Shown here: piece by piece, positions 1 through 33,242 of the stretch
Numbering within the stretch: position 1 is the stretch's first letter
How the letters are laid out: each line of letters opens with the position of its first letter
IMG/VR virus record: IMGVR_UViG_2703718832_000007
Location: 1 to 33,242 of that record
Reading direction: 5' to 3' (one strand)
Origin: a virus
Lineage: Duplodnaviria > Heunggongvirae > Uroviricota > Caudoviricetes
Length of the DNA: 33,242 nt
Notes under the pieces: model-generated
What the model was told of the DNA's origin: nothing
What the model saw: only the letters and a program-made list of their open reading frames with translations
The model's database searches: none
Program-made: the position numbers and the translations under genes

Positions 1-1158
1 ATGCTCACCGTTAAGCAGATTGAAGCAGCAAAGCCGAAAGAAAAACCATACCGCCTTCTCGATGGTAATGGCCTGTACCTTTATGTCCCTGTGTCAGGGA
101 AAAAGGTATGGCAGCTTCGCTACAAGATTGACGGTAAGGAAAAAATACTGACCGTCGGAAAATATCCGCTTATGACTTTGCAGGAGGCAAGAGATAAAGC
201 ATGGACCGCGAGGAAAGACATCTCGGTTGGCATCGATCCGGTAAAGGCGAAAAAGGCTTCGTCTAACAACAATTCCTTTAGTGCGATTTACAAGGAATGG
301 TACGAGCACAAGAAGCAAGTCTGGTCAGTAGGCTATGCAACTGAACTTGCCAAAATGTTTGATGACGACATTTTACCCATCATCGGCGGCCTTGAGATTC
401 AGGATATTGAGCCGATGCAACTGCTGGAAGTAATCCGCAGATTTGAAGATCGCGGCGCAATGGAGCGAGCCAACAAAGCACGCAGAAGATGCGGCGAGGT
501 TTTCCGTTACGCTATTGTCACTGGTAGGGCTAAATATAACCCGGCACCTGACCTTGCTGACGCCATGAAGGGATACCGCAAGAAGAACTTCCCGTTTCTT
601 CCTGCAGACCAGATCCCGGCATTCAACAAAGCACTGGCAACATTTTCAGGAAGTATCGTATCGCTCATTGCGACCAAAGTTTTACGCTACACAGCCCTAA
701 GAACGAAAGAGCTTCGTTCCATGCAATGGAAGAACGTCGATTTTGAAAACAGGATTATCACCATCGACGCCAGTGTGATGAAGGGACGCAAAATTCATGT
801 GGTCCCGATGTCGGACCAGGTGGTTGAACTTCTCACTACGCTAAGCTCAATCACCAAACCAGTATCAGAGTTTGTTTTTGCCGGGCGCAATGATAAGAAA
901 AAGCCAATCTGCGAGAACGCGGTATTGCTTGTGATCAAACAAATCGGCTATGAAGGTCTGGAAAGCGGTCACGGATTCAGGCATGAATTCAGCACGATTA
1001 TGAACGAGCACGAATGGCCTGCTGATGCTATTGAAGTGCAACTGGCACATGCCAACGGCGGATCTGTGCGCGGGATTTACAACCATGCTCAGTATCTCGA
1101 TAAGCGCAGAGAAATGATGCAGTGGTGGGCGGACTGGATTGATGAAAAGGTGGAGTGA
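1..1158 (+). CDS. int: Tyrosine recombinase / phage integrase, P4-type (N-terminal DUF4102-like arm-binding region plus C-terminal catalytic domain)
   Basis: 385-aa ORF with ATG start; N-terminus MLTVKQIEAAKPKEKPYRLLDGNGLYL is the typical P4-family integrase opening; C-terminal HGFRHEF...YLDKRREMMQWWADW resembles the catalytic region of tyrosine recombinases. Confidence 0.9.
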   Translation: MLTVKQIEAAKPKEKPYRLLDGNGLYLYVPVSGKKVWQLRYKIDGKEKILTVGKYPLMTLQEARDKAWTARKDISVGIDPVKAKKASSNNNSFSAIYKEWYEHKKQVWSVGYATELAKMFDDDILPIIGGLEIQDIEPMQLLEVIRRFEDRGAMERANKARRRCGEVFRYAIVTGRAKYNPAPDLADAMKGYRKKNFPFLPADQIPAFNKALATFSGSIVSLIATKVLRYTALRTKELRSMQWKNVDFENRIITIDASVMKGRKIHVVPMSDQVVELLTTLSSITKPVSEFVFAGRNDKKKPICENAVLLVIKQIGYEGLESGHGFRHEFSTIMNEHEWPADAIEVQLAHANGGSVRGIYNHAQYLDKRREMMQWWADWIDEKVE

Positions 1159-1231
1159 TCCGCCTTAACAACTATCGAATATCACAAAGCCTTGCAATCC
1201 AGTACAAAGCTTTGTGTGTCTCATTTCTGTC

Positions 1232-1621
1232 TCACATCACCGGGCAATCATCAAACTCACCAGAACGCGCATCGTTGATGATGTACGTGATCACACCGAA
1301 CAGATGCGACTCATCATCAAACAGGCTGGTAGGCTTTGTTATCTCCTCTGCCGCTCCAGTCTCCAGATTGATCAGATGTGGTTTAGGGTGGCGCTTGTAC
1401 CGCTTCACCCTGAACTCATTGTCAACTGAACAAACAAGTAACGAGCCATCAAACGGTGTCAGTGAACTGTCAACGACGAGCAAAGCGCCGTACATGATGC
1501 CTTCTCGCCAGTAAGTTTGCCCTGCCCGCATGAAGTACGTTGCCGATGGTTTGCTAATTAGCGTCTCGTCGAGCGATATGCGTTGCTCAACGTAGTCTGC
1601 TGCTGGCGATGGGAATCCCAT
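1232..1621 (-). CDS. UmuD'-like protein (LexA/S24 peptidase fold), lacking the N-terminal pro-segment, catalytic Ser position occupied by Thr
   Basis: 129-aa ORF; MGFPSPAADYVEQRISL...PSATYF aligns with E. coli UmuD from the Cys24-Gly25 cleavage site onward (UmuD CGFPSPAADYVEQRIDL...PSATYF); UmuD GDSM corresponds to GQTY here; Lys of the dyad is retained (EFRVKRY vs EFTVKKL); GAGGTG RBS 5 nt upstream of ATG. Confidence 0.7.
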   Translation of the reverse strand: MGFPSPAADYVEQRISLDETLISKPSATYFMRAGQTYWREGIMYGALLVVDSSLTPFDGSLLVCSVDNEFRVKRYKRHPKPHLINLETGAAEEITKPTSLFDDESHLFGVITYIINDARSGEFDDCPVM

Positions 1622-1638
1622 GATGCACCTCAGACAGT

Positions 1639-1658
1639 TGCTGTGTATACATACAGTA
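1639..1658. promoter_or_regulatory. LexA (SOS) box upstream of the UmuD'-like gene
   Basis: TGCTGTGTATACATACAGTA fits the CTGT-N8-ACAG LexA consensus (TACTGTATATATATACAGTA) at about 17 of 20 positions and lies 18 bp upstream of the minus-strand ATG at 1621. Confidence 0.7.
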
Positions 1659-1862
1659 TTATTGATCGGTGCAGCTGATCAACATGCAAGCGGAAATAAA
1701 TTACGCATTTCTTCTGGTACGCGCTGCTTCTAGCTTGTATGCGACTGATTGCATTTGGTAAACATGCCAATAGCAAATCACATAAGCTGGTTTGCTTTGG
1801 TGACATATCAGCGCTCAGGTGCTAGATTTCCCTCAACATTTACTCATTATCCTGAATTCATT

Positions 1863-2873
1863 ATGGATGTTTCAAAAAAACCGCAACGCGTTTACTGGGT
1901 TGACTCGCTACGTTTCATAGCTATTTTCCTTGTCTACATTGGTCATCTTGGACCAAGTGCAGGCAGGATATACAGCTTTGTTTACCTGTTTCATGTACCG
2001 CTTTTCTTTTTTATATCCGGGATGTTCTACAAATCTGGAGGCGGCATCGCGGATAATGTGAAGTCATCATTTAAAAAATTGATGATTCCTTATTTTGTGT
2101 ACTCACTTGCATCACTTATCGTCTACACGCTTTTCCTTCAGAAAGACATAGTGAGCGTGCAGCAGTACGTAATTCAGTTACTGGAAGCAAAGAGAAACTT
2201 TACTGAGTATGCAGTCCAAATGTGGTTTTTGCCGTGCATGTTCCTGATAATGATTTTTTTCCACGCCATGAAATCACTCATAAAAAGTGACATCATTGTA
2301 TTTGCTTTATGTATTGTAATGATGTCTTTGAGTGTTTATGTTCCTGACGTTCCGTCTTCAGTCGTGCCAAAGTTGCCATACTCTTTAGATAGCGCTTTCT
2401 TTTATATATCGTGGTATGCCATAGGGTATTATTGCAGAGGATGGTTTATATCTTTCTTTAGCCGTGCTGGATCTGTTCAGGTTGTTATGCACGTGCTTGC
2501 AATGGCTTTTGCTGTCATGTGCTTCTTCGGCCTGCATCACGACCCTGAGAACTATATAACATTGATAGTCGGCGGTAAGACTTACGTAATACTGTGGATG
2601 ATTCCTACTTTCCTGCTTTTCATTTCATTGATACCAATAGCAAAAATTTTAAGCGAGTATCAGCCGGTTCTTTACATGGGTAGAAACACCCTGCTGCTGT
2701 GCTGTATTGAAAGCATAGCTAAGATATCATTCATATCATTAATAGGTATTAGTGGGCATAGCCTTAACATTGGGGATGAGTATTACTCCTTCGTGTACAT
2801 ATCGGTCCTCATGTTGCTTATTTATGTGGCTAAAACAAAGCTTGATGAGTGGAAAAACAAAACCCCGGTTTGA
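1863..2873 (+). CDS. oac: O-antigen acetyltransferase, acyltransferase-3 family integral membrane protein (serotype-conversion, Oac-like)
   Basis: Multi-pass hydrophobic protein; N-terminal YWVDSLRFIAIFLVYIGH matches the acyltransferase-3 signature; AT-rich gene. The ORF track starts at a TTG at 1749; the ATG at 1863 (MDVSKKPQRVYWVD, 336 aa) is the more plausible start and is close to the length I recall for Sf6 Oac. Confidence 0.8.
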   Translation: MDVSKKPQRVYWVDSLRFIAIFLVYIGHLGPSAGRIYSFVYLFHVPLFFFISGMFYKSGGGIADNVKSSFKKLMIPYFVYSLASLIVYTLFLQKDIVSVQQYVIQLLEAKRNFTEYAVQMWFLPCMFLIMIFFHAMKSLIKSDIIVFALCIVMMSLSVYVPDVPSSVVPKLPYSLDSAFFYISWYAIGYYCRGWFISFFSRAGSVQVVMHVLAMAFAVMCFFGLHHDPENYITLIVGGKTYVILWMIPTFLLFISLIPIAKILSEYQPVLYMGRNTLLLCCIESIAKISFISLIGISGHSLNIGDEYYSFVYISVLMLLIYVAKTKLDEWKNKTPV

Positions 2874-2879
2874 CCGGGG
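2853..2879 (-). terminator. Rho-independent terminator after the tailspike gene, overlapping the 3' end of oac
   Basis: Minus strand reads CCCCGG-TCAAA-CCGGGG followed by TTTTGTTTTT. Confidence 0.55.
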
Positions 2880-2891
2880 CTTGCCGCCAAG

Positions 2892-4895
2892 CTACTTATC
2901 TGATGGTATGAACATACCGGCGCTATTGTCATGCAGACCAACGTAGCCAATGTTTGTACCGGCAGAGCAATAAACATTTATCGTCATTCCAGTAATCTCT
3001 GATTTTTTCGGTAGATCTCCACTAAATATTTCATTCAATGATATTATTTTAACATCCCATTCATCACCAAAGTTTTGTTGAGGGATTTCTAAGAATGTAT
3101 TTCCTGAAGAGGTTGATATGACAATAACTGTCCTGTTATAACCATCATATTCAGTGGATGCAATATTTATCGTGTGCCCCCCTCTACCAACAAAAACCAA
3201 GCTGCAATGTACAATTCCATGTTCAAACCTTTGGTGTATGGAAGACTGTTGAAGGTTAGTTCCGGGATATGAATTTGTCACTGCATAGTAGTCACTACCA
3301 GCATACCCACCACTCTCTTTAACCACTGCACCAGTCCATCCATCAGGGGTAGAACCTGACCAAGAATTAAACTTTGGATTCCTGATAATTGAGTATGGTG
3401 AGTACATCAGACACTGGTTGAAGGTTAACTTACCAGACGCTCTCACACCACCAAGGTCATCTTCTTTATAATATTGTTGTGCAATATCAATTTCCCAAGA
3501 ACATGAAGCACCAGCTTGATTTATAAATCCTGTATCAGTATTCCACTGTTTCGCGTTACTAAGTTGTTTTACAAAATATTTCGCTCTATTATTAAAACCT
3601 GTAGCTAAACCATGTATTCTAAGAGCATAGGAAGAATTAAGTGTATCAAAGTAACCTTTTACTATGCATCCGCGCGTTAAACCTGATTCAAAGCAGACGA
3701 CTGCATCACCAGCACCAGTTCCTCCAGAAGAAATGGCGAAGTTGTTTTCAAAATATCCATCAATTTCTATTCTATCTGAATAACCGAAAACAGATATAGC
3801 CCTGCCTTTATTCCCTTCAAATATACCATTGATGTGCATATCAAACTGGTTATTTATCGCCATTCCATCCCCACCAGTACATGCTGTTATTTTATTTACG
3901 CCATGCATGTATAGAGTGGTCCCTCTAGCAAGATAACTATCAGACCCGTTCAGGTATACCCCGGAAGTACCCCTAGCTAAAAGACTGTCTGTGTTATACC
4001 ACTCTGCATAACCAACTCCGAAGCTAAAGAAGTTATATGTTTGCCCGTTACGCAATTCGACATTTCGAATTTTATTGCGATAGCTTAAACCTCCTAACGC
4101 TATTGCAGCTGCTGGTATTTCAGGATTTGTTGTTGACTCCCACCTTACTAAACCTTTTGTGTAAGCAGGACCATCAGGAAGCATACTTTCTAGGGAAAGG
4201 TTTTCCAGAACACAATCCCATCCCATTGTAATTAGATCAACATCATTATCGTAAAGCCGGAGCTTTGTGAAGTATTTTCCGGCTCCACTTATAGAGGTGC
4301 CATCACGAGGAGTCAATCCATCTGTGATTTTATATTCACCCTCAGGAACAAACACCTGATATGATGCTGCAAGAGCGTTTTTAAAAGCATTTGTGTCATC
4401 AGTAACCCCATCACCTTTAGCGCCAAAATCCTTAACGCTAATCCAGTCTGCGTTTTTGTCATGCTGCGTGCGGCCTACTGAGTTAGTGCGAGGCTGCTTA
4501 ACCCCAACCAGTGCATCACCCATACCGTCTGCGTAGCTAGCGAGCTCCTGCCTGAACTGATCAGGGTCATACTTCAGCACATTAGGAAAATAAAACTGCT
4601 GTGCACCATACGCATCATAAACAGACATAGAATGGCCTTGCACAGTAACGAACTTGGCAATCTGTCCGTTATATACCGGATATCCAGCAGCGTTAATGAT
4701 GATTGGTTGCGAAACAGGAACGTGAGAACCGTCTTCGTTCTCTACATAAACCTGAATCTGGTTTTCAGGATTTACCGGGTCAGTGTCAATTTTTCCGATA
4801 TAAATTTTGCCATTGGCAACCGCTTTAAAAGAACGCGCCATAGTGAAGAGTTGCGAAGGCATTGATACGATCACATTGGCTGTAATGTCTGTCAT
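2892..4895 (-). CDS. Tailspike protein: P22-type head-binding N-terminal domain fused to a right-handed beta-helix (pectate-lyase-like) receptor-binding/depolymerase domain
   Basis: 667 aa; first ~110 residues ([50 protein letters not shown]...[10 protein letters not shown]) match the P22 gp9 head-binding domain; downstream [16 protein letters not shown] motif and Gly/Asn-rich repeats are typical of beta-helix glycanases; the C-terminal domain is unlike P22 gp9. Confidence 0.9.
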
Positions 4896-4950
4896 TTAAT
4901 TTGCTCCAGATACAAGGAATCACCGAAGCATGGCTACGATGAATTTTGGG

Positions 4951-4977
4951 CATAAAAAAACCCAGCCGAAGCTGGGT
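4951..4977 (-). terminator. Rho-independent terminator downstream of ant
   Basis: Minus strand reads ACCCAGC-TTCG-GCTGGGT followed by TTTTTTTAT. Confidence 0.6.
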
Positions 4978-4995
4978 TGTCGCGTTGGTTATCTG

Positions 4996-5940
4996 TCAGT
5001 AGTTATGTACTGAAGGAGGTAATTCTTTATTCTTAAGTCTCATCCATGCGGAAAGATTCGCTGGTCCGTCTGGCTCATTGATATCAACATCTCGTGTGTG
5101 ATTGATTAAAACGTCTCTCGCCATTCCGATAACATACGAGAATTCATGACCGTAGTCGTAGCATCTGCCGGAATAGTTCGATTGAACTTGTTTTAATGCC
5201 GGATACAGTTCGCGGAATAATGCCTGTGAACGGTTAGCATAATCCCATAGCCATACAAGGCTGTTTGCTTCTTTTGCAGAAAGCTCGTTTGCTTTCTTCT
5301 CTTGTTTGCCGATAAACTCGCCTTCAAGCACTACCCTGTGGATGTACTCTACGGCCAGCGGGATTTGTTCAATTGAAAGTTCATCAATGCTGTCAATACC
5401 AAAACGCTGATGAACCATATTGTATGCATCGTCATAGCGAAGTCCTTTCTTTCCTACCAGCATGTTTACTGCATCGCGTAGCGGCGTTCTTTCCTCAACA
5501 GTGGTTTTCTTGCCTTTCACATACTCGCCATGTTTGCGAATTGAAGGTAGAACTTCTGCTGTTACCCACTTGCGGAATTTGTGCGGGACCGAACCTTTAT
5601 TGACAGCATCGCGGCAGCGCAGAACCAATGTATACATACCTGATTCGCTAACAATGCTTAGATTCTGCTCACCACCAAGGGTGTAACTTAAAGTTACTCC
5701 CTTTTCATCGTCATCAAGTGCAGTAAGCGCCTTGCGTGAGTTAGTCAGGGTTAAAGCATCACAAACATCTTTTGCTACAAACCACGGCTCACCGCATTTG
5801 TTGATGACGCGGATTTCACTGTCGCCGAATTTGAAGATGGTGAAATCGTTTTGTGCCTTTGCTATACTTTTCATGTCAATATTTCCTAATCCGATTTGTT
5901 GATACCGAAGCCCTGACTGTTCCCGCAGTTGGGGCTTCAC
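4996..5940 (-). CDS. ant: Antirepressor Ant (immI region)
   Basis: 314 aa; N-terminal region [32 protein letters not shown] is Bro-N/antirepressor-like; sits directly upstream of the tailspike as P22 ant does. Confidence 0.8.
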
Positions 5941-5971
5941 TGTTTTGATTTCTTTGCCGCATCCAAGCGAA

Positions 5972-6112
5972 TCACACCGTTATCCCCTCTCTCCTCAGGC
6001 TGTCCAGCACCCGTTTAATTACTTCTGCGCTGAATGAGCGACACTCTTCCTTTGCTTTTTCTTCAAGAATTTTTTCTAGCTTCTCTGGCATACGCAGTGT
6101 TTTTACCTTCAT
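5972..6112 (-). CDS. arc: Arc-like ribbon-helix-helix repressor (below the ORF-track size cutoff)
   Basis: Hand-translated 46-aa [49 protein letters not shown]; aligns with P22 Arc (FNLRWPREVLDLVRKVAEENGRSVNSEIYQRVMESFKKEG); lies between mnt and ant, oriented like ant. Confidence 0.75.
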
Positions 6113-6217
6113 TGCATCCTCCGTTGTATGTGGTACGCATACATAGTATTTAGGTACGCATTGATAGTCAATAGATACCTACATATCCTGTGGTAAAAAA
6201 TTATTCAGGATGCGCCG
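6113..6217. promoter_or_regulatory. immI divergent control region (Pant/Pmnt-like) with operator-like inverted repeat
   Basis: Intergenic region between divergent arc and mnt; contains TAGGTACGCATTGATAGTCAATAGATACCTA with inverted TAGGTA...TACCTA ends (P22 Omnt has TAGGTCC...GGACCTA ends) and a second GGTACGCAT copy. Confidence 0.5.
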
Positions 6218-6469
6218 ATGTCTGATCGTAAGTACAAAAACCCTCAAGTGAATCTGAGGCTTCCTGTAGAGATAAAGGAACGTCTTATTGAACTGGCTGA
6301 GGCTAATTCTCGTTCATTAAATGCTGAGATGGTCGCGGCACTTGAAGCGTGGACCGAAAAAAATAAACACATTCAAGCACTAGACCTTGCAACTATAGCA
6401 TCACGATTGATAGATCTTGAACGCGATGTTGAGACGCTAAAGACCATGTATGGTAAGGATGCAAAATGA
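6218..6469 (+). CDS. mnt: Mnt-like repressor (ribbon-helix-helix)
   Basis: 83 aa, the same length as P22 Mnt; VNLRLPVEIKERLIELAEANSRSLNAEMV aligns with P22 Mnt FNFRMPMEVREKLKFRAEANGRSMNSELL. Confidence 0.85.
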   Translation: MSDRKYKNPQVNLRLPVEIKERLIELAEANSRSLNAEMVAALEAWTEKNKHIQALDLATIASRLIDLERDVETLKTMYGKDAK

Positions 6470-6675
6470 ATAAAAAACAGTTTATTAAGTCAAAAACGTC
6501 AAGCAAGGAAGAGCTAGAGAAAGAGCTAAACTCCCTGAAATATGCTCTGTGTCTGGTTTACTCAAGACTGCCAATGGAAGATAAAAACGCCATTTACAAT
6601 GAAATGATTAGCAGCCTTGATTTTAACGATAGAGACCTAGCATCCCACCTCAACAGCTTCCGCGTCCCTGAGTAA
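6466..6675 (+). CDS. Hypothetical protein, start overlaps the mnt stop (ATGA)
   Basis: 69-aa ORF; the ATGA start/stop overlap suggests translational coupling with mnt; no recognisable domain. Confidence 0.4.
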   Translation: MNKKQFIKSKTSSKEELEKELNSLKYALCLVYSRLPMEDKNAIYNEMISSLDFNDRDLASHLNSFRVPE

Positions 6676-6835
6676 TTCTGTTGCGGATTTGCTTCTTGCG
6701 GTGGTTTAGGCTGGAGAGCTTGGCTTCTGCTTCTGATATTTGCGCATCTAGATCTTTAAGCTCAAGATCTGAAAGTCGCTGGTCAAGCAGGGTTTGGTTC
6801 AACTCAATATTGTTCAGACGTTCTTCTATAGTCAT
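6650..6835 (-). CDS. Hypothetical coiled-coil protein (may be spurious; convergent overlap with the 6466-6675 ORF)
   Basis: 61-aa ORF with a weak AAGG RBS; heptad-like Leu/Glu-rich sequence. Confidence 0.3.
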   Translation of the reverse strand: MTIEERLNNIELNQTLLDQRLSDLELKDLDAQISEAEAKLSSLNHRKKQIRNRITQGRGSC

Positions 6836-6860
6836 ATTGTTACCTTAGTGGGAGATTAGT

Positions 6861-7085
6861 ATGATTTCTGCTATTTTATCGGTGCTGCTAGCGTCATTAT
6901 TCATCGGAGTGGTGTTGATCTCCCCGATGCCAATAATATCAATATTATTCATCTTGATGATCGGCTGGTTGTGGCTTAAAAAGGCAAGAAACGATTATTT
7001 TTTATCCATAAGAGATAAGCAATTGGAGCTTTTCCGCTTGGGGTACACTGGCGACTTGCCATTCTTAACATACCAAAAAAAGTAA
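6861..7085 (+). CDS. Small membrane protein, two predicted transmembrane helices
   Basis: 74 aa; GGGAG RBS about 7 nt upstream; two hydrophobic stretches (ILSVLLASLFIGVVLI and IISILFILMIGWLWL); followed by a terminator. Confidence 0.5.
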   Translation: MISAILSVLLASLFIGVVLISPMPIISILFILMIGWLWLKKARNDYFLSIRDKQLELFRLGYTGDLPFLTYQKK

Positions 7086-7090
7086 TAATC

Positions 7091-7114
7091 AAGCCGGGTC
7101 ACTCCGGCTTTTTG
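7091..7114 (+). terminator. Rho-independent terminator ending the mnt-side operon
   Basis: AAGCCGG-GTCACT-CCGGCTT followed by TTTT. Confidence 0.6.
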
Positions 7115-7464
7115 ATATGTCGCTCGCAGAACTCAACAAGTCTGCTCATTAAGTAGCAGTAAGTCTCGTTGGATCTTCCTGGTTCAACATCAACACCGAC
7201 CCTTGAGCAGATATCGAATGCCATGTGAGCGCACTCATGGGCAATAGTAGATAGTTTGCCATTGAACACGCCTATCACATGCAAAACACCATTCTCGCTG
7301 CTCATTGTATGAGACGCTCCGTTGGCATCCGAGTCCTGCACGTCCACGCCAAGTTTTTGATGCAGGCGTTGCCATTCTGGAAAGTCTCTGCAAAACACAA
7401 TCGTACCGCTCTCAAAGAGCGGTACGAGCATCTTTGGTACGTTTCCAATGTTAACTTTTTTCAT
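7099..7464 (-). CDS. Hypothetical protein with an HExxH motif (possible small ImmA/IrrE-like metallopeptidase)
   Basis: 121-aa ORF with an AGGA RBS; contains IAHECAHMAFDI (H-E-x-x-H); its last codons are encoded by the terminator hairpin of the opposite strand. Confidence 0.45.
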   Translation of the reverse strand: MKKVNIGNVPKMLVPLFESGTIVFCRDFPEWQRLHQKLGVDVQDSDANGASHTMSSENGVLHVIGVFNGKLSTIAHECAHMAFDICSRVGVDVEPGRSNETYCYLMSRLVEFCERHIKKPE

Positions 7465-7494
7465 GGTATCCTGCTCAAAACTAAGGAGGTTGGT

Positions 7495-7794
7495 GTGAAG
7501 CGATGGGTTATAGGTGCATTCTGTTTTCTAATTAGTGGTCTTGCACAATCGCAAGATAAGGATCTGAAATTTGCTAACGACATGTTAGTTACAGCTAAAG
7601 TTGCTGGTATGTGTGGAACATTTAAACAAATGTTTGCTTTTCAAGAAGCAACCCAGATGCCAGGCGGAGATGAATTTATTGAACGTTTTTTGAATACGGA
7701 AATTTCTCGCCTAGGAATGTCACTTCAAGAGTTCATGAAGTTGTGCACAGATTCTATAGAGTCATACAATAAATTAAAAAGGATGTCAGAATAG
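7495..7794 (+). CDS. Small secreted/periplasmic protein with N-terminal signal peptide
   Basis: GTG start 6 nt after an AAGGAGG RBS (the longer track ORF from 7279 is in the same frame but has no RBS); N-terminus KRWVIGAFCFLISGLAQSQD is signal-peptide-like; 99 aa. Confidence 0.5.
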   Translation: MKRWVIGAFCFLISGLAQSQDKDLKFANDMLVTAKVAGMCGTFKQMFAFQEATQMPGGDEFIERFLNTEISRLGMSLQEFMKLCTDSIESYNKLKRMSE

Positions 7795-7820
7795 CCATCC
7801 ATGGCTATCTGGAGGTTAAT

Positions 7821-7889
7821 ATGGTAACAGTCGGTTGGATTATTGTTGCCCTGCTTGTTGCTCTGTGGGCAAAGAATCGTTACTACTGA
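7821..7889 (+). CDS. 22-aa hydrophobic peptide ORF ([22 protein letters not shown])
   Basis: Hand-found; GGAGG RBS 7 nt upstream of ATG; single predicted transmembrane segment; antisense overlap with the 3' end of the gp16-like gene. Confidence 0.35.
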   Translation: MVTVGWIIVALLVALWAKNRYY

Positions 7890-10008
7890 GAAAAGCGACA
7901 ATACCAACGCGGGCTAGATTTTTCTTCTCGTCCGCTGATAGCGTATTTACCCAATCCCTATATGGTTTCACTTTCTGCATTGAAGCATCCACCGATTTCC
8001 TAGAGGCTGGAGTGCTAGCGTGACTTGCGGCAATCCTTTTTGAGAGATTTTTAAAAGCCGGAGATGCTATTAATTCATCAGCGGCAGCCATTCTTGAGTT
8101 TTTACCAGAACGGAGGAGGCTAAAGAGTACCCCTGCCGTACCGGCTCCCGGCGCTCCGATGGCAGTGGTTAGCCCCTCTGCTTTAGCCACGTCTTTTCCT
8201 ATTCCATATATACGCCCAAGCATTCCCTTCTCTCCTGCGAACTGATTCATCATCCGGTCAATTTGAGAGGAGGAATACACCTTCTCGCTGCCCACCCTTT
8301 GCATGCCAGAAGCCACCTCATAGATGTTTCTCAACCTACGCGTAGCCGGATAGCCAATTGCCCGGCTCAATGCCTGCATATTTGATTTGTTTCTTGATAG
8401 ACCTCCATACCACTTAACAAATCCAGGAACACCGAGTGACTGCCCGGGAGATTTAGCGAACGTAGTGAAAGCCCTATTCATTGCGGTGGCAACAGCTGGT
8501 TGCACCATGTCATCAGGAAGATTTGAAACCAGGCGACGGAAGTCACCGCCCTTTCCTTGAGACATGTCGACGATAGCTTGCTGCAATTGCGGCACTATTC
8601 CTTTATCCAGGTCTCTGCCAAGATTTTGAATGGCGGCTGCCTGTACTGCGAATCTCTTTCTCCCGATCTCTCTAGCTAAATTCCATGTATCCTCTGCACC
8701 ATATTTGGCAGCAGCGGCTCCCTGATCTTGTATCAGTGCGCTTTCAAGAATTCCAAGGTGCCGAGCGTCGATGCCGCTATATGGCCCTTTATCCATCTCT
8801 TTGCCAAGAGCCCTTCCAACCTGCCGTCGAACTGCATCAAGAAGACCATAAGTCGGGGCGGTGTTTGGGTCTATTTGTTCCAAGGTCTTTGACAGTTGAG
8901 GATATAGCGATTTTAGTTTTTCTAGCCCACCGACATCATCTGCAATATCCTCAATGGCGTTAGTGGTATGGGAGGTATCTACGGTAGCTCTGGTTGGAAT
9001 TTTTGCTCTAATTTGATTGTATAGAGTGTCTTCTTGGCGCTTCAGGTTTGATCTTAACTCCTCATAAGAGCTTTTTACCTTTTGATTGATAAAGTCCTTA
9101 TCAACGCTCCCACCAAAATCATTAATAAATTTATCTGCCTGCTCTCCAAGCCTACTAATGGCCTCTCGCTGTGCGTGGAACAGTTTATTACCAGGGGTTG
9201 CAGCTAAAGCATTTTCAAACGCGCGGTAAGAAGGGTTGCTGGAGTACATGCCGGGAGTTAAGGCATCCTCTATCCCAAGATTGCGGGCGGCCTGTAGCAC
9301 AGAATCATCTGGTGAAACAGCTTCCGCGAGAGCATTCAAACCAGATCTGTTTCCTGTTATTGGATTCACATCTGTAGCTTTCGTTGCAACCTTCGCCATT
9401 CCACTAAGTTCAGATGCCTGAGACATTTCTGCCGATGGAGGCCTAAACCTCTTCGTAACCGCACTGGCTGCTTTACTAATCACTGGAGATGCCAATTCAG
9501 CAATTGGACCAGCGGCAGCACCTATAGTCGCCCCTGTAGTTACATTGCCACCGGTTCCGTTAGCAACAACACCACCTTCAACCGCACCAAGCCCTGCGGC
9601 GGCAGCCAGCCTTGCCGCCCCTTTCGGAACCTGAGAAATAATCCCACCACCACTAACAAATGGCGCTGCTTGTCCAACGAACTCACCAACATCTTGTGCG
9701 GTTGATGGTTTTGCCGCTAACTTCTGCTGTAGAGACTGAATTGCGGCTTGCTCTTCTGGTGTCATATCCTGAAACAGGCCAACACCTTTACCAACATCCA
9801 TCAATCCACTGAGAACGCCATACATAAAACGGTCGAAACCGTTAGCATTATTAACAACATTTTCCTGTCTGGAATTTTCCTCTGGTGAAACCAAAGGAGA
9901 TTGCTGCTGTTCTGGTTGGGAATCAAGCACAAAGCCATCAGGAAGTTGTGAGTTATCAGGCTGTTCATCCAGAACAAACCCCTCTGGTAAACCTACATTG
10001 GTTGCCAT
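7840..10008 (-). CDS. Ejection (injection) protein, P22 gp16-like
   Basis: 722-aa Ala/Gly/Gln-rich protein occupying the last position in the conserved P22 order gp7-gp20-gp16. Confidence 0.75.
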
Positions 10009-11342
10009 TGTCCGTTCCTGTAAATAATTTTCTGACCAGTTTTAGGATTTTTCGCGGTCATACCTTCTCGAAATGTTTGACCGCCAGATGTTGCTTGTTG
10101 TGTCTGTTGTTGCGCAGGCTGCTGAATATCTTCATACAGCTTGGCTTTTCTGGATTGCAATTGCTTAGTTAGTCCGCTGGGGAGAGAATCTCCATAAGTT
10201 GAAAGATAATCATCCATTTGCTGGTTAAACTTTTCGCCTTCAGTATTTGCCATCAGTTTTGAGGTGTTGATTAAGTCTTGGACTTGCTCATTATTCAGCA
10301 TCTTGCCGTTAGATAATTGGCTAACATAGTTACCAAGTGTGCCGAATATTCCATCAGTGCGTTTTACCTGCACTTGCTCACCTTCGCGTACCACAGATTG
10401 CGGATCCAGCGATTTCATATAGTTGAAAATCATTCCCAACTGCGCGGCTGGAGTGTTGCGCTTCCCAAGGGCTTGTAGGTTGTCAGAAGCACTGCGCATT
10501 GCAGAATAATTCTTTGAGAACCCATTAATATCACTATTCAGATCTCGAACAAGTTTTGGGTCAATCTTTCCGCTTTCCTGTTGTTTCATCCCTAATTCCT
10601 GCAACTTCAGGGCTACGTTATCATTATGCATTTGTGCCCGCTGAGCCCTGTCTAGTTGAGCGTTTTGGATATTTGCCCATCCTCTCGCGTTCTCCATGTC
10701 AGCCTGACGGATGCTTTCATCCAATCGCCCTTTCTCAAGTTGGCGACCAACCATCTTATCCTGATAATCCAGCATTTTATCCGGACCAACAGCCCCTAGC
10801 GTCATAGTAGTCAGCATGTGTGATAGCTGCTCTGGATTCTGGATACCTGTCTGAATCATCCAGTCAGCATTCGCACCAACGCGATTTAACCTGTCCTTGT
10901 TGTCAGTAATGAATTTACTGTAGGCTTCCGGTCCCTGAGAAAGAGCGACGTTAGCCCTCATGGCTAAATCGCCCATATCGTTGCGTTGCTGCTCATTAAG
11001 ACCGGAAAACGCCTGTTGTGCCTGTGCAACAAACGCTGGATTTTCCTGGGCAAACTTAAATAGTCCCGATGGATCACCAGAAGCCCATGCATCAGCGTGA
11101 ACCTTATTGAACGCACTAATCGCTTTCTGTTGCTGTTCCTGATTGTAAATATCAGCAACTCCAGCCAGACCACGTAACGCGGTCAGACCAACGTTATTTG
11201 CACCTGAGCGAGCCAACTCATTGTTTTCGCGGATCATACCAAGCGTTGCGTTGATGTCGCTTGCCTTTGGCGCATTCTCATTTTGCGTACCGATGCCAGC
11301 CAGAAAACCACCAGAATTAATACCCTGTTGCCACGTAGCCAT
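9993..11342 (-). CDS. Ejection protein, P22 gp20-like
   Basis: 449 aa (P22 gp20 about 471 aa); synteny between gp7-like and gp16-like genes. Confidence 0.75.
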
Positions 11343-11352
11343 TGATTACCCC

Positions 11353-12042
11353 TTAAAACAACGAGCCAAGCAGACCAAGACCGCCGCCGATCGCAGCCCC
11401 CCACGGAGTTGATGAGCCAATTAATTTCGCAAGTCCGGCCCCAGCAATAGCACCAGACGCACCTCCGCCAATAGCAGATTGCATTGCTGATGGTCTGTTG
11501 GCGTTTGCCGCTGCAAGAGCCGCGCTTTGCTGTGAAATCTGACTCATGTTGTTGGCATATGTTTGCCCGGCGTTTGCCTGACCTTGCAGTGCGCCAAGAC
11601 CAATATTTGCCAGATTCTGGTAGTTGTTCATCTGACCAGACAGCCACTGCTGACCAAGCGTTGGTGCGATTGTTGCTAACTGATTACCGGTTGCAGTGGA
11701 ACCCAATCCACCTGTTGCTTCCGCTGCCGCCAGACTCTGATAGCGAGCCTGACCAGCAAGATCTTTGTACTGCTGAGAGTTGTAATACTGGTTAAGTGCC
11801 TGACCTTGCCCTTCCAGAGACGATAAGTTCTCGAGGCTGCCGACATACTTATCAGCCAGAGGAGTAAACGGCTTCAGGTTGTTCATAATGGTGTTGAACT
11901 GCTGATTTTGCAGGTCTGCAGCATACTTCTGGGCTTCTGCTGCATACTTTGCGCTTTTATCAGAGCCACCTTTCCCGCCTTTTTCAGGGCAATAAGGTTC
12001 CTCGCCGCGCAGTTTTCTGCCCAGCTTAAATGCATATAACAT
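11353..12042 (-). CDS. Ejection protein, P22 gp7-like
   Basis: 229 aa, the same length as P22 gp7; N-terminus MLYAFKLGRKLRGEE resembles gp7; Gly/Ala/Gln-rich C-terminus. Confidence 0.75.
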   Translation of the reverse strand: MLYAFKLGRKLRGEEPYCPEKGGKGGSDKSAKYAAEAQKYAADLQNQQFNTIMNNLKPFTPLADKYVGSLENLSSLEGQGQALNQYYNSQQYKDLAGQARYQSLAAAEATGGLGSTATGNQLATIAPTLGQQWLSGQMNNYQNLANIGLGALQGQANAGQTYANNMSQISQQSAALAAANANRPSAMQSAIGGGASGAIAGAGLAKLIGSSTPWGAAIGGGLGLLGSLF

Positions 12043-12044
12043 GG

Positions 12045-12500
12045 CTATCTCCCGTGATTCAGGAAGTCGATTAGTTCTTCGCGTGTGGCGCTGTAAAACG
12101 TCACGTCATCCACGCCTTTGAAGTATTTCTTGATGGTTCCTACACGCTTAAGGCCAATCATTGCGCAGTACATCTGCCCGTGGCGGAATTTGCGTGCGGC
12201 GAACGATGTGACGCACTGAACGGTGGTGTTAGTCAGAATGTATCGCCAGAACGCCAGCCCGATTTCCTTGCTGAAGCCGCGAATCTCTGGCAGGTACATG
12301 GCGTGGCAATCGAATGTCTGCGGTTGAATCTCCTGATAGTAAACAATGCCGCCAAACTGCCCGTGCACGTTCACCTCAAAGTAACGGCATTCAGGTTTGT
12401 AGTCGTATCCATCACCGTTGTTGCTCCCGGCGATAATGTCAGGGTGATTTCCTACTGCTTCTATCAGGTCGATGTTTCGCGTTGGTTTGAATGTAATCAT
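12045..12500 (-). CDS. Hypothetical protein in the P22 gp14 position
   Basis: 151-aa ORF between the gp26-like and gp7-like genes; assignment by synteny only. Confidence 0.5.
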   Translation of the reverse strand: MITFKPTRNIDLIEAVGNHPDIIAGSNNGDGYDYKPECRYFEVNVHGQFGGIVYYQEIQPQTFDCHAMYLPEIRGFSKEIGLAFWRYILTNTTVQCVTSFAARKFRHGQMYCAMIGLKRVGTIKKYFKGVDDVTFYSATREELIDFLNHGR

Positions 12501-13138
12501 CAGTCAATCAACCCATGTGCACGCAAGGCGTCTTCCAAAGCCTTAGTGCGCCGACGCTCAGCAATTAGAGCATTGGCTATAGCCTGGATTTCAGATTGCG
12601 TGTAAGTATCGCTAACGGTGAATGTCAGGTCAGCATTGAATACGCCTTTATTCGCCGTACCTGTTGCCGCGGTCCATCCAGTCTGGCGAGCGCCAACAAC
12701 TTTTGTACCGTTAACAGAATAACTTCCTGATACGTTAAGGGATGAGGCAAGAGTTTGAGTTCCTGCTCTGCTGAGTGAAACATAATCAACGATTATCTCT
12801 GATACCTTACCGTCGATATCCTGAACTTTTATTTTCAGACCATTAACATCATTCTCTATTTCAAGAAGCTTTACTTTTATTCCTGAAATATCCTCTTCTG
12901 TTTTTGCAATTCTTTTTTCGTGCTCATCAAGAATTACATCCTGCTCATCATTTCTGACCTGCGCATCATAAGCACCGCCTCCTGCCTGATTTGCCTTTTC
13001 TGCAATGGAGCCAACATCAGTACCCTGATTTATGACATACAGAAGGTAAGACTGACTGAATATGTTGCGAGGGAGAATAGATGCATCAATGCGTGTAGCC
13101 TGAACCACGACAGGCTTATTAAGTGACGGGTCTGCCAT
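12500..13138 (-). CDS. Tail needle protein, P22 gp26-like
   Basis: 212 aa; N-terminus [43 protein letters not shown] and C-terminus [35 protein letters not shown] closely match P22 gp26; the central coiled coil is shorter. Confidence 0.9.
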
Positions 13139-13141
13139 ATT

Positions 13142-14560
13142 TTACTCCAGACGAATTTGACACCCGGATAGTGTTACTGGTGACTTCGTGATAACGCGCA
13201 ATTTGAAACCAATGTTTTTCCTGATGCGCCCTACTTTCTTCCACAAAACGCGTTTGTCGTAAACGAACGGTTCATTCTGCTCAATAATCTGCTCACGCCC
13301 GTAATTTATGCCGTCAGTGGTTGCAGAGAGGAACAGGCGGTCGGCGTACTGAGCTACGCCAGTGGATGATTCCACCTCCAGATCGAAGCATCTGGCGTTA
13401 TCCGCTTTGAACAATGGAGTAAACAGCAGGTGTTCCTGTTGCTTGTCGTACTGGCTGCTGATATCGAACTGCAATTTCCCGGTCACCGATTCCAGCTTAT
13501 CGCCACACGTTATCTGATGGCCTTCGTAAATGAAGTCGATAGCGCGGTACACATCGTCATACAGGCCTGTTTTCAGCACACACCATTGCGGACCATTGGC
13601 GCTTGAAGATGCGTCGTACACGAGAACATGGCGCGGAAGGTGGATAATCAGCAACTCATGAGCATCAAAGCGCAGAGACTCCATCACGCCATCAGCCAGT
13701 TCATCAGCAGTGTAGGAGCGGAGGATTTTCTCAATGCTCGCGCTGGCGATTGGTGATACCTGACCGGAGCCGATGATATACACAGACGGCGCACCTGTTG
13801 CCGGATTGCTGATGAACGCATACGAATCAGCAAACGGCGTTTTGCAGTAAGTCCCGGCAATGCCTTTTTGCACCATCAGCGATGGCTGTGCGACATACAA
13901 AGCGGCACCAACGGTGGTTGCCCCAGTCAGGGAGAAATATTCAATCGTCGATGAACCAAAACAGACGATGAAATCTCGCCATGTGCCGATACCTATGATG
14001 CCGTCCGGCTGAGATTCTGCGCGATATTGAGCACTGTAACGGTCAGGGTGCGATTCGTCTTCAAGGTCAGTGATAAACCATGAATCAGTACCGTCTTTTG
14101 ACCACGCATAACGCCCACGTAAGCGCGTAATGTCGCGGACTGAGCCTAACTCATACTGCGTGAATCCGCTGTCTGTAGGCCAGTTTGAGACGGTTTTAAC
14201 CGTGCCATCATAGCGATACTCGACCAGTTGACCATTAACGCCTACCGCCTGTGATGTTCGACCATGCGCCATTGATACGCGACCACTTCCGGCAACATCA
14301 CCAACCTCGCTTTCGCCCTTATACAGCTTGCCACCACACACGCGATAAACAGCATTCTGCGCCATGTTGTACTCGACGCCTCGCGATACGCCGTTCACAT
14401 CAGAACGTTTGGCAATGCCCGGGAATGAGCGAAGATATCCGCTGCTGTTCAGGATTTCTTTGGGTGTAGCCAGCATATTCACTGGCAGATAGTCGATATA
14501 GTCGGCGTTTCTGAAGTCTTTGCCGACACCTTTCATAAGCGGAAGTTGCTGAATCGGCAT
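13142..14560 (-). CDS. Tail accessory protein, P22 gp10-like
   Basis: 472 aa, the same length as P22 gp10, with near-identity over long stretches (MPIQQLPLMKGVGKDFRNADYIDYLPVNMLATPKEILNSSGYLRSFPGI...). Confidence 0.9.
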   Translation of the reverse strand: MPIQQLPLMKGVGKDFRNADYIDYLPVNMLATPKEILNSSGYLRSFPGIAKRSDVNGVSRGVEYNMAQNAVYRVCGGKLYKGESEVGDVAGSGRVSMAHGRTSQAVGVNGQLVEYRYDGTVKTVSNWPTDSGFTQYELGSVRDITRLRGRYAWSKDGTDSWFITDLEDESHPDRYSAQYRAESQPDGIIGIGTWRDFIVCFGSSTIEYFSLTGATTVGAALYVAQPSLMVQKGIAGTYCKTPFADSYAFISNPATGAPSVYIIGSGQVSPIASASIEKILRSYTADELADGVMESLRFDAHELLIIHLPRHVLVYDASSSANGPQWCVLKTGLYDDVYRAIDFIYEGHQITCGDKLESVTGKLQFDISSQYDKQQEHLLFTPLFKADNARCFDLEVESSTGVAQYADRLFLSATTDGINYGREQIIEQNEPFVYDKRVLWKKVGRIRKNIGFKLRVITKSPVTLSGCQIRLE

Positions 14561-14569
14561 TTATTCACC

Positions 14570-15031
14570 TCACGTACTCGGATCATCTTTCTCGATGTAA
14601 AACCGATTCCACGTAAACGCGCTTTTGTTACCACTACCGCGAGGCATGTCATTTCGCCGCTCAAGTGGTGGTATTTTGGTTAAAGCGATGCAGATTGTCT
14701 GATATGCACTGTCAGCAGCGGTAAGGAGAGCGTCTGACGGCTGAATGACGTTATCCATGCACACTTGCACCGCGAGTTTCAAAGCGACGCCATCATTTGC
14801 CCATGCAGGGATACCTGAATCATCGTCCGGTAACGGCATGATGCCGTTTTCTGTATCAGCAAACTGATACCCAAGCTCGATACCTTTAGCCTGCCATGCT
14901 GCCATCATGTCTTCGAGGTCATTAATGGCATCTTCAATTGCCTGAGGGTCAGCATCTGTCAACGTGGCATTGGAATACAGCCCGGCTTTTCGTAAAGCCT
15001 TTAGAACGAGATCACCCTTCGTTTTCGCCAT
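14570..15031 (-). CDS. Tail accessory protein, P22 gp4-like
   Basis: 153 aa; N-terminus MAKTKGDLVLKALRKAGLYSNATLTDADPQ resembles P22 gp4; conserved position between coat and gp10. Confidence 0.8.
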   Translation of the reverse strand: MAKTKGDLVLKALRKAGLYSNATLTDADPQAIEDAINDLEDMMAAWQAKGIELGYQFADTENGIMPLPDDDSGIPAWANDGVALKLAVQVCMDNVIQPSDALLTAADSAYQTICIALTKIPPLERRNDMPRGSGNKSAFTWNRFYIEKDDPST

Positions 15032-15200
15032 CTTCTTCCGCCTTAGCCACTTTATGCTTCGTTGCGGTTTCTTCAGGAGTTTTTACCCAGCCTTTTTTCA
15101 GGTGAGATTTAACTTCTTCGTCATCAACAATGATGTAATCGACAGCAAACTGACCACAGGTGATCATGTTGCCCGGCTTATAGAGCATTGTTCGTGCCAT
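15012..15200 (-). CDS. Small hypothetical protein between coat and gp4
   Basis: 62-aa ORF from the internal ATG of the track ORF, with a GGAGAAG RBS; no known domain. Confidence 0.35.
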   Translation of the reverse strand: MARTMLYKPGNMITCGQFAVDYIIVDDEEVKSHLKKGWVKTPEETATKHKVAKAEEDGENEG

Positions 15201-15241
15201 TGTCTTCTCCCAATAAAAATGGGGCCGAAGCCCCACCAAAA

Positions 15242-16495
15242 TTACTGCCCGGCAATAACGATGCCCGTATATTCAGGAACAAGTACAGAGCAACCGTACA
15301 GAGTGGTGAAACGAGCAGTGGTTACGCCTTTGATGTGGTCGAAGGCATAAGACATGATCAGCGTAGCGCCCTGCTCGGTGGTTGCTGTCATTACCTGTGG
15401 ACCCTGACCAGTCGGGAACGCCAGTTTGCCGTACATCAGTTCAACAGAACCATCAGCCCAGAACAGGTTAGCCGGTGCGGCATTCTTGTTGAGAATGGTA
15501 ATTGCTGCACCATTTGCCGCGTTAGCATCAACGTTTGCATATGGACGGCTGGCGACATCTGCGTTGTCAGGCGGCAGAATTTTCGGGGAGATAGTTACTA
15601 TCGTTCCGCTTACTGCCAGAACGCGGAATACCTGCGGCTGCCCGGTGGTATCTTTGGTGATCTGGTGTACGGAATTCACGCCAGCAATGGTGAACGCATC
15701 GCCAACCTGCAAACCAGATGCAGATACCGTAATGGTCCCCTGTCGGTTATCCACTGGCATATCGTTGGCATCTTTCGCTTCAACCTTGTGCGCAGGTTTA
15801 GCCGCCAGCGTCAGGGAAGTTGCTGTACCCTTCGGAACACGACCAGAAATATCGGTCTTGTAGCTATCGAAGGACGCAACCGGAGGGATCTGCGCTTTTT
15901 CGTATGCTGTCAGGGTTGCGCCCTGAGCATAGGCACGGTGACCAAGCTCGCCAGCAAGGTCTTTGTAGTTGAAGGGGTTCCAGAAAGAGCGGCGGTTGAT
16001 ACCCTGTGGTACACCAATCGCCGTCATGGTGGCATCAATACCTGCCGCACAGTTCCACAAATCACGGCCCTGTGAACCAGTGGTTGAGTCAGCCATTGTG
16101 ATCACGTTAGTAGCACGCTGCGTGACCATGGAAATCAGGTCAGAGTCAATCTGTGCAGCAAGGCGCATACCTGCGGCGCGACCAGCTTCAGTTTTATGTT
16201 CCGGGTCACGCATTTCACGCGCATCCAGAGTGTACAGAATGTTTTTCGGCTCCTTGAACACAGAAGGAACAAGGCGCTGAACCAGTGCTGTTGGCGTTTT
16301 GCTGCTGAGGTCGAGGCCTTCCTCAATGTTCATGTGGTAATGCTGCGGACGATACAGAACATCACCTGCTCGCTGCATTGCTGTATCACCGGGACGGAAT
16401 TTTTTAGCGTTACGGGAAACTACGCAGGCGGCCTCAAAGCCTTCAACGTAGTTTTCGAACATGATTTCAAGGTCTTTTGCTAATTGGTTAGCCAT
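15242..16495 (-). CDS. Major capsid (coat) protein, P22/Sf6 gp5 family
   Basis: 417 aa; located between scaffold and gp4 as in P22; size matches the P22-type coat (about 430 aa). Confidence 0.85.
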   Translation of the reverse strand: MANQLAKDLEIMFENYVEGFEAACVVSRNAKKFRPGDTAMQRAGDVLYRPQHYHMNIEEGLDLSSKTPTALVQRLVPSVFKEPKNILYTLDAREMRDPEHKTEAGRAAGMRLAAQIDSDLISMVTQRATNVITMADSTTGSQGRDLWNCAAGIDATMTAIGVPQGINRRSFWNPFNYKDLAGELGHRAYAQGATLTAYEKAQIPPVASFDSYKTDISGRVPKGTATSLTLAAKPAHKVEAKDANDMPVDNRQGTITVSASGLQVGDAFTIAGVNSVHQITKDTTGQPQVFRVLAVSGTIVTISPKILPPDNADVASRPYANVDANAANGAAITILNKNAAPANLFWADGSVELMYGKLAFPTGQGPQVMTATTEQGATLIMSYAFDHIKGVTTARFTTLYGCSVLVPEYTGIVIAGQ

Positions 16496-16513
16496 GCTTA
16501 ATGCTCCGATAGG

Positions 16514-17407
16514 TTATTTTTTTGCCTTTTTAGCGGCGAAATACGGCGTCCAGTCACCAGTTTCCAGCGCCTTGGCTTTCAATTTGTCGAGGTTGTTGAT
16601 TACTGCGCCGTTGCTCCCCTTAACTGTCGGGGTTGTGGCTGCCGTGGTTTTTGCTTTTGGCATGATTCTGGCCTTCGATTCGATACGTTCCAGCAGACGA
16701 CCAATTGCTACGGGGTTGGTAGCTTCTGCCAGTTGCTTGCGCAGTTCAGCGTTGCGACCGAGCGCCAGAACAACGATTTCCGGCTTCTCTGACTCAAACA
16801 GGATCGCGTTTTGTGTCTCGATGGGGATTTCCTCGAGTACGGCCTGCTCAGCTTCCTGATAGCCAGGAACTTTGAGAGCCTTAACACGTTGCTGATATTT
16901 GGATAATCGCTCTTGATAGGCAGCCTGAAGCTCCTGCTCCTTCTGCTTGCGAGCCATCTCCTGTTGCTGGTACTTGCCGTTATCCTCTGCCCACTTAGTC
17001 ATGCGTTGCTGATAGATTTCTTCATCGAAACCGATGTCCTCATCATCCAGTTTTGGCATTCGCGGTGGTTGAGTGATTACCGGCTGCTGCTCGACGGGTT
17101 TCTGAGACTGACGCATCAGCTCTTTCAGCTCACGGTCTTTCTCTTTAATCGTCTTGCGCAGGTGTTTTACCAGTCCATGCTCTGCGCCATCTTCGCTGGT
17201 TGGCGAATCCAGCTTTTCGTCACCAAAGTAGAATTCCTGTTCTGATTCGTCGTCATCAGTTTCAGTAGCTTCCTCTGCATCATTGCCGGAGGACTCACTG
17301 CCATCTTCTGTTTCGACTTTTTCAGCCAGTTCGACATCATCAGGAATCTGCTCTGACGCGTCGGTTTCGATTTCAACTTCTGGTGTGTTTTCTGCCATCT
17401 GGTCCAT
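16514..17407 (-). CDS. Scaffolding protein
   Basis: 297-aa highly acidic, helical, Glu/Lys/Gln-rich protein directly upstream of the coat gene (P22 gp8 is about 303 aa). Confidence 0.85.
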   Translation of the reverse strand: MDQMAENTPEVEIETDASEQIPDDVELAEKVETEDGSESSGNDAEEATETDDDESEQEFYFGDEKLDSPTSEDGAEHGLVKHLRKTIKEKDRELKELMRQSQKPVEQQPVITQPPRMPKLDDEDIGFDEEIYQQRMTKWAEDNGKYQQQEMARKQKEQELQAAYQERLSKYQQRVKALKVPGYQEAEQAVLEEIPIETQNAILFESEKPEIVVLALGRNAELRKQLAEATNPVAIGRLLERIESKARIMPKAKTTAATTPTVKGSNGAVINNLDKLKAKALETGDWTPYFAAKKAKK

Positions 17408-17497
17408 TTGTTACCCCTGTTTACTCGATGTTCAGCCCATCGGAAGGCAATAGGGTGCCAGGCCTCATAAAGACAGCCATTGCACGTTATGGGTTAA

Positions 17498-19696
17498 TTA
17501 CTGCTGTGGTTGTTGCTGAGTTGATTTTTGCAGGATGCTGCTGATGTCCATGCGCTGCGCATGGCCCTGTGCCTGACTTTTCAGGACAAGCTCTGCATCA
17601 GCACGGGCATTGTCTCCTTGCTGTTGCTGGAACTGTCCGAGCAGTTTCAGCGCCTCACGGATATCAGATTTTTGCTGGCTATCGGCAGATGCGAGGATTT
17701 TCACAACATTTGCCGCAGCAACCTGAGCATCCGTCTGTGCCTGGAATGCTTTAACCTGAATGGCTGCTTGTTCGTTCTGCGCTTTCTGCAATTCAGCCTG
17801 ACCAGCAAGAAGCTGACCTTGCGCAGCAACCATAGCCGGATCTGGCTGACTGGCCTGTTGTTGTTTCGCCTGCTCAACCATCTGCTGTTCTTCTGGTGTT
17901 CTCGGCTTAATAACGCCAGACAGAAGCAACTGATTGCGGTTGTATTCTTTAAGGTCGTCCATCCCTTCGCCGTCCATATTGTCGAGAATCATCGACGATA
18001 CAAGGTCATGCTTCGGCGTTCCTGGCGGGATAAGTGCCAGCATGGAAAGCAACGACTTAACCGTTGCATCACGGCGAGTAGCGAACGACTGACCGACATC
18101 GACAGTCACTTCATAGTTACCCTGCGAAAGGTCGTTAAGCGCGATAACCTTCCCTGTCTGACGGTCAACCACTTCACCAGTCATCAGCGCCACGTCATCG
18201 CTGCCATCCTCATTAACGATGCGCATTGGCGTATCGCTGCCATAGACTTCACGAGCCATAGAAAGCCACACGACGCCAGCACGGCGCATGGATTTAGCCA
18301 TGTTGTCCATGTAGATATAGGACTGCGTGTCCATCCGGTTAAAGATGCTATCAACGGTATCGGTAGCGACGTTGCTCGGCATGTTCTCAAGCTGCGACGC
18401 ACCTGTAATTTGCTGAATAGCCGTTCCGGTGTACTGCAATAGCCCGGCAAGAGCAGGAGGCATTTGTGTCGGAGGTGTCCAGCCAGCAACCTGAGCCTCT
18501 GAAATGACCGTTCCGTTTTTGTCCTTCTTGCTGGTCATGGGAAGAACTGCAGGTCTTTTCTTATTCCTCTCTGCCCAGTGATTCATTAATGGACCGGGAA
18601 TGAAATCAACATCCACGATAGGAATGCCATCACCGCCAGCCTGAGTAGCATTATCTGCAATCATGGAAACCATCAGGTTCTCAAGACGCTGTGCATCCAT
18701 CGCTTTTGCTGCGTGGCCTTCGATTCGCTCCTGATTATCAACAAATGAACGACGACCATATACCGGGATGAGAGGAATATGTTCGCCCGGAATACGCTTC
18801 GGTTCTTCCAGCCATTCAGCGCCAGACAGAAGACCGCAATAAACTCGGCGTTTCTTCACCGTTCGCTCGCCAATCAGTTCGAATGCACCATCGGTCAGCT
18901 CGTCGACAATATCTTTGATTTGCTCTTCATCATAGATTGCCGTTTCTCCGCTGACAGGGTTACGCCATGCTGTGAGCTTCACCTTCTCTATGCGGACTTC
19001 GTAGTAGCGTCCAACATAGATGGCATCTGGCGTTGACCAGTCATATTGAGTGCCAGTGTCATCACGAGAAAGGCTTGCCGCGATGGAATCAGGGTATTCA
19101 GCCTCGAACGCTTTAGGCGTCATGGAGAACATTTCCATAGCCCACATAGCATCAGAACGGTCATATTGCTTGCTGTCCTGATCGAAGAAGACGCATGTCG
19201 CTGGGTCGTAAACAGGAAGAAGGCTGATGCGTCGCTGCTCGTTACTCGGATCCATTTCATCTTCGTAATCGGCACACATGCGGAAACAACCGAATCCGCC
19301 CGTTACAGCATCATCAAATGCGTTATCACACGCTTCGCCACCGGATGTTTCCTGATAGTCAGCGCGGAATTTTCCGTTCATCTTTTCGGCTAACGCTTCC
19401 GATGCCTTATCGTCCTTCGGTCTGAATTTAACGCTGATGCGATTCTGTCGATACTCGCCAATGATGCGATCACATTCACGGGCAATCTTATTCAGTTCAA
19501 AACGCGGATAATGCTCAAACCTGCCTTCATCAAATGAGTAACCAGCGTTTGTGCTGCCTTCCCACTGTGCGCCGGACACCCGGACGAAACGTTGAGCCTC
19601 AATAATCTGCTCACGCATATCCTGCGTTGCTGACCAGGCATTATCAAAGTTGCACAGCACCTTGCGATGCCAGTCAGTCATCTTTTTTTCTGCCAT
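17498..19696 (-). CDS. Portal protein, P22 gp1 family
   Basis: 732 aa (P22 portal 725 aa); conserved blocks such as GEHIPLIPVYG, LLAGQAELQKAQNEQ and QRMDISSILQ match the P22 portal including the C-terminal barrel region. Confidence 0.9.
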   Translation of the reverse strand: MAEKKMTDWHRKVLCNFDNAWSATQDMREQIIEAQRFVRVSGAQWEGSTNAGYSFDEGRFEHYPRFELNKIARECDRIIGEYRQNRISVKFRPKDDKASEALAEKMNGKFRADYQETSGGEACDNAFDDAVTGGFGCFRMCADYEDEMDPSNEQRRISLLPVYDPATCVFFDQDSKQYDRSDAMWAMEMFSMTPKAFEAEYPDSIAASLSRDDTGTQYDWSTPDAIYVGRYYEVRIEKVKLTAWRNPVSGETAIYDEEQIKDIVDELTDGAFELIGERTVKKRRVYCGLLSGAEWLEEPKRIPGEHIPLIPVYGRRSFVDNQERIEGHAAKAMDAQRLENLMVSMIADNATQAGGDGIPIVDVDFIPGPLMNHWAERNKKRPAVLPMTSKKDKNGTVISEAQVAGWTPPTQMPPALAGLLQYTGTAIQQITGASQLENMPSNVATDTVDSIFNRMDTQSYIYMDNMAKSMRRAGVVWLSMAREVYGSDTPMRIVNEDGSDDVALMTGEVVDRQTGKVIALNDLSQGNYEVTVDVGQSFATRRDATVKSLLSMLALIPPGTPKHDLVSSMILDNMDGEGMDDLKEYNRNQLLLSGVIKPRTPEEQQMVEQAKQQQASQPDPAMVAAQGQLLAGQAELQKAQNEQAAIQVKAFQAQTDAQVAAANVVKILASADSQQKSDIREALKLLGQFQQQQGDNARADAELVLKSQAQGHAQRMDISSILQKSTQQQPQQ

Positions 19697-19697
19697 A

Positions 19698-21113
19698 TCA
19701 ACCTACACCACAAGGAATTGAGTAACTGGAATAGTCGGGTTGCGCAGCCGACTCCGGGCAATGCATACACATCATCAGCGCATCAGCCAGGTTAGGAGAT
19801 GGAATACCGAGCTTCTGCTTCATTTCTACCTTAGTCATAAGCTCCAGCTTCCCGTTATTATTGAATTTGCGCTGAATCTGCGTCAGTTCTGCAAACAGCT
19901 TCTCCAGCATCTTCTCGCCTATCGCTTCTTTGTCGAAACTCAGCATGTCGTCGGGGTCTGCATACTCACCGTGGACAACCGCCCGATATGTCAGATACAG
20001 CCTGTCAGCTAGCGCGTAATAGAATTGCGCTCGCTTATTGCGGAATACATCGCCAATAGTGCGAACGTTGTCGCCCTGCACGACTTCATCAGCCCATGCT
20101 CCGGCCTGATATGGTGCATCTTCATCAAATGGCGATTCGCTGCCCTTGAACATCGTAGCGGTGATTTTCTTGCCGGAGAACGCTTCCGTTGTCTGTCTGC
20201 GTAGCCCGGCACCAACACCATCACCATCCCACAGGTAATGGTCAGCGCCGTCTTCAATCGCCAGCGAAGTAGCCCAGTCAGCACCCTCGTTGATGTCCAT
20301 CAGCAGGCCTTCGGCAATGCGCTTAACAACCGAACCGTGACGCGATGCGTAACCTTTAGCATCTGGCCCTGTATCTGATGGGTCATGCGCAGAAACAACC
20401 GCACCTTTCGCTTTCCACCCGAGTTTCGTGTGCGCATCGGTTGCAGCTTCAAGCCATTCACGTTTGATGATTGCCATATCACTTGCGCTCACTGGCTCAC
20501 CAAGCCAGATGTGACGATACAGTGTCGGATTTCTGCGTTTACACTCTTCCATCTCCAGACGGAGAACTTCAGGAAAGTGCGGGTTGTCGGTGTAGTTCAC
20601 CGTCAGCAGGCAAATATCATCAGGAGGATTTACGACGAACCGCTGATAGGTATCGTCGAGTATGTTCTTCGGGTTGAAGCTCACCCATATTTCGGAAAAT
20701 GGCTTGCGGATGGTTGGTATCAGGATATCCCATGATTCCTTCGTTACCGCTTCCGCTTCCTCCACCCAGCAGATATCAATACCTTCGAGCGATTTAATCT
20801 TCGTCGGGTTGTTTTTGATGCCGTAGAACATGAATTCAGCGTTCGTTCCGAGATGACGAATCATTGAACGCTGAATTTCAAACTCAGCCGAATACCCTTC
20901 CCGCTCTATGGTGTCTTCAAGCAACCGAATTACCGAATCGCTGATACTGTTTTGCAGCTCACGAGCGCAAAGTATGCGCACAGGCTGCCGACGCGCCGCT
21001 TCAACAAGCAGCCTAGCAATTGCCCATGACTTACCGCTACCTCGACCGCCTTTGGCGACTTTGTAGCGATGCGCCTCAATGAACGGTTCAAAGATAGGAT
21101 TAATCGAGGTCAT
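19698..21113 (-). CDS. Terminase large subunit
   Basis: 471 aa; Walker A KGGRGSGKS near the N-terminus; sequence essentially matches Sf6 gp2 as I recall it. Confidence 0.9.
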   Translation of the reverse strand: MTSINPIFEPFIEAHRYKVAKGGRGSGKSWAIARLLVEAARRQPVRILCARELQNSISDSVIRLLEDTIEREGYSAEFEIQRSMIRHLGTNAEFMFYGIKNNPTKIKSLEGIDICWVEEAEAVTKESWDILIPTIRKPFSEIWVSFNPKNILDDTYQRFVVNPPDDICLLTVNYTDNPHFPEVLRLEMEECKRRNPTLYRHIWLGEPVSASDMAIIKREWLEAATDAHTKLGWKAKGAVVSAHDPSDTGPDAKGYASRHGSVVKRIAEGLLMDINEGADWATSLAIEDGADHYLWDGDGVGAGLRRQTTEAFSGKKITATMFKGSESPFDEDAPYQAGAWADEVVQGDNVRTIGDVFRNKRAQFYYALADRLYLTYRAVVHGEYADPDDMLSFDKEAIGEKMLEKLFAELTQIQRKFNNNGKLELMTKVEMKQKLGIPSPNLADALMMCMHCPESAAQPDYSSYSIPCGVG

Positions 21114-21535
21114 TTTCCGAATAGAGTGCTCATCGGTGATGTTTCAATCTGGATTGCGCCGCCGTCTTTGCCGACAAGCTCGTTAGTTACCTTGTCGCCA
21201 TACTTACGGGGATTCATTCGGGCCAGCGCCCATTTGCGGGTATCAACGCGAAGTCTTGCCTTTGCCACCTCAGCAGCATCTGGAATCGCAGTGTCAGCAA
21301 TTTCGAATATCTCTTCGAAAATAGAATCAGCTCGCGCCTCAGCTGCCTTCGCGTACTTGTCTCTAAAGTCGTCATGCTCTGACAGCCAGCGAAATACAGT
21401 AGCCTTTGCTGGCATGCCGGGGCGCTTGCAAACCTTAACCAGACTTTCCCCGGAGGCAAGCAGCGCACAGATATCATCAGCCACCTCCGGCAGGTAATCC
21501 GAAGGGCGACCGACATTCTTTTTCTCAGTCGCCAT
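21110..21535 (-). CDS. Terminase small subunit
   Basis: 141 aa; near-identical to my recollection of Sf6 gp1 (MATE..GRPSDY.PEVADDIC...SPMSTLFGK). Confidence 0.9.
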   Translation of the reverse strand: MATEKKNVGRPSDYLPEVADDICALLASGESLVKVCKRPGMPAKATVFRWLSEHDDFRDKYAKAAEARADSIFEEIFEIADTAIPDAAEVAKARLRVDTRKWALARMNPRKYGDKVTNELVGKDGGAIQIETSPMSTLFGK

Positions 21536-21540
21536 ATTGA

Positions 21541-22029
21541 TTATTTCCCTTCTGTTTGCTTCCCAGCGGGGAACGAATCAACGCTGCCGCCGGAATAGCA
21601 GTCAAGATCAATTGCGACTTGTACCGCTTCTCTCGCATTTTTGCCGCAGTGCATGGCTGTGCGAGCAATCAGCCAACCACTACCAATGGCATACGGTTCA
21701 ACCTGTCGCGAAATACTCGCCCGCGTTTCGCCTTTCTCTTTTGAGATGATGTAAGCACGACCAGCACCGATGATAGCAAGCGCGGTGAAAGAGAATGTCG
21801 GGAGAAATTCTGATGCATACGTCAGGTTGTTCTTAAGCAGTTCCTGCAATTCCATCTCCGCGCCGCAATCACCAGAACAACCTAATGCAACCACTTTACT
21901 GCCGCAAACCTCCCACCCAGATTCTGGCGGTGTGTAAATCTTTTGTTCTGTATACGAACACACAACATCACCAGATGATGCCTGGGTGTCAGATGCCAGG
22001 GTCTTTCCATCCCATGCAATAGTGGTCAT
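21541..22029 (-). CDS. HslV / proteasome beta-subunit-like Ntn-hydrolase (putative threonine peptidase), moron
   Basis: 162 aa; N-terminus MTTIAWDGKTLASDTQ resembles the HslV/20S-beta start (Thr nucleophile at position 2, Asp in the first strand) and AIGSGW matches the HslV AIGSGG motif. Confidence 0.55.
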   Translation of the reverse strand: MTTIAWDGKTLASDTQASSGDVVCSYTEQKIYTPPESGWEVCGSKVVALGCSGDCGAEMELQELLKNNLTYASEFLPTFSFTALAIIGAGRAYIISKEKGETRASISRQVEPYAIGSGWLIARTAMHCGKNAREAVQVAIDLDCYSGGSVDSFPAGKQTEGK

Positions 22030-22030
22030 A

Positions 22031-22273
22031 TCATGCTCCGGTGGTGAACAGGTCTAACGCTTCCTTCGATTTACGCACCGCTTCGATAGTTCGGGTCGTG
22101 ATATCTGAATTAGCGCCGCCTGACTGGAAGTGAATTTTGAATAGCTCAAGCTTCAGCTCGTCAGTGCCAATGAATTGAAATGCTTCCTCTGCGGCTGCGT
22201 TCTGGTTCATGACCAGTTTGTAAATCTCTAACTGGAATTTCTGTTCTTCAGTCATGGGAATAATCTCTGCCAT
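22031..22273 (-). CDS. Hypothetical helical protein, tightly coupled upstream partner of the HslV-like gene
   Basis: 80 aa with a GGAG RBS; its TGA stop is separated from the HslV-like ATG by 1 nt. Confidence 0.5.
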   Translation of the reverse strand: MAEIIPMTEEQKFQLEIYKLVMNQNAAAEEAFQFIGTDELKLELFKIHFQSGGANSDITTRTIEAVRKSKEALDLFTTGA

Positions 22274-22720
22274 TGTTGGCTCCGTTTATCCGTTAAAAGG
22301 GATATCAGTTAAGTTATCCCGTGCAGGGTATAAGCCATTGTCGAGACCACTCATTGAATGGTCTCTGCAATAACCGATGTCTTTCCATCAGTCCGCCACC
22401 ACAAAGAATCTTTTTTGCCATAAGGCAGGAGGTTCATCTTTCAGTGGCTGCCAGTGTTATTTCCCCATTTTCTGGCTTGGGTTGTTTCGCTGTACTGCCG
22501 TAACTGGTTACCCAGAATAAATTCCGGTTTCATTATCAAGCCCACCCGTAGATAGGCTTTGTAATGAACTGGCTCTTATCTCAACGCAGCCCCTTACCGC
22601 GCGCCAGATGCTCAATATCAAGCATCAGCAATGAGATGTTTAATCTGGATTCACTCCAGAAGTGATCACCACCCTGTCTACAGAGCCAGATGTGAAGGAT
22701 GATGAGTAAAATTATCGCTA

Positions 22721-23188
22721 TCATCGAAGGCATTGCGTCCTGATGTACTCCTGAAGCGTTCTCAGTGCTGTTTGGTCGCGGATAATTCCGTCCCGGATAC
22801 CGAGAACGTTTCGTCCAGCAACTGGAGAGAGTTCGACGGTGGCATCATTGCCCATGCCGGAGGAGCCGGAGGTTTCGGCTGAGGATGGCTCAGGGCATTT
22901 TCCTTTGACGAGCACCCTGCCACCATTATCAAGCTTGCGCCGAAGAGCATCATTTTCAGCTTTCGCATCAGCTAACTCCTTCGTGTATTTGGCATCCAGT
23001 GCAGCGACATCACGCTGGCGGGTCTGCATATCTTTGATGGTGGCATTAGCCAGGCGGAGGTTCTTTGTGGCTTTATCGCGCTGGTCTTTGTAGGCGATGG
23101 CGTTATCACGGTAATGATTAACAGCCCATGACAGGCAAACGATGATGCAGATAACCAGAGCGGAGATAATCGCGGTTACTTTGCTCAT
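22721..23188 (-). CDS. Rz: Spanin inner-membrane subunit Rz
   Basis: 155 aa with N-terminal transmembrane segment and coiled-coil periplasmic domain; follows the endolysin; contains the embedded Rz1 frame. Confidence 0.85.
22762..22968 (-). CDS. Rz1: Spanin outer-membrane lipoprotein subunit Rz1 (embedded in Rz, +1 frame)
   Basis: 68 aa; lipobox LIMVAGCSS; Pro-rich [11 protein letters not shown], similar to lambda Rz1. Confidence 0.8.
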
Positions 23189-23661
23189 ACCTCAATCTCT
23201 CTGACCGTTCCGCCTGCTTCTTTGAATTTTGCAATCAGGCTGTCAGCCTTATGCTCGAACTGACCATAACCAGCGCCAGGCAGTGAAGCCCAGATATTGC
23301 TGCAACGGTCAATTGCCTGACGAATGTCACCGCGATCGATCATGGGTAAAGCACCACGCTCTTTAATCTGTTGCAGTGCCACAGCGTCCTGGCTTTTCGG
23401 AGAGAAGTCTTTCAGGCCAAGCTGCTTACGATAGGCATCCCACCAACGGGAAAGAAGCTGGTAACGTCCGGCTGCTGTTGATTTGAGTTTGGGGTTTAGC
23501 GTGACAAGTTTGCGAGGGTGATCGGAGTAATCAGTGAATAGCTCTCCGCCTACAATGACGTCATAACCATGATTTCTGGTTTTCTGACGTCCGTTATCAG
23601 TTCCCTCTGACCACGCCAGCATATCGAGGAACGCCTTACGTTGATTATTGATTTCCACCAT
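23185..23661 (-). CDS. R: Endolysin R (lytic transglycosylase), lambda-type
   Basis: 158 aa; essentially identical to lambda R over its length ([51 protein letters not shown]...). Confidence 0.95.
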
Positions 23662-23968
23662 CTTCTACTCCGGCTTTTTTAGCAGCGAAGCGTTTGATAA
23701 GCGAACCAATCGAGTCAGTACCGATGTAGCCGATGAACACGCTCGTTATATAAGCGAGATTGCTACTTAGTCCGGCGAAGTCGAGAAGGTCACGAATGAA
23801 CCAGGCGATAATGGCGCACATCGTTGCGTCGATTACTGTTTTTGTAAACGCACCGCCATTATACCTGCCGCGAAGGTACGCCATTGCAAACGCAAGGATT
23901 GCCCCGATGCCTTGTTCCTTTGCCGCAAGAATGGCGGCTAACAGGTCATGTTTTTCTGGCATCTTCAT
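23645..23968 (-). CDS. S: Holin S (class I, dual-start S107/S105), lambda-type
   Basis: 107 aa; matches lambda S including the Met1-Lys2-Met3 dual-start motif ([39 protein letters not shown]...). Confidence 0.95.
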
Positions 23969-24294
23969 GTCTTACCCCCAATAAGGGGATTTGCTCTATT
24001 TAATTAGGAATAAGGTCGATTACTGATAGAACAAATCCAGGCTACTGTGTTTAGTAATCAGATTTGTTCGTGACCGATATGCACGGGCAAAACGGCATGA
24101 GGTTGTTAGCGCAACCTCCTGCCACCGCTTTCACGAAGGTCATATGTAGAAGGCCGCAGCATAACTATCACTGATGAATTCAGGATAGCCAGTGGCTACG
24201 GCTCAGTTTGGGTTGTGGTGGTTGGTGCTGAACTCCAACTTGAGGCTACCCATCCTAGCCCGAAGCTAGGTGCTCACCTCTGAGCGTTAGCGCA

Positions 24295-24804
24295 TCAGCC
24301 TGCGCATTCACCACAATTCTTGTTGTAACTTCCGAATATTTTTTCCCTTTCCGAAGTCACAAATTTTATAGCATCCTCTTTGCGTTTAAATGTCTTGAAG
24401 GCCGCAGTTTTTCTATTAACAAAAACACGAGCATGCCAAAGCCTATCTCTCGAGTGGAAACAAACACCACGACAACCAGACCGGTTCCTTTTCGAGGTTA
24501 TTGTGTTCATGTTGTTTTGCGATCTGCTAACAAGCCTAAGATTTGATATCCTGTTGTCGTCTCTTATGCCATTCACATGATCTATTTCTAAGCCGCTATT
24601 TATTTCGCCATTGCACAAAATCCACGCCAGACGATGAGCAAAGTATCTTTTACCTCCTAAAGATATTTGCCTGTAACCGAACGAATTCAGCGAACCAGCA
24701 ATCATGCCAGGCTTAGATCTTCCTGTTTTTACCTTCCACACGAAGATGCCGGTAGATGGATTAAATGACAAAGATTCTTTAATGCGTTCACTTGTTAAAA
24801 GCAT
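24295..24804 (-). CDS. HNH homing endonuclease with AP2-type DNA-binding domain
   Basis: 169 aa; HNH core GLEIDHVNGIRDDNRISNLRLVSRSQNNMN; C-terminal AP2-like GCRGVCFHSRDRLWHARVFVNRKTAAFKTFKRKEDAIKF; located inside the late leader between tR' and S. Confidence 0.8.
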   Translation of the reverse strand: MLLTSERIKESLSFNPSTGIFVWKVKTGRSKPGMIAGSLNSFGYRQISLGGKRYFAHRLAWILCNGEINSGLEIDHVNGIRDDNRISNLRLVSRSQNNMNTITSKRNRSGCRGVCFHSRDRLWHARVFVNRKTAAFKTFKRKEDAIKFVTSEREKIFGSYNKNCGECAG

Positions 24805-25016
24805 TGCGTAAACCTTTTAGAAAGCGAGCCTGTCTCACAGAAAAGCCGCCCGAGAGAGGTCGCCACCTATAACGGCATTTCTCAGGCTCGCTTACTGAAA
24901 GGATCTCGTTAATATGCGCGTGAGATGCGCTGGAGGGATAACAGGAAAGAGCACTGCATGGTTTTACCATTACATCCGAAGATTTATCTGGTGTAGTCAA
25001 TGCTCTTACCTGTTGT

Positions 25017-25045
25017 GCAAATAAAAAAGCCCACAGGCGGTGGGC
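25017..25045 (-). terminator. tR'-like rho-independent terminator of the short late leader transcript
   Basis: Minus strand reads GCCCAC-CGCCT-GTGGGC followed by TTTTTTATTTG; flanking sequence (TTTTTTAT.TGCACAACAGGTAAGAGCATTGA) aligns with the lambda tR' region as I recall it. Confidence 0.65.
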
Positions 25046-25087
25046 TTGTGATGGTTGCTGAATGCAAAAGCGGCAGCATATGTGAAT

Positions 25088-25117
25088 ATTATGGCTAAAT
25101 GGCTAATTGCATGTCAA
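25088..25117 (-). promoter_or_regulatory. Late promoter (pR'-like) with presumed Q-utilisation site
   Basis: Minus strand reads TTGACA, 18 nt spacer, CATAAT immediately after the Q-like stop codon, about 50 nt upstream of the tR'-like terminator. Confidence 0.5.
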
Positions 25118-25613
25118 GGCTTTTAACAGCAACATGCTTAACTTTCTCAACACGTTTACGCATTTTGAAAGCATTTTGCATTGGTTGGTACAAAACAAAT
25201 AACGACGATTTCAGGATGTCGTCAATTTCGTTTCTACAGGTTGCCAGTGAAGGTTTTCTCCATCCCTCGCCACCACGTCCACACATCTTGCGTGGCTTTG
25301 CAGTCGCGTGATAGTAGGATGCAATTGCTCGCTTTGATGAACCATGAGCGTAGTAGCTGAGGAGGATGCCAAAGGCTTTCTTGTCAATGTACATGACGGA
25401 ATCGACGACCTGAGAAATCAACATTCCATCATCATCATTACACATTGGCCTTGTCATAACTCTTCCCGGCTCTACGCTCTCCATGAACTTAGCTATTACG
25501 CTGCTCATACGCTTTTCCAGACGACCTGAATAAACCCATGCGCCCCACAGTTCAAGCCAGCCATTCAGCCAATCGTGCTGTTCTTTGGTGAGGTTTAGTT
25601 CTCTTATGCTCAT
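25095..25613 (-). CDS. Late antiterminator Q, phage-82/PF06530 family (not lambda Q type)
   Basis: 172 aa; central RPMCNDDDGMLISQVVDSVMYIDKKAFGILLSYYAHG matches the conserved RP.C.DDD.M...LL..YY core of Q82-type antiterminators; sits immediately upstream of the late promoter and lysis genes. Confidence 0.75.
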   Translation of the reverse strand: MSIRELNLTKEQHDWLNGWLELWGAWVYSGRLEKRMSSVIAKFMESVEPGRVMTRPMCNDDDGMLISQVVDSVMYIDKKAFGILLSYYAHGSSKRAIASYYHATAKPRKMCGRGGEGWRKPSLATCRNEIDDILKSSLFVLYQPMQNAFKMRKRVEKVKHVAVKSLDMQLAI

Positions 25614-25798
25614 CGTCTTCCCCTCTTGCCCTGTTTGACCATCAGGACGCCGTTAACTATTACGTGACGCTCGCCTTTGCTGTCTCGGTTGTACTTGAGC
25701 ACTGTTCCTCTTGCGCAGGAAAGCATCCTCGCCACTTCGGTCTGATTGCCTCGTGTCTGGATAAGAAGCTCTGGTATCGTTTGAATTGTGGCGTTCAT
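25610..25798 (-). CDS. ninH: NinH
   Basis: 62 aa; IPELLIQTRGNQTEVARMLSCARGTVLKYNRDSKGERHVIVNGVLMV aligns with lambda NinH (IPDMLVEAYGNQTEVARRLKCSRGTVRKYVDDKDGKMHAIVNDVLMV). Confidence 0.85.
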   Translation of the reverse strand: MNATIQTIPELLIQTRGNQTEVARMLSCARGTVLKYNRDSKGERHVIVNGVLMVKQGKRGRR

Positions 25799-26157
25799 GC
25801 GTTCTCCAGTTCGGTGATTTTTATTCCAAGCCGTCCGCCTGGTACTTTCACGCCACGAATTACGCGAATGTCATCGAATTGCTCGTCATCTTCCGCAAAT
25901 CCGGCGTGGATAAGGGAGTCGAGTAAACCTTTCAGGATGTTATCGAGGTCGCGGCGGCGGGAGTCTGGAACGTCTGCGATGACTTTGATGCGGAGTCGTG
26001 ATTTGGTGAAAATGTCTAACTTAAGTTGGCGGATGATTTGCTGAACGTCTTTTCGGTATTTCTGGCCTTTATCGCTTATGTAATATTGGCTTCCCCGTCT
26101 TCGCCAGTAGGTATTCACCGACGGCGGGTATGGAAGCACAAACTGATATTCGTTCAT
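25795..26157 (-). CDS. rusA: RusA-type Holliday junction resolvase
   Basis: 120 aa; LPYPPSVNTYW...DVPDSRRRDLDNILKGLLDSLIHAGF...GGRLGIKITE matches the RusA family pattern (LPWPPSNNRYY...MPDRRRRDLDN...GGRLELTITE). Confidence 0.85.
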   Translation of the reverse strand: MNEYQFVLPYPPSVNTYWRRRGSQYYISDKGQKYRKDVQQIIRQLKLDIFTKSRLRIKVIADVPDSRRRDLDNILKGLLDSLIHAGFAEDDEQFDDIRVIRGVKVPGGRLGIKITELENA

Positions 26158-26432
26158 TGGACAAACACCCTCCCATTGTTAACCAATTTTTTAAGGGTAA
26201 GCATAATGGCCCGATCCATTTCAGCCCTTCGCTCTTCCCTGCTCATATCTCTCCCATTATCAATTCTTGAATGACAATCAACACATAGCGCAGCAGTAAG
26301 GCAATCATCTACTTTAATCCCAACCCCCTTCCCTTCATTTCTGTGAGCGGCCTGAACTCCGTATCTTCCGCAAAGAACGCAAAATTCAATATCCCTTACT
26401 GCCTGAAGCCATTTTTTGCTTCTAAACATCAA
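26154..26432 (-). CDS. DUF1364 / YbcO-like small Cys/His-rich nin-region protein
   Basis: 92 aa; Cys/His spacing (C..C...AH...ALC..CH..ID) resembles E. coli YbcO as I recall it. Confidence 0.55.
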   Translation of the reverse strand: MMFRSKKWLQAVRDIEFCVLCGRYGVQAAHRNEGKGVGIKVDDCLTAALCVDCHSRIDNGRDMSREERRAEMDRAIMLTLKKLVNNGRVFVQ

Positions 26433-26931
26433 TCCCCTCCAAAAAACGTCGGTACGCTGATTTGTTTTTTATGTTGCACACTGTCTGCGCACAAACACCA
26501 AATTCTTTGGCTATATCTCTGTATTTGCCTTTTGATTTATATATTGATTTCACTTGTTCTGGCGTTAGTTTGCAGAAATGATGATTAAACCCATGAACAA
26601 GCAATCCGGAATCAAATCCATGTTTCGCATTTTCTGTTCGCGTTACCCACTCAAGATTTTCAACTTTATTATTAAGTTTATTTCCATCCTTGTGATTAAC
26701 TTCCGGTTTGCCATCTGGGTTATCAATAAATACTTCTGCAACAATTCTGTGAACCATTTTATATGATGGTCTTTTCCCGCCACCTGGATACAGACCGACA
26801 AATGCATATCCTCCTGGTTTAATGCCATGAGATAATTTTTTTGATTTACGGCATGAAATGATGTCTCCATTTTCAGTTACTTTATATATACCCTCAAAGC
26901 CGGGGATATCTTTTTCTTTAACATCACTCAT
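26422..26931 (-). CDS. HNH homing endonuclease (NUMOD4 N-terminal motif, HNH core, C-terminal helix-turn-helix)
   Basis: 169 aa; NUMOD4-like IPGFEGIYKVTENGDIIS; HNH core EVNHKDGNKLNNKVENLEWVTRTEN; AT-rich coding sequence; inserted between the DUF1364 gene and ninF. Confidence 0.8.
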   Translation of the reverse strand: MSDVKEKDIPGFEGIYKVTENGDIISCRKSKKLSHGIKPGGYAFVGLYPGGGKRPSYKMVHRIVAEVFIDNPDGKPEVNHKDGNKLNNKVENLEWVTRTENAKHGFDSGLLVHGFNHHFCKLTPEQVKSIYKSKGKYRDIAKEFGVCAQTVCNIKNKSAYRRFLEGIDV

Positions 26932-27094
26932 CGTCTTCTTCCTCGTACATTGAGCTATTCGGATCGCTCATCAGCTCTGCGCAGCAATCGGAGCACACGT
27001 GAACTTCCAGCACATGCAGCTTCTGACCGCAGTTAGCGCACGTTAAAGCCCGATCGACGCTTTCTTGTTCGTAACTTCGATTTGGGTCAATCAC
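26924..27094 (-). CDS. ninF: NinF (below the ORF-track size cutoff)
   Basis: Hand-translated 56-aa ORF with GTG start: [56 protein letters not shown], closely matching lambda NinF. Confidence 0.8.
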
Positions 27095-27273
27095 CTTGTT
27101 TTCCTCGCACGTTCTCTAAGCCACCGGATATCCCACAGGTGAGCCGTGTAGTTGAAGGTTTTTACGTCAGATTCTTTTGGGATTGGCTTGCGTTTATTTC
27201 TGGAGCGTTTCGTTGGAAGGTATTTGCAGTTTTCGCAGATGATGTCGGTGATACTTCGTCGCTGTCGTCTCAT
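27091..27273 (-). CDS. ninE: NinE
   Basis: From the internal [63 protein letters not shown] is near-identical to lambda NinE (60 aa). Confidence 0.85.
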
Positions 27274-27692
27274 TCGTACCTCCTGTCGGTAAATCTGACA
27301 CCCTGACCAATAGCCCATGCTGTCGTGTACTCAATCAGGCTTGCCATGCGCTTCACGCTCATCTGTGCGCTGCTTTCGCGAATGTTGACGTATTCACCTT
27401 CAAGGCCGGGCAAAACATCAGCTTCCTGCTTTGTTGCCACTGCATGACCGCTTATCAACAAAACCTTCCATTGTTCTGGTTTTAACCATTTGCCGCACCA
27501 TTGAACCTGACTTGCGATATCCGCCAGCATCGCGTGAAATTTTGCGTTCTGGTCAAGGTTGCGCTTGTAGTCAGTAATGCGGATGGTAACTGGCTTGTCT
27601 TTATCGAGTGGTGTTGCGAGGATGGCGGTGATTGCGGCTTGCTGTTGTTGCTTACTCCTGAGGAAAATTGTCTGTTTCATGGAATTCCTCAA
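27270..27692 (-). CDS. ninB: NinB (Orf-family recombination mediator)
   Basis: 140 aa; conserved core [33 protein letters not shown] aligns with lambda NinB (RSLDQNRKLWACLGDVSRQVEWHGRWLDAESWK). Confidence 0.8.
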
Positions 27693-27901
27693 TATGTGTA
27701 AAGGCTATATCCGTTTTTATTTGTCCTGGTGCCATAGCCATATAGGCTCCAGTCATCCTGTTTTCTCTCACCAAAAATATGCTTGCGGTATTCTTCCTGC
27801 TGGCGTCTCCATATTTCCATCATGTCTGGCTGGTTCTTTTCTCGCATTTTTCGAATCTGCTCAAGGATGAACTCTATTTGCTGCTGATTTGTCATGCTCA
27901 C
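27689..27901 (-). CDS. Hypothetical nin-region protein
   Basis: 70-aa ORF packed head-to-tail with the neighbouring genes; no known domain. Confidence 0.45.
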   Translation of the reverse strand: MSMTNQQQIEFILEQIRKMREKNQPDMMEIWRRQQEEYRKHIFGERKQDDWSLYGYGTRTNKNGYSLYTY

Positions 27902-27905
27902 TCCT

Positions 27906-28121
27906 TTACTTTAAATCCAGACTCCGAATAATTCTGTTGCGCTGAAACTCATTGTTGAGTTTGGACAACCGTCGAAGAACACGGTCACGCGGATAGCGTC
28001 GTGCAGCAGGTGAATGCTCATACAACTCATCAATCGGCAAACTGGACGATGAACGATACCGATACCAACGCACCAACTCTTCACGAAAATTAGCCCTGAC
28101 AAGCTCAGCTATCGTACTCAT
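27906..28121 (-). CDS. Hypothetical nin-region protein
   Basis: 71-aa ORF with a GGAGG RBS 9 nt upstream; the overlapping alternative-frame ORF 27911-28102 has no RBS. Confidence 0.5.
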   Translation of the reverse strand: MSTIAELVRANFREELVRWYRYRSSSSLPIDELYEHSPAARRYPRDRVLRRLSKLNNEFQRNRIIRSLDLK

Positions 28122-28150
28122 TTCTTAAAGCCTCCAATTCCCTCTCCCCC

Positions 28151-28182
28151 AAATAAAAAGGCCTGCGATTACCAGCAGGCCT
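28151..28182 (-). terminator. tR2-like rho-independent terminator between the replication genes and the nin region
   Basis: Minus strand reads AGGCCTGC-(8 nt loop)-GCAGGCCT followed by TTTTTATTT; position corresponds to lambda tR2 (after P, before nin). Confidence 0.6.
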
Positions 28183-28207
28183 GTTATTAGCTCAGTGATG
28201 TAGATGG

Positions 28208-29584
28208 TCATACGTCAGCCCCTTGTGCATATCGTCTGCCACGTGCAGCGGGTGCATTTGATGTTGTGCAAATCTGTCTGGCTTCATCCTGGTCACATGC
28301 AACAAAGTGTCCGTTACAGAACCGCTGGTAAACCGTACCAAGCGAGCCAAAACGGTTTTTCGTCACGATGATTTCAGCAAATGGCGCGGCGCTACTGTTC
28401 TCGTCATATACCGCTTCCCGATAGAGCATGATGATTGAGTCTGCGTCCTGTTCAATGCTTCCTGAATCACGCAAATCTGCGTTTGTCGGGCGTTTGTTTG
28501 GTCGCTTCTCAACATCGCGCGAAAGCTGACTCAGGGAGATAACAGGCGTTTTCAGGTCTTTCGCCATCGCCTTAAGGCTTCCTGAGATGTGAGCAATTGC
28601 GAGGTCGTTGCGATCTGCTTTCGGCTTCTCAATCAGGCCAAGATAATCCGCCATGATGAGTGACAGGTTTGGATTTTCCTGTTTGTGCCGTTCTGCGATT
28701 GAGCGAATTTCTTCGACCGATAACCGCGAGGCATCGACTACCCATACATCCAAATCTGCAAGCTGACTCATGCCGTTAGCAACACGCGCCCAGCCCTCGT
28801 CATCCATCGATGCAGGATTTCGCAGCACGCTAACCGACATCCTCCCGGCGTTGGCAATGCTTCGCTCTGCAATCTGCAATGCGCTCATTTCCATTGAGAA
28901 AATCAATACTCCGCGCCGGACGTCAGAACCAGGAATAACGCGGCTTGCAACGCCTTCGGCAATCTTCAGCGCCAGTTCGGTTTTCCCCATACCAGGACGA
29001 GCAGCGATTATCACCAGGTCTTCCGCGTTCATCCCTCCGGTGATGGCATCAAGTTCTTCGATTCCGGTCTTCAGGGTATCTGACTCTTCTCCGTTCCTCA
29101 GACGCCTGTCAAGCGTGTCAGTGTAGTCAGTAATGATTTCCCCTAACCGTACAGGTTTAACCTCGTCACGGGGCTTTCTGATGGCTGAGAGACGCTTTAC
29201 AAGCTCGTCCATCGCCTGACTCGATGTATCGATGGTTCCGCTCTGAATTGGTTCACGCATTTCATCCATGATTTCCAGCACCAGACGGCGGTGATAGTTA
29301 TCCGCGACCATTCCGGCATATCCCTTCAGGTTTGCGGCACTCGGGCAGTTCTTACTGGTCATCAGGATTGACGTGAAATGCTCCTCTCCGCACGCCTCGG
29401 CAACCATCAGCGCGTCGATTAGGTTTCTGTTTCTCGCCTGCTTGCGGATAACCTCGAAGGCTTTCCGGTAGAGCGGAATTGAAAACGCTTCCGGCTCCAG
29501 CGTTGCCAGAACGTCACTGGCAGTTGGTGTTAATCCACCAATCAGCAGGCCACCGATAACGCTCGCTTCGATATCCTGTCTCAT
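28208..29584 (-). CDS. Replicative DNA helicase, DnaB family (P22 gene 12 position)
   Basis: 458 aa; Walker A GMGKT within the RecA-like domain; DnaB-like N-terminal region; downstream of and coupled to the initiator gene. Confidence 0.9.
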
Positions 29585-30528
29585 GCTATCCCCCTGTCTG
29601 CAAACTTCCCTTCCCGTACTCCCGTTAACGAATCTTCCCTCAGCAGGTAATCAAAATCTGCCGTCCAGCCAGTGTCGTTGTCTCCGAAGTAAAACGGCTT
29701 GGCCTGATGTACAAACGCCCTGACATACGCTCTGAAACCGTCCACGTTTGGCGTTTTCAGTTGCGGGATGATTTTCTTCAGGCGGCGTTTGCGTTTCTCG
29801 TTGACCGCAACAGCGTGTGGCAGTCTGTCACCGACTTCGGTGTTGTAGGCGTTCAGGAAGGATTCGTAGTCGATTCGTTCTGCCTTGCGACGTTCATGTT
29901 TAACCTGCCCATCGCCTCCCCCATTGGGGGGTAGGGGGGTATTATTTATATTCTTGTTAATACCTTCTTGTTCATGATGTGCGGTTGTTTGTGCGGCTTC
30001 ATGTGCGCTTTCATGTGCGGAATGTACGCTGAAAGCCGCGCCATTACTGGCTTCATCATGTGCGGCATCATGTGCGGTTGTTTGTGCGGCTTCATGTGCG
30101 GGTGAATTGTCCATTTTTTGAGCATATTCATGGTAATTTGTGATGGTGATCACACGACCTTTTTGCTTCTCTCCATCAATGGTGATCATCCCCTCTTTCA
30201 CAAAAACCTGAAGCATCCGCTCAACCTGATCACGGCTTGCCGGCTTGCCATGCCTGTCGCATAACTGAAGACCTAAATCAGCTGCTGTCACAACCAGTTG
30301 ACCGGGTTGCAGATGCCATTCATGACCTTTGAAATTCGCTTTGTATGGCTTTCTGGCGGCATTCAGGAGAAGGTTTTCCCACAGGGTGCGAAGATAAACA
30401 TCTTTCGCCCATGACTGTTTCAGAATGCTCCGGTACAACGGAATGTAACCAGTTTTCTGGTTCTCCATCCTGTTGCTCCTGCGCTCGTGTGCGGCGCTGA
30501 AATCGTAGATTTTTGCTGTATTGCTCAT
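29581..30528 (-). CDS. Replication initiator (lambda O / P22 gene 18-like) containing the origin iterons
   Basis: 315 aa; internal low-complexity segment [14 protein letters not shown]...[13 protein letters not shown] is encoded by DNA iterons; placed between cII and the helicase as in lambdoid replication modules. Confidence 0.8.
29976..30104. repeat. Origin of replication: two arrays of four 12-bp-periodic iterons (core GTGCGG on the plus strand) flanked by an AT-rich tract and a G-rich palindrome
   Basis: GTGCGG or GTGCGC cores at 29979, 29991, 30003, 30015 and 30060, 30072, 30084, 30096; AT-rich 29940-29970; CCCCCATTGGGGGG at 29918-29931. Confidence 0.7.
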
Positions 30529-30530
30529 AA

Positions 30531-30803
30531 CTACCTGCCTTGACGAAAGACCTTAAGAACATCGTTAAACTGACTTACGGATATGTCTTCTTTGAGCAGC
30601 TTTTCCAGAAATGCGTTTGGAATGAACGTATATCCCTCCTCTTTTGGTAGAGACGGGATCAACGCCCTCGCCTCAGCCTTCAGAAGCTCAGTTCTGGCAA
30701 CTTTCACAAAAGAGATTTGAGTTCTTTCATCAATGGAACGAAGGAAGCGCAAACGCTTAACTTCTTTGTGTGTATCAGGTGGATTAAAGCCTTTGTTTCG
30801 CAT
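30531..30803 (-). CDS. Hypothetical protein between cII and the replication initiator
   Basis: 90-aa ORF from the ATG at 30803 (GAGG RBS); the longer track ORF 30531-31112 would run through the well-supported cII gene in another frame. Confidence 0.45.
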   Translation of the reverse strand: MRNKGFNPPDTHKEVKRLRFLRSIDERTQISFVKVARTELLKAEARALIPSLPKEEGYTFIPNAFLEKLLKEDISVSQFNDVLKVFRQGR

Positions 30804-30825
30804 ATAATTACCTCGTTGGATGTTG

Positions 30826-31119
30826 TTAAAATTCCATTTGTATTTGATCAGAACGCTCGGTTGCCGCCGGGCGTTTTTTATTGGTGAGAATCGAAGCAAC
30901 TTGTCGTGCCAATCGAGCCATATCGTCGTCAACGACGCCCCATTCAAGAACAGCAAGCAGCATTGAGAACTTTGGAATCCAGTCCCTCTTCCACCTGCTG
31001 ATCTGCGACTTATCAACTCCCACAGCTTCCGCTGTCTTCTCAGTTCCAAGCATTGCGATTTTGTTAAGCAACGCACTCTCGATTCGTAGAGCCTCGTTGC
31101 GTTTGTTTGCACGAACCAT
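30826..31119 (-). CDS. cII: Transcriptional activator CII, lambda-type
   Basis: From the internal ATG, MVRANKRNEALRIESALLNKIAMLGTEKTAEAVGVDKSQISRWKRDWIPKFSMLLAVLEWGVVDDDMARLARQVA.ILTNKKRPAATERS.QIQMEF is near-identical to lambda CII (97 aa). Confidence 0.95.
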   Translation of the reverse strand: MVRANKRNEALRIESALLNKIAMLGTEKTAEAVGVDKSQISRWKRDWIPKFSMLLAVLEWGVVDDDMARLARQVASILTNKKRPAATERSDQIQMEF

Positions 31120-31198
31120 ATGTAAGTATTTCCTTAGATAACAATTGATTGAATGTATGCAAATAAATGCATACACCATAGGTGTGGTTTAATTGGAT

Positions 31199-31229
31199 GC
31201 CCTTTTTCAGGGCTGGAATGTGTAAGAGC
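31199..31229 (-). promoter_or_regulatory. nutR (boxA + boxB) N-utilisation site
   Basis: Minus strand reads GCTCTTACA (boxA) then GCCCTGAAAAAGGGC (boxB hairpin), matching lambda nutR; the downstream leader to cII matches lambda. Confidence 0.85.
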
Positions 31230-31238
31230 TGGAATGTC

Positions 31239-31454
31239 TTAAGCGGCTTTGTGTTCCGGAGGGAACACGTCATCAAGACTGACTTTTGCGCCTAACTTGT
31301 TTAGGCACTCAACAAGAGCACGGCATGTTTTAAGGTCTGGGAAGCGACGACCAGATTCCCAATGTCCGATAGCTCCCTGTGTGCATCCAACTGCCTTAGC
31401 AAGTGTTGTTTGAGAGATATTCAGTGACTCTCGATATTTTCGTAGGTTGCTCAT
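31239..31454 (-). CDS. cro: Cro-like repressor (HTH_XRE family)
   Basis: 71-aa ORF from the internal ATG with a GGAGGG RBS; helix-turn-helix ISQTTLAKAVGCTQGAIGHWESG; divergent from the cI-like gene. Confidence 0.8.
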   Translation of the reverse strand: MSNLRKYRESLNISQTTLAKAVGCTQGAIGHWESGRRFPDLKTCRALVECLNKLGAKVSLDDVFPPEHKAA

Positions 31455-31565
31455 ATGCCCTCCATAGTAACCATGAAACAATAATACGATATGTACTTTT
31501 AGAATGCAAACAAAAAATACATCTTGTGCATGGATGGTTTTAGTACAGAGCGTAATAATAAGGGT
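31455..31565. promoter_or_regulatory. OR region: pR (TTGCAT, 17 nt, TATTAT on the minus strand) with at least two operator dyads
   Basis: Operator-like sites at 31480-31497 (reverse complement AGTACATATCGTATTATT, overlapping the pR -10) and 31542-31559 (AGTACAGAGCGTAATAAT, just upstream of the cI start); divergent cro/cI arrangement. Confidence 0.6.
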
Positions 31566-32225
31566 ATGAAAATGAAATGGTATGAACTGGCTAGATCCAG
31601 AATGAAAGAGCTCGGCATAACTCAAGAGAAGTTAGCTGAAGAGCTTGGTATGACGCAGGGTGGAATTGGTCACTGGTTGCGCGGATCTCGTCATCCATCT
31701 CTTGACGAGATTGGTGTGGTGTTTAAATACCTTGGTATTGATAACGTCTCATTCAACCACGACGGTACATTTTCACCTGTTGGCGAATACTCATCTGCCC
31801 CCGTTAAAAAACAATATGAGTACCCTGTTTTTTCTCATGTTCAGGCCGGGATGTTCTCGCCTGAGCTTAGAACCTTTACCAAAGGTGATGCGGAGAAATG
31901 GGTCAGCACAACCAAAAAAGCCAGTGATTGTGCGTTTTGGCTTGAAGTTGAAGGTAATTCCATGACCGCACCAACAGGATCCAAGCCAAGCTTTCCTGAC
32001 GGGATGTTAATTCTCGTTGACCCTGAGCAGGCTGTTGAGCCAGGTGATTTCTGCATAGCCAGACTTGGTGGTGACGAGTTTACCTTCAAGAAACTGATCA
32101 GGGATAGCGGTCAGGTGTTCCTACAGCCACTAAACCCGCAATATCCAATGATTCCATGCAATGATAGCTGTTCCGTAGTAGGGAAAGTTATCGCCAGCCA
32201 GTGGCCTGAAGAGACATTTAGTTAA
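31566..32225 (+). CDS. cI: CI-type prophage repressor (N-terminal HTH, C-terminal LexA/S24-like autocleavage domain), P22 c2-like
   Basis: C-terminal region [32 protein letters not shown]...[28 protein letters not shown] aligns with P22 C2 (FWLDVQGDSMTAPAG...[28 protein letters not shown]), including the Ser/Lys dyad context. The start is uncertain: ATG at 31566 or 31572; the track ORF begins at 31524. Confidence 0.85.
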
Positions 32226-32257
32226 CAGCCTCACCACTCTAAAACACACAACAATAA

Positions 32258-32286
32258 CCCGACCTTAGCGTCGGGTTTTCTTTTTC
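32258..32286 (+). terminator. Rho-independent terminator after cI
   Basis: CCCGAC-CTTAGC-GTCGGG followed by TTTTCTTTTT; no rex-like genes follow cI. Confidence 0.6.
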
Positions 32287-32300
32287 CAAAATATAAACCC

Positions 32301-32385
32301 ATTAAATACAAAGCGTTATAAAAAACTAATTATATTTAGAACATTTTGTATTGACTCGATAAAGTACAAATCGTACTATTTAGCC
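32301..32385 (+). promoter_or_regulatory. OL/pL region: pL (TTGACT, 17 nt, TACTAT) with operator dyads
   Basis: -35 at 32351-32356 and -10 at 32374-32379; operator-like sites at 32363-32380 (AGTACAAATCGTACTATT, palindromic AGTAC-N5-GTACT) and 32305-32321 (AATACAAAGCGTTATAA); transcript start region ATCAGCAGGACGCACTGACC matches lambda pL. Confidence 0.65.
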
Positions 32386-32418
32386 ATCAGCAGGACGCAC
32401 TGACCACCATGAAGGTGA

Positions 32419-32449
32419 TGCTCTTAAAAATTAAGCCCTGAAGAAGGGC
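32419..32449 (+). promoter_or_regulatory. nutL (boxA + boxB)
   Basis: TGCTCTTA (boxA) and GCCCTGAAGAAGGGC (boxB hairpin), matching lambda nutL. Confidence 0.85.
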
Positions 32450-32717
32450 AGCATTCAAAGCAGAAGGCTTTGGGGTGTGGTGAAGCCAGCTAGTCACTGG
32501 CAAGTGCTTACCTACTGTTGAGCGGTGAAGCGCTCCCAACGCTAGCAATAGCGTGGACGAGATGGGGAGCCGCGGGAGATAAGGCCGCCATAACGCGCAC
32601 GTTGTCGCATGGAAAAATCACTGGGGTGCCGGTTATACCCCTCCGAATGAGACTCAACAAGCTGGAGCTAGACTACCAGCCACCACACCACCAAAGCTAA
32701 CTGACAGGAGAATCCAG

Positions 32718-33050
32718 ATGGATGCACAAACACGCCGCCGCGAACGTCGCTCAGAGAAACAGGCTCAATGGAAAGCAGCAAATCCCCTGTTGGTTGGGGT
32801 AAGCGCAAAACCAGTTAACCGCCCTATTCTCTCGCTGAATCGCAAACCGAAATCACGAGTAGAAAGCGCACTGAATCCGATAGACCTTACGGTGCTGGCT
32901 GAATACCACGAACAGATTGAAAGCAACCTGCAACGTATTGAGCGCAAGAATCAGCGCACATGGTACAGCAAGCCACGCAGTGAAATGGGGGTGACTTGTG
33001 TTGGTCGCCAGAAAATGAAATTAGGCAGTAAGCTACTGTATGAGGGGTGA
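32718..33050 (+). CDS. N: Antitermination protein N, lambda-type
   Basis: 110 aa; MDAQTRRRERRSEKQAQWKAANPLLVGVSAKPVNRPILSLNRKPKSRVESALNPIDLTVLAEYH.QIESNLQRIERKNQRTWYSKP is near-identical to lambda N including the Arg-rich boxB-binding motif; the C-terminal approx. 20 residues diverge. Confidence 0.95.
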   Translation: MDAQTRRRERRSEKQAQWKAANPLLVGVSAKPVNRPILSLNRKPKSRVESALNPIDLTVLAEYHEQIESNLQRIERKNQRTWYSKPRSEMGVTCVGRQKMKLGSKLLYEG

Positions 33051-33053
33051 GAT

Positions 33054-33242
33054 ATGCATAAATGTCAGTTCTGTGGATACATGTTTGAATCAAATGAAAT
33101 GCAACGTATTTCGTTAAACCTTATCGGTAGGCCATACAACATTTGCCTAGGATGTAGCGAGAAATACAAAAACAAAGACATGTGGGACGACAATAAAAAC
33201 GATATCGACTGGAATAAAGTGCCATGTATTGATGATAGTTAA
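33054..33242 (+). CDS. Small hypothetical zinc-ribbon protein (two CxxC pairs), in the position lambda ral occupies
   Basis: 62-aa AT-rich ORF with CQFC...CLGC; starts 4 nt after the N stop; no confident homology. Confidence 0.45.
   Translation: MHKCQFCGYMFESNEMQRISLNLIGRPYNICLGCSEKYKNKDMWDDNKNDIDWNKVPCIDDS

Follow-up and report, generated by a model that had tools for sequence, protein, structure and literature searches.

MucA, ImpA, RumA and SamA are UmuD-like proteins of full length, each with a UmuC homologue as partner, and they depend on cleavage mediated by RecA. The HumD protein of phage P1 is defined by the paper of McLenigan et al. 1999 (J Bacteriol 181:7005), in which it is reportedly of UmuD' size and encoded without a umuC partner; it is said to form dimers, to bind UmuC and RecA filaments, and to restore mutagenesis well only from a high-copy plasmid, being reportedly poorly expressed. 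With such a need for high copy number and such poor expression, translesion synthesis is perhaps not the natural role of P1 HumD. The P1 RefSeq record describes humD with the words "DNA repair; functionally complements E. coli UmuD'". In the literature humD is treated as a LexA-regulated SOS gene (PMC9603915), PMC7092418 supports the HumD reading beside it, and the context on UmuD homologues of plasmids and ICEs is given in PMC11541004.

The DNA analysed here, called the window below, is the whole 33,242-nucleotide stretch of the IMG/VR record IMGVR_UViG_2703718832_000007 (Caudoviricetes) and corresponds to a P22-like (Lederbergvirus-like) prophage; it opens with the ATG of an IntS-type integrase gene (1-1158, plus strand), which has 95–98% nucleotide identity to int of Sf6, HK620 and CUS-3. 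On the minus strand, convergent with int, lies the humD coding sequence (1232-1621), a pre-truncated UmuD' analogue of the HumD family with 129 codons plus the stop, and divergent from it follows a family-3 acyltransferase gene (1863-2873, plus strand; Pfam Acyl_transf_3, E = 4.6e-21), a candidate for O-antigen modification. The only full-length phage match of this acyltransferase is the SfII acyltransferase, with 29% identity, and its other phage matches are short (38–40% of the query) and belong to Bacillus and Listeria phages. The preliminary description placed humD between the integrase and oac; integrase and acyltransferase do flank it, but the latter is not Sf6 Oac, which gave no match, the best phage match being that to SfII. 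The rest of the window encodes the tailspike, antirepressor, ejection proteins, coat, portal, terminase and lysis genes, together with a DnaB-like helicase, an O-like replication protein and a cI-like repressor (31524-32225) in which Pfam finds an intact S24 domain. The same arrangement occurs in E. coli SRY149, where tRNA-Arg, intS (+), HumD (-), acyltransferase (+) and tailspike (-) follow one another and where RefSeq already uses the name HumD.

Between the convergent int and humD genes there is a hairpin with a 12-nt stem (1183-1216; 92% complementary) which is a candidate bidirectional terminator; a consensus scan for intrinsic terminators called none, this hairpin included. In the HK620 record a terminator is annotated just beyond int. 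Neither a tRNA gene nor a tRNA fragment was found in the window by ARAGORN, and the attP core of IntS-type phages, according to the HK620 annotation, is located upstream of int, hence beyond the start of the window.

The humD frame runs from the ATG at 1621-1619 to the stop at 1234-1232. At the start codon (1619-1621, minus strand), Met1 stands in place of Cys24 of UmuD and Gly2 corresponds to Gly25: in phmmer searches against PDB sequences, residue 2 falls on the first residue of UmuD' (1umu_A, E = 6.6e-23) and, in full-length UmuD (8gmt_B), on residue 25. The reference sequence of E. coli UmuD was checked against the K-12 record. Since Gly2 aligns with Gly25, the protein starts exactly at the Cys24/Gly25 cleavage site, as had been proposed, and the alignment to UmuD on which that proposal depends is significant. 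Alignment and upstream translation show that the N-terminal pro-segment with its Cys/Ala-Gly cleavage site is absent from the window HumD. The MGFPSP N-terminus is shared by 120 of 121 HumD-family sequences (the window sequence and its 120 nearest cluster representatives, the sample of all counts out of 121). A Shine-Dalgarno motif, GAGG, read directly from the sequence, lies at 1628-1631 (minus strand), 6 nt before the ATG, and the reverse complement of 1622-1631 is GAGGTGCATC.

The S24 fold of the product would also be expected of an ordinary full-length UmuD or of a LexA/CI-like repressor whose true start lies upstream. Such a reading is excluded by the sequence, because an in-frame stop occurs 20 codons upstream of the ATG with no ATG, GTG or TTG in frame between them, so that the upstream start which the preliminary description asked to be looked for does not exist; in addition, the LexA box described below lies inside that stretch. 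A DNA-binding domain with a cleavable linker of LexA/CI type is absent, with no residues ahead of the S24 domain, and the profile scores remain under the cut-offs of both the NCBIfam UmuD model NF007621/PRK10276 (90.3 against 110 bits) and the LexA model TIGR00498 (31.7 against 110.95 bits).

The profile that does recognise the protein is NCBIfam NF051876, "HumD family translesion DNA polymerase", an equivalog model with a curated cut-off of 120 bits, which scores 220 bits with residues 1–129 on profile positions 1–129. Pfam Peptidase_S24 (PF00717) is matched with 36.6 bits against a gathering score of 23.3, and PHROGs labels the product a "UmuD-like protein". The window gene is thus almost certainly a member of the HumD family. 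A role in a defence system was set aside, as a PADLOC search gave no match. With regard to structure, an AlphaFold2 model built with 88 diverse sequences reached a pLDDT of 73.5 (77–86 in the core), while a model built on a shallower set, 50 close homologues, had a mean pLDDT of 42.5 and was not used. The top PDB matches of the former in Foldseek are UmuD' (1umu, 1ay9) and RecA-filament-bound UmuD (8gmt); as modelled, the window HumD folds like UmuD'.

Relatives are numerous. Searches with tblastn recovered 62 near-full-length relatives in phage records, including HumD of P1 and P7 (63.6% identity, over 129/129 residues in the case of P1), N15 gp26 (66.7%), HK639 (65.9%), HK140 (66.4%) and phiKO2 gp23 (63.6%), as well as P1-like phage-plasmids and P22-like phages such as BTP1. 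The protein database contains 743 homologue clusters at 90% identity, mostly of 128–129 aa, from Citrobacter, Enterobacter, Escherichia, Salmonella, Kluyvera and related genera, many of which already carry the name "HumD family translesion DNA polymerase". The nearest proteins, 96–97% identical, are from Citrobacter, and an allele with 97% identity occurs at the same argW locus in prophages of lambdoid siphovirus type and in P22-like prophages carrying gtr. An exact 40-mer from humD was not found in GTDB representative genomes, and no allele above 86% nucleotide identity was present among E. coli complete genomes. The gene is of a known kind and typical of the HumD family, whose first description, from phage P1, dates from 1999; the window adds another P22-like, argW-integrating prophage to its carriers.

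Broken copies of humD occur in BTP1, where the frame stops after 28 codons, and in APC_JM3.2, where it stops after 98; 3' remnants are common in genomes, and the peptidase motif is degenerate, all of which could point to a decaying remnant or to a chance open reading frame without function. For the window gene this is very improbable, since its frame is intact and of full length, its Shine-Dalgarno motif and LexA box are conserved, and the homologue clusters just described mostly keep the same length. In particular, humD is under purifying selection, with Ka/Ks of 0.04–0.06 against the 97%-identical alleles, at a Ks of about 0.33, and of 0.16–0.28 against distant homologues.

In UmuD the self-cleavage depends on a Ser-Lys dyad whose serine lies in the GDSM motif. 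In the window HumD this motif is replaced by GQTY, with a one-residue deletion immediately ahead of it, and the G-[DE]-S-M signature with its Ser-Lys dyad is absent: alignments put Thr36 (codon ACT, 1514-1516, minus strand) at the catalytic Ser60, while Lys73 (codon AAG, 1403-1405, minus strand) is retained at the dyad Lys97. Both observations confirm what had been read from the sequence at first, yet the threonine is no peculiarity of this gene, being the majority residue of the family: the Ser60 position is occupied by Thr in 83 of the 121 sequences, by Ser in 35 (the ADSH of P1 included) and by Ala in 3, and the dyad Lys is present in 119 of them. Within the N-terminal half, no part varies more than positions 34–38, the former GDSM, with an entropy of 1.0–3.1 bits.

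Farther away the dyad changes at both positions, which carry Tyr and Arg in the protein of Hafnia phage yong1 and Ala and Arg in that of Aeromonas phage pAEv1818. An alignment of 88 sequences, which are not phylogenetically independent, contains the GxS[ML] signature in 1 of the 36 pre-truncated proteins against 46 of the 52 with an N-terminal segment; in the same non-independent set, Lys at the dyad position is found in 17/36 and 48/52, respectively. Such decay of the dyad in truncated proteins fits a lineage with no further need of self-cleavage.

Upstream of the gene, a LexA (SOS) box, TACTGTATGTATACACAGCA on the gene strand, is located at 1639-1658. It agrees with the consensus at 17 of 20 positions, is unique in the 33 kb and was not reproduced in any of 100 shuffles, whereas the bare CTGT-N8-ACAG core, which appeared in 36 of 100 shuffles, is not significant alone over this length. 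The box claimed at the outset is thus present; its distance from the humD ATG is 17 nt and not 18. Boxes that score 15/20 or better, keep the CTGT as well as the ACAG core and lie no more than 100 nt upstream are present in 26 of 39 related humD loci, compared with 2 among 2000 control windows; the gap is 14–19 nt in 23 of the 39 loci, with 17 nt as the modal value (15 loci). In loci without a nearby box, as in HK140, the box stands before an upstream co-oriented gene. The distance between box and ATG is 14 nt in N15, 17 nt in HK639, 44 nt in phiKO2 and 262 nt in HK140, in this last case before the upstream gene; since in E. coli 19 nt separate the umuDC box from the ATG, the regulatory geometry of humD is that of umuD. 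In the P1 RefSeq record, the annotation "LexA binding site in the regulatory region of lxr and humD" stands 19 nt ahead of the gene, and the phiKO2 record places a lexA site between a dinI-like and a umuD-like gene. A consensus scan called no sigma-70 promoter on the humD strand near the box. Control of humD by LexA in vivo would be in keeping with this sequence arrangement.

The gene is also an orphan, as the preliminary description had stated. With E. coli UmuC as query, tblastn gave no match either in the window or in 64 related loci totalling 373 kb, and no Y-family polymerase was recognised among the ten large open reading frames of the window scanned with Pfam (those of 336 to 722 aa and the 233-aa cI-like repressor, so that every frame of about UmuC size, 417–472 aa, was covered), which belong to phage structural, replication or immunity families or have no match. 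These searches refer to a window that stops before the early-left region, about 6 kb of the prophage lying outside it.

Taken together, these features make it probable that HumD acts as an SOS-induced UmuD' substitute which engages host UmuC and RecA*. The gene is carried as an accessory gene beside the integrase of an argW-integrating, P22-like prophage. On such a scheme, in the undamaged lysogen, host LexA bound to the box 17 nt before the ATG would keep it off, and upon DNA damage the activation of RecA and the self-cleavage of LexA would allow its transcription. The product begins with Met-Gly-Phe-Pro and, the removal of Met being expected because Gly follows it, would acquire an N-terminus equal to that of RecA-processed UmuD'. 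With a UmuD'-like N-terminus from the start, RecA-mediated self-cleavage would not be needed, and the peptidase signature has decayed from GDSM to GQTY. By analogy with P1 HumD, the protein is expected to form dimers and to associate with host UmuC and with RecA filaments, so that a polymerase V-like translesion activity could arise earlier or more strongly than the delayed conversion of host UmuD to UmuD' allows. UmuD is controlled by Lon and ClpXP through its N-terminal segment, and HumD may also bypass this proteolytic control of the host. The 36% difference between the window HumD and P1 HumD counts against the scheme, as do the reportedly poor expression of P1 HumD, the lack of a called sigma-70 promoter beside the box and the conserved C-terminal tail described below.

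In the main rival reading, HumD would not be a polymerase subunit but would modulate the RecA filament and host UmuD or act as a decoy for them: it would bind in the RecA* groove that also receives LexA, UmuD and the prophage repressor, or form heterodimers with host UmuD/UmuD', and so tune the SOS response, recombination or prophage induction, a role that is compatible with that of a UmuD' substitute. The fold of HumD is that of S24 domains which dock on RecA filaments, as in the UmuD-RecA (8gmt) and LexA-RecA (8gms) structures; the repressor of the same prophage, with its intact S24 domain, must use RecA*; and humD is an orphan throughout, in the window and the 64 loci, titration having been raised at the first reading of the sequence as well. 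Nevertheless, the curated name of the family and the sole experimental work point to a UmuD'-like function, and a pure decoy has no need for the exact UmuD' N-terminus that is kept in 120/121 sequences, which leaves the decoy or modulator unlikely as an alternative to the UmuD' substitute.

A feature that UmuD' lacks is the C-terminal tail specific to HumD, NDARSGEFDDCPVM (1235-1276, minus strand), which is absent from E. coli UmuD and is modelled with a pLDDT of about 48. The window protein has the family-specific ending ...ARSGEFDDCPVM, and its tip, EFDDCPVM, is acidic, predicted to be disordered and near-invariant in the HumD family. The common 3' remnants, and the annotation in HK140 of attP over the gene end, raised the idea that the tail is conserved as DNA, that is as an att or recombination site; this was rejected, because the synonymous codon diversity of the tail (0.475) is close to that of the remaining gene (0.59–0.63), which argues that the constraint is on the peptide. 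The tail is kept in relatives with 45–53% identity from a Hafnia phage, an Aeromonas phage, Siccibacter and Phytobacter, the divergent relatives ending in ...SEFDDNPCM and ...CEWDDLPVI, and it is found in 20 of the 36 pre-truncated but in none of the 52 representatives with an N-terminal segment, counts that are not phylogenetically independent. A conserved tail that is lacking in UmuD' suggests an added or different interaction.

One such interaction could be read from the C-terminal tip of E. coli SSB, MDFDDDIPF (PMC10018359). The acidic tip of HumD, E-F-D-D-x-P-x-hydrophobic-COOH, would on this reading mimic that of SSB and dock HumD, with any bound UmuC, on the pockets of SSB partners, or compete with SSB, and it is the tip and not truncation alone that would be the specific function of the family. 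The idea draws on the absence of the tail from UmuD, its near-normal synonymous variation, its predicted disorder, the uneven distribution between pre-truncated and longer proteins just given, and its retention in the 45–53% identical relatives that have neither dyad residue; moreover, some lineages end in ...GEFDDTPF or ...FEFHDNLPF, and among about 1930 unrelated open frames of the loci at hand, 1 has an end that is loosely similar. Against it, the likeness was noticed post hoc and is about six residues long, the last residue is Met and not the Phe recognised by SSB partners, the Pro stands one position away from its place in SSB, the counts lack phylogenetic independence, and no description of such a resemblance was found in the literature. 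SSB mimicry by the tip is consequently a doubtful proposal, and it seems rather improbable that the HumD lineage is in this way more than a "pre-cut UmuD'", having lost the peptidase signature and gained an SSB-like disordered tip; were it so, the acidic-aromatic tip, with forms such as E-F-D-D-x-P-x-M/I-COOH, could hold HumD and its UmuC at the places of SSB partners on stalled forks or displace SSB from these partners, and would represent a phage-specific steering of translesion synthesis or repair.

For the UmuD' substitute, the preferred reading, the initial picture of a damage-induced, pre-truncated, non-self-cleaving mimic which lacks its own UmuC and acts on host UmuC, UmuD or RecA agrees with HumD annotation and publications; in fact, since the P1 and phiKO2 records and the HumD literature say likewise, that interpretation is essentially the published description of HumD. 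Its implied novelty was overstated, because the family is curated (NF051876) and widespread, with 743 clusters, because Thr is the commonest residue there and because the neighbouring gene is not Sf6 oac; the synteny, too, was already annotated in RefSeq. The HumD family matters because through it a prophage can supply an already activated cofactor of polymerase V under SOS control. Such a supply could raise the damage tolerance and the mutation rates of lysogens, with a bearing on antibiotic-induced mutagenesis, and work on the role of HumD could be guided by the patterns seen across the family, namely the majority of Thr, the decay of the dyad in distant truncated relatives, the modal 17-nt spacing of the LexA box and the near-invariant, disordered acidic C-terminal tip.

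Among known systems, P1 HumD resembles the window protein in its 129 aa, in the MGFPSP start at the UmuD cleavage site, in the lack of a umuC partner, in the LexA box 17–19 nt upstream and in the tail SGEFDDCPV[MI], the two being 64% identical. They differ in the nucleophile position, with Ser (ADSH) in P1 and Thr (GQTY) here, and in their surroundings, since P1 humD lies beside phd-doc on a plasmid prophage whereas the window gene stands between intS and the acyltransferase gene of an integrated P22-like prophage. N15 gp26, phiKO2 gp23, HK639 gp28 and HK140_028 are UmuD-like proteins of the same family and length from lambdoid or linear-plasmid prophages, which share Thr at the Ser position and have a LexA box each; their genes adjoin tail-fibre and int or sop genes, and they differ from the window HumD in being 62–67% identical to it and in having a dinI-like gene and sopAB as neighbours. 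E. coli UmuD/UmuD' (PDB 1UMU, 1AY9, 1I4V, 8GMT) has the same fold, 43% identity over the UmuD' part, the same N-terminus as UmuD' and a LexA box at a near-equal distance from the ATG. In comparison with UmuD, the window HumD is without the 24-residue pro-segment, and therefore without the Cys24-Gly25 site and the N-terminal Lon/ClpXP determinants; it has GQTY for GDSM, about 10 extra residues in the tail and no umuC operon. MucA, ImpA, RumA and SamA are likewise products of mobile-element UmuD-like genes under SOS control, but they are full length, cleaved with the help of RecA and paired with UmuC, whereas HumD of the window is pre-truncated and an orphan.

The distance between the LexA box and the ATG is 19 nt in E. 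coli K-12 umuDC (locus L065, 1188-1270) versus 17 nt in humD (window, 1619-1658), and these near-equal spacings fit a umuD gene as the ancestor of humD, with codons 2-24 lost in frame and the regulatory region left in place. A full-length umuD can also occur as an orphan: the gene of Erwinia sp. MMLR14_017 (L049, 2929-3348) encodes a protein of 139 aa with an intact GNSM/Lys site and is followed on its 3' side by tetR-family and MFS genes and not by umuC.

The 3' end of humD alone, corresponding to the last 15–90 codons, is present in many enterobacterial genomes (L053, L055, L056, L058-L064, L045, L047, L048 and L052), and these fragments often start near ...INDAR. Comparable fragments are found in some Stx-phage records, in Sf101 and in mEp234, close to the integrase or to the end of the record, and in the annotation of HK140 a putative attP overlaps the 3' end of the humD-family gene. 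The occurrence of 3'-only fragments, together with the HK140 overlap, suggests that this end of the gene is a recurrent recombination or mosaic boundary. Disrupted copies of humD are found in Salmonella phage BTP1 (L004, 1501-1873), with a stop after 28 codons, and in E. coli phage APC_JM3.2 (L013, 1501-1797), with 98 codons. BTP1 retains a LexA box matching 18 of 20 consensus positions despite the broken gene, in place of which its record annotates an opposite-strand hypothetical gene.

In the window, int and humD converge on a hairpin with a 12-nt stem (1183-1216), which is likely a terminator shared by the two genes; a consensus terminator scan of the window did not call it. A 58-codon ORF (1630-1806, minus strand) overlaps the intergenic sequence upstream of humD, LexA box included; it is without support and probably spurious. 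The neighbouring gene (1863-2873, plus strand), named oac in the preliminary description, encodes a family-3 acyltransferase without detectable match to Sf6 Oac, and among phage proteins it matches only the SfII acyltransferase over the full length, with 29% identity. This gene is probably not under LexA control, since about 140 bp separate the LexA box from a promoter-like site (1800-1828).

HumD proteins have in common a C-terminal tail which UmuD lacks; it is encoded in the window at 1235-1276 (minus strand), where it ends in EFDDCPVM-COOH, and is also present at loci L014, L015, L042 and L043. The tail is conserved at the protein level and predicted by modelling to be disordered, and some relatives end in ...DDTPF or ...NLPF. 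In sequence, the HumD tail resembles the C-terminal tip of SSB, MDFDDDIPF.

What the first reader, a model, noticed from the sequence alone, without database searches (positions are those of the whole stretch)
1863..4895. Chimeric tailspike paired with an adjacent O-antigen acetyltransferase
The tailspike keeps the P22-type head-binding N-terminal domain but carries a different beta-helix receptor domain with the [16 protein letters not shown] motif, so its glycan specificity is probably distinct from P22 gp9. Immediately downstream lies an oac-like acyltransferase-3 gene that would modify the host O-antigen, as in Sf6. The pairing suggests the phage recognises an O-antigen that its own lysogenic-conversion gene then masks.
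Basis: partly seen in the sequence, partly recalled or inferred. Interest (0 to 1): 0.45.

Follow-up and report, generated by a model that had tools for sequence, protein, structure and literature searches.

The report
Prophage tailspike with paired surface-sugar acetyltransferase
An E. coli P22-like prophage carries a tailspike with a rare, uncharacterised receptor domain and, facing it tail-to-tail, a membrane acyltransferase that probably masks that receptor; this is a well-known kind of arrangement, but here the two genes also occur together in unrelated phage types.

Summary
Window 2892-4895 (- strand) encodes a 667-aa tailspike: a P22-type head-binding domain (residues 1-113) followed by a pectate-lyase-like beta-helix domain that does not match P22 gp9. 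Window 1863-2873 (+ strand) encodes a 336-aa acyltransferase-3 protein with no SGNH domain.

Two corrections:
- The genes are convergent, 18 bp apart, and not co-transcribed.
- "oac-like" is true only for Pfam family and gene order. BLASTP against Sf6 Oac gives E 0.07.

The window is an E. coli prophage at tRNA argW. Its integrase is 99% identical to that of Sf6, and its gene order matches Sf6 and BTP1, where receptor masking has been shown experimentally. The kind is therefore known.

What is new:
- The receptor domain and the acyltransferase are absent from 5,426 complete E. coli genomes and from all deposited phages.
- A 2.6-kb block (window 1893-4507) holding exactly receptor domain plus acyltransferase recurs in a T7-like prophage of Enterobacter asburiae, with equal divergence in both genes.
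- 7 of 8 independent loci of this receptor-domain family have a convergent acyltransferase, against 2 of 8 control loci.
- The tailspike terminator lies inside the 3' end of the acyltransferase gene.

The target glycan and the masking function are inferred, not shown.

The parts
2892..4895 (-). Tailspike gene, 667 aa, intact ORF
   Evidence: ORF. Pfam Head_binding and Pect-lyase_RHGA_epim. 100% identical to NCBI E. coli protein P0001.
4557..4895 (-). P22-type head-binding (anchor) domain, residues 1-113
   Evidence: PF09008 E 1.8e-66. DNA 88-97% identical to hundreds of E. coli prophages and to HK620, CUS-3 and Sf6. 97-98% protein identity to L019 and L020 tailspikes over residues 1-120.
2892..4547 (-). 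Receptor-binding domain (residues about 117-667): beta-helix plus C-terminal part. A rare family with no characterised member.
   Evidence: Only 8 proteins at E<1e-160 among 5.8 billion clusters. No full-length match in deposited phages. No DNA match in 5,426 complete E. coli genomes. The PDB profile search matches only the N-terminal cap. Foldseek hits are all beta-helix depolymerases or tailspikes, but at TM 0.25-0.38 on a low-confidence model.
4383..4430 (-). [16 protein letters not shown] motif (residues 156-171), the generic first-rung cap of PF12708 beta-helices
   Evidence: Position. Shared with the Sf6 tailspike, phi29 gp12, GH55 and AlgE epimerases.
1863..2873 (+). AT3-only membrane acyltransferase, 336 aa; the putative receptor-modifying conversion gene
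   Evidence: PF01757 at 75.7 bits. R17-X10-H28 and VPLFFFISG are conserved. About 9-10 hydrophobic segments. dN/dS 0.068 against L009. The NCBI annotation of the same contig also aa.
2860..2882 (-). Intrinsic-terminator hairpin for the tailspike transcript. Its loop is the acyltransferase stop codon, and its T-run lies in the last codons of the acyltransferase gene.
   Evidence: Terminator scan: 10-pair stem with 6 GC pairs, then TGTTTTTCC. The hairpin and its position are conserved in L003, L009 and L015.
1893..4507 (.). The 2.6-kb block (receptor domain plus acyltransferase) shared with a T7-like prophage of Enterobacter asburiae; the mobile cassette
   Evidence: One blastn HSP at 70% identity. 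Identity is a uniform 61-82% across the block and drops to chance level in the flanks. GC is 0.37-0.42 across most of the block (rising to about 0.45 at its tailspike-side end) against 0.46-0.50 for the int/HumD flank.
1800..1828 (+). Sigma-70-like promoter candidate upstream of the acyltransferase ATG (consensus match only)
   Evidence: GTGACA-17-TAGATT with an extended-10 TG. Promoter-like sites are not enriched over shuffles in this region.
1232..1621 (-). HumD-family (UmuD'-like) S24 peptidase gene between the acyltransferase and int; an accessory gene, not part of the pair
   Evidence: NCBIfam NF051876 E 7.2e-66. Recurs beside acyltransferase genes in L005/L006, L014 and L019.
1..1158 (+). 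IntS-type integrase; prophage end next to tRNA argW
   Evidence: 99% identical to Sf6 Int. tRNA-Arg(CCT) lies 162 bp upstream of int in the source contig L002.
4996..5874 (-). Antirepressor Ant, upstream of the tailspike, followed by a terminator at 4959-4978
   Evidence: Bro-N and P22_AR_C. 292-aa gene call in L002. Terminator.

Best explanation
This is the receptor module of a P22-like (Lederbergvirus-type) E. coli prophage integrated at tRNA argW.

The tailspike uses a conserved P22-type head-binding domain to attach to the virion. It uses a rare beta-helix domain to bind, and probably cleave, a host surface polysaccharide. That polysaccharide is most likely the O-antigen.

The convergent AT3-only acyltransferase is probably expressed from its own promoter in the lysogen. 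It would move an acyl group (probably acetyl) across the inner membrane onto that same polysaccharide. The modified glycan would then no longer be bound or cut by this tailspike. That would protect the lysogen's own glycan from tailspike released on induction, and block superinfection by phages carrying the same receptor domain.

Receptor domain and acyltransferase form a portable two-gene cassette. It is exchanged between phage backbones by recombination at the anchor/receptor-domain junction and upstream of the acyltransferase gene. The two genes are physically interlocked, because the tailspike terminator lies in the 3' end of the acyltransferase gene.

Shown: gene identities, gene order, cassette sharing, purifying selection. 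Inferred: the glycan target, the acetyl donor, and the masking effect.
For: Domain calls:
- Head_binding, Pect-lyase and Acyl_transf_3, all above the Pfam cut-offs.
- AT3 catalytic-core motifs R-X10-H and FFxISG are present (motif definitions from PMC9558356).

Context:
- The source is E. coli contig LONS01000044.1, a prophage next to argW/yfdC/mlaA.
- Int is 99% identical to Sf6 Int.
- The gene order equals Sf6 tailspike / oac / int.

Experimental precedent for the mechanism:
- Sf6 Oac acetylation hinders the Sf6 endorhamnosidase (PMC9558356).
- BTP1 GtrC, an AT3 acetyltransferase convergent to the tailspike, is necessary and sufficient for protection from BTP1, and prevents tailspike-dependent O-antigen shortening (PMC4413052).

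Evidence that the two genes are coupled:
- E. asburiae L003 is a prophage whose tailspike has a Phage_T7_tail anchor. Its receptor domain is 77% identical and its convergent AT3 78% identical, with the same 18-bp gap. These lie in one DNA block, window 1893-4507. dN is equal in the two genes: 0.171 and 0.174.
- L009 and L015 show the same pair on other anchors.
- The sister clade of the receptor domain (L004, L005/L006, L007) always has a convergent AT3-SGNH gene instead.
- Overall 7 of 8 loci have an acyltransferase, against 2 of 8 control E. coli P22-like tailspike loci. Fisher two-sided p = 0.04.
- AT3 dN/dS is 0.068.
- The conserved terminator hairpin spans the AT3 stop codon.
Against: - There is no direct evidence for the glycan target. 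It could be a capsule, as in CUS-3.
- The acyltransferase has no significant BLASTP similarity to Sf6 Oac. It lacks the RXXR motif that is essential in Oac; the equivalent positions read S-F-K-K.
- Close relatives of this AT3 also occur away from phages, in the Pseudescherichia chromosome next to a fimbrial operon. They also occur beside a different, esterase-type tailspike. The AT3 is therefore not tied exclusively to this receptor domain.
- The space between tailspike and int is a general site for conversion genes. In the 8 controls, 2 had an acyltransferase and 1 had gtr genes. Adjacency alone is weak evidence.
- One locus of the family (L010) has no acyltransferase.
- Divergence of the two genes is decoupled in L009 and L015, so the pair is also reshuffled.
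- The structure models are low-confidence (pLDDT 57 and 63) and no catalytic residues could be assigned.
- The statistics rest on very few loci, which were not sampled at random.
Confidence: 0.7

Rival explanations
1. Same architecture, but the receptor is a capsular or other exopolysaccharide (K-antigen, colanic acid, ECA) rather than the O-antigen. The acyltransferase then modifies that polymer, as NeoO does for the K1 capsule in the CUS-3 prophage.
For: AT3 proteins acylate capsule, ECA and EPS as well as O-antigen (PMC9558356). CUS-3 shares the anchor and antirepressor DNA with this window (H3). The best PHROG is labelled 'colanic acid degradation', though only residues 1-180 match. The same receptor domain occurs in both E. 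coli and Enterobacter hosts.
Against: The End_N_terminal (endosialidase) hit is below threshold: 17.9 bits against 26.3. Most characterised E. coli, Shigella and Salmonella P22-like tailspikes target O-antigen (PMC10408124). The PHROG match does not cover the receptor domain.
Confidence: 0.18
2. The acyltransferase is an independent moron that benefits the host (serum resistance, antigenic variation). It sits next to the tailspike only because the region between tailspike and int is a permissive insertion site, and it has no functional relation to this tailspike's specificity.
For: The locus is a general hot spot. Among 8 other E. coli prophages, 2 carry unrelated acyltransferases and 1 carries gtr genes there. 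A HumD moron also sits in this region. AT3 relatives exist in non-phage chromosomal contexts. Divergence of receptor domain and AT3 is decoupled in L009 and L015.
Against: The pair recurs in T7-like prophages, where the acyltransferase is inserted between the tail fibre and the lysis genes. That is a different backbone, not the P22 hot spot. A single contiguous homology block with equal dN in both genes is shared with L003. Each receptor-domain clade keeps its own acyltransferase type. 7 of 8 loci against 2 of 8 controls.
Confidence: 0.1
3. The tailspike requires the acylated glycan as its receptor, so the prophage enzyme creates rather than masks the receptor.
For: Some phage tailspikes recognise O-acetylated O-antigens (own knowledge: phage G7C gp63.1 is a deacetylase). 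In L014 a related AT3 sits next to a tailspike with a GDSL-esterase domain.
Against: There is no selective logic for a prophage to make its own lysogen adsorb sibling virions. The window tailspike has a pectate-lyase-type beta-helix, not an esterase domain. All experimentally studied cases point the other way.
Confidence: 0.02

Closest known systems
Shigella phage Sf6: tailspike gp14, Oac (gp15), Int
   Same: Same backbone type and the same integrase (99% identity). Same order and orientation: tailspike, terminator hairpin, convergent AT3-only acyltransferase of about 335 aa, then int. The tailspike N-terminal 213 residues are 63% identical.
   Different: Beyond about residue 213 the receptor domain is unrelated to the Sf6 endorhamnosidase. 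The acyltransferase shares only the Pfam family with Oac (22% identity, E 0.07) and lacks RXXR. A HumD gene is inserted between the acyltransferase and int. The intergenic gap is 18 bp with the hairpin overlapping the stop codon, whereas Sf6 has a free-standing intergenic hairpin.
Salmonella prophage BTP1: tailspike and GtrC(BTP1)/OafB-type acetyltransferase
   Same: A P22-like tailspike convergent with an AT3-family acetyltransferase located between tailspike and int. This is the experimentally shown model in which the enzyme protects the O-antigen from the prophage's own tailspike and blocks superinfection (PMC4413052).
   Different: BTP1 GtrC is described with an acyl_transf_3 domain in its first 360 residues plus a C-terminal domain and aligns with the N-terminus of OafA; the AT3 review treats this enzyme type together with the AT3-SGNH proteins OafA/OafB. 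That is the type found with the sister clade of this receptor domain (L004-L007), not the AT3-only type in the window. The BTP1 tailspike is 70% identical to P22 gp9, while the window's receptor domain is unrelated to gp9.
E. coli K1 prophage CUS-3: endosialidase tailspike and NeoO
   Same: An argW-integrated P22-like prophage whose anchor and ant DNA is 94.5% identical to the window (H3). Own knowledge: an O-acetyltransferase for the tailspike's receptor is encoded near the tailspike.
   Different: Own knowledge: NeoO is a hexapeptide-repeat cytoplasmic acetyltransferase, not AT3, and the receptor is the polysialic acid capsule. The endosialidase N-terminal Pfam hit in the window is below threshold.
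Modular receptor-domain exchange among E. coli tailspikes (Pas et al. 2023, PMC10408124)
   Same: The anchor/receptor-domain junction at about residue 120 acts as the exchange point. The same receptor domain is found on Lederbergvirus, T7-type and Tail_spike_N anchors. [quoted passage not shown]
   Different: In the passages read (abstract and term-matched excerpts), that work treats the modification gene as a caveat for serotype prediction. The excerpts read did not mention co-transfer of receptor domain plus modification gene, though the paper was not read in full. This receptor-domain subtype is not among deposited phages.

Membership tests
P22-like (Lederbergvirus) tailspike | N-terminal head-binding domain (PF09008) | tested here: met
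   E 1.8e-66, full-length match 1-113/113. Matches P22 and Sf6 tailspike chains over residues 1-117.
P22-like (Lederbergvirus) tailspike | Genomic position after ant/immI and the ejection-protein genes in a P22-type virion module | tested here: met
   Ant, Arc, Inj_translocase, P22_gp7, P22_Tail-4 and P22 coat protein lie upstream in L001/L002.
P22-like (Lederbergvirus) tailspike | Trimeric right-handed beta-helix receptor domain with glycanase activity | tested here: inconclusive
   PF12708 hit at 48.7 bits. The AF2 monomer models are mostly beta-strand but have pLDDT 57 and 63. Foldseek hits are only beta-helix depolymerases, at low TM scores. Trimer formation and enzymatic activity cannot be tested here.
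P22 gp9 endorhamnosidase receptor domain | Sequence similarity to gp9 beyond the head-binding domain | tested here: not met
   P22 tailspike chains align only to query residues 1-117. The PDB profile search gives no gp9 match in the receptor domain.
Acyltransferase-3 (AT3, PF01757) carbohydrate O-acyltransferases | Pfam model above the gathering score | tested here: met
   75.7 bits against a cut-off of 31, residues 11-279.
Acyltransferase-3 (AT3, PF01757) carbohydrate O-acyltransferases | R/K-X10-H motif in TM1 (PMC9558356) | tested here: met
   R17-X10-H28. H28 is invariant across 7 aligned AT3 proteins, including Sf6 Oac.
Acyltransferase-3 (AT3, PF01757) carbohydrate O-acyltransferases | Multi-pass membrane topology (about 10 TM segments) | tested here: inconclusive
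   A crude Kyte-Doolittle scan gives 9-10 hydrophobic segments. No dedicated topology predictor was available.
Sf6 Oac-type O-antigen acetyltransferase (AT3-only) | AT3-only architecture of about 330 aa with no SGNH domain | tested here: met
   336 aa, and PF01757 is the only Pfam family found. The AT3-SGNH neighbours in L004, L007 and L019 do show PF19040.
Sf6 Oac-type O-antigen acetyltransferase (AT3-only) | RXXR motif in the first cytoplasmic loop (essential in Oac) | tested here: not met
   Oac R73-A-R-R76 aligns with S69-F-K71-K72. Basic residues are kept only at the last two positions.
Sf6 Oac-type O-antigen acetyltransferase (AT3-only) | Significant pairwise similarity to Oac | tested here: not met
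   BLASTP E 0.07, 22% identity over 172 residues. The best phage relative is the SfII acyltransferase at 29%.
Sf6 Oac-type O-antigen acetyltransferase (AT3-only) | O-acetylation of the O-antigen repeat unit | not testable with these tools
   Needs LPS chemistry (NMR or MS) on lysogen against non-lysogen.
Tailspike-linked lysogenic-conversion module (Sf6 / BTP1 type) | Conversion gene between tailspike and int/att, convergent to the tailspike, in a temperate phage | tested here: met
   Order int / HumD / AT3 / tailspike with an 18-bp convergent junction. Prophage at argW. Identical layout in Sf6.
Tailspike-linked lysogenic-conversion module (Sf6 / BTP1 type) | The modification blocks the phage's own tailspike and superinfection | not testable with these tools
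   Only indirect support: co-transfer and enrichment.

The most novel reading that the evidence does not exclude
Receptor domain plus matching acyltransferase form a self-contained 'recognise-and-mask' cassette. It moves as one unit between unrelated temperate phage backbones: P22-type, T7-type and Tail_spike_N-type anchors. Linkage is reinforced by an interlocked terminator. A temperate phage that switches host glycan would thereby acquire the matching self-immunity gene in the same recombination event. Each receptor-domain clade keeps its own acyltransferase architecture (AT3-only or AT3-SGNH), which would reflect specificity matching.
Probability: 0.5. Interest if true: 0.55.

Novelty: new member of a known kind. 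Interest (0 to 1): 0.35.

Why it matters
The general principle is textbook phage biology, shown for Sf6, BTP1, P22 and CUS-3: a temperate phage modifies the glycan that its own tailspike recognises. The window adds a new member, not a new kind.

Modest added value:
1. A receptor-domain subtype and an AT3-only subfamily with no characterised relative. Both are absent from all complete E. coli genomes and deposited phages. This points to a rare or unusual surface glycan shared by some E. coli and Enterobacter strains.
2. Sequence-level evidence that recognition and masking genes can be inherited as one recombination unit across phage families. That bears on predicting host range and serotype from prophage receptor-binding proteins, and on engineering tailspikes.
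3. A naturally matched tailspike/AT3-only pair. This could serve as a simple assay system for the unresolved question of how AT3-only enzymes work without an SGNH partner.

Tried and rejected
- Near-identity DNA search. Only the head-binding domain and ant match phages or complete E. coli genomes. Distant blastn of the cassette against E. coli genomes found nothing.
- tblastn against deposited phages. No full-length receptor-domain relative was found, and the AT3 best hit was SfII at 29%.
- NCBIfam gave no family for either protein. PHROGs gave none for the AT3, and only anchor-region matches for the tailspike.
- PDB sequence and profile searches. Nothing beyond the beta-helix cap for the tailspike, and nothing for the AT3.
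- Two AlphaFold2 runs, full length and receptor domain only, each with an 8-sequence alignment. pLDDT was 57 and 63. This is too poor to assign catalytic residues or a nearest solved tailspike. Foldseek confirmed only the generic fold class.
- The search for related loci for the receptor domain in GTDB species representatives, IMG/VR and JGI metagenomes found no relatives.
- A literature search for the assembly accession, to learn the host serotype, returned no paper. The O-serogroup of the host could not be determined because only this contig is accessible.
- Rejected: the TTG-1749 and ATG-1764 starts for the acyltransferase (374 and 369 aa). Homologues are 333-338 aa, homology with L003 starts at residue 9, and the promoter-like site at 1800-1828 lies downstream of those starts.
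- Rejected: an endosialidase reading. End_N_terminal scores 17.9 bits, below the cut-off of 26.3.
Full report
**What is there**

The window is 100% identical to E. coli contig LONS01000044.1 (GCA_001575965.1), a P22-like prophage. In the source contig, tRNA-Arg(CCT), which is argW, lies 162 bp upstream of int. It is followed by yfdC, mlaA and fadL.

Gene order in the window:

| Coordinates | Strand | Gene | Evidence |
|---|---|---|---|
| 1-1158 | + | IntS-type integrase | 99% identical to Sf6 Int |
| 1232-1621 | - | HumD-family S24 peptidase | NF051876, E 7e-66 |
| 1863-2873 | + | Acyltransferase-3 protein, 336 aa | |
| 2892-4895 | - | Tailspike, 667 aa | |
| 4996-5874/5940 | - | Antirepressor Ant | |

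Further along are the Arc/Mnt region and the P22-type ejection and virion genes.

**Checking the observation**

- Tailspike: Pfam Head_binding covers residues 1-113 (E 1.8e-66). Pect-lyase_RHGA_epim covers residues 151-369 (48.7 bits against a cut-off of 27).
- The motif [16 protein letters not shown] is at residues 156-171.
- P22 gp9 structures align only to residues 1-117, so the receptor domain is not gp9.
- Acyltransferase: Acyl_transf_3 at 75.7 bits against a cut-off of 31.

Three corrections are needed:

1. The two genes are convergent and 18 bp apart. They are not in the same transcriptional direction.
2. The motif is the generic cap of PF12708-type beta-helices. It is shared with the Sf6 tailspike, phi29 gp12, GH55 glucanases and AlgE epimerases, so it carries no information on specificity.
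3. Similarity to the Sf6 tailspike continues to about residue 213 (63% identity). Similarity to other E. coli prophage tailspikes stops at about residue 120 (97-98% identity). Mosaic junctions therefore differ between partners.

**How unusual the two genes are**

- At the DNA level only the anchor and ant match deposited phages and complete E. coli genomes: 1,160 of 5,426 genomes.
- The receptor-domain-plus-acyltransferase stretch has no match in those 5,426 genomes, even with sensitive blastn.
- It has no full-length relative in 50,697 phage records.
- In a 5.8-billion-cluster protein database the receptor domain has only eight close relatives (58-100% identity). All other hits cover only the cap region.
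- There are no relatives in GTDB species representatives, IMG/VR or JGI metagenomes.
- GC is 0.37-0.42 across most of the block, rising to about 0.45 at its tailspike-side end, against 0.46-0.50 for the int/HumD flank.
- The acyltransferase has relatives at 48-96% identity, mostly unnamed. It has no NCBIfam or PHROG family and no solved relative.

**Relation to Sf6 Oac**

Gene order and orientation are the same as in Sf6: tailspike, hairpin, convergent 333-aa Oac, then int. Sequence similarity is not significant: BLASTP E 0.07, 22% identity.

The AT3 core motifs defined in the AT3 review (PMC9558356) are partly present:
- R17-X10-H28 and the VPLFFFISG block are conserved.
- The Oac RXXR motif aligns with S-F-K-K.

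This is an AT3-only enzyme of a different subfamily. It is not an Oac orthologue.

**The pairing is more than adjacency**

I looked up the genomic context of every close receptor-domain relative.

| Group | Loci | Anchor / backbone | Receptor-domain identity | Convergent neighbour |
|---|---|---|---|---|
| Clade A | window with L001/L002; L003; L009; L015 | P22-type; E. asburiae prophage with Phage_T7_tail anchor; Tail_spike_N; T7-type | 73-81% pairwise | AT3-only gene of this subfamily, always 18 bp from the tailspike stop. Identity to the window's AT3: 78% (L003), 96% (L009), 60% (L015) |
| Clade B | L004; L005/L006; L007 | T7-like; P22-type; P22-type | 55-64% to clade A, 77-80% among themselves | 606-633-aa AT3-SGNH gene, 71-86% identical among themselves |

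- The clade B acyltransferases have no BLAST similarity to the window's enzyme.
- One locus of a third lineage, L010, ends at argW directly after the tailspike and has no acyltransferase.
- The tally is 7 of 8 independent loci.

As a control I read eight other E. coli P22-like tailspike loci carrying different receptor domains:
- Two have an AT3 gene there (L019, L020).
- One has gtrABC-like genes (L021).
- Five have nothing.

Fisher two-sided p = 0.04. The sample is small and not random, so this is supportive only.

**Cassette boundaries and history**

- Against L003, one blastn alignment runs from window 1893 to 4507. That is from 30 nt inside the acyltransferase gene to tailspike residue about 129.
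- Identity is a uniform 61-82% across this block and at chance level outside it.
- Non-synonymous divergence is the same in the two genes: dN 0.171 for the AT3 and 0.174 for the receptor domain.
- The rest of L003 is a T7-type prophage: nozzle, SLT internal virion protein, T7-type terminase, then lysis genes after the acyltransferase.
- This is what co-transfer of the pair as one unit predicts.

The pair is also reshuffled within its family:
- Against L009, the acyltransferase is 89-96% identical at the DNA level, but the receptor domain only 54-74%. The breakpoint is near the tailspike 3' end.
- In L015 the reverse holds.

The acyltransferase is under strong purifying selection (dN/dS 0.068 against L009).

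**An interlocked terminator**

- The terminator scan finds a 10-pair hairpin on the tailspike strand at 2882-2860, followed by TGTTTTTCC.
- Its loop is the acyltransferase stop codon. Its T-run is the complement of the last acyltransferase codons.
- Hairpin and arrangement are conserved in all four clade A cassettes.
- Clade B and Sf6 have a free intergenic hairpin instead.
- A sigma-70-like site at 1800-1828 precedes the acyltransferase ATG. It is a consensus match only.

**Fold**

- Two AlphaFold2 models were poor, with pLDDT 57 and 63.
- Foldseek against the PDB returned only right-handed beta-helix depolymerases and tailspikes: Klebsiella phage depolymerases, CBA120 TSP2, AlgE epimerases and polygalacturonases. 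TM scores were 0.25-0.38.
- This supports the fold class only. I could not assign hydrolase against lyase, or catalytic residues.

**Mechanism**

- Shown elsewhere: in Sf6, Oac acetylation hinders the Sf6 endorhamnosidase and gives immunity to superinfection (PMC9558356).
- Shown elsewhere: in BTP1, the convergent AT3 acetyltransferase GtrC is necessary and sufficient for protection from BTP1, and prevents tailspike-dependent O-antigen shortening (PMC4413052).
- Inferred for the window: the same logic applies. The glycan is most likely O-antigen, but a capsule is not excluded.

**Verdict**

This is a new member of a known kind. The added finding is that receptor domain and acyltransferase behave as a portable, physically interlocked two-gene unit across phage backbones. 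That deserves a systematic survey, but here it rests on a handful of loci.

Noticed in passing
L014:7376-11406 (Enterobacter asburiae GCA_016771095.1): A siphovirus-like prophage carries HumD, an AT3 (55% identical to the window's) and a convergent Tail_spike_N tailspike. The tailspike body has GDSL/SGNH esterase motifs (Lipase_GDSL at 24.2 bits, just above the cut-off). An esterase-type tailspike therefore sits beside an acyltransferase, which raises the question of whether that phage removes what its prophage adds.
   Followed up: partly
window 1232-1621 (- strand); also L005:11553-11939, L006:5814-6200, L014:7376-7765, L019:323-712: A HumD-family (UmuD'-like) S24 peptidase gene recurs directly beside the acyltransferase. 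It is 67-69% identical across loci whose tailspike receptor domains and acyltransferases are unrelated to one another.
   Followed up: partly
L010:2719-2990: In the third lineage of this receptor-domain family (Tail_spike_N anchor) the tailspike is the last prophage gene. tRNA-Arg(CCT) lies 197 nt downstream and there is no acyltransferase. This is the one exception to the pairing.
   Followed up: yes
L011:8001-10045, L012:216-2260, L013:191-2235 (Pseudescherichia): Relatives of the window's acyltransferase (54% identity) occur as two tandem AT3 genes in a non-phage chromosomal context next to a chaperone-usher fimbrial operon.
   Followed up: no
window 7840-10008 (- strand) against L001:5609-7456: The 722-aa ejection protein in the gp16 position has no Pfam hit. 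The sibling prophage L001 is 98.6% identical over window 1-5975 but has a 615-aa PF26808 (P22 gp16) protein in that position. This is a module swap between near-identical prophages.
   Followed up: no
window 1749-1862: The acyltransferase ORF is open upstream to TTG 1749 and ATG 1764. One gene caller used the 369-aa form (L001). Homologue lengths and the start of homology favour ATG 1863.
   Followed up: yes
L003:10001-15885 (E. asburiae CP129514): The T7-type prophage carrying the cassette abuts the same yfdC-mlaA-fadL neighbourhood as the E. coli P22-like prophage, but ARAGORN finds no tRNA gene at that junction.
   Followed up: partly
window 6466-7794: Between the Arc/Mnt genes and the ejection-protein genes lie several small ORFs on both strands (69, 61, 74, 121 and 171 aa) with no credible Pfam family (only one sub-threshold DUF3847 hit on the 61-aa ORF). 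L002's gene calls include the 69-, 61-, 74- and 121-aa ORFs but not the 171-aa one. This is the variable immI accessory region.
   Followed up: no

Follow-up and report, generated by a model that had tools for sequence, protein, structure and literature searches.

The small genes at positions 6466-7794 of the window (the whole 33,242-nt stretch of viral DNA analysed here, IMG/VR record IMGVR_UViG_2703718832_000007) belong to a P22-like (Lederbergvirus) prophage and fall in the variable part of its 'ant moron', an accessory region with ejection gene 16 on one side and the immI/tailspike genes on the other. This kind of region is already known; what is new is the cargo genes. As we read it, the interval would be a mosaic of separately exchangeable small-gene cassettes belonging to two expression classes, and not a single system, with ORF99 acting as an envelope factor and HkcC as a late peptidase. 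We consider this the best explanation of the whole, with a probability of about 0.6.

Identity and gene content of the interval

The interval is flanked by ant, arc and mnt and by a gp16 homolog (window genes and Pfam), and in a comparison of records the gene layouts of P22, HK620 and Kapi1 agree with it. Its placement in the sieA/immI accessory region of a P22-like phage, proposed in a preliminary description of this DNA, is thus borne out by both flanking genes and layouts. Across related phages the gene content between the conserved gp16 and tailspike/immI genes is variable and, as in a moron, it is replaced among syntenic phages and accompanied by promoter-like and terminator elements, whose activity we infer from P22. 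The region between these genes has been described as a hypervariable moron with sieA, hkcC and 59a and with very high genetic flux (PMC2629481), a general picture that our results leave unchanged: (i) the position and the flanking genes (gp16 homolog, mnt, arc, ant, tailspike) are the same as in the window; (ii) the hkcC-terminator-P_sieA block is common to both (98%), as is the hypervariable mosaic behaviour. In contrast, (iii) the window has ORF99 for sieA, ORF74 for orf59a and an extra ORF69/ORF61 pair after mnt; and (iv) the start-codon-precise adaptor and its range of cargo are not described in that work (PMC2629481). All five ORFs of the preliminary description are present, and the features of the interval and its surroundings are as follows.

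6218-6469, + strand: mnt, Arc/Mnt-type repressor (Pfam Arc PF03869, E 3e-10); context, first gene of the putative prophage-strand operon
6466-6675, + strand: ORF69, soluble 69-aa protein (phrog_16466, E 5e-51)
6650-6835, - strand (late strand): ORF61, 61-aa coiled-coil protein (phrog_7586, E 3e-44)
6861-7085, + strand: ORF74, orphan small membrane protein by hydrophobicity, with a GGGAG ribosome-binding site; last gene before the terminator
7077-7497, no strand: conserved mosaic block common to P22 and HK620 (98.3% identity to P22; three-way alignment)
7091-7110, both strands: bidirectional intrinsic terminator (t_mnt of P22, tORF59A of HK620), terminator-like on either strand
7099-7464, - strand (late strand): hkcC, 121-aa cytoplasmic mini-zincin-like protein (phrog_1365, HExxH-x19-E)
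7434-7464, + strand: putative P_sieA equivalent, by coordinate transfer from AF527608, inside the 5' end of hkcC
7464-7497, + strand: expression adaptor, made up of an extended -10-like TGGTATCCT (7464-7472), a short leader, AAGGAGG (7483-7489) and GTG (7495-7497)
7495-7794, + strand: ORF99, 99-aa predicted secreted protein in the sieA slot (phrog_19844), GTG start 5 nt after AAGGAGG
7840-10008, - strand: gp16-type ejection protein (context), 722 aa, 99% identical to its Kapi1 homolog, convergent with ORF99

The five ORFs had been taken to have no clear homologs; in fact four of them match PHROG families, and the 121-aa one already has a name, hkcC. None of the five proteins scored above threshold against the curated families of Pfam, NCBIfam and PADLOC, and a search for related loci with alignment A1 returned only copies that are 98-99% identical. 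The supposition that they form one cluster did not survive either: in co-occurrence tables the five ORFs assort independently among prophages, as separately recombining units, and they are split over both strands and over different transcription units.

Selection on the small genes

Synonymous and nonsynonymous changes were counted in each reading frame at the sites that vary among related loci. In the gene's own frame the counts were 12:3 for ORF69, 25:11 for ORF61 and 30:8 for the 121-aa ORF (hkcC). Four of the five other frames were strongly skewed the opposite way for these genes, and the codon-phased opposite-strand frame was intermediate, as expected (10:5, 16:20 and 26:12, respectively). 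ORF69, ORF61 and hkcC are under purifying selection, and the small ORFs are more than chance. ORF74 offers two variable DNA sites in all; only its ribosome-binding site, its hydrophobicity and its few protein variants, which differ mostly by conservative changes, weakly suggest that it is coding.

These data bear on the idea that the small ORFs are, for the most part, neutral debris left by mosaic exchange at a recombination hot spot and functionless in this prophage. Such debris would suit the very high genetic flux of the region (PMC2629481), the 6-codon hkcC remnant present in many loci and the status of ORF74 as an orphan without informative variation. It is hard to reconcile with the purifying selection on ORF69, ORF61 and hkcC, with the conservation of ORF99 homologs and their invariant residues, or with the intact ribosome-binding sites and an hkcC family of at least 455 clusters, and we hold it to be very improbable.

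Two proposed expression classes

On the prophage strand (+), mnt, ORF69 and ORF74 would form an operon ended by the bidirectional terminator. Divergent Pmnt/Pant-like promoters lie at 6161-6189 (+) and 6171-6143 (-). The window and Kapi1 Mnt proteins have their last 12 residues in common and are otherwise different. ORF69 is indeed translationally coupled to mnt, its ATG overlapping the mnt stop codon (ATGA, 6466-6469); it is identical in Kapi1 and 98.6% identical in Emek, and a hydrophobicity scan found no hydrophobic segment in it. Because mnt was not detected by RNA-seq in Kapi1 lysogens (PMC12922286), the operon may be weakly expressed. ORF74, with one hydrophobic stretch (residues 1-40) read as two membrane helices, is represented by 4 near-identical clusters and no others in 5.8 billion proteins. 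In 11 of 69 hkcC loci it takes the place of orf59a, the gene of this slot in P22 and HK620, to which it is unrelated. The hairpin at 7091-7110 is identical in the window, P22 and HK620; the P22-pbi record marks it as a terminator and the HK620 record as a bidirectional one. The 121-aa ORF does read through it, with its last four codons within the 3' arm. ORF99 would be a transcription unit of its own on the same strand, joined at its GTG to the element that drives sieA in P22.

The late strand (-) carries hkcC and ORF61. The 3' end of ORF61 overlaps ORF69 by 26 nt, and its ribosome-binding site (AAGG) is 7 nt before the ATG; XhlA (PF10779) was considered as its identity and rejected (14.1 bits against a cut-off of 34.7, E 0.056, and no membrane segment). 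The 121-aa and 99-aa ORFs are divergent, as had been observed, with starts 30 bp apart, and no promoter-like site was found on the hkcC strand in this 30-bp gap to the cargo. No room is left for separate promoters before hkcC and ORF61, which most likely are transcribed only by antiterminated late read-through from gene 16 towards the tailspike gene. A strong - strand hairpin within hkcC (7427-7401) could limit its expression.

hkcC as a candidate zinc peptidase

The window protein is 99.2% identical over 121/121 residues to HkcC of HK620 and to an ORF of P22 that is intact yet unannotated in the reference P22 records. The HK620 gene (GenBank AAK28904, annotated 'unknown') has the same neighbours, a terminator and a divergent cargo gene, although there the cargo is hkcB and the convergent ORF is orf59a-like. 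P22 is among the best-studied phages, and its reference genome lacks an annotation for this conserved mini zinc-peptidase-like gene, which also turns up in the late operons of unrelated tailed phages. The protein matches the whole phrog_1365 profile (E 2.6e-39), and its family comprises those 455 or more clusters of stand-alone proteins of ~120 aa, the longer members of which showed no fused Pfam domains. Our literature search found no functional study of hkcC or phrog_1365.

The case for a peptidase comes from motif and model. The motif reads HECAH in the window protein, which has the H76, E77, H80 and E100 residues that are invariant in 75 diverse family members. HExxH-x19-E with an NE motif is the spacing of thermolysin-type gluzincins. 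The AF2 model (pLDDT 88) has the order beta-beta-alpha-beta-beta-alpha-alpha, with the HExxH on helix 71-89 and the next helix (100-116) beginning at E100, so that in the model the HExxH helix is followed by a helix bearing the predicted third-ligand Glu, as in zincins. Compared with the gluzincins (thermolysin-type HExxH...NE; 'minigluzincins'), hkcC has in common the HExxH, the Glu 20 residues past the second His and the NE motif, and its model has the same combination of beta-sheet, active-site helix and Glu helix; it is, however, far smaller than the classical members, and no significant sequence or structure match was found to solved zincins or peptidases, gluzincins included. Its weak, sub-threshold matches are solely to metallopeptidases and lie around the HExxH. 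On these grounds the product of hkcC is most likely a small zinc peptidase that is expressed late, its HExxH and Glu making up a predicted metal site of gluzincin type. Kinship of the family with the PhageMetallopep (PF18894) neighbour protein was also considered; hhalign gave a probability of 0.9%, and the two are therefore unrelated.

The HExxH protein had been suggested to be an ImmA/IrrE-like peptidase acting on a repressor (Mnt, Arc or C2), as part of a single envelope-directed exclusion or defence cluster formed by the five ORFs. The two families do have in common that they are small HExxH proteins of mobile elements; hkcC also has the downstream Glu found in ImmA/IrrE, the cluster adjoins immI, and ORF74 and ORF99 look like membrane or secreted proteins. 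Unlike ImmA/IrrE (Peptidase_M78), however, hkcC gave no hit against Pfam, including PF06114, at E <= 1, and none of 75 relatives matched M78 at E <= 0.01. In the window hkcC is antisense to the mnt operon, neither adjacent to nor co-transcribed with an HTH repressor. In every context examined, in podoviruses and siphoviruses alike, it is co-oriented with late structural genes, and its relatives sit between lysis and terminase genes or between the tail chaperone and tape-measure genes. No repressor genes occur in these late structural operons, which argues against a repressor-cleaving protease. Phage L/ST64T, moreover, retains an hkcC paralog though it has no functional immI (PMC8022706). Together with the independent assortment of the ORFs, this makes the single-cluster, repressor-cleaving proposal very unlikely indeed.

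The gene is usually convergent with orf59a, a position held in the window by ORF74, which raises the alternative that hkcC and its convergent neighbour form a functional pair, the late HkcC peptidase removing or processing a prophage-expressed partner at the lytic switch. The arrangement of hkcC and orf59a around one terminator in 55 of 69 P22-like loci favours this, as do their opposite expression strands and their joint presence in siphovirus tail operons and metagenome contigs in which hkcC is only 42-60% identical. But the paralogs in ST64T/L and mEp021 lack orf59a, as do loci L217 and L218, an unrelated membrane ORF replaces it in the window, and the two could move together simply as parts of one moron unit with a common terminator. 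We regard such a pair as improbable.

A putative expression adaptor in common with sieA

The block common to the three phages contains the last Lys codons and the stop of the upstream gene, the terminator, hkcC, the P_sieA region, a ribosome-binding site and the GTG. Homology among the window, P22 and HK620 begins at AAAAAGTAATAA and stops exactly at this GTG, after which come sieA in P22, hkcB in HK620 and ORF99 in the window. In P22, sieA needs no more than the 85 bp upstream of it to reach an exclusion of 10^7-fold or more (PMC10883804). The window counterpart, which includes the putative P_sieA, is about 98% identical to P22, with the junction at the shared GTG. We infer that the TGGTATCCT element is a promoter; P22 records put the putative P_sieA slightly upstream of it, at 7434-7464.

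The adaptor is not confined to these phages. Its 21-nt core is present in at least 119 IMG/VR contigs, and TGGTATCCTG...GTG is the sole part common to loci with unrelated upstream DNA. At least 12 cargo families, unrelated to one another, follow the ~35-nt adaptor in IMG/VR, and signal peptides or membrane segments are present in nearly all of them; on a crude scale, the N-terminus is hydrophobic in 11 of 13 cargo types, ORF99 falling just under the threshold. A scan of genome contigs in a one-genome-per-species set gave no match to the adaptor. In Kapi1, ORF99 is present without the -10 element.

ORF99 and its proposed role

ORF99 has a signal-peptide-like N-terminus, and residues 1-22 are given as a signal peptide by the authors of the Kapi1 record. 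The protein is known from 10 clusters, with homologs down to about 50% identity and 26 invariant residues, including C40 and C84. AF2 models the mature part as a 3-helix bundle (pLDDT 89), for which Foldseek found no match in the PDB, and such a predicted fold says little on function. The most distant homolog (P0184) is in a context that is not P22-like and has no adaptor. One gp16 C-terminal type co-occurs with ORF99 in 6/6 loci. As for expression, Kapi1 genes 059-062 are absent from the list of genes undetected in lysogen RNA-seq (PMC12922286). In a diverged relative, a Rap1a-like periplasmic immunity protein (PF18602, signal peptide) holds the same divergent position beside hkcC.

ORF99 would be a small three-helix protein that is exported to the periplasm and acts there as a prophage-expressed envelope factor, either against superinfection, by excluding P22-like phages while their DNA is being delivered through the periplasm, or in another protective role in lysogenic conversion. 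The range of cargo behind the adaptor points the same way, and makes a periplasmic exclusion or conversion factor the most likely identity of ORF99. The envelope-directed function once proposed for all five ORFs thus stands for the cargo of this slot, which is overwhelmingly envelope-targeted and here, in the place of sieA, is ORF99; it falls for the five ORFs as one system.

ORF99 is not a version of SieA (types A-C). It lies at the SieA position, between genes 16 and 9, and starts at the GTG that follows the shared upstream block; like SieA of P22, an inner-membrane exclusion protein (PMC10883804), it has the upstream 85 bp and the ribosome-binding site, is convergent with gene 16 and is apparently envelope-targeted. 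In BLASTP, however, neither ORF99 nor ORF74 showed more than chance similarity to P22 SieA, and both lack the FxRYPxEAxxFNK motif. The topologies also differ: ORF99 has only an N-terminal signal-like segment and ORF74 one 40-residue stretch, whereas SieA has several; SieA is a polytopic membrane protein of 164 aa, and ORF99 would be a soluble secreted three-helix protein of 99 aa. Identity with hkcB of HK620 was likewise rejected (no alignment at E <= 100); this is different cargo in the same slot.

Between the two roles open to a periplasmic factor, one possibility is that ORF99 serves lysogenic conversion, shielding the host envelope from non-phage threats (T6SS effectors, colicins, host factors), rather than superinfection exclusion. 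The Rap1a-like protein, of a T6SS immunity type, in the same divergent position of the diverged relative speaks for this, as do the great heterogeneity of the cargo families and the lack of resemblance between ORF99 and any known Sie protein. On the other hand, the sole characterised cargo of the exact adaptor is SieA (PMC10883804), and cargo type tracks the C-terminal type of the adjoining gp16, which is the SieA target region according to that study (PMC10883804), although physical linkage could explain the tracking. We regard a purely conversion-related role as possible but doubtful. No less tentative is the most specific form of the exclusion reading: that the ~35-nt adaptor is a start-codon-precise socket with which P22-like prophages exchange envelope proteins from a large and mostly uncharacterised repertoire, and that ORF99 is a new soluble periplasmic cargo which would block the trans-periplasmic gp20/gp16 conduit for DNA delivery in phages of Kapi1/HK620 type and would be matched to the gp16 next to it by C-terminal type. 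Should the other cargo genes, ORF99 included, prove to be exclusion or envelope-protection factors, the slot would amount to a catalogue of at least a dozen unrelated small proteins, testable against the same ejection-protein machinery by the single-copy assay established for sieA.

The prophage BTP1 expresses a further exclusion determinant, STnc6030, where gene 16 meets the tailspike gene (PMC7067206). STnc6030 is not a protein but an antisense RNA, and BTP1 has no ant moron; the adaptor, for which we checked BTP1, is absent from it. STnc6030 is therefore only a positional analogue of ORF99, resembling it in its place at this junction of a P22-like phage, in transcription against the late operon and in the prophage expression that we propose for ORF99.

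Mosaic structure of the mnt-gene 16 interval

The DNA from mnt to gene 16 of this P22-like (Lederbergvirus) prophage, whose late operon lies on the - strand, belongs to a region named the 'ant moron' by Villafane et al. 2008 (PMC2629481). It is a mosaic of moron cassettes of known type, one of them being hkcC and another a new cargo, as yet uncharacterised, of the sieA socket (P_sieA-type element, leader, ribosome-binding site and GTG). The five small ORFs of the preliminary description are present as described, but they do not form one cluster of orphans: the cassettes include a named gene also found in P22, and four of the five ORFs, said to lack clear homologs, match PHROG families. For phage biologists, the socket, exact to the start codon, and the hkcC/orf59a module are leads worth following; all functional statements on the interval are inferences. 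The features are:

after ant in the late operon, - strand, tailspike-sized ORF
4996-5940, - strand, ant (late strand)
5972-6112, - strand, arc (late strand)
6218-6469, + strand, mnt
6466-6675, + strand, ORF69
6650-6835, - strand, ORF61
6861-7085, + strand, ORF74
7091-7110, hairpin with a terminator score on both strands
7099-7464, - strand, 121-aa ORF (hkcC)
7495-7794, + strand, ORF99
7840-10008, - strand, gp16-type ejection protein of 722 aa (late operon)

A socket precise to the start codon

Positions 7077-7497 are 98.3% identical to P22. In a three-way alignment of the window, P22 and HK620, homology sets in where the upstream gene closes with two Lys codons and its stop, takes in the terminator, hkcC, the annotated P_sieA and AAGGAGG, and ends right after a GTG. 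Past this shared codon stand sieA in P22, hkcB in HK620 and ORF99 in the window, the ORF99 product being unrelated to those of sieA and hkcB. The proposed superinfection-exclusion position is thus borne out to the nucleotide, since ORF99 starts at the very GTG where P22 has sieA.

The 21-nt adaptor core (AAAACTAAGGAGGTTGGTGTG) occurs in at least 119 IMG/VR contigs, and the ORFs starting at its GTG belong to at least 12 unrelated families: SieA, three HkcB-like variants, proteins of 42, 62, 68, 75, 106, 116, 129, 140 and 149 aa, and ORF99. A crude hydropathy test gives hydrophobic N-termini for 11 of the 13 cargo types, one type being soluble; ORF99 falls marginally under the threshold, but the authors of Kapi1 annotated a signal peptide for it. 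The part common across loci, about 35 nt (TGGTATCCTG..AAAACTAAGGAGGTTGGTGTG), may be read as an extended -10, a short leader, a ribosome-binding site and the start codon. The putative P_sieA of the P22 records lies slightly upstream, at the equivalent of 7434-7464 in the window. Segment 7410-7494 of the window is nearly identical to its P22 counterpart, the 85 bp that suffice for sieA function (PMC10883804). Upstream of the adaptor, hkcC is found in only 35 of 120 loci, the others having unrelated DNA or a 6-codon hkcC remnant. These first six codons (MKKVNI), which many hkcC-less loci among L009-L127 (e.g. L010, L019, L021) keep directly before the adaptor, fused to unrelated DNA, look like a deletion or recombination scar.

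Expression routes can differ, since the ORF99 homolog of Kapi1 lacks the -10 element and has 7 nt duplicated close to its ribosome-binding site. At that locus (L002 3125-3190) the duplication, GGTTGGT, lies between the ribosome-binding site and the GTG, the TGGTATCCT element is absent, and ahead of the gene come a 60-aa ORF with a signal peptide and a hairpin.

ORF99, the cargo of the window

The ORF99 family (10 clusters, from Salmonella and E. coli) has members as low as about 50% identical, and 26 residues are invariant, two of them cysteines (C40 and C84). For the mature part the model is a three-helix bundle (pLDDT 89), for which the PDB gave no neighbour. The signal peptide, the conserved cysteines and the cargo companions point to a prophage-made periplasmic protein. 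Mutations that escape SieA lie in the C-terminal regions of gp16 and gp20 (PMC10883804). In the IMG/VR loci, cargo type and the sequence type of the C-terminus of the neighbouring gp16 (last 150 residues, 7840-8290) correlate almost one-to-one, in 23/23 SieA, 15/15 HkcB and 6/6 ORF99 cases, in a redundant sample of adjacent genes; this could reflect linkage or co-adaptation, and redundancy and adjacency mean that linkage may explain it. Protection against non-phage threats is a live alternative for ORF99, because a Rap1a-like T6SS-immunity homolog takes up the same divergent position in a diverged relative. Cargo around hkcC in diverged P22-like prophages comprises a Rap1a-like signal-peptide protein, a ClpP-like protease or a 139-aa lipoprotein (L215 209-562; L218 2849-3385 and 4111-4530).

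hkcC encodes a zincin-like protein

The 121-aa ORF is 99.2% identical to HK620 hkcC and to an intact P22 ORF (L001 2523-2900 in P22-pbi, AF527608). At that place the reference records of P22 (BK000583, AF527608, AB426868) have no CDS, and their sole annotations are a 'promoter' and a 'terminator', named 'P sieA' and 't mnt'. The hkcC ORF of an older P22 record, AF217253, is only 71% identical. UAB_Phi20 and other records name the gene hkcC, with function 'unknown' (PMC4837284).

Among 1.84 billion representative proteins, a profile search gave 455 relatives at E <= 0.001, nearly all stand-alone and of 110-130 aa. Only H76, E77, H80 and E100 are invariant among 75 diverse members, that is, HExxH and then a Glu 20 residues past the second His, within an NE motif. 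Such an arrangement is the signature of thermolysin-type gluzincins. In the confident AlphaFold2 model (pLDDT 88, pTM 0.82; beta-beta-alpha-beta-beta-alpha-alpha), helix 71-89 holds HExxH and the next helix opens with E100. No family in Pfam, NCBIfam or PADLOC matched, PDB sequences gave no match under E 0.1, and the best Foldseek hit of the model had E 0.097; the faint matches around HExxH are metallopeptidases (myroilysin, astacins, SPRTN; SprT-like in 2 of the 75 members). We therefore call HkcC zincin-like, by signature and predicted topology, and place it outside any defined peptidase family.

Genomic contexts argue against the suggested ImmA/IrrE-like peptidase, as none of the hkcC-family contexts examined contains a repressor gene. 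The ant moron of P22-like phages has hkcC on its late strand; a 37%-identical paralog in ST64T/L and another paralog in mEp021 are flanked by lysis genes and the small terminase; and in Klebsiella, Rosenbergiella and metagenomic siphovirus prophages hkcC has the tail chaperone region on one side and the tape-measure gene on the other. All seven distant contexts have it co-oriented with structural genes, and in five a 59-aa gene converges on it, a homolog of P22 orf59a (60-79% identical, weakly YjzC-like). Across 69 P22-like loci with hkcC the convergent neighbour is orf59a in 55 and ORF74 in 11, including the window.

The convergent pair (L128 5001-5563; L130 5001-5556; L216 3501-4057; L131 544-1131) stands between tail-tube/YdaY genes and the tape-measure gene in siphovirus prophages of Klebsiella oxytoca and Rosenbergiella, and adjoins a PhageMetallopep (PF18894) gene in metagenome contigs.

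The genes next to mnt

The ATG of ORF69 overlaps the mnt stop codon, and ORF61, on the opposite strand, shares 26 nt with the 3' end of ORF69. A comparison of related loci at their variable sites gave own-frame synonymous:nonsynonymous counts of 12:3 for ORF69, 25:11 for ORF61 and 30:8 for the 121-aa ORF. For each, four of the five alternative frames were strongly skewed the opposite way, the codon-phased opposite-strand frame being intermediate, as expected (10:5, 16:20 and 26:12). These three are real genes. ORF74, hydrophobic over residues 1-40 and ending just ahead of the 7091-7110 hairpin, is an orphan (4 near-identical clusters among 5.8 billion proteins) with two variable DNA sites only; changes in its most divergent variant are mostly conservative, and it is probably, though not certainly, coding.

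Kapi1 shares the last 12 residues of Mnt (ETLKTMYGKDAK, 6434-6469) and also ORF69, the remaining Mnt sequence differing, so a mosaic junction lies inside mnt. In some E. coli prophages (L007 1767-2084, E. coli L4_E1441) a 105-aa ORF unlike ORF69 is translationally coupled to mnt; gene content thus varies at the post-mnt position too.

The starts of ORF61 and ORF74 are divergent and 25 nt from each other, and their ribosome-binding sites stand back to back (6835-6865), an arrangement like that of hkcC and ORF99; where ORF74 begins there is an overlapping promoter-like TTGTTA-17-TATGAT (6837-6865).

Proposed expression

In the prophage, Pmnt would drive mnt, ORF69 and ORF74 on the + strand up to the 7091-7110 terminator, and the P_sieA-type element would drive ORF99. 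On the late - strand, read-through from gene 16 would run antisense to ORF99, then through hkcC and, when antiterminated, past the terminator into ORF61, arc, ant and the tailspike gene. As described earlier, the 121-aa ORF ends inside the hairpin and starts 30 bp from the ORF99 GTG; this gap to the variable cargo contains no promoter-like site on the hkcC strand, from which we infer that hkcC is transcribed by antiterminated late read-through. Kapi1 lysogens had mnt undetected, while genes 059-062 are absent from the undetected list (PMC12922286). In BTP1, exclusion at the equivalent junction is by a prophage-expressed antisense RNA (PMC7067206); the adaptor is absent there.

A strong hairpin inside hkcC (7401-7427, - strand; 12-bp stem with 7 GC pairs, then a T-rich tract; 37 nt past the ATG) scores as a - strand terminator and has conserved counterparts in P22 and HK620. 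It could confine hkcC expression to late transcription under antitermination, or it could form part of the sieA promoter region. The Pmnt-like promoter (6161-6189) and the sieA-slot element (7467-7472) have the -10 hexamer TATCCT in common.

Follow-up and report, generated by a model that had tools for sequence, protein, structure and literature searches.

Small membrane peptides such as MgrB, MgtR, AcrZ, SgrT and KdpF are single hydrophobic helices of less than 50 aa, which have their own Shine-Dalgarno (SD) sequences, are overlooked by gene callers and bind larger membrane proteins. Hydrophobic peptides of 19–30 aa are also encoded by the Ibs/Sib, ShoB/OhsC and TisB/IstR systems, in which the peptide gene is antisense to another transcript. 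A different kind of membrane protein comes from the P22-like prophages, which serve as a model of how DNA is delivered and superinfection excluded: SieA (types A–C; Leavitt et al. 2024, PMC10883804) is a multi-pass inner-membrane protein of ~160–200 aa featuring the motif FxRYPxEAxxFNK. Two thirds of the P22-like prophages are devoid of sieA (PMC10883804), and the content of the sieA slot in such sieA-less phages is largely uncharacterized.

We analyzed a 33,242-nucleotide stretch of viral DNA (hereafter the window), which is a P22-like (Lederbergvirus) prophage, and focused on a small ORF of 22 codons and a TGA stop (7821–7889 (+)). We predict, with a probability of about 0.6, that this is a genuine but unannotated membrane micro-protein gene of 21–22 codons, which is displayed by a subset of the P22-like (Lederbergvirus) prophages. 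The peptides would constitute a new, narrowly distributed small-protein family of a known general kind. The ORF is situated at the 3′ edge of the sieA slot, with its own SD and ATG in the short spacer that follows the end of the gp16-position ejection-protein gene. Its frame, start signals, length and hydrophobic-then-basic/aromatic design are conserved despite gp16-type C-termini that are only ~44–47% identical and five different upstream genes.

The sieA slot and its cassettes

The closest deposited phage is Escherichia phage Kapi1 (99.3% identity over 7488–9000), and slot synteny with both Kapi1 and P22-pbi places the small ORF between the homologues of genes 16 and 9. Window positions 7077–7497 are 98.3% identical to P22 and include its annotated t_mnt and PsieA features and the sieA SD, with the PsieA promoter feature of AF527608 (L002 3358–3388) mapping to 7434–7464 (+). 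The homology to P22 stops exactly at the sieA GTG start codon, which corresponds to the actual start (GTG 7495, with AAGGAGG ahead of it at 7483–7489) of the upstream cassette gene (7495–7794 (+)). This gene codes for a 99-aa signal-peptide protein (phrog_19844, the same as Kapi1_059). As the P22-homologous PsieA region is followed by a GTG opening this protein instead of SieA, the locus is the sieA slot, known for expression in the prophage, with a different cassette. No terminator-like site was found on the + strand between 7110 and 8600, and Kapi1_059 is absent from the genes listed as unexpressed in Kapi1 lysogens (PMC12922286). The signal-peptide gene is likely the first cistron of the transcript carrying the small ORF.

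The signal-peptide protein shares its VKRW start with an unrelated 75-aa membrane protein of the E212/EC.P3 phage type (window 7483–7506; L029 2124–2135 (−)), in both cases at the GTG equivalent to the P22 sieA start. This common start suggests that the slot has a fixed 5′ boundary, comprising PsieA, the SD and the first ~4 codons, behind which different envelope-protein cassettes appear to be swapped. In class-B prophages (see below), the gene directly upstream of the small ORF is labeled “YobH family protein” by PGAP (L093 1012–1218 and L094 1012–1218, both E. coli chromosomes); this is a small secreted-type protein and represents another envelope-directed cassette in the sieA slot. The original prediction had implied a tie between the small ORF and the signal-peptide gene, which did not withstand the comparison: two loci (L011, L012) have the signal-peptide homologue and the palindrome described below, followed by a different gene-16 end and no ORF, and the ORF is elsewhere found directly behind at least five different genes. 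Accordingly, the ORF travels with the gp16-type tail and not with the signal-peptide gene.

The region flanking the slot on its 5′ side features several further elements. The P22-homologous spacer between t_mnt and PsieA contains a 121-aa ORF (7099–7464 (−)), which matches phrog_1365 (E = 2.6e-39) and displays a HECAH (HExxH-like) motif; it has no annotation in the P22-pbi record and is a hypothetical protein in other P22-like records. Within the 5′ part of this ORF and just upstream of the PsieA region is a 12-bp GC-rich stem with a T-rich tail (7401–7427 (−)). The P22 t_mnt feature has its counterpart in a hairpin at 7091–7110, for which a terminator is scored on either strand. Farther away, Rfam recovers the sar antisense RNA at 5876–5941 (+) (RF00262; 63.7 bits, E = 4e-11). 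The immI region of P22 has this RNA as well, and the match confirms an intact ant/arc/sar module.

At its 3′ end, the cassette runs into an 18-nt palindrome, ATAGCCATCCATGGCTAT (7791–7808; stem AGCCA/TGGCT with the 4-nt loop TCCA), which includes the stop codon of the upstream gene and is followed by the small ORF. The stem is kept across loci in the form AGCCA-TCCN-TGGCT, with A, T or G as the fourth loop base; it was found in the window and in L011, L012, L018, L024, L028 and L046, and in P22 as GCCGTCCTTGGC (L002 ~3916–3930). No U-tract follows it on either strand, and the terminator scan did not score it. It has the appearance of a fixed boundary on the 3′ side of the cassette or of a recombination linker, or possibly of an RNA 3′-end element. 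This hairpin is at the center of a rival reading, in which the open frame is fortuitous, the hairpin and adjacent sequence form a conserved non-coding junction element, and the rest is held by the coding constraint on gp16. Such an element could act as a recombination linker, or it could define the RNA 3′ ends or the stability of the transcripts that converge here from the sieA slot and the late genes. The presence of the hairpin in loci without the small ORF (L011, L012 and P22), whatever the flanking genes, speaks for this reading. Against it, the same three loci keep the hairpin with nothing resembling the next 30 nt, from which it follows that the hairpin does not need that sequence. Structure predictions for the region point in the same direction: single-sequence folds of both strands were non-significant (z = −1.4), the alignment fold supported only the 5-bp hairpin (covariation term −0.19), and no Rfam family was matched, leaving no significant or covarying RNA structure beyond that hairpin. 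On the whole evidence, including the conservation pattern considered below, we regard the junction-element reading as unlikely, though one to be taken seriously.

The small ORF and the tail of the gp16-type gene

The original prediction of a 22-aa ORF was borne out, in that an ATG (7821–7823), 22 sense codons and a TGA (7887–7889) are all present. Its start signal was partly right: the GGAGG is present at 7811–7815 (+), but the spacer to the ATG is of 5 nt (TTAAT) and not 7 nt. The peptide has a hydrophobic run of 16–17 residues followed by a basic/aromatic C-terminal tail; such a run is short for a transmembrane helix, which is a point against the membrane-gene reading.

The ORF was further described as antisense to the end of a gp16-like gene, and we indeed found a 50-nt convergent overlap (7840–7889) that comprises the last 16 codons and the stop codon of a 722-aa gene on the opposite strand (7840–10008 (−); phrog_6704). 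The overlapped segment codes for a polar tail, which is variable and losable (see below). The 722-aa gene comes after gp7-like (phrog_598, “DNA ejection”) and gp20-like (phrog_917) genes, i.e., it occupies the gp16 position. A BLASTP comparison of its product with P22 gp16 was non-significant (E = 0.087); hence, the “gp16-like” label is a synteny-based one. The absence of BLASTP similarity fits the 22–26% identity published for the different gp16 types (PMC10883804).

Only codons 1–6 of the small ORF (7821–7838) are outside the gp16-type gene, with the remaining codons antisense to its tail. Thus, start-codon and nonsense mutations could be introduced without touching that gene, and Kapi1 with its host E. 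coli MP1 offers a cultivable phage and host carrying the small ORF. If the ORF were untranslated, the finding would reduce to a conserved cassette-boundary element.

The extent of the overlap differs between relatives, which we divided by their gp16-type C-terminal regions into tail classes A (the window type), A′ (81% aa identity) and B (~44–47% identity). Depending on the class, the gp16 stop is at +19, +31 or +34 from the small-ORF ATG and the small ORF is antisense to the last 10–16 codons of the gp16-type gene; the tail thus varies in length while the small ORF remains intact. In the E212/EC.P3 type, the gp16-type protein is nearly identical to that of a tail-bearing locus (L040) up to ITWL, and then ends with ASDS and a stop. 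Both the polar tail and the small ORF are gone, and a convergent gene coding for the above-mentioned 75-aa membrane protein (phrog_7294) occupies the place of the small ORF. From this replacement, we conclude that gain or loss affects the polar gp16 tail together with the small ORF, and that the polar tail is dispensable for this family of gp16-type proteins. Whether by function or simply by virtue of the physical overlap, the small ORF is inseparably linked to a single class of gp16 tail.

Conservation and possible selection in the small frame

There are nine GGAGG-N4-9-ATG sites in the window as against 5.4 ± 2.2 in shuffled sequences, and the SD+ATG signal alone does not exceed chance. About half of the 16-codon windows in the same antisense frame of the late genes are open, and the openness of the antisense frame alone is likewise non-significant. 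Both facts are in line with a fortuitous frame next to a junction element, as an SD and ATG can arise by chance. Windows of 16 codons in that frame which are both open and equally hydrophobic are rarer (1.3–1.8%). As these features of the window sequence are weak evidence on their own, the case rests on the comparison with relatives. One observation in favor of the small ORF concerns codon choice, as its second codon position coincides with the wobble position of gp16. Resampling of the synonymous codons in the gp16 tail, under an unchanged gp16 protein, gave an antisense ORF that was open and just as hydrophobic with P = 0.058, 0.096, 0.065, 0.31 and 0.0014 for five variants, values which are mutually non-independent.

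Relatives were gathered through the body of the gp16-type protein, and not through the ORF, from IMG/VR, GenBank phages (tblastn) and complete E. coli genomes. The small ORF was found in every locus with a tail of class A, A′ or B, and no lost start or premature stop was seen in ~30 IMG/VR loci, two of the four matching phage records and three E. coli loci that were read. The start codon, SD-like motif and frame hold throughout diverged relatives that were collected without recourse to the ORF. This bears directly on the original prediction, for which a lack of conservation of the peptide in related phages would have been fatal: the ORF is conserved. There are six peptide variants of 21–22 aa, among them the window form, MVTIGWIIAALVVALWAKGRYY, MVTIGWIIAFLIAFWIGRRCL and a W6S form; the latter, found in Kapi1 and two IMG/VR contigs, alters an otherwise invariant residue, which is a point against the micro-protein reading. 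The ORF is absent from P22, L059 and the abundant E212/EC.P3 type. Overall, the distribution is narrow, with DNA matches to the region in a few dozen contigs of IMG/VR and, among 5,426 complete genomes of E. coli, in 19. A homologue search with the gp16-type C-terminal 250 aa recovered a single cluster, contig searches with the gp16-type C-terminus (as an alignment and as a single protein) recovered nothing, a metagenome scan yielded one near-identical contig, and tblastn of the peptides against phages and plasmids returned only Kapi1 and noise.

All variants have a purine-rich, SD-like motif 5–6 nt upstream of the ATG (GGAGG, GGGAGG, GGAG or AAGGTG), with a weaker GGGGA in some copies of the B2 variant. 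Three different linkers connect the hairpin to the ATG (e.g., GGCGGAGGTTTAAA in L024 and GGCAAAGGTGCTT in L046), and the SD-like motif and ATG are kept in each of them. This persistence of the start signals in a diverging linker is not what would be expected of a non-coding junction element. The strongest conservation, on the other hand, favors such an element: A1 and B1 are 84–90% identical over a 60-nt island spanning the hairpin, the SD and the first eight codons, as against ~50% further into gp16. Instead of reflecting selection on its sequence, this island could be a block that was exchanged by recombination in the recent past. Within it, classes A and B differ in the first eight codons of the small ORF by only two third-position changes, and the variable sites across all variants are third positions or V/I changes, a pattern that argues against the non-coding alternative. 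In class B, codons 1–10 are outside gp16, yet they form the best-conserved stretch.

To compare the frames, we computed pN/pS by Nei–Gojobori counts over all six frames for the pairs A1–A′ and B1–B3, which differ by 9–11 substitutions each. Among these frames, the minimum of pN/pS is in that of the small ORF (0.27 for A1–A′ and 0.30 for B1–B3, from only 9–11 substitutions per pair), and the gp16 frame gives 0.67 and 1.47, respectively. Within the gp16 gene for A1–A′, the body has a pN/pS of 0.15 with a pS of 0.77, and the overlapped tail a pN/pS of 0.59 with a pS of 0.31; overall, the tail has a pN/pS of 0.59–1.47 versus 0.15 for the body. The lowered pS together with the raised pN/pS is, on these counts, the pattern expected from an overlapping constraint. 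On the same counts, the gp16 tail, which the E212-type phages do without, is the least constrained reading of the overlap, a further point against the junction-element reading. The B2 variant departs from this picture: it is much less hydrophobic than the others, and its comparison with B1 and B3 gives a pN/pS of ~1 in an alignment with compensating indels. Only about five or six distinct lineages are behind all these substitution statistics, and this paucity of independent lineages is a further point for the junction-element reading. With these limits, the substitution pattern appears to fit the small frame better than the gp16 frame.

The same pattern bears on another rival, namely that the act of translation matters and not its product. 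Translating ribosomes would protect the PsieA transcript at its 3′ end, fix the point at which Rho stops its course antisense into the late operon, and in this way tune the antisense interference with gp16 expression. Consistent with this, there is no intrinsic terminator past the cassette gene, the ORF carries translation ~70 nt into the gp16 antisense, and lysogens of Kapi1 are reported to show a signal on the negative strand, antisense to Kapi1_056 (PMC12922286). The amino-acid pattern argues for a selected product instead: the N-terminus MVT[VI]GWII is near-invariant, the hydrophobic core is kept via non-identical residues, the tail is basic/aromatic and the pN/pS is ~0.3. Accordingly, we consider this explanation very improbable and prefer the reading as a micro-protein gene.

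Resemblances to the N-terminus were also encountered in unrelated contexts. An internal hydrophobic segment, GITSMVTFGWIIGGVALIAGAAYLI, of phage ORFs of >440 codons (IMG/VR L099, L101, L103 and L106), which are probably tape-measure-like, has as its first eight residues MVTFGWII, nearly the same as the N-terminus of the peptide. A 37-aa hydrophobic ORF (L097 1052–1165; 44 aa from an upstream ATG) with a GGAGG 7 nt upstream starts with the same eight residues, MVTVGWII; its neighbors, in a viral contig of 148 kb that is otherwise unrelated, are a methylase-like gene and a further ORF, and the match probably arose by chance. Relaxing the DNA pattern for the N-terminus gave five independent matches, about the rough expectation for 17 specified bases, and both the MVTFGWII and the L097 resemblances are for this reason judged to be coincidental.

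Predicted action and relation to known systems

None of the six peptides has an exact match in a collection of ~15 billion proteins, and the small ORF is unannotated in the Kapi1 GenBank record and by PGAP on the E. coli genomes. The view of it as a strongly initiated small membrane-peptide gene that escapes annotation is thereby supported. The search of PHROGs gave a sole match to phrog_36371 (E = 0.053), and that of Pfam and NCBIfam (E ≤ 10) gave no toxin family, with only a meaningless 13.8-bit match to Rv3103c.

We propose the following scheme for the lysogen. RNA polymerase would start at the PsieA-homologous promoter, transcribe the cassette gene and read through the hairpin with its lack of a U-tract, after which ribosomes would initiate independently at the GGAGG/ATG of the small ORF. 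The peptide would then insert in the inner membrane as one helix with the N-terminus out and the C-terminus in, an orientation predicted from the positive-inside rule as applied to K18 and R20. More speculatively, it might act on the envelope like its neighbors in the slot, i.e., SieA, the signal-peptide proteins and the 75-aa TM protein, with the most likely action being interference with DNA delivery by incoming P22-like phages or the modulation of a host inner-membrane protein. Such an envelope or superinfection-exclusion role is suggested by position and is speculative. A more specific version, which we hold to be improbable, is that the micro-protein, a single inner-membrane helix expressed in the lysogen, is allele-matched to the ejection protein whose gene it overlaps. 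It would recognize gp16-type proteins of the same tail class as they arrive, and block or gate the assembly of the inner-membrane DNA conduit. If true, the antisense overlap would hard-wire the specificity of exclusion or immunity to its target gene, such that recombination cannot separate them.

The original prediction had also raised the possibility of a type I toxin. In this alternative, the ORF would belong to a toxin-antitoxin-like module, with a membrane-depolarizing peptide whose mRNA is kept in check either by the late (gp16) transcript from the other strand or by an antisense sRNA of its own. The size and hydrophobicity of the peptide resemble those of toxins of the Ibs, ShoB and TisB class, its ORF is antisense to another transcript, and its SD is strong. 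The searches did not bear this out: no toxin family was matched in Pfam, NCBIfam or PADLOC-independent libraries; Rfam (7300–8300, E ≤ 5) gave no family and no antitoxin or toxin-mRNA; and no significant SD-sequestering fold was found. The suggested search of the opposite strand for an antisense RNA gave no promoter- or terminator-like site for a dedicated RNA on the − strand at 7800–8100 by a consensus scan, which a weak promoter could escape. Moreover, the late mRNA is the sole transcript antisense to the ORF, and it is not made in the lysogen, just when the PsieA-type promoter should drive the peptide; therefore, an unrestrained toxin would be counter-selected. We accordingly give the toxin reading hardly any credence and retain that of a micro-protein gene, with activity at the envelope as a candidate function. 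A conserved membrane peptide encoded where the ejection-protein operon ends would add a candidate to the players at the inner membrane, and the small ORF would be a clean case of an antisense-overlapping micro-gene shaping the dispensable tail of a structural protein.

Among known systems, the small ORF resembles Ibs/Sib, ShoB/OhsC and TisB/IstR in encoding a hydrophobic peptide antisense to a transcript. It differs from them in lacking an antisense sRNA gene of its own, any family match and a structured leader, and in its position in an operon expressed in the lysogen. P22 SieA is comparable by location, being situated in the same slot, flanked by the gene-16 homologue on one side and immI/gene 9 on the other, and convergent with gene 16, and the PsieA region is kept in the window. 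However, SieA is the slot cassette gene itself, whereas the small ORF is downstream of the cassette gene, and its peptide of 21–22 aa has one hydrophobic run, lacks the FxRYPxEAxxFNK motif and shows no sequence similarity to SieA. The 75-aa membrane protein of E212/EC.P3 (phrog_7294, XOD30074.1) is hydrophobic as well, and its gene is in the same place, convergent with and overlapping the stop codon of the nearly identical gp16-type gene. Unlike the small-ORF peptide, it has about two predicted hydrophobic segments and an unrelated sequence, and is itself a slot cassette, with VKRW at the sieA-type start. Finally, in comparison with the MgrB/MgtR/AcrZ/SgrT/KdpF class, the small-ORF peptide is unrelated in sequence, shorter than most, phage-borne and encoded in antisense overlap with a structural gene; like the members of that class, it is a predicted single hydrophobic helix of <50 aa with its own SD, which is missed by gene callers.

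Follow-up and report, generated by a model that had tools for sequence, protein, structure and literature searches.

Why should a P22-like prophage carry, between its lysis genes and the gene for its small terminase subunit, a gene for a small protein that resembles HslV and the beta subunits of the proteasome? The question is raised by a viral DNA of 33,242 nucleotides (referred to here as the window; IMG/VR record IMGVR_UViG_2703718832_000007), a P22-like prophage with genes for an integrase, an acyltransferase, a P22-type tailspike, an Ant-like antirepressor, Q, DnaB, O and N. An earlier note on this DNA had singled out a two-gene moron, encoding an 80-aa protein and a 162-aa Ntn hydrolase of the HslV/proteasome-beta type. 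Both reading frames on the minus strand, the AIGSGW motif and the 1-nt gap between the genes were confirmed in the sequence, and so was their setting, with Rz/Rz1, endolysin and holin genes upstream and terS, terL and the portal gene downstream. The locus comprises the following elements.

22031-22273, minus strand: DUF2560 gene, 80 aa, homolog of hkbM of phage HK620 (PF10834, E = 1e-43; phrog_571)
22030-22039, minus strand: DUF2560/PPH junction, read from the sequence as the left boundary of an exchangeable cassette
21541-22029, minus strand: PPH gene, encoding a 162-aa proteasome-beta/HslV-type N-terminal-threonine hydrolase of the phage proteasome homolog (PPH) family, PHROG 1040
22024-22026, minus strand: codon of Thr2, the predicted nucleophile after removal of Met1; no propeptide
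21895-21930, minus strand: residues 34-45, an S3/S4-loop insertion of about 10 residues that forms a beta-hairpin, with a conserved Trp39
21110-21535, minus strand: Sf6-type small terminase gene, terS (PF20901, E = 3e-44; phrog_1482), right boundary of the cassette

The DUF2560 gene ends with a TGA at 22033-22031, a single spacer nucleotide follows at 22030, and the ATG of PPH occupies 22029-22027. The Shine-Dalgarno sequence of PPH (GGAG, 22039-22036) lies within the 3' end of DUF2560, 6 nt upstream of this ATG. A longer in-frame start is ruled out, since the PPH reading frame opens at the first start codon past the upstream stop. At the other end, 5 nt separate the PPH stop codon from the start of terS, with terL and the portal gene further downstream.

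Several neighboring features of the window were recorded alongside. A 50-aa reading frame (22581-22733, minus strand) overlaps the 3' end of Rz and shares 89% identity across 35 aa with Kapi1_042, whose annotation includes a signal peptide; this frame seems to represent a small conserved gene that directly follows the spanin genes, and the rest of the stretch of about 300 nt leading to DUF2560 (22274-22580) holds no reading frame longer than 37 aa. An HNH_3 homing-type endonuclease gene (169 aa; E = 4e-19; 24295-24804, minus strand) separates the holin gene from that of the Q antiterminator. HNH genes occur elsewhere in the late region of sister phages, for example between Rz and DUF2560 in Dewey and within the head genes of the E. 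coli MS 115-1 prophage, where the endonuclease splits the gene for a 'packaged DNA stabilization protein'. A gene for an Acyl_transf_3 acyltransferase (374 aa; PF01757, E = 6e-21; 1749-2873, plus strand) is flanked by the integrase gene (1-1158) and the P22-type tailspike gene (2892-4895). The interval between integrase and tailspike is the usual place of O-antigen-modifying (serotype-converting) genes in P22-like and Sf6-like phages. A 722-aa reading frame in the ejection-protein region (7840-10008, minus strand) matches no Pfam family at E ≤ 1e-5; the corresponding position in MS 115-1 is occupied by a 665-aa 'hypothetical protein' beside an annotated phage DNA ejection protein.

Fold, active site and family of the 162-residue protein

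When the single PPH sequence served as the query, Pfam returned nothing at E ≤ 1, no HslV model of NCBIfam was matched (the sole and weak match being an archaeal proteasome beta model at E = 0.017), and no PDB chain was significantly similar. PHROG 1040, annotated as 'peptidase HslV family', was matched at E = 3e-37, and a profile built from 48 diverse PPH relatives matched archaeal and eukaryotic 20S beta subunits, HslV and BPH with E-values from 1e-9 to 1e-5, the matches to 20S beta and HslV chains lying at 1e-9 to 1e-8. An hhalign comparison of the PPH family with E. coli HslV, using a sequence that agrees with PDB 1e94, gave a probability of 96.2% and an alignment that runs from Met1. Twelve of the 48 relatives matched the Pfam family PF00227 (Proteasome) at E ≤ 0.01, and none of them matched any other Pfam family. 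The profile search that had been suggested as a check thus gave significant results with the 48-relative profile and hhalign, while the query alone stays below the gathering threshold of PF00227. Since the single-sequence searches of Pfam, NCBIfam and the PDB were not significant, the family assignment rests on profiles, PHROGs and the predicted structure.

The AlphaFold2 model computed with the 48-relative alignment is of high confidence (pLDDT 94.5, pTM 0.89), and a Foldseek comparison agrees with the assignment; 41 viral structures in BFVD are related to the model at E ≤ 1e-3, with TM-scores of 0.87/0.92 for the best of them. Profile and modeled structure together support the membership of the 162-aa protein in the superfamily of HslV/20S-beta-like Ntn hydrolases, and the call made in the earlier note has in this respect held up.

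The protein begins with MTTIAWDGKTLASDTQ, and AIGSGW occupies residues 114-119. Met1 and Thr2 are invariant in all 48 homologs, the initial MTTI lines up with the same four residues at the start of E. coli HslV, and among the best 150 of 1,359 library matches most align residue 1 to residue 1. Because all 48 relatives begin with MT, a propeptide is absent. The positions equivalent to the active-site residues of beta subunits, taken from the profile and hhalign alignments to HslV and beta subunits, are given below (residue in PPH; conservation among the 48 relatives; beta-subunit equivalent).

Thr2; 48/48; Thr1
Asp14; 48/48; Asp17
Lys30; 48/48; Lys33
Gly50; Gly or Ala; Gly47
Gly116-Ser/Thr117-Gly118; Gly 48/48, Ser/Thr 46/48, Gly 48/48; Ser129 loop
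Asp143; 47/48; Asp166
Ser/Thr146; 46/48; Ser169

All seven beta-subunit active-site equivalents are therewith shown, by computational comparison of sequences, to be conserved in PPH, and the threonine, aspartate, lysine and GSG loop pointed out at first reading do line up with catalytic residues of HslV and beta subunits in these alignments. PPH keeps the D-x-x-S motif of the Asp166/Ser169 type, whereas E. coli HslV has C-I-Y-T at this place. Comparison of the PPH genes of the window and of phage Dewey, whose products are 91% identical, yielded a dN/dS of 0.08 at a dS of 0.66, which indicates that the gene is real and under strong purifying selection. The conservation of all catalytic positions, combined with the low dN/dS, argues against an inactive scaffold.

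The earlier note did not recognize the gene as a characterized phage function. The family, as such, is recognized: Fuchs, Alva and Lupas named the phage proteasome homologs in 2021 (PMC8665760), it exists as PHROG 1040, and GenBank already labels the Dewey copy, and many homologs from jumbo phages and Klebsiella phages, as 'peptidase HslV family'. As regards function, the note was right, as our literature search found no experimental study of any PPH. The genome announcement of phages Huey, Dewey and Louie leaves the peptidase unmentioned, and a jumbo-phage paper noted HslV-like genes without HslU.

According to the published description, PPHs are proteins of about 140 residues from tailed phages and prophage contexts in proteobacteria; they fall into group I alongside HslV and BPH, have neither a propeptide nor the C-terminal elements S12/H5, and share the absence of helix H2 uniquely with RPC (PMC8665760). 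The match to phrog_1040 (E = 3e-37) serves as a proxy for the PPH cluster of that study (representative WP_042125023.1). The window protein has the proteasome-like beta-sheet core, the triad Thr1/Asp17/Lys33 and the oxyanion Gly47, with the threonine directly behind Met1. Model and alignments agree that the second helix (H2) of the first helix pair is missing. A single helix (residues 57-66) connects the strands 48-53 and 81-88 of the model, where HslV has H1 and H2, and the H2 segment of HslV remained unaligned or gapped against PPH in every comparison. Beyond strand 150-154 the model has nothing structured, only a disordered tail, and S12/H5 are absent from this compact protein. The family was found in tailed phages (107 phage records) and in prophages of E. 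coli, Pantoea, Morganella and Citrobacter. Hence, the window gene belongs to a family that had been named (PPH) and annotated (PHROG 1040) before. It differs from 20S beta subunits (PF00227) and BPH through the lack of a propeptide, an alpha-ring partner, H2 and the C-terminal helix H5.

With 162 residues, the window copy is longer than the approximately 140 residues given in the published description, and the excess can be traced to the S3/S4 hairpin insertion of about 10 residues, a longer strand-connecting loop at about residues 98-104, and the disordered tail. The hairpin, with short strands at residues 40-41 and 44-45 of the model, is specific to a clade of 'long' PPHs that comprises the enterobacterial prophage copies, SPN3US gp001, IME346 and S13d; it is absent from PPHs of 137-151 aa. 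In connectase, a lid that confers specificity sits at the site of the S3/S4 loop (PMC8665760). Instead of a general protease, PPH might be a transpeptidase or ligase with the sequence specificity of a connectase, or an amidohydrolase whose substrate is a small molecule other than a protein. Ntn folds also support ligase or amidase chemistry; we hold an activity of this kind to be quite unlikely for PPH.

A rare cassette in an exchangeable slot

How widely PPH occurs, and in which company, was assessed at several levels. Among 5,426 complete E. coli genomes, sampled with a combined DUF2560 and PPH query, DUF2560 was present in 899 and PPH in 10, with six of these 10 being strains of a single "0H" series; PPH is therefore missing from about 99% of the genomes in which DUF2560 occurs. 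All but one of 351 phage records matching the region were likewise devoid of it. A word-indexed search recovered 99 PPH homologs, many of them copies of more than 95% identity in E. coli and Salmonella assemblies, and an exhaustive phmmer search, which covered 1.84 billion cluster representatives, gave 1,359 matching clusters (50% identity) at E ≤ 1e-3, 91 of them at E ≤ 1e-10.

In E. coli 0H, the PPH phage is also represented by phage-sized records (NZ_CP081786.1 / NZ_CP081778.1, 39,448 bp; NZ_CP081694.1, 29,741 bp); a chromosomal copy accompanied by a separate record in three assemblies of the 0H series suggests spontaneous excision or replication in culture.

These data bear on the notion that PPH might serve morphogenesis or maturation as a protease whose substrates are virion or scaffolding proteins. 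Its place next to packaging and head genes, directly upstream of terS in several prophage types, and its probably late expression are what one would expect of such an enzyme, but a protease needed for particle formation is hard to reconcile with a gene missing from some 99% of the DUF2560-bearing E. coli genomes and present in just one of the 351 records. Furthermore, PPH occurs among podo-, sipho-, myo- and jumbo phages, in which head genes and gene positions are unrelated. P22-type capsids are known to assemble without a prohead protease. In our view, a morphogenetic role is scarcely credible, and the earlier note, which had considered morphogenesis an unlikely explanation, is corroborated, as almost every P22-like phage with the same structural module lacks PPH.

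The second gene of the proposed pair deserves separate consideration. Its 80-aa product had been described as belonging to no recognizable family, which is wrong, as it matches Pfam DUF2560 (E = 1e-43) and phrog_571. A single-sequence AlphaFold2 model of it is of low confidence (pLDDT 53.6) and shows four helices; a literature search for DUF2560, orf80 or hkbM found nothing relevant. That DUF2560 and PPH form a dedicated, translationally coupled module, in which an adaptor or regulator accompanies a protease, is suggested by the 1-nt gap, by the Shine-Dalgarno sequence within the 3' end of DUF2560, and by the presence of DUF2560 immediately upstream of PPH in 10/10 PPH-bearing E. coli genomes. 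This association is, however, one-sided, given the occurrence of DUF2560 in 899 genomes versus that of PPH in 10. A five-way DNA alignment of the window with Kapi1, HK620, MS 115-1 and Dewey revealed DUF2560 genes that are nearly identical up to the stop codon, after which the sequences diverge. The very same 1-nt junction leads, in HK620 and Kapi1, to an unrelated, GTG-started gene of 59 aa, hkbN, and in Dewey an additional gene of 95 aa intervenes between DUF2560 and PPH. Synonymous divergence between window and Dewey amounts to a dS of 0.15 for DUF2560 versus 0.66 for PPH, from which we conclude that the two genes have separate histories. Neither the PPH homologs of 51-60% identity nor the homologs of the phages examined are accompanied by DUF2560.

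The two-gene module was consequently rejected on the grounds of the unequal prevalence, the separate dS values, the presence of hkbN in the same slot and the occurrence of PPH without DUF2560 elsewhere; a residual chance that both proteins act as a dedicated unit strikes us as very improbable. The two-gene unit put forward in the earlier note is not borne out: DUF2560 mostly occurs without PPH, the dS values differ, and other prophage types have PPH without DUF2560. DUF2560 is a conserved resident neighbor in P22-like phages and no dedicated partner of PPH. The hkbN gene (957-1136 of the HK620 locus; Kapi1_045 at 957-1136 of the Kapi1 locus) is an alternative occupant of the slot and offers a natural 'allele' for comparison with PPH.

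Prophages of Pantoea, Morganella and Citrobacter carry PPH homologs of 51-60% identity between lysis genes and terS, in two of the three cases directly upstream of terS. None of these prophages has DUF2560, and their terminase, portal and head genes are unrelated to those of the window. In distant phages, PPH is found next to unrelated small hypothetical genes, tRNAs, tail genes or holins. No conserved partner and no AAA+ gene was detected in the contexts of SPN3US, IME346, S13d, Ivi, Pantoea, Morganella and Citrobacter. As the neighbors differ across contexts, it is the slot, rather than a partner, that is conserved in lambdoid prophages. In the E. coli MS 115-1 prophage, the same PPH precedes a terS of a different kind, which bears the annotation 'DNA-packaging protein'. 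PPH is thus shown, on computational grounds, to be a rare single-gene accessory cassette in an exchangeable slot between DUF2560 and terS.

The MS 115-1 copy belongs to a 99%-identical DUF2560 and PPH pair in a P22-like prophage beside bioA/ybhB (chromosome positions 3214867-3255599). The different terS and the split head-region gene make this prophage a clear instance of late-region mosaicism.

The interval in question is the one that harbors the Rz-to-terS accessory genes of P22-like and lambdoid phages, such as hkbK/L/M/N of HK620. In other P22-like phages it is occupied by KilA-N/Rha genes, HNH endonucleases, annotated anti-CRISPR genes and hkbN. PPH lies in the same variable interval and is set apart by its cargo, a peptidase, and by the lack of a predicted promoter or terminator of its own. 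Phage Huey has two genes labeled 'anti-CRISPR protein' in its Rz-to-DUF2560 interval (382-1497 of the locus), an annotation that looks automated; it hints that the late-region interval collects genes for interactions with the host.

Expression, HslU and the proposed action of PPH

A crude consensus scan of the minus strand found no sigma-70-like promoter between the holin gene and terS (21000-24200), and a corresponding terminator scan revealed only weak intragenic hairpins. In the Pantoea and Citrobacter loci, the same type of scan detected no promoter-like site upstream of PPH. The GC content of the gene, about 0.50, equals that of its flanks. The lack of a promoter and the tight spacing of the genes suggest that PPH is transcribed with the Q-dependent late operon for lysis and packaging. 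The designation as a classical moron therefore does not apply to PPH, as the consensus scan predicted neither a promoter nor a terminator of its own, and its composition is unremarkable.

We propose the following scheme, which draws on sequence comparison and structural modeling. PPH would be transcribed together with the late lysis-packaging operon and translated from the GGAG inside the 3' end of DUF2560, with its start 1 nt past the DUF2560 stop codon. The methionine aminopeptidase (MetAP) of the host would then remove Met1 and expose the threonine nucleophile, as it does in E. coli HslV. Removal of a methionine that precedes threonine conforms to the specificity of MetAP. The mature protein would be active as a threonine peptidase and would probably form a homo-oligomer. 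It would have no need of HslU, part of the docking pocket for the HslU tail (H2) being absent, and it would cleave a specific host or phage polypeptide late in infection, which would confer a dispensable, niche-specific benefit. As a whole explanation, an active, HslU-independent PPH peptidase made from the late operon has, in our estimate, a probability of about 0.6.

The independence from HslU is the step at which a competing explanation has to be weighed, namely that PPH replaces HslV, or mixes with it, on the HslU ring of the host and thereby redirects ATP-dependent degradation to new substrates. PPH and HslV (ClpQ) are only about 24% identical. The pocket of HslV that receives the C-terminal tail of HslU involves Ala79 and Lys80, with Phe54, Phe57 and Gln114 (PMC6429459); the HslV segment without a counterpart in PPH, at about residues 70-93, contains both Ala79 and Lys80, and H2 is absent from all PPHs. 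Nor was an hslU-like gene found beside PPH in any context examined, which in the case of the window agrees with the earlier note, according to which the locus has no HslU partner. PPH thus departs from HslV proper both in the missing H2 part of the HslU-tail pocket and in the lack of an adjacent AAA+ gene in the loci examined. While the loss of H2, together with the lack of a linked unfoldase gene, suggests independence from HslU, H2 loss by itself is no proof against binding by HslU or some other host factor. On balance, we consider a hijacking of host HslU to be unlikely and prefer an HslU-independent peptidase.

An accessory, host-interaction or counter-defense role of PPH would fit its rarity and the kind of genes found in the interval; searches against the PADLOC defense families found no match at E ≤ 1 for either PPH or the DUF2560 protein. 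A more specific reading, possible but doubtful in our eyes, is that PPH is a self-sufficient, unfoldase-free viral threonine peptidase that cleaves one specific host target, either late in infection or in the next cell, with the S3/S4 hairpin as its specificity element. Candidates for such a target would be immunity effectors, lysis-timing factors and proteostasis factors.

Implications for viral proteasome homologs

As PPH is a rare and dispensable accessory gene of a named family, the locus does not represent a new kind of system. Viral proteasome homologs were recognized in 2021 by bioinformatics only, and the family is large, with 1,359 clusters. The window PPH sits in the background of a genetically tractable P22-like E. 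coli phage. Dewey infects K-12 via its O16-type O-antigen (PMC12243541); its 91%-identical copy of PPH and the isogenic-like comparators HK620 and Kapi1 make the role of a viral proteasome homolog directly testable. If the reading of PPH as a peptidase dedicated to a single host target were true, it would become the first functionally defined viral proteasome homolog and would represent a new class of phage counter-defense or host-takeover enzyme.

Follow-up and report, generated by a model that had tools for sequence, protein, structure and literature searches.

Free-standing homing endonuclease genes (HEGs) have been studied mainly in lytic phages, for instance T4, T5, and ICP1. In T4, HEG ribosome-binding sites are buried in RNA structure on read-through transcripts. 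HNH enzymes of the I-HmuI type are nickases that often cut at a distance from their insertion site. In Stx phages, cargo genes lie between the Q/PR'/tR' region and the lysis genes and are expressed only upon Q-dependent late transcription. The combination of an HNH nuclease with an AP2 DNA-binding domain is presented as a recognized HEG family in a study of phage ICP1 (Barth et al. 2023, PMC10448857, citing Magnani, Sjolander & Hake 2004). Here, we analyzed the late region of a 33,242-bp viral sequence (the whole of which is hereafter called the window), in which a 169-residue HNH-AP2 protein is encoded between the late terminator and the holin gene. We consider it probable, at roughly 75%, that positions 24315 to 24939 constitute a free-standing HEG cassette inserted site-specifically in the noncoding late-operon leader of a lambdoid (P22/Sf6-like) prophage. 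Judging from the sequences compared, such an insertion, together with a sporadic distribution at one and the same site, is the signature of a free-standing HEG, an element of a known kind for which homing is predicted. A literature search returned nothing specific on HEGs in lambdoid late leaders.

The minus strand of the window carries, in order, Q, a PR'-like promoter, an intrinsic terminator, the HNH-AP2 ORF, holin S, R, and Rz. The late antiterminator Q (172 residues, 25095 to 25613) is of the phage 21/Sf6/HK629 type (Pfam Phage_antitermQ PF06530, E=1.3e-25; phrog_943, E=5.6e-93); the Q region is 97.8% identical at the DNA level to that of HK629, and the Sf6 Q annotation reads "similar to phage 21 Q." The end of Q is overlapped by a PR'-like late promoter (TTGACA-18-CATAAT, 25088 to 25117), which scored 11/12 matches in a consensus scan and occupies the position of the annotated pR' in HK75 and Sf6. 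A tR'-like intrinsic terminator, AAGCCCACCGCCTGTGGGCTT + TTTTATTTGC (25017 to 25047, with the stem at 25047 to 25027 followed by the T-run), was found by a terminator scan and by alignments; it is the HK629-type variant rather than the lambda or phage 21 hairpin, and an annotated rho-independent terminator occupies the homologous position in HK629. At the other end of the interval, the first lysis gene encodes a lambda-family holin S (107 residues, 23645 to 23968; Pfam Phage_holin_3_1, E=2.4e-30) and is preceded by a lambda-type S-proximal leader (23969 to 24241) that is 97 to 98.6% identical to those of lambda, HK75, Sf6, CUS-3, and HK629.

The original prediction described a lambda late leader with lambda-like flanks on both sides of the endonuclease gene, and its two sides fared differently. 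Toward S, the description stood, as positions 23600 to 24220 are 97.3% identical to lambda 44933 to 45554. Toward the terminator, the flanks do align, but the only lambda match returned by BLAST was a 32-bp block (24997 to 25028, lambda 44776 to 44807), and two more short blocks aligned with lambda once the insert was removed in silico; Q, PR', and the terminator are of the phage 21/Sf6/HK629 type. These alignments show a Q module of the 21/HK629 type joined to an S leader of the lambda type, and not the lambda leader itself. The Q-S interval is highly mosaic among lambdoid phages: its filling measures 125 bp (lambda), 170 bp (HK75), or 238 bp (CUS-3), Sf6 has tRNA genes there, and HK629 carries another HNH gene. 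A tRNA scan of the whole window returned no tRNA gene, and the filling seen in Sf6 and phage 21 is thus absent here. As a separate observation, the HK75 filling contains a perfect T-arm-like sequence.

About 0.8 kb of lambda sequence had been proposed to be replaced by the endonuclease segment. The extent was nearly right, since the non-lambda stretch measures about 776 bp and lies within a few bases of 24215 to 25016, but it is not a single replaced block: it comprises a precise 625-bp insertion (24315 to 24939) and two variable patches (24957 to 24996 and 24242 to 24286). Deletion of the 625 bp, which contain an RNA leader and most of the HNH-AP2 ORF, restores collinearity with seven aligned empty-site leaders, i.e., those of E. 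coli prophages L029 and L031, CUS-3, HK75, HK629, lambda, and Erwinia phage phiEt88, with the junction ambiguous by the dinucleotide TT. L029 is identical to the window on the 3' side of the cassette, and the alignments with phiEt88 and lambda run through the junction, which places the insertion point at about 44859/44860 in lambda. The E. coli 2018-01-1CC genome (NZ_AP021892.1) has an uninterrupted leader at about 4377300 to 4377500. The empty sites in L029, L031, CUS-3, HK75, lambda, and phiEt88 uphold the proposal of a mobile insertion in a regulatory leader.

Just downstream of tR' lies a conserved hairpin, with a folding energy of -33 kcal/mol both in lambda and in the empty site of L029, whose 3' arm is interrupted by the cassette. 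This hairpin is the presumed insertion target, and its 5' arm is a conserved post-terminator block, TGCACAACAGGTAAGAGCATTGA (24997 to 25019), which alignments showed to be exact in lambda (44785 to 44807), HK75, CUS-3, and HK629 and to have 3 to 4 mismatches in Enterobacter, Cronobacter, and other loci. Its loop (24957 to 24996) differs between phages in the empty-site alignment. The left (5') target flank, CAGTGCTCTTTCCTGTT (24940 to 24956), forms the proximal part of the 3' arm and aligns with lambda 44844 to 44859 and with the empty sites. The right (3') flank, GTGGTGAATGCGCAGGCTGATGCG(CTAA) (24287 to 24314), provides the ORF with its C-terminal codons and its TGA; alignments recovered it in HK629 and in the HNH-less CUS-3, L029, L031, and phiEt88, and it is diverged in lambda. 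Beyond it lies the short variable patch at 24242 to 24286, which includes a small UUCG-loop hairpin (CCTAGC-TTCG-GGCTAGG) and is identical in L029. Homology with the Enterobacter and Klebsiella HNH-bearing loci begins at the left flank (24955/6), and that of four loci (L015 to L018) stops at 24286/24287; short shared flanks of 17 bp and 28 bp travel with the gene into Enterobacter backgrounds. All HEG-bearing alleles also have an extra T near the junction (CCTGTT versus C-GTT), which could reflect co-conversion, target immunity, or just shared ancestry. Rfam contained no family for the insert or for the target hairpin. A weak similarity of this hairpin to Sf6 tRNA-Asn led us to consider a decayed tRNA gene, which was rejected on the ground that the acceptor-like arms do not match. 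An intron-encoded HNH gene (group I or II) was likewise discarded: no intron family was detected by Rfam at E<=1 over 23500 to 25800, the site is a noncoding leader, and no gene is interrupted.

The HNH-AP2 ORF (24295 to 24804, minus strand) starts with an ATG preceded at 8 nt by an AAGG Shine-Dalgarno sequence, and its final six codons and stop fall inside the 3' target flank. As originally proposed, the 169-residue product encoded between tR' and S combines an HNH domain with AP2. The Pfam HNH_3 domain was recognized at residues 54 to 99 (E=4e-19, 68.4 bits versus a cutoff of 24.8), covering profile positions 1 to 46 of 46, and PHROG phrog_99, "HNH endonuclease," matched at E=1.7e-61. Residues D75, H76, N84, N88, N97, and N100 are invariant across 32 to 34 homologues in two alignments, and the conserved HNH residues align with the DH...N...N motif of I-HmuI. 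The AP2 assignment (approximately residues 110 to 160) has another basis. The Pfam AP2 model did not match the window protein even at E<=10, and a profile restricted to the close clade reached only I-HmuI in the PDB and no AP2 domain. A profile of the broader family, by comparison, matched I-HmuI (1U3E, 2.7e-9) and the plant AP2 domains of WRI1 (5.3e-9) and TEM1 (1e-4), and about half of the homologues listed carry Pfam AP2 together with HNH_3. The AlphaFold (AF2) model (pLDDT 90.2) has a beta-beta-beta-alpha C-terminal domain with strands at 114 to 117, 122 to 129, and 132 to 139 and a helix at 142 to 160; Foldseek retrieved I-HmuI (E=4e-4) and AP2 domains with a probability of 0.99 to 1.0 and an rmsd of 2.1 A over 60 columns. 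The C-terminal domain thus has a predicted AP2 fold, assigned by modeled structure and family profile and not by the Pfam HMM, and the protein as a whole is a predicted nuclease with an I-HmuI-like HNH (His-Me finger) domain followed by an AP2-fold DNA-binding domain. The gene, with a dN/dS of 0.13 to 0.19, is under purifying selection, with its function retained. An overlapping 70-residue ORF (24788 to 25000, minus strand) was not retained as a gene, given that it had no PHROG match and only one subthreshold Pfam match and is overlain by structured RNA.

Relatives with 67 to 100% amino acid identity occur at the same junction in prophages of E. coli, Klebsiella, Enterobacter, and Cronobacter, in the context of three Q families and several holin types. 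The exact window protein is found behind a 21-type Q in three holin contexts, a 95% identical Enterobacter copy behind a PF06323 Q with holin_8, and the Cronobacter copy, with 67% identity, behind a Q of the lambda type; the Klebsiella and Cronobacter copies share the junction sequences of the window. Clustering at >=90% identity brought together proteins from E. coli, Klebsiella, Salmonella, Enterobacter, Cronobacter, and Pantoea. Terminase genes of the P22/Sf6 type are present in the carrier prophages (GP3_package+Terminase_6 or Sf6_terminase+Terminase_3), and phages of this type package DNA by a headful mechanism. Far from being uniformly carried as part of a conserved operon, the gene was detected in 0 of 5,426 complete E. 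coli genomes at the megablast level, 913 of which match the leader query, in 0 of 50,697 phage records at the DNA level, and, as a protein relative, in none of the species-representative genome contigs scanned. On these comparisons, the HNH-AP2 gene appears sporadic.

This distribution can also be read as that of a passive mosaic module, or moron, whose spread depends solely on homologous recombination at the conserved blocks of the leader on either side, with a nuclease that serves the phage otherwise, e.g., in the degradation or exclusion of the DNA of competing phages or of the host at a late stage of infection. The mosaicism of the Q-S interval fits such a history, the blocks on either side, which many phages conserve, could serve as arms for recombination without any nuclease, and a recombinant HNH chimera (P0005) exists among the homologues. 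PADLOC returned only accessory "homing endonuclease" (HEase) models, a result that is compatible with a moron and led us to set aside a reading as a defense system. Nevertheless, the insertion has base-precise junctions that do not differ among the four genera and three Q families, a degree of specificity beyond that of ordinary mosaic joints; three distinct HNH-AP2 lineages are crowded into the same ~300 bp, as expected of nuclease-driven invasion; and the domain architecture is that of characterized homing enzymes. We therefore regard the passive module as improbable, although it is the strongest competitor of the homing cassette.

Under the homing interpretation, the gene would be transcribed solely within the Q-antiterminated late transcript. 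The ORF lies on the strand of Q and S, downstream of tR', and a promoter and terminator scan between tR' and the ORF found no other signal; late expression, as the original prediction had it, can therefore reasonably be inferred. The AP2 domain would then recognize the uninterrupted leader, approximately ...GCTCTTATCGTT^GTGGTGAATGCGCAGG..., in co-resident or co-infecting lambdoid genomes lacking the HEG, and the enzyme would nick or cut nearby. Recombinational repair from the HEG-bearing copy would duplicate the cassette with short flanks, as in intronless homing, and the insertion, by disrupting the target site, would protect its carrier. The putative target is placed solely by the insertion point, and, as I-HmuI-type enzymes often cut away from their insertion site, the sequence recognized need not extend across the junction.

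A domesticated DNA-binding regulator is a considerably less probable reading than the passive module. Here, the AP2 domain would bind a phage or host sequence, as a repressor or in anti-defense, and the HNH domain would no longer cut. Repeated co-option of AP2 domains from HEGs into regulators is mentioned in PMC10448857 and bioRxiv 10.64898/2026.02.23.707548, the latter describing CapR+AP2 "CasPR" proteins that silence cas genes, and purifying selection would fit a non-nuclease function equally. On the other hand, the catalytic and metal-binding positions of the HNH domain are all invariant, CasPRs carry CapR instead of HNH and occur in Bacillota, and a sporadic, site-specific occurrence is what selfish elements, and not regulators, typically show. 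Finally, a packaging-associated HNH protein assisting terminase in cos cleavage, like HK97 gp74, is effectively refuted by the location of the gene and the type of its HNH domain. Such a role is described for many phage HNH proteins (PMC3592412; Kala et al. 2014, as cited in the literature), but HNH_3 with AP2 is a different subfamily from PF01844 with its zinc ribbon, the gene sits between Q and the holin gene and not beside the terminase gene (as had been noted at the outset), the carriers have headful-type terminases, the cos-type Terminase_4 loci L015, L019, and L027 have a separate PF01844 HNH adjoining terminase besides the HNH-AP2 gene, and close relatives lack the HNH-AP2 gene altogether.

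The HEG itself is clear but fairly ordinary, and the most unusual part of the cassette is its RNA leader (24805 to 24932, minus strand), a pseudoknotted structure of ~125 nt with helices P0 to P4 delineated by folding, covariation, and a covariance model. The minimum free energy is -50.6 kcal/mol (z=-3.0), 29 of the 38 pairs showed covariation, 89.7% were paired versus <=47% (at most 47%) when slid, with 0/500 for shuffles, and the covariance model scored 146 bits on the window. RNAalifold applied to the MAFFT alignment gave a partial fold, and a hand-drawn structure with covariance-model realignment was used instead; the pseudoknot (CGAGAG/CTCTCG), of which variants were recorded across leader sequences, was scored per sequence because a 1-nt indel between sequence classes barred one fixed register. 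The 3' strand of P1 (24825 to 24813) includes the HNH Shine-Dalgarno sequence AAGG (24816 to 24813), a pairing that is conserved with covariation. The element is widespread in enterobacterial phages, where it usually precedes rha, kilA-N, and antirepressor genes after Rz, and it is also present in HK620 and CUS-3 loci. Among 4,227 Rfam covariance models, only chance-level matches to the window were obtained (mir-627, 24 bits versus a gathering score of 86), the HK620 and CUS-3 loci containing the element gave nothing at E<=0.1, and a literature search found nothing specific on a rha leader RNA. We propose that the HNH ribosome-binding site would be held in P1 of a leader borrowed from rha/kilA-type genes; translation would therefore be restrained or depend on an unfolding or processing event, and the HNH protein might rarely be made. 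Little is understood of how rha/kilA-type genes are regulated, and this leader, strongly supported by covariation, is a candidate for a new RNA that controls them.

Together, these observations allow a tentative proposal with two linked parts, which we hold as possible: an HNH-AP2 lineage may have specialized on the conserved hairpin-encoding sequence just past tR' in lambdoid late leaders, and the ~125-nt leader may represent an undescribed class of cis-regulatory RNA that gates toxic late accessory genes by Shine-Dalgarno sequestration, with a ligand, a protein, or processing by RNase III as a conceivable trigger. If so, the Q-S junction, which elsewhere carries stx and tRNA genes, would be a nuclease-driven recombination hotspot, and its extreme mosaicism could be explained. 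Cutting of HEG-less leaders would stimulate recombination at precisely the point between Q and the lysis genes at which exchange of Shiga-toxin genes, tRNA genes, and other morons takes place, and would contribute mechanistically to this hotspot. Since phage lambda itself has a defined empty site (~44859/44860), homing is directly testable by standard lambda genetics.

Compared with known systems, the cassette resembles Stx and other moron cargo in lying between Q/PR'/tR' and the lysis genes, a likeness that is positional only: such cargo benefits the host, whereas here it is a predicted selfish nuclease with a base-precise target, and no Stx-converting phages were among the organism first names of the leader search. 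HNH genes of the HK629 gp62 and E. coli E2348/69 type share the Q-holin interval and the same Q/promoter/terminator variant, and the HK629 gp62-type protein has the same HNH-AP2 layout, is 42% identical to the window protein, and recombines with the window type (P0005). That type is inserted elsewhere, upstream of a 21-type tR' copy with the leader hairpin intact (L001 and L032), and lacks the rha-type RNA leader. As with the T4 Seg and Mob HEGs, the gene is inserted between conserved sequences, is absent from close relatives, is predicted to spread through cleavage of HEG-less alleles accompanied by co-conversion of flanking sequence, and would have its ribosome-binding site buried in the structure of a read-through transcript; the nuclease families differ (Seg is GIY-YIG), and where T4 HEGs have an internal late promoter and a simple hairpin, the window gene has a multi-helix pseudoknot of ~125 nt that it shares with non-nuclease genes. 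I-HmuI of Bacillus phage SPO1 gave the best match to the nuclease half in both structure and sequence (29% identity across 87 columns, with the same D-H...N...N His-Me finger), but its gene resides within a group I intron of the DNA polymerase gene, and the enzyme has a helix-turn-helix C-terminal domain, and nicks one strand, whereas the window gene is intergenic, without an Rfam intron match, and encodes AP2. The "IPA-HNH" HEGs of vibriophage ICP1, as portrayed by Barth et al. 2023 (PMC10448857), likewise have an N-terminal HNH and a C-terminal AP2 domain and are small (~170 residues), free-standing phage genes found sporadically at genetic-exchange boundaries. They differ in that the window AP2 domain is too diverged for the Pfam model and in that they lie between or within genes of lytic phages; the predicted enzyme described here is instead encoded in a noncoding regulatory leader and adds a well-delimited HEG case from temperate lambdoid prophages, whose hosts are enteric bacteria.

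On the minus strand of the window, the Q antiterminator gene (25613..25095; Pfam PF06530) is followed by a strong sigma-70-type promoter, TTGACA-18-CATAAT, that overlaps its end (25117..25088), an intrinsic terminator made of a stem (25047..25027) and a T-run, a 169-aa open reading frame (ORF) (24804..24295), and a lambda-family holin S gene (23968..23645), then endolysin and Rz; the lambda map runs in the reverse orientation. The 169-aa ORF starts with an ATG located 8 nt 3′ of a Shine-Dalgarno sequence (AAGG) and matches Pfam HNH_3 (E=4e-19) and PHROG phrog_99, “HNH endonuclease” (E=1.7e-61). The HNH gene put forward in the original prediction, and its position, are therefore real. The description of the surrounding leader as lambda-like holds on the S side, but only to a small extent on the Q side. 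According to BLAST, S and the ~250 bp located 5′ of it (window 23600-24220/24241) share 97-98.6% identity with all five phages compared, i.e., lambda (44933-45554), HK75, Sf6, CUS-3, and HK629. The Q-side flank is 97.8% identical to HK629 and ~93% identical to HK75 and CUS-3, while lambda matches there through a single 32-bp block (window 24997-25028, lambda 44776-44807). In addition, the terminator has the HK629 version of the hairpin, AAGCCCACCGCCTGTGGGCTT, and the Sf6 annotation labels this Q module phage-21-like. Judging from these flank identities, the PF06530 Q family, and the Sf6 annotation, the leader is a phage 21/HK629-type Q-PR′-tR′ module fused to a lambda-type S leader and not lambda's own.

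Initial comparisons pointed to a 775-bp replacement, both ends of which hold short matches to sequence found in HNH-less phages. A synthetic empty site, in which window position 24940 was joined to 24314, was then used as a search query. The junction was crossed at 96% identity, with an identical 3′ side, in the E. coli prophage L029 and at 84% identity in Erwinia phage phiEt88, and SFAD3 (L031) was found to carry an uninterrupted leader too. In a multiple alignment, the window without positions 24315-24939 was collinear with L029, L031, CUS-3, HK75, HK629, lambda, and phiEt88, the HK629 stretch lying downstream of that phage's own HNH gene; all of these related phages and prophages have the site without the insertion. 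The empty site reads ...CAGTGCTCTT(A/T)(T/C)C(T)GTT^GTGGTGAATGCGCAGGCTGATGCG..., and the filled site reads ...CAGTGCTCTTTCCTGTT[625 bp]GTGGTGAATGCGCAGGCTGATGCG..., with a junction position that is ambiguous by the dinucleotide TT. The insertion point corresponds to lambda 44859/44860, and the HNH ORF extends 20 nt into the right flank, which supplies its last six codons and stop codon. The two residual differences from other leaders, at 24957-24996 and 24242-24286 (the latter identical in L029), are ordinary mosaic patches. An HNH-bearing segment is thus present in the leader as predicted, but the alignment resolves the supposed replacement of 0.8 kb into mostly a precise 625-bp insertion plus these two patches. 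Just left of the junction (window 24940-24945), all HNH-bearing alleles examined (window, Enterobacter, Klebsiella, and Cronobacter) read CCTGTT, with an extra T, and empty sites read C-GTT in E. coli and lambda and CTGTT in phiEt88 at the same position. The extra T is possibly a co-conversion or target-immunity polymorphism.

The block immediately downstream of the terminator base-pairs with sequence surrounding the insertion point. The resulting hairpin (5′ arm, GCACAAC-A-GGTAAGAGCA; 3′ arm, TGCTCTTATC-GTTGTG(G/C)) has a 17-bp stem and a variable loop of ~45 nt, lies directly downstream of tR′ (window 24940-25019 plus 24291-24314; lambda 44786-44866; L029 ~1440-1525), and is predicted to fold at -33 kcal/mol in both lambda and L029. 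Its arms are kept from lambda to phiEt88, behind three Q families, and a comparison with Rfam gave no match. Insertion of the cassette interrupts this hairpin in its basal helix.

The identical HNH protein occurs in 108 recorded assembly blocks; in every one it is flanked by a 21-type Q and by lysis genes, whose holins vary (lambda-type, holin_2_3, and others). One of these loci, L010 (GCA_001575965.1), shares 4 kb with the window at 100% identity. A 95%-identical Enterobacter copy is found behind a PF06323 Q, with a holin_8 gene, Klebsiella copies lie in further, different contexts, and homologues of 60-67% identity (Cronobacter, metagenomic contigs) are located behind a lambda-type Q (PF03589). 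Members of the cluster of at least 90% identity bear the names of E. coli, Klebsiella, Salmonella, Enterobacter, Cronobacter, and Pantoea. The stretch homologous to the window is bounded on the left at 24955/6 (25039 in locus L017) and on the right at 24286/7 in the Enterobacter copies and the E. coli locus L015 or at 24144 in Klebsiella. Both junction sequences are identical in the Cronobacter, Enterobacter, and Klebsiella loci, placing the insertion at the same site in divergent genomes. At the DNA level, the gene was not detected among 5,426 complete E. coli genomes or 50,697 phage records; the leader query matched in 913 of the same E. coli genomes. The flanks do align with lambda, and the gene is sporadic rather than uniformly conserved, both in line with the original prediction. 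A single gene at one site in divergent phages, sporadically distributed, is the pattern by which sequence comparison marks out a homing endonuclease gene. Alternatively, the cassette could be a moron that recombination at the conserved blocks has spread passively, a reading that we consider improbable and that accounts less well for junctions that are base-precise and repeated.

A search of 5.8 billion proteins returned 549 relatives (E<=1e-10); of the 120 listed, about half have both Pfam AP2 and HNH_3. The Pfam AP2 model did not match the window protein, even at E<=10, and a profile of its 8 closest relatives matched only I-HmuI in the PDB. With a 34-sequence family profile, the N-terminal half matched I-HmuI (2.7e-9) and the C-terminal half matched plant AP2/ERF domains (WRI1, 5.3e-9; TEM1, 1e-4; ERF096; AtERF1). 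In the AlphaFold2 model (pLDDT 90.2), residues 114-160 form three strands and a long helix, and Foldseek retrieved I-HmuI (E=4e-4) and several AP2 domains (probability 0.99-1.0, rmsd 2.1 Å over 60 columns). The family profile, the model, and Foldseek together bear out the predicted C-terminal AP2 domain. Catalytic-residue conservation was observed, with D75, H76, N84, N88, N97, and N100 invariant among aligned homologues, as was purifying selection (dN/dS of 0.13-0.19 for the window against the Klebsiella and Enterobacter copies). The protein is, on these comparisons, apparently a functional HNH-AP2 enzyme. Domestication as an AP2 regulator is unlikely because the HNH motif is intact, and a packaging HNH is ruled out by domain type and position.

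An HK629-type HNH-AP2 gene, 42% identical, resides in the same interval in HK629 (L001 2060-2572) and several E. coli prophages (e.g., L032 1431-1943). Its insertion point lies farther upstream, preceded by the HK629-type terminator and followed by a second copy of tR′ of the 21 type, and the leader hairpin is left intact. A homologous protein, P0005, is a natural chimera that joins an HK629-type N terminus to a window-type C terminus in the DNRISNLRL motif. In L015 (E. coli, GCA_902505335.1), an unrelated second HNH-AP2 gene (4790-5290; 166 aa, 29% identical) directly follows the 3′ flank of a window-type cassette as a tandem insertion, at the point where homology to the window stops (24286). 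The 90%-identity cluster of this second gene comprises 39 members, and its exact sequence is on 97 contigs. Including this tandem gene, three HNH-AP2 lineages occur in ~300 bp of leader. The HK75 filling (L002 ~1824-1993) contains a perfect tRNA T-arm-like sequence, GCCGGTTCGATTCCGGC, then CCACAACCCA, which suggests a tRNA gene or remnant at the place of the tRNA-Thr/tRNA-Asn of Sf6 and phage 21; ARAGORN found no tRNA genes in the window. A second free-standing endonuclease gene (window 26422-26931, minus strand; NUMOD4 plus HNH_3, 169 aa; phrog_59, E=7.6e-51) lies in the nin region upstream of rusA, with ninF on one side and a 92-aa ORF (26154..26432) on the other. It is also present in L010 and the prophage locus L014, and other genes (a 70-aa ORF, or roi/Rha-ANT) are found there in L008, L009, and L011.

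Within the insert, only 24802-24936 has widespread DNA matches: in HK620, phi80, CFT073, and many more genomes, sequence of 96-98% identity is located after Rz, directly 5′ of rha, kilA-N, or GIY-YIG-type genes. It contains a pseudoknotted RNA leader of ~125 nt (24805-24932, minus strand) that adjoins the HNH start codon on its 5′ side and includes the Shine-Dalgarno sequence in its base pairing; in enterobacterial phages, this leader normally stands ahead of rha, kilA-N, or antirepressor genes located after Rz. This is the one copy in the window (146 bits with the covariance model); others are located in L006 and L007 (1482-1626 in each), L014 (6190-6334), L028 (5257-5397), and ~70 more loci, and a pattern scan of viral contigs yielded at least 120 loci with 66 distinct copies. 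The fold comprises a small hairpin (P0), the helices P3 and P4, and a long P1+P2 helix with the Shine-Dalgarno of the following ORF in its 3′ strand, GCTTTCTAAAAGG; in addition, CGAGAG, located immediately 5′ of P1, forms a pseudoknot with CTCTCG, which lies between P4 and P3. In a plain MAFFT alignment, 85.9% of cells were paired, compared to 36-50% with partners slid, and 22 pairs changed on both sides, a number reached by 0/500 shuffles; at pseudoknot pair 36-94, 28 sequences have GC and 23 have CG. The covariance-model alignment of 75 hits, which is biased toward the model, gave 89.7% against at most 47%, with 29/38 pairs changing on both sides (0/500 shuffles). The pseudoknot retains 5 to 7 bp in 55/55 sequences, with the variants CGAGAG:CTCTCG, CCCGAG:CTCGGG, CCAAGA:TCTTGG, CCCAGA:TCTGGG, and CCCAAG:CTTGGG. 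The 47 distinct ORFs found downstream include 27 Rha, 9 KilA-N, 2 ANT, 2 HNH_3, 1 MUG113, and 1 T5orf172. With strong covariation and no match in Rfam 15, the leader is a candidate new cis-regulatory RNA, and we infer that it keeps the translation of toxic late accessory genes in check and that the endonuclease gene captured it. In some prophages (L009, 3868-4010 and 6120-6264; L014, 3868-4010 and 6190-6334; also L025, L026, and L028), one copy precedes the HNH gene and a second, in direct orientation, follows Rz, with the entire lysis cassette enclosed; deletion or module exchange could use these repeats as substrates.

The HNH-AP2 gene is co-oriented with the late operon, and its Shine-Dalgarno pairs within the conserved RNA fold. 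A homing cycle could proceed as follows. The gene would be transcribed solely by Q-modified polymerase that reads through tR′, and its translation would be limited. The AP2 domain would recognize the uninterrupted leader, the enzyme would nick or cut near the site, and repair would copy from the genome bearing the homing endonuclease gene, while disruption of the site by the cassette would protect the carrier itself.

A literature search found no description of the empty site as mapped here, with its position in lambda, of the hairpin as a target, of the occupancy of the Q-S interval by several lineages, or of the captured RNA leader, the last being the part of the finding that most deserves further work. 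HNH-AP2 homing endonucleases are an already known family, the architecture being recognized as such by Magnani et al. (2004), as cited in PMC10448857. The gene carries an “HNH endonuclease” annotation in public records, PADLOC gave matches only to “homing endonuclease” accessory models, and the HK629 record already places an HNH gene between Q and S.

Follow-up and report, generated by a model that had tools for sequence, protein, structure and literature searches.

The window, by which we mean the whole 33,242-nt stretch analysed here, belongs to a P22-like phage. Between ninF and rusA its nin region carries two small ORFs tightly packed with their neighbours (Table 1). The first is intact, starts with ATG and codes a 169-aa protein of the HNH type; the second, read directly after it, codes a 91-aa protein. 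The overlap of ninF with the HNH gene is of 8 nt (ATGAGTGA) and not of the ATGA type given in a preliminary description of this DNA. The HNH and 91-aa genes also overlap by 8 nt (ATGTTTAG) when the start of the latter is placed at the ATG at 26429.

Table 1. Features of the ninF-rusA interval and the evidence used for their assignment.
Feature	Position	Strand	Evidence
I-HmuI-like HNH endonuclease gene, free-standing, 169 aa	26422..26931	-	ORF list, Pfam, PDB phmmer, Foldseek, PADLOC, RefSeq
NUMOD4 / N-terminal beta-strand DNA-binding region, residues 7-48	26788..26913	-	Pfam, AF2, I-HmuI alignment
HNH_3 beta-beta-alpha-metal catalytic core, residues 58-102 (N101, H104 just past end)	26626..26760	-	Pfam, conservation
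C-terminal four-helix / helix-turn-helix DNA-binding domain, residues 124-166	26434..26562	-	AF2, Foldseek, weak Pfam match
91-aa gene linked to HNH as its constant partner on the downstream side; small His-Me-finger type, DUF1364/YbcO-like (CxxC...H...CxxCH)	26154..26429	-	phrog_131, sub-threshold Pfam, gp66 identity
ninF, conserved upstream flank, candidate homology arm	26924..27094	-	Pfam NinF 7.5e-14
rusA, conserved downstream flank, candidate homology arm	25795..26157	-	Pfam RusA 1e-16
Upstream junction ATGAGTGAT, ninF stop overlapping the HNH start codon	26923..26931	-	Sequence and junction alignment
Two-gene cassette, whole block without nucleotide homology to HNH-less relatives	26158..26922	-	blastn breakpoints, junction sequences

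The HNH gene has a GC content of 36.5% and a GC3 of 27.1%, to be compared with 50.9% and 56.1% in ninF and 48.8% and 53.7% in rusA. GC3 of the 91-aa gene (37%) is likewise below that of the flanks (53-57%). Segments of 510 nt as AT-rich as the HNH gene represent 0.1% of all those found in the 33 kb and mostly overlap the HNH gene itself. These values agree with the higher AT content relative to the neighbours noted in the preliminary description and support that the HNH gene is compositionally foreign.

The gene following the HNH gene had been described as a DUF1364 gene. The position between ninF and this gene stands, while the assignment needs qualification: the YbcO/DUF1364 score of the 91-aa protein (PF07102) is 19.9 bits, under the Pfam gathering threshold of 29.9. 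The protein matches phrog_131 at 1.5e-30 and is 29% identical to gp66 of phage HK97 (BLASTP, E=4e-7). It has a CxxC...H...CxxCH pattern. The closest known family is DUF1364/YbcO (E. coli DLP12 prophage, PDB 3G27), whose members are small His-Me-finger proteins rich in Cys and His, encoded beside rusA and Q in lambdoid prophages (PMC5714182). The 91-aa protein differs by its low Pfam score, and a phmmer search with it against the PDB gave nothing meaningful. By sequence comparison the 91-aa gene is a diverged DUF1364/YbcO relative that forms a distinct 91-aa subfamily. A search of NCBIfam gave no match for any of the three proteins searched.

The HNH protein and its relation to I-HmuI

Pfam assigns residues 58-102 of the 169-aa protein to HNH_3 (PF13392; 42.2 bits against a cut-off of 24.8; 6e-11) and residues 7-48 to NUMOD4 (29.2 bits against a cut-off of 23.4), with a weak match of residues 139-157 to the CENP-B_N helix-turn-helix (HTH). 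In the AF2 model (pLDDT 91.5) beta-strands are found within residues 6-59, and the C-terminal helices (124-132, 137-144, 148-155 and 161-166) form a block with a pLDDT of 87-96. The sole significant PDB match of the protein, by sequence as well as by fold, is I-HmuI from Bacillus phage SPO1 (1U3E). It was retrieved by phmmer at E=9e-19, in an alignment starting at I-HmuI residue 3, and by Foldseek at E=4e-10 over 165 columns, the C-terminal helical domain included. PADLOC 'HEase' models match the protein at 1e-24, and identical copies are named 'NUMOD4 motif-containing HNH endonuclease' in RefSeq. The NUMOD4-HNH assignment and the C-terminal HTH proposed from the sequence are both confirmed by these searches.

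The two proteins have similar lengths (174 aa in I-HmuI), are 29% identical over 165 aligned columns and display the same order of an N-terminal beta-sheet/NUMOD4, an HNH beta-beta-alpha-metal core, a helical linker and a C-terminal HTH. Seven residues of the window protein (H61, R62, N79, H80, N92, N101 and H104) are invariant across 61 HNH homologues. In the alignment H80 pairs with I-HmuI H75, N101 with N96 and N79 with D74. The residue roles of I-HmuI are said to come from work of Shen et al. in 2004, H75 reportedly being the general base and D74 a metal ligand. The window protein thus differs from I-HmuI by an Asn in place of the ligand D74; the site is probably functional because N79 is invariant in the clade. 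The general-base His and the Asn metal ligands of the I-HmuI-like HNH_3 group are present, and the HNH_3 core is bracketed by two DNA-binding modules, NUMOD4 at the N-terminus and the HTH at the C-terminus. Homology and the structural model together support a protein of the homing endonuclease type, which has the I-HmuI architecture over its full length and keeps the catalytic motif intact. I-HmuI is encoded within a group I intron of a DNA polymerase gene, whereas the window gene is free-standing and an intron was not detected.

A second HNH gene is found in the window at 24295-24804. The two had been considered unrelated and assigned to different families. Both proteins match HNH_3 and I-HmuI, and they are 30% identical over the catalytic core (E=2e-5), which places them, as judged from this shared core, in different subfamilies of one HNH_3/I-HmuI group.

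Boundaries, distribution and divergence of the cassette

The window was compared with HNH-less relatives (HK97, mEp235, mEp043, 683R2 and Kapi1). The blastn breakpoints lie at window positions 26923/26918 and 26157: homology ends at ...ATGAGTGAT and restarts exactly at the rusA ATG (26157). The homology gap covers 26158-26922 and the novelty is therefore the HNH gene plus the whole 91-aa gene, which does not agree with the single-gene insertion beside a pre-existing DUF1364 gene supposed in the preliminary description. The ninF flank is 94-97% identical in the HNH-less phages. The first 3 HNH codons (MSD) are common to unrelated cassettes positioned after ninF in mEp235, mEp043 and 683R2. In HK97, Kapi1, mEp235 and mEp043 this slot is occupied by roi/antirepressor or small hypothetical genes.

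A filled and an empty allele, 97% identical on both sides, are provided by the prophage of E. coli QML220601 and by HK97. The prophage (L140; L035 and L036 also belong to this type) follows HK97 at 97% identity up to nt 29 of gp66, continues with a 24-nt remnant of the ninF 3' end, the HNH gene and the 91-aa gene, and is again HK97-like from the rusA ATG. The cassette replaces nt 30-291 of gp66. For the window-type arrangement an exact empty site, with an HK97-type ninF directly followed by this allele of the 91-aa gene, was not found. Only three HNH-less genomes share the allele (L007-L009; 94% aa and 97% nt identity), and all have a different ninF allele.

Fusion of a DUF1364/gp66-type N-terminus to the NUMOD4 domain is found in ~19 of the 26 closest HNH homologues. 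Several of the fused N-termini match exactly the first 15 residues of HK97 gp66 (MANLRKEARGRECQV), and the fused 45 nt are identical to HK97 gp66 at 41 of 45 positions, in a locus otherwise almost entirely unrelated. Gene 31 of Salmonella phage epsilon34 (PMC2629481) is a scar of the same type as these fusions but is located in the early-left (ea) region and concerns another resident gene. Note that the HNH gene of the window has no gp66 fusion and starts at the ATG overlapping ninF.

The HNH gene was identified in only 2 of 50,697 phage records (Dewey and Louie), while its flanks are shared by 422 records. Of the complete E. coli genomes, 5426 in number, 34 have it, and there it nearly always adjoins NinF. 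It is thus present or absent at a fixed position among relatives, the polymorphism expected for a mobile homing gene. Neither a composition like that of the neighbours nor a gene found at the same site in all relatives, the two findings that the preliminary description held to be incompatible with its reading, was observed.

A 91-aa homologue directly follows every HNH homologue of at least 60% identity, in E. coli, Salmonella, Klebsiella and Citrobacter, with overlaps of 8-14 nt. The surroundings of the pair vary, with NinF or a hypothetical gene, a DNA methylase or DUF1367 upstream and RusA or a Q-like gene downstream. More distant HNH relatives (<55% identity) never have the 91-aa partner. 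The HNH gene is absent from 18 of the 20 IMG/VR loci carrying a 91-aa gene at 76-80% identity, and HNH-carrying and HNH-less lineages are interleaved in the 91-aa gene tree. A scan of genome contigs with the 91-aa protein gave 2 loci, both without HNH, the scan of viral contigs being more informative.

At 20 loci that lie in different mosaic backbones, the divergence from the window is 0.72% for the HNH gene and 0.96% for the 91-aa gene, versus 2.5% for rusA, 1.6% for ninH and 5.6% for the ninF 3' end. The cassette is 3-8 times less diverged than its flanks. At least the ninF 3' end precedes all HNH copies that are 98-100% identical. This comparison supports that the cassette spread recently among lambdoid backbones. 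The HNH and 91-aa genes co-diverge, with strong purifying selection between lineages (pN 0.09-0.28 versus a saturated pS). Saturation of synonymous sites precludes the calculation of dN/dS between distant lineages, so that pN/pS and the closest HNH pairs (L010-L039, L013-L016 and L016-L017) are the usable measures, and dN/dS is about 0.01-0.19. This saturation and these ratios indicate that the pair is old in enterobacterial lambdoid phages. The recent acquisition suggested by the preliminary description thus holds for the spread among backbones (0.7-1.0% versus 1.6-5.6% in the flanks) and not for the pair as such. Decay is also observed: L043 and E. coli AH19B041 have a 330-nt internal deletion and L060 carries an IS3-family insertion. 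Such decay is expected in the life cycle of a homing endonuclease.

Possible mode of spread of the cassette

We favour, with moderate confidence, that the HNH gene codes for a free-standing I-HmuI-like homing endonuclease and behaves in lambdoid phages as a selfish mobile gene, spreading in one cassette with the 91-aa gene. Lacking a promoter of its own, it would be translationally coupled within the delayed-early nin operon and the enzyme would therefore be made during lytic growth. When a phage carrying it meets an HNH-less phage or prophage, the enzyme would nick or cut the HNH-less nin region, the likeliest site being close to the start of the DUF1364/YbcO-type gene ahead of rusA. Phage recombination functions would then repair the break from the HNH-carrying copy; rusA would serve as one homology arm, and ninF, or else the initial ~45 nt of the resident DUF1364 gene, as the other. 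The unit copied would be the HNH gene with the linked 91-aa DUF1364-like gene, which may be too diverged in DNA to be a target and might stand in for the lost resident DUF1364 gene. The enzymatic activity, the target site and a spread driven by cleavage rather than by plain recombination are what we infer here from comparative data, and active homing in this phage lineage, as put forward in the preliminary description, is plausible.

Free-standing endonuclease genes with such a behaviour are known from other phages. SegF, associated with gene 56 of T4, is a free-standing endonuclease with intronless homing and marker exclusion. The same behaviour is described for SegG (gene 32) and MobE (nrdB) of T4: their free-standing genes are wedged between conserved genes and sporadic among relatives, and they spread by cleavage of the nuclease-less allele of a neighbour gene with co-conversion of the flanking DNA (PMC2790892, PMC2988022). 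The 91-aa gene would parallel the co-converted resistant neighbour allele of these systems. The window gene differs in residing in a temperate lambdoid phage/prophage and in that its cleavage activity is putative. Its 91-aa partner, ~29% identical to the displaced protein, is also far beyond an immune allele of a few SNPs. The abstract of a study on lactococcal Skunavirus phages (PMC12724721) describes free-standing I-HmuI-like HNH genes whose number and location differ between siphophages that are close relatives and which cluster by insertion site, marker exclusion having been shown experimentally for some. They belong to another phage group and host, and that abstract mentions neither a constant partner nor a fusion to a remnant of the target gene.

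A more specific version of the homing endonuclease reading is a natural 'cleave-and-rescue' system. The HNH enzyme would destroy the resident YbcO/gp66-type DUF1364 gene of rivals near codons 10-16 and be copied in together with a diverged, uncleavable and isofunctional 91-aa replacement, the two having co-evolved as a unit across phages of E. coli, Salmonella, Klebsiella and Citrobacter. We put it forward only tentatively and consider it unlikely in this full form.

We give a similarly low probability to the pair being an ordinary cassette of the lambdoid mosaic, shuffled by general recombination in the nin region with no part of the nuclease in its own spread and kept, perhaps, for harming competing phages and prophages or for helping DNA processing. 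The nin regions of lambdoid phages are mosaic in any case, exchanges taking place at gene boundaries. The start overlapping ninF (ATGAGTGAT) recurs in unrelated cassettes occupying this slot, which shows that cassettes are exchanged here without a nuclease. The breakpoints are exactly at gene boundaries, the 91-aa allele is also found with another ninF allele and no HNH, and PMC2327257 and PMC3945230 report a promoting effect of phage recombinases on exchange between diverged sequences. Low divergence in multiple backbones could come from such recombination plus selection, a useful domesticated gene pair would likewise show long-term purifying selection and constant synteny, and one ancient fusion, inherited since, instead of repeated homing, could account for the constant place of the gp66 remnant. 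Against the mosaic cassette speak the full-length homology of the protein to a proven homing endonuclease, the lower divergence of the cassette relative to its immediate flanks in the 20 backbones, and two independent junction types that do not coincide with a gene boundary but lie within the resident DUF1364 gene, in its first 29-45 nt. The decay by deletion and IS insertion also argues against strong functional selection in prophages.

It is improbable that the HNH and the DUF1364-like His-Me-finger protein work jointly, as an operon-like unit rather than as a selfish gene with a hitch-hiker. I-HmuI is a nickase; the sequence-specific HNH and its partner might together cleave both strands, or act on recombination intermediates with NinB and RusA. 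Their adjacency, invariant in four genera among HNH homologues of at least 60% identity, their co-divergence under purifying selection and the classification of DUF1364/YbcO as a His-Me finger nuclease fold (PMC5714182) are consistent with a partnership. However, DUF1364- or 91-aa-type genes are common by rusA without HNH (HK97, Kapi1, the 18 of 20 IMG/VR loci and L007-L009), HNH relatives below 55% identity do without the 91-aa protein, and the PADLOC matches are limited to the generic 'HEase' model.

A packaging-associated HNH of the HK97 gp74 type, aiding terminase cleavage at cos, is encoded by lambdoid phages including HK97, and Dewey has one annotated near its late genes; this reading is effectively refuted by location (the nin region, with the terminase genes about 5 kb away), by family (NUMOD4 + HNH_3 + C-terminal HTH and not PF01844-type), by dispensability (the gene is missing from most close relatives) and by the P22-like nature of the window, such phages packaging by a headful mechanism.

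Four further candidates were rejected. As for an intron-encoded endonuclease, the ORF overlaps both neighbours by 8 nt and no group I/II intron or Rfam family was found (the search of 23900-27800 at E<=0.1 gave only a chance miRNA match). No direct or inverted repeats of a transposon/IS-type insertion occur within 26000-27300. Matches to promoter and terminator consensus sequences, as a moron would have, are at or below shuffle expectation. As for a defence-system component, PADLOC gives generic 'HEase' models only and none of its models matches the 91-aa partner.

The HNH gene itself is already annotated in public records and is an ordinary kind of selfish phage gene. Our literature search found no description of the HNH and 91-aa genes as a cassette, and the genome announcement of Huey, Dewey and Louie does not mention the HNH. 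While T4-like phages and some lytic phages of Gram-positive hosts have been well studied for free-standing homing endonucleases, this is much less the case for temperate lambdoid phages, whose mosaicism is usually credited to general recombination. Should the nuclease drive the replacement, the mosaicism of the nin region would in part be nuclease-driven rather than passive, and the cassette would be a natural counterpart of cleave-and-rescue gene drives; if not, this is simply a variable slot that holds an annotated HNH gene. The case is tractable: the nuclease is always tied to a substitute of the gene that it appears to displace, the QML220601 prophage and HK97 offer natural filled and empty alleles, and cultured phages that carry the HNH gene (Dewey, Louie) and relatives that lack it (HK97, Kapi1) are described.

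Organization of the nin region

The window encodes a lambdoid early-right/nin operon on its − strand and, by overall sequence similarity, belongs with the P22-like (Lederbergvirus) phages or prophages of E. coli. Phage Kapi1 matches best, with 71% of the query aligned at 96% identity.

Features of the nin region and adjacent late-regulatory segment
Feature	Position	Strand	Remarks
DnaB-like helicase	28208-29584	−
ninB	27270-27692	−
ninE	27091-27318	−	as listed, 75 aa; between ninB and ninF
ninF	26924-27094	−
HNH ORF	26422-26931	−	169 aa; Pfam HNH_3 + NUMOD4
91-aa ORF	26154-26429	−	after the HNH ORF, before rusA
rusA	25795-26157	−
ninH		−	between rusA and Q
Q	25095-25613	−
Second HNH_3 ORF	24295-24804	−	169 aa; between Q and the holin gene, followed by lysis genes

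Translational coupling links the HNH gene to each of its neighbours, with an overlap of 8 nt at ninF (ATGAGTGA) and another of 8 nt at the 91-aa gene (ATGTTTAG); the ATGA-type overlap with ninF of the preliminary description was a misassignment. Translation of ninE probably starts at the later ATG in ...GGTACGAATGAGA (about 27273), so that ninE overlaps the ninB stop codon by the 4 nt ATGA, and ninE overlaps ninF by GTGA. The ATGA-type coupling therefore sits at the ninB/ninE junction, with GTGA at ninE/ninF, and not at the junction of the HNH gene.

The HNH protein and its 91-aa partner

The HNH protein passes the Pfam cut-offs of HNH_3 (42.2 against 24.8 bits) and NUMOD4 (29.2 against 23.4 bits), and in the PDB only the homing endonuclease I-HmuI (1U3E; E=9e-19) matches its sequence significantly. 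An AlphaFold2 model built from 61 homologues (pLDDT 91.5) has N-terminal beta-strands, a beta-beta-alpha core and four C-terminal helices; I-HmuI is also its sole significant Foldseek match in the PDB (E=4e-10). The C-terminal helix-turn-helix initially proposed holds, because this alignment spans 165 columns. Residues H61, R62, N79, H80, N92, N101 and H104 are invariant across the 61-sequence alignment; I-HmuI H75 and N96 are matched in the alignment by H80 and N101, and N79 occupies the position of I-HmuI D74. The protein displays every sequence- and structure-defined feature of the I-HmuI-like HNH_3 group, of which we consider it a member with a predicted activity like that of I-HmuI. Also close are the Skunavirus HNH genes of I-HmuI-like type, whose marker exclusion is shown in PMC12724721. 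The gene is more AT-rich than its neighbours, as had been claimed: its GC content is 36.5% and its GC3 27.1%, versus a GC3 of 56.1% in ninF and 53.7% in rusA, and just 0.1% of all 510-nt windows across the 33 kb match it in AT-richness.

The 91-aa gene is likewise AT-shifted (GC3 37%). Its product has a CxxC...H...CxxCH pattern, matches phrog_131 (1.5e-30) and is 29% identical to HK97 gp66 (E=4e-7), the DUF1364/YbcO-type protein encoded before rusA in relatives lacking the HNH gene; its Pfam YbcO score falls under the threshold. These similarities identify a putative diverged DUF1364/YbcO-like small His-Me-finger protein (family classification in PMC5714182).

After the near-identical copies, the next-closest HNH proteins are merely 58-75% identical. 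Gene contexts were inspected for homologues of E. coli, Salmonella, Klebsiella aerogenes and Citrobacter koseri and in an IMG/VR scan. A 91-aa homologue directly follows every HNH homologue of at least 60% identity, with an overlap of 8-14 nt. The gene upstream of the pair differs (NinF plus a hypothetical gene, a DNA methylase, or DUF1367), and a RusA or Q-like gene comes after it. No such partner was found beside more distant HNH relatives (<55% identity, other phage groups). Comparisons between lineages show saturated synonymous sites (pS 0.62-0.9) versus a pN of 0.09-0.28, dN/dS where computable is 0.04-0.07 for the HNH gene and 0.01-0.19 for its partner, and the identities of the two genes run in parallel. 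These values mark the pair as old and kept by selection. The recent acquisition first proposed must be qualified accordingly: the pair was not newly imported from a low-GC source.

Genes of the 91-aa type are nevertheless common without the HNH gene, in 18 of 20 IMG/VR loci at 76-80% identity and in two GTDB genomes, as does the window-type allele in three E. coli genomes (94% aa and, over the shared stretch, 97% nt identity). There the 91-aa gene is immediately preceded by a divergent ninF-like gene and begins MAIYRS... rather than MFRS.... When the 91-aa proteins are placed in a neighbour-joining tree, HNH-carrying and HNH-less lineages are interleaved.

Extent and movement of the cassette

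Among 50,697 phage records, only those of the two Lederbergvirus phages Dewey and Louie carry a near-identical HNH gene (99.8%), whereas the flanking DNA is common to 422. Copies with 97.8-99.8% identity occur in 34 of the 5426 complete E. coli genomes. The gene is already annotated in the Dewey and Louie records and in RefSeq, where the E. coli copies are named "NUMOD4 motif-containing HNH endonuclease" and adjoin NinF. In HNH-less relatives the ninF-rusA interval holds roi/antirepressor and a gp66-type DUF1364 gene (HK97, Kapi1), or a 270-nt or 213-nt hypothetical gene and gp66 (mEp235, mEp043, 683R2). Pairwise blastn similarity between the window and these relatives ends at ...GACGATGAGTGAT (26923/26918) and restarts exactly at the rusA ATG (26157). 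The foreign block is therefore 26158-26922; it comprises the HNH gene and all of the 91-aa gene, and the HNH gene is not wedged between two resident genes as previously described.

The unrelated post-ninF genes of mEp235, mEp043 and 683R2 (loci L002 2250, L003 1858 and L006 2609) share the ATGAGTGAT (MSD) start that also opens the window HNH gene (26923-26931) and overlaps the ninF stop codon. At the same position HK97 roi starts with ATGAATGAG and CurroJimenez ninG with ATGGCTAAA. The post-ninF junction is a conserved gene-boundary site of cassette exchange.

The window-type cassette was identified in 20 loci of differing mosaic backgrounds, with different Q alleles and genes upstream of ninF. 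Divergence from the window is 0.72% in the HNH gene and 0.96% in the 91-aa gene versus 2.5% in rusA, 1.6% in ninH and 5.6% in the ninF 3′ end, a contrast that is purely descriptive, since the sequences are phylogenetically non-independent.

Among the 26 nearest HNH homologues, about 19 open with a DUF1364/gp66-type N-terminus joined in-frame to the NUMOD4 start. In several this is exactly the first 15 residues of HK97 gp66 (MANLRKEARGRECQV), while others carry variants such as MADLRKAARGRECKL and MSKLTKLARGRDCQV. The remnant in one locus (L010) matches HK97 gp66 at 41 of 45 nt, and nearly all of the remaining locus is without detectable HK97 similarity. These fusions have a published parallel in epsilon34 gene 31, likewise joined in-frame to a resident gene's N-terminus (PMC2629481).

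The E. coli QML220601 prophage is 97% HK97-like across ninB-dam-ninE-ninF-roi and into gp66 as far as nt 29. There follow a 24-nt ninF 3′-end remnant, the HNH gene and the 91-aa gene (97.8% to the window), and HK97-like sequence resumes exactly from the rusA ATG. The left join lies within a short homeologous stretch (ACGNGGNAGA), and two IMG/VR loci (L035, L036) are of the same type. QML220601 and HK97 form a filled/empty pair, HK97 gp66 nt 30-291 being replaced by a window-type cassette.

Decayed HNH genes were also observed. A 330-nt internal deletion (window 26441-26770) that retains a NUMOD4-only ORF is present in one locus (L043, 1480-1730) and in E. coli AH19B041. Another locus (L060, 3141 onward) has an IS3-family element inserted behind nt 141 of the gene.

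Proposed homing, its alternatives and other HNH genes

We regard the gene as probably a free-standing homing endonuclease of the intronless type, working like T4 SegF, SegG and MobE. SegF promotes intronless homing and marker exclusion; for SegG and MobE both are described in PMC2790892 and PMC2988022. The HNH protein would be made together with the nin operon and would introduce a nick or cut into nin regions that lack the gene. Repair would use the HNH-carrying template, by way of rusA and of either the conserved ninF or the 5′ end of the resident DUF1364 gene. That 5′ end is the most likely candidate break site, because both independent junction types (gp66 nt 45 and nt 29) fall there. The linked 91-aa gene may be co-converted as an uncleavable substitute; that the pair is a natural cleave-and-rescue cassette is a doubtful extension.

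The main rival, in which general recombination moves an ordinary mosaic cassette, is unlikely but draws on the ATGAGTGAT start common to unrelated cassettes of the slot; the slot therefore clearly swaps cassettes even where no nuclease is involved. That the HNH and the DUF1364-like protein act as functional partners is quite improbable, and a packaging HNH hardly credible. The anatomy argues against a transposon, intron or moron: no flanking repeats were found around the cassette, neither an intron nor any other RNA family was found at the HNH locus, and promoter and terminator matches there do not rise above chance; the gene does not qualify as intron-encoded. The literature yielded no description of the obligate HNH linkage to a diverged DUF1364-like gene, of the gp66-remnant fusions or of the HK97/QML220601 pair. 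Together, these three features make the homing hypothesis directly testable in cultured phages.

The second HNH_3 gene of the window (GC 40.6%, GC3 38.8%) had been called unrelated, but the two proteins are 30% identical over the HNH_3 core (E=2e-5) and the second also matches I-HmuI (1.4e-4). Its occurrence is far more restricted than that of the nin-region HNH gene: no near-identical DNA match was found in the 50,697 phage records or 5426 E. coli genomes, and one IMG/VR locus (L034) is the only carrier found. Downstream of Q, a ~120-nt non-coding stretch (24810-24932) is 98% conserved in HK620, phi80, HK106, CurroJimenez and others; it may be part of the conserved late-promoter/qut leader. 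Its sole Rfam match is a chance miRNA. Related nin/late-regulatory regions carry extra, different HNH_3 genes within a few kb (L011 1996-2544, L038 1286-1474, L125 4591-5079, L135 4710-5219). The last three are 39-43% identical to the window HNH protein (tblastn) and that of L011 has a Pfam HNH_3 match only. Several HNH genes in one lambdoid genome are not unusual.

Follow-up and report, generated by a model that had tools for sequence, protein, structure and literature searches.

The window, i.e. the whole stretch of 33,242 nucleotides of viral DNA analysed, is oriented in reverse of the usual lambda map. Its first 25 kb encode the virion of a P22-like podophage and resemble Kapi1, CUS-3 and Sf101. 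The minus strand then carries a DnaB-like gene (28208-29584), an O-like gene (29581-30528), cII (30826-31119, Pfam Phage_CII) and cro (31239..31454, 71 aa, Pfam HTH_3). A lambda-type nutR (31199..31229, minus strand; boxA AGCTCTTA, boxB GCCCTGAAAAAGGGC) delimits the immunity cassette on its right-hand side; in the 434 record, nutR/boxA is annotated beneath the match to this stretch. An OR intergenic region of 111 bp separates cro from the plus-strand gene cI (31566..32225), which encodes 219 aa from ATG 31566 with the Pfam domains HTH_3 at the N-terminus and Peptidase_S24 at the C-terminus. Directly after cI a bidirectional terminator-like hairpin was found (32256..32277, no strand assigned), and rexA/rexB or other genes are absent between cI and OL (32226-32304). 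Because the rex genes are absent, OL3 follows 28 bp after the hairpin and the distance between OL and OR is only about 0.8 kb. Beyond OL the plus strand carries nutL (32419..32449; boxA TGCTCTTA, boxB GCCCTGAAGAAGGGC), which is one base off lambda, in boxA, and N (32718-33050, Pfam N36 peptide). An Rfam scan of 30000-33242 yielded zero families at gathering score.

Both control regions contain three related sites of 17 bp, recorded without strand, whose shared core is the 15-bp dyad A-R-T-A-C-N5-G-T-A-Y-T with a variable centre of 5 bp. Between the divergent cro and cI genes lie OR1 (31482..31498, TAATACGATATGTACTT; core 31483-31497, centre 31490), OR2 (31515..31531, AAATACATCTTGTGCAT; core 31516-31530, AATACATCTTGTGCA, centre 31523) and OR3 (31541..31557, TAGTACAGAGCGTAATA; core 31542-31556, centre 31549). 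The second set is located at pL, upstream of N (32304-32378), and comprises OL3 (32304..32320, AAATACAAAGCGTTATA; core 32305-32319), OL2 (32337..32353, TAGAACATTTTGTATTG; core 32338-32352, AGAACATTTTGTATT) and OL1 (32362..32378, AAGTACAAATCGTACTA; core 32363-32377), the core of the latter being the perfect dyad AGTACAAATCGTACT. Counted along the five-base half-site core, the fourth base is A and the fifth is C in 12/12 half-sites, and the base after the core is a purine in all 12. OR2 is the weakest match, with 3 of 10 core bases deviating from the perfect dyad. Measured between centres, the spacing in OR is 33/26 bp and that in OL 25/33 bp; it is asymmetric, the promoter-proximal pair being 33 bp apart at OR and 25 bp at OL. 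An earlier note on this DNA had described a four-member operator family, and its four stretches at 31480-31497 (AATAATACGATATGTACT), 31542-31559 (AGTACAGAGCGTAATAAT), 32305-32321 (AATACAAAGCGTTATAA) and 32363-32380 (AGTACAAATCGTACTATT) are present as given. Its clearest palindrome was also correctly placed between the -35 and -10 of pL, where the perfect dyad at 32363-32377 is framed by TTGACT and TACTAT, 17 bp apart. However, the family has six members; OR2 and OL2, the middle sites of each set, had been overlooked.

The promoter pL (32351..32379, plus strand) combines a -35 element TTGACT (32351-56) with a -10 element TACTAT (32374-79) at a spacing of 17 bp and agrees with the consensus at 9 of 12 positions. 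On the minus strand, a predicted pR (31481..31510) with the -35 element TTTGCA (31510..31505), 18 bp and the -10 element TATTAT (31486..31481) would drive cro. The overlap of operators with -10 elements asserted before was confirmed by the consensus scan in both cases, since the OL1 dyad shares 4 bp with the pL -10 and the OR1 core (31483-31497) 4 bp with the minus-strand pR -10. OL2 adjoins or overlaps the -35 of pL. OR2 is clear of the pR -35, 6 bp upstream, and the centre of OR1 lies about -16 from the expected pR start. A candidate pRM (31531..31559, plus strand) scored under the threshold of the scan and was read from the sequence, with a weak -35 element TGGATG (31531-36), 17 bp and the -10 element AATAAT (31554-59); in the annotation of AP005153, pRM and a rightward promoter are found at homologous positions. 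By this reading and that annotation OR3 would cover the pRM -10, so that an operator over the promoter core is seen by the scan at pL and pR and is suggested for pRM.

Relative to the putative pRM start, the centre of OR2 is located at about -43 and that of OR3 at -17. In lambda, the distance between the OR2 centre and the base annotated as the first of cI is 42 bp, and the pRM transcript starts at this base. A pRM start near the first cI ATG (31566) would likewise give a leaderless message, as in lambda. The gene offers two ATGs in the same frame, at 31566 and 31572, and AAGGG at 31560-64 is well placed as a Shine-Dalgarno sequence for the second one only. Several GenBank records let cI start at a TTG homologous to 31524. 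This start, which would lie inside OR2/OR3, was judged an over-extension, and ATG 31566 or 31572 was preferred.

As a test against chance, the dyad AGTAC-N5-GTACT was counted in OR plus OL (219 bp) and in 5000 composition-matched randomisations, each half being allowed one mismatch. Four copies were found, compared to a randomised mean of 0.06 and maximum of 2. The whole 33-kb window holds 7 such copies. With at most one mismatch in total, 3 sites remained across 33 kb, each of them within OR or OL. In leave-one-out PWM scans every one of the six sites ranked 1-3 among 33,221 positions, with OL2 at rank 1 and OR2 at rank 3. A PWM trained on the four sites known from the earlier note placed OL2 as next best window-wide and OR2 three places lower. 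OR3 was closer than OR2 to the dyad consensus in the PWM scan. A plain count of mismatches to the perfect dyad singled out OL1, OR1 and OR3 only, and OR2 and OL3 (3 mismatches) were buried among 71 background sites; the case for these two sites as operators rests on position, conservation and homology. The motif search proposed along with the four sites was carried out as a de novo dyad enumeration in place of MEME. The top non-trivial dyad, A[AGT]TAC-N5, recovered exactly the four, but the maximum count of any dyad over OR plus OL failed to reach significance, the null being dominated by A/T runs. The motif-specific and window-wide tests were used in its place. A single look-alike of comparable score was found outside of the control regions, at 3876-3890 (AGTACATGCTGTTAT, PWM 12-15). 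It lies within a tailspike gene (2892-4895, minus strand; Head_binding and pectate-lyase-like domains) and is probably fortuitous and non-regulatory given its position inside this ORF. A recurrent weak PWM match inside cro (31316-31332, score 9.6) is kept in relatives, which was put down to its lying in coding sequence, and it was left out of the operator count.

The six sites pair one-to-one with the published OR1-3 and OL1-3 of VT2-Sakai (VT2-Sa), for which the 17-mers are tabulated in Table S1 of PMC10742460. After turning the VT2-Sa 17-mers to the orientation of the window, 59 of 60 core bases were identical; the differing bases lie in the 5-bp centres or at the outer ends. According to PMC4587872 and PMC10742460, the VT2-Sa operators were predicted by Fattah et al. 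(2000), whose content we cite as it is reported in PMC10742460, PMC4587872 and PMC9803871; the description of VT2-Sa CI as lambda-like in its C-terminal and dissimilar in its N-terminal part is credited to the same study (PMC4587872; PMC10742460). In the GenBank record AP005153, "putative operators" of 17 bp are marked in two sets of three, one in OR and one in OL, that correspond exactly to the six sites of the window. Neither footprints nor EMSAs of the cognate repressor or of Cro were found in the literature searched; the sole binding data found there concern lambda CI on VT2-Sa oligonucleotides, with a micromolar apparent Kd.

The DNA from cro via OR to cI is 93-94% identical to that of VT2-Sakai, AP005153 (Stx1-converting), Stx2 II, Nil2, 2851 and the PA series, and the stretch from cro to OL is at least 99% identical in the phages Dewey, Louie, 720R6 and 683R2. 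Among 5426 complete E. coli genomes, 776 (approximately 14%) carry the immunity module. For a phylogenetic footprint, eight OR and five OL sequences, all distinct, were aligned. In the half-site cores 4 of 60 columns varied, compared with 54 of 150 elsewhere (Fisher p = 6e-6), the latter divided into 8 of 30 in the centres and 46 of 120 in the remainder. The OR1 cores are invariant in 8 relatives, and variation at OR2 is confined to the spacer and one core base. The pL -35 is conserved save one C-to-T exchange in ev017, the block GCATGGATGGTT, which holds the putative pRM -35, is invariant, and the cro Shine-Dalgarno sequence is conserved as well. The asymmetric spacing pattern is kept from E. 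coli to Salmonella relatives, where the gaps of 25-26 bp are invariant, with 32-34 bp for OR1-OR2 and 30-33 bp for OL2-OL3. The Salmonella phages ST64T and SEN22 have the same half-site, spaced 34/26 and 25/30 bp. As they share both this half-site and a TQGxIGHW helix, motif and recognition helix travel together. A PWM search of the OR/OL control regions of lambda and P22 gave zero matches, and lambda or P22 operators were therefore rejected as targets.

The repressor combines HTH and S24 domains, and Cro has an HTH with a nearly identical recognition helix, TQGAIGHW in Cro versus TQGGIGHW in cI. cI is 96% identical to the Stx1-phage cI of the VT2-Sakai type, with an identical HTH region. Cro is 99% identical to Stx1-phage Cro, one residue apart, and 70% identical to the Cro of ST64T. 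Since the HTH region of cI is identical and Cro differs by one residue, we predict the same operator specificity as in VT2-Sakai. The N-terminal domain of cI is about 57% identical to the C2 of phage L/ST64T and weakly similar to that of lambda. The C-terminal domain had been called P22 c2-like. This was wrong, because the domain is that of lambda: residues 84-218 are identical to lambda cI at 132 of 135 positions, and P22 C2 is 37% identical overall. The three differences are R128K, S139C and E217D in lambda numbering, counted from the catalytic Ser149 and Lys192. Both of these residues are kept, as is the A-G cleavage site. Judged by these alignments, the non-lambda part of the repressor is its N-terminal HTH domain, with distant relatives in the P22-like Salmonella phage L/ST64T.

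The flanks of the cassette are of lambda type. cII is identical to lambda cII at 95 of 97 residues, and the 101 aligned residues of N show 92% identity to lambda N. On the pL side, lambda-identical DNA starts around 32385 (CATCAGCAGGACGC...), at the pL transcript start, and runs through nutL; on the other side it starts at the nutR boxA, around 31229. These limits make the cassette boundaries the classical ones of imm substitutions. The statement that the operators lie amid lambda-type N, nut sites and cII was thus borne out by the identities to lambda cII, N, nutL, nutR and the pL leader. That the immunity specificity is a recombinant combination is true in the sense of ordinary lambdoid mosaicism. 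The combination is not novel, since the hybrid cI already exists in VT2-Sakai and the same cassette with the same lambda-type N/cII flanks in phage Louie. In the Stx phages the neighbours of this same cassette are an N of HK97 type and a cII of HK022 type, so the module moves between backgrounds. The middle of the N leader (32487-32680, from nutL to the N Shine-Dalgarno sequence) diverges from lambda. The stretch 32381-33242 matches mEp213 at 99.2% and, for the most part, HK633, mEp043 and Sf101 at 97-98%. At the start of cII, the repeat TTGCGTTTGTTTGC (TTGC-N6-TTGC, 31098-31111) is oriented towards cI. We take it to be the pRE CII-binding repeat of lambda; its presence is consistent with lambda-type establishment of repression via antisense cro.

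Comparing the locus with known systems, VT2-Sakai (Sp5), AP005153, Stx2 II, Nil2 and 2851 have the 25, 26 and 33 bp spacings in common with the window and differ by 1 bp in OR1-OR2. Nevertheless, OL and the inter-site DNA are only about 80% identical to the Stx phages of this type, which carry about 1.5 kb of extra ORFs between cI and OL, whereas in the window OL comes directly after cI. The window also differs from the Stx phages by its lambda-type N/cII and its P22-like virion module. Lambda itself shares the divergent cI/cro genes, three 17-bp dyads each at OR and OL, the place of OL1 inside pL, and a near-identical cI C-terminal domain, pL leader, nut, N and cII. Its operator sequence (TATCACCGC...) is different from AGTAC-N5-GTACT, its spacing is 24/23 bp in OR and 24/20 bp in OL versus 33/26 and 25/33 bp in the window, and its OL and OR are 2.4 kb apart versus about 0.8 kb in the window, which is without rexAB. 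Lambda immunity (imm lambda) was rejected for the window in view of zero PWM matches in lambda OR/OL and the weakly similar N-terminal domain. The immC of the Salmonella phages L/ST64T/SEN22 has the same half-site (AATACATTTCGTACT, AGTACATTTTGTATT) and three plus three sites with similar spacing, but its repressor has a P22-type C-terminal domain and 46% overall identity to the cI of the window. What the window has in common with P22 immC is the overall lambdoid layout and the S24 type of C-terminal domain, and its virion genes are P22-like, but the AGTAC dyad is absent from P22 operator DNA (e.g. ATTTAAGTGTTCTTTAAT). A P22 c2 immunity type was rejected, as C2 is 37% identical and the sites, with AGTAC-N5-GTACT lacking in P22 OR, are unlike those of P22 OR. 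For epsilon34, putative operators with a TAC...GTA-type dyad were described (WTACRAWWTGTAT; PMC2629481). Its repressor has a lambda-like C-terminal and an N-terminal part about 50% identical to L, VT2-Sa and Nil2, and the authors predicted a different spacing and specificity (PMC2629481).

With essentially identical DNA-binding domains in cI and Cro and with matching operators, the region (approximately 31230-32385) is very probably an immunity cassette of the VT2-Sakai/Stx1-phage/Nil2 type with two tripartite operators, carried by a P22-like E. coli phage or prophage. Sites, their specificity for the control regions, their conservation, the homology to catalogued operators and the domain identities of the proteins were observed directly. 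As to how the switch works, we infer from the sequence the binding to the sites and their hierarchy, cooperativity, looping and the place of pRM. By analogy with lambda, cI dimers would bind the predicted sites through the N-terminal HTH domain. On OR1 and OL1 they would cover the -10 elements of pR and pL and repress both promoters. Bound to OR2, near -43 of the putative pRM, cI would activate its own transcription, and on OR3, over the pRM -10, it would repress pRM at high repressor levels. Cro, with nearly the same recognition helix, would occupy the same sites during lytic growth. As the C-terminal domain is nearly identical to that of lambda, RecA-stimulated self-cleavage of cI at the conserved Ala-Gly, leading to prophage induction, and lambda-like cooperativity between dimers are predicted, the latter possibly extended by OL-OR looping across about 0.8 kb. 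However, OR1-OR2 and OL2-OL3 are 33 bp apart versus 24 and 20 bp in lambda, so pairwise cooperativity in the manner of lambda should not be taken for granted.

An alternative is a switch whose operators are real and whose logic is unlike that of lambda, either with cooperative OR2-OR3 (26 bp) and OL1-OL2 (25 bp) pairs or without cooperativity of adjacent sites. Such a logic would fit the 25-26-bp gaps that stay invariant from E. coli to Salmonella while OR1-OR2 drifts over 32-34 bp, the position of OR2 off the pR -35, and the better agreement of OR3 than OR2 with the consensus; in addition, the 933W repressor is reported to bind non-cooperatively (PMC3317979). Against this, only three positions separate the C-terminal domain from that of lambda cI, 33 bp correspond to about three helical turns, and the lambda-like positions of OR1 to pR (-16) and of OR2 and OR3 to the putative pRM (-43, -17) are kept. 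Overall we consider a departure from lambda logic unlikely. Somewhat less likely still, and offered as speculation, the 98% lambda C-terminal domain together with the non-lambda spacing might reflect a rewired cooperative scheme of the same oligomerisation domain, which could consist of a tetramer over three helical turns across the pR -35 or of OR2-OR3 and OL1-OL2 pairs. If true, this would provide a natural test of operator geometry versus protein contacts in switch behaviour, and would also bear on the induction threshold of Stx prophages.

Two further readings deny the cassette its type or the sites their function. The version of the earlier note, a four-site set of novel recombinant immunity specificity with a P22 c2-like repressor among lambda genes, is right in that the four sites are real, the flanks lambda-type and the virion genes P22-like. 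It is nevertheless very improbable as a whole, given two further conserved sites, a C-terminal domain of lambda cI and not of P22 C2, a cro-to-OL stretch at least 99% identical in four phages (Louie with the same N/cII flanks), a module carried by 14% of complete E. coli genomes, and operators catalogued for VT2-Sakai. Chance dyads in AT-rich promoter DNA, or targets of host proteins, in place of operators would be the most far-fetched explanation of all. Some dyad with at least four approximate copies does arise in most randomisations of the two AT-rich regions, and the weak members are inseparable from background by mismatch count; but the G/C-containing dyad is strongly enriched, the cores are conserved where spacers and inter-site DNA diverge, and the motif follows the recognition helix of repressor and Cro into Salmonella phages and is absent from the control regions of lambda and P22.

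By comparison with the catalogue, then, the sites are those of an already known immunity type with catalogued (predicted) operators, in a standard lambdoid switch that is unusual in its operator spacing only. The original finding was correct but ordinary, because it covers four of six sites already catalogued for VT2-Sakai. The operator count and the assignment of the repressor domains were corrected, which is small as a discovery. The immunity type of the window, that of VT2-Sakai/Sp5, also controls clinically important Shiga-toxin prophages. Since a P22-like podophage carries the same switch, it is predicted to be homoimmune with Stx prophages of this type. A common immunity type that shows non-lambda spacing despite a lambda C-terminal domain poses a modest, directly testable question.

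A natural variant of the module was observed in the Klebsiella phage phiKp_30 (LC768498, 940-1180). Its cro and OR are the same, but a deletion removes cI beyond about codon 20 and joins OR to OL2/OL1. Core substitutions are found at otherwise conserved positions, one in OR2 (G to T), one in OR3 (T to C) and two in OL2, and from its sequence phiKp_30 looks like a virulent (vir-type) derivative.
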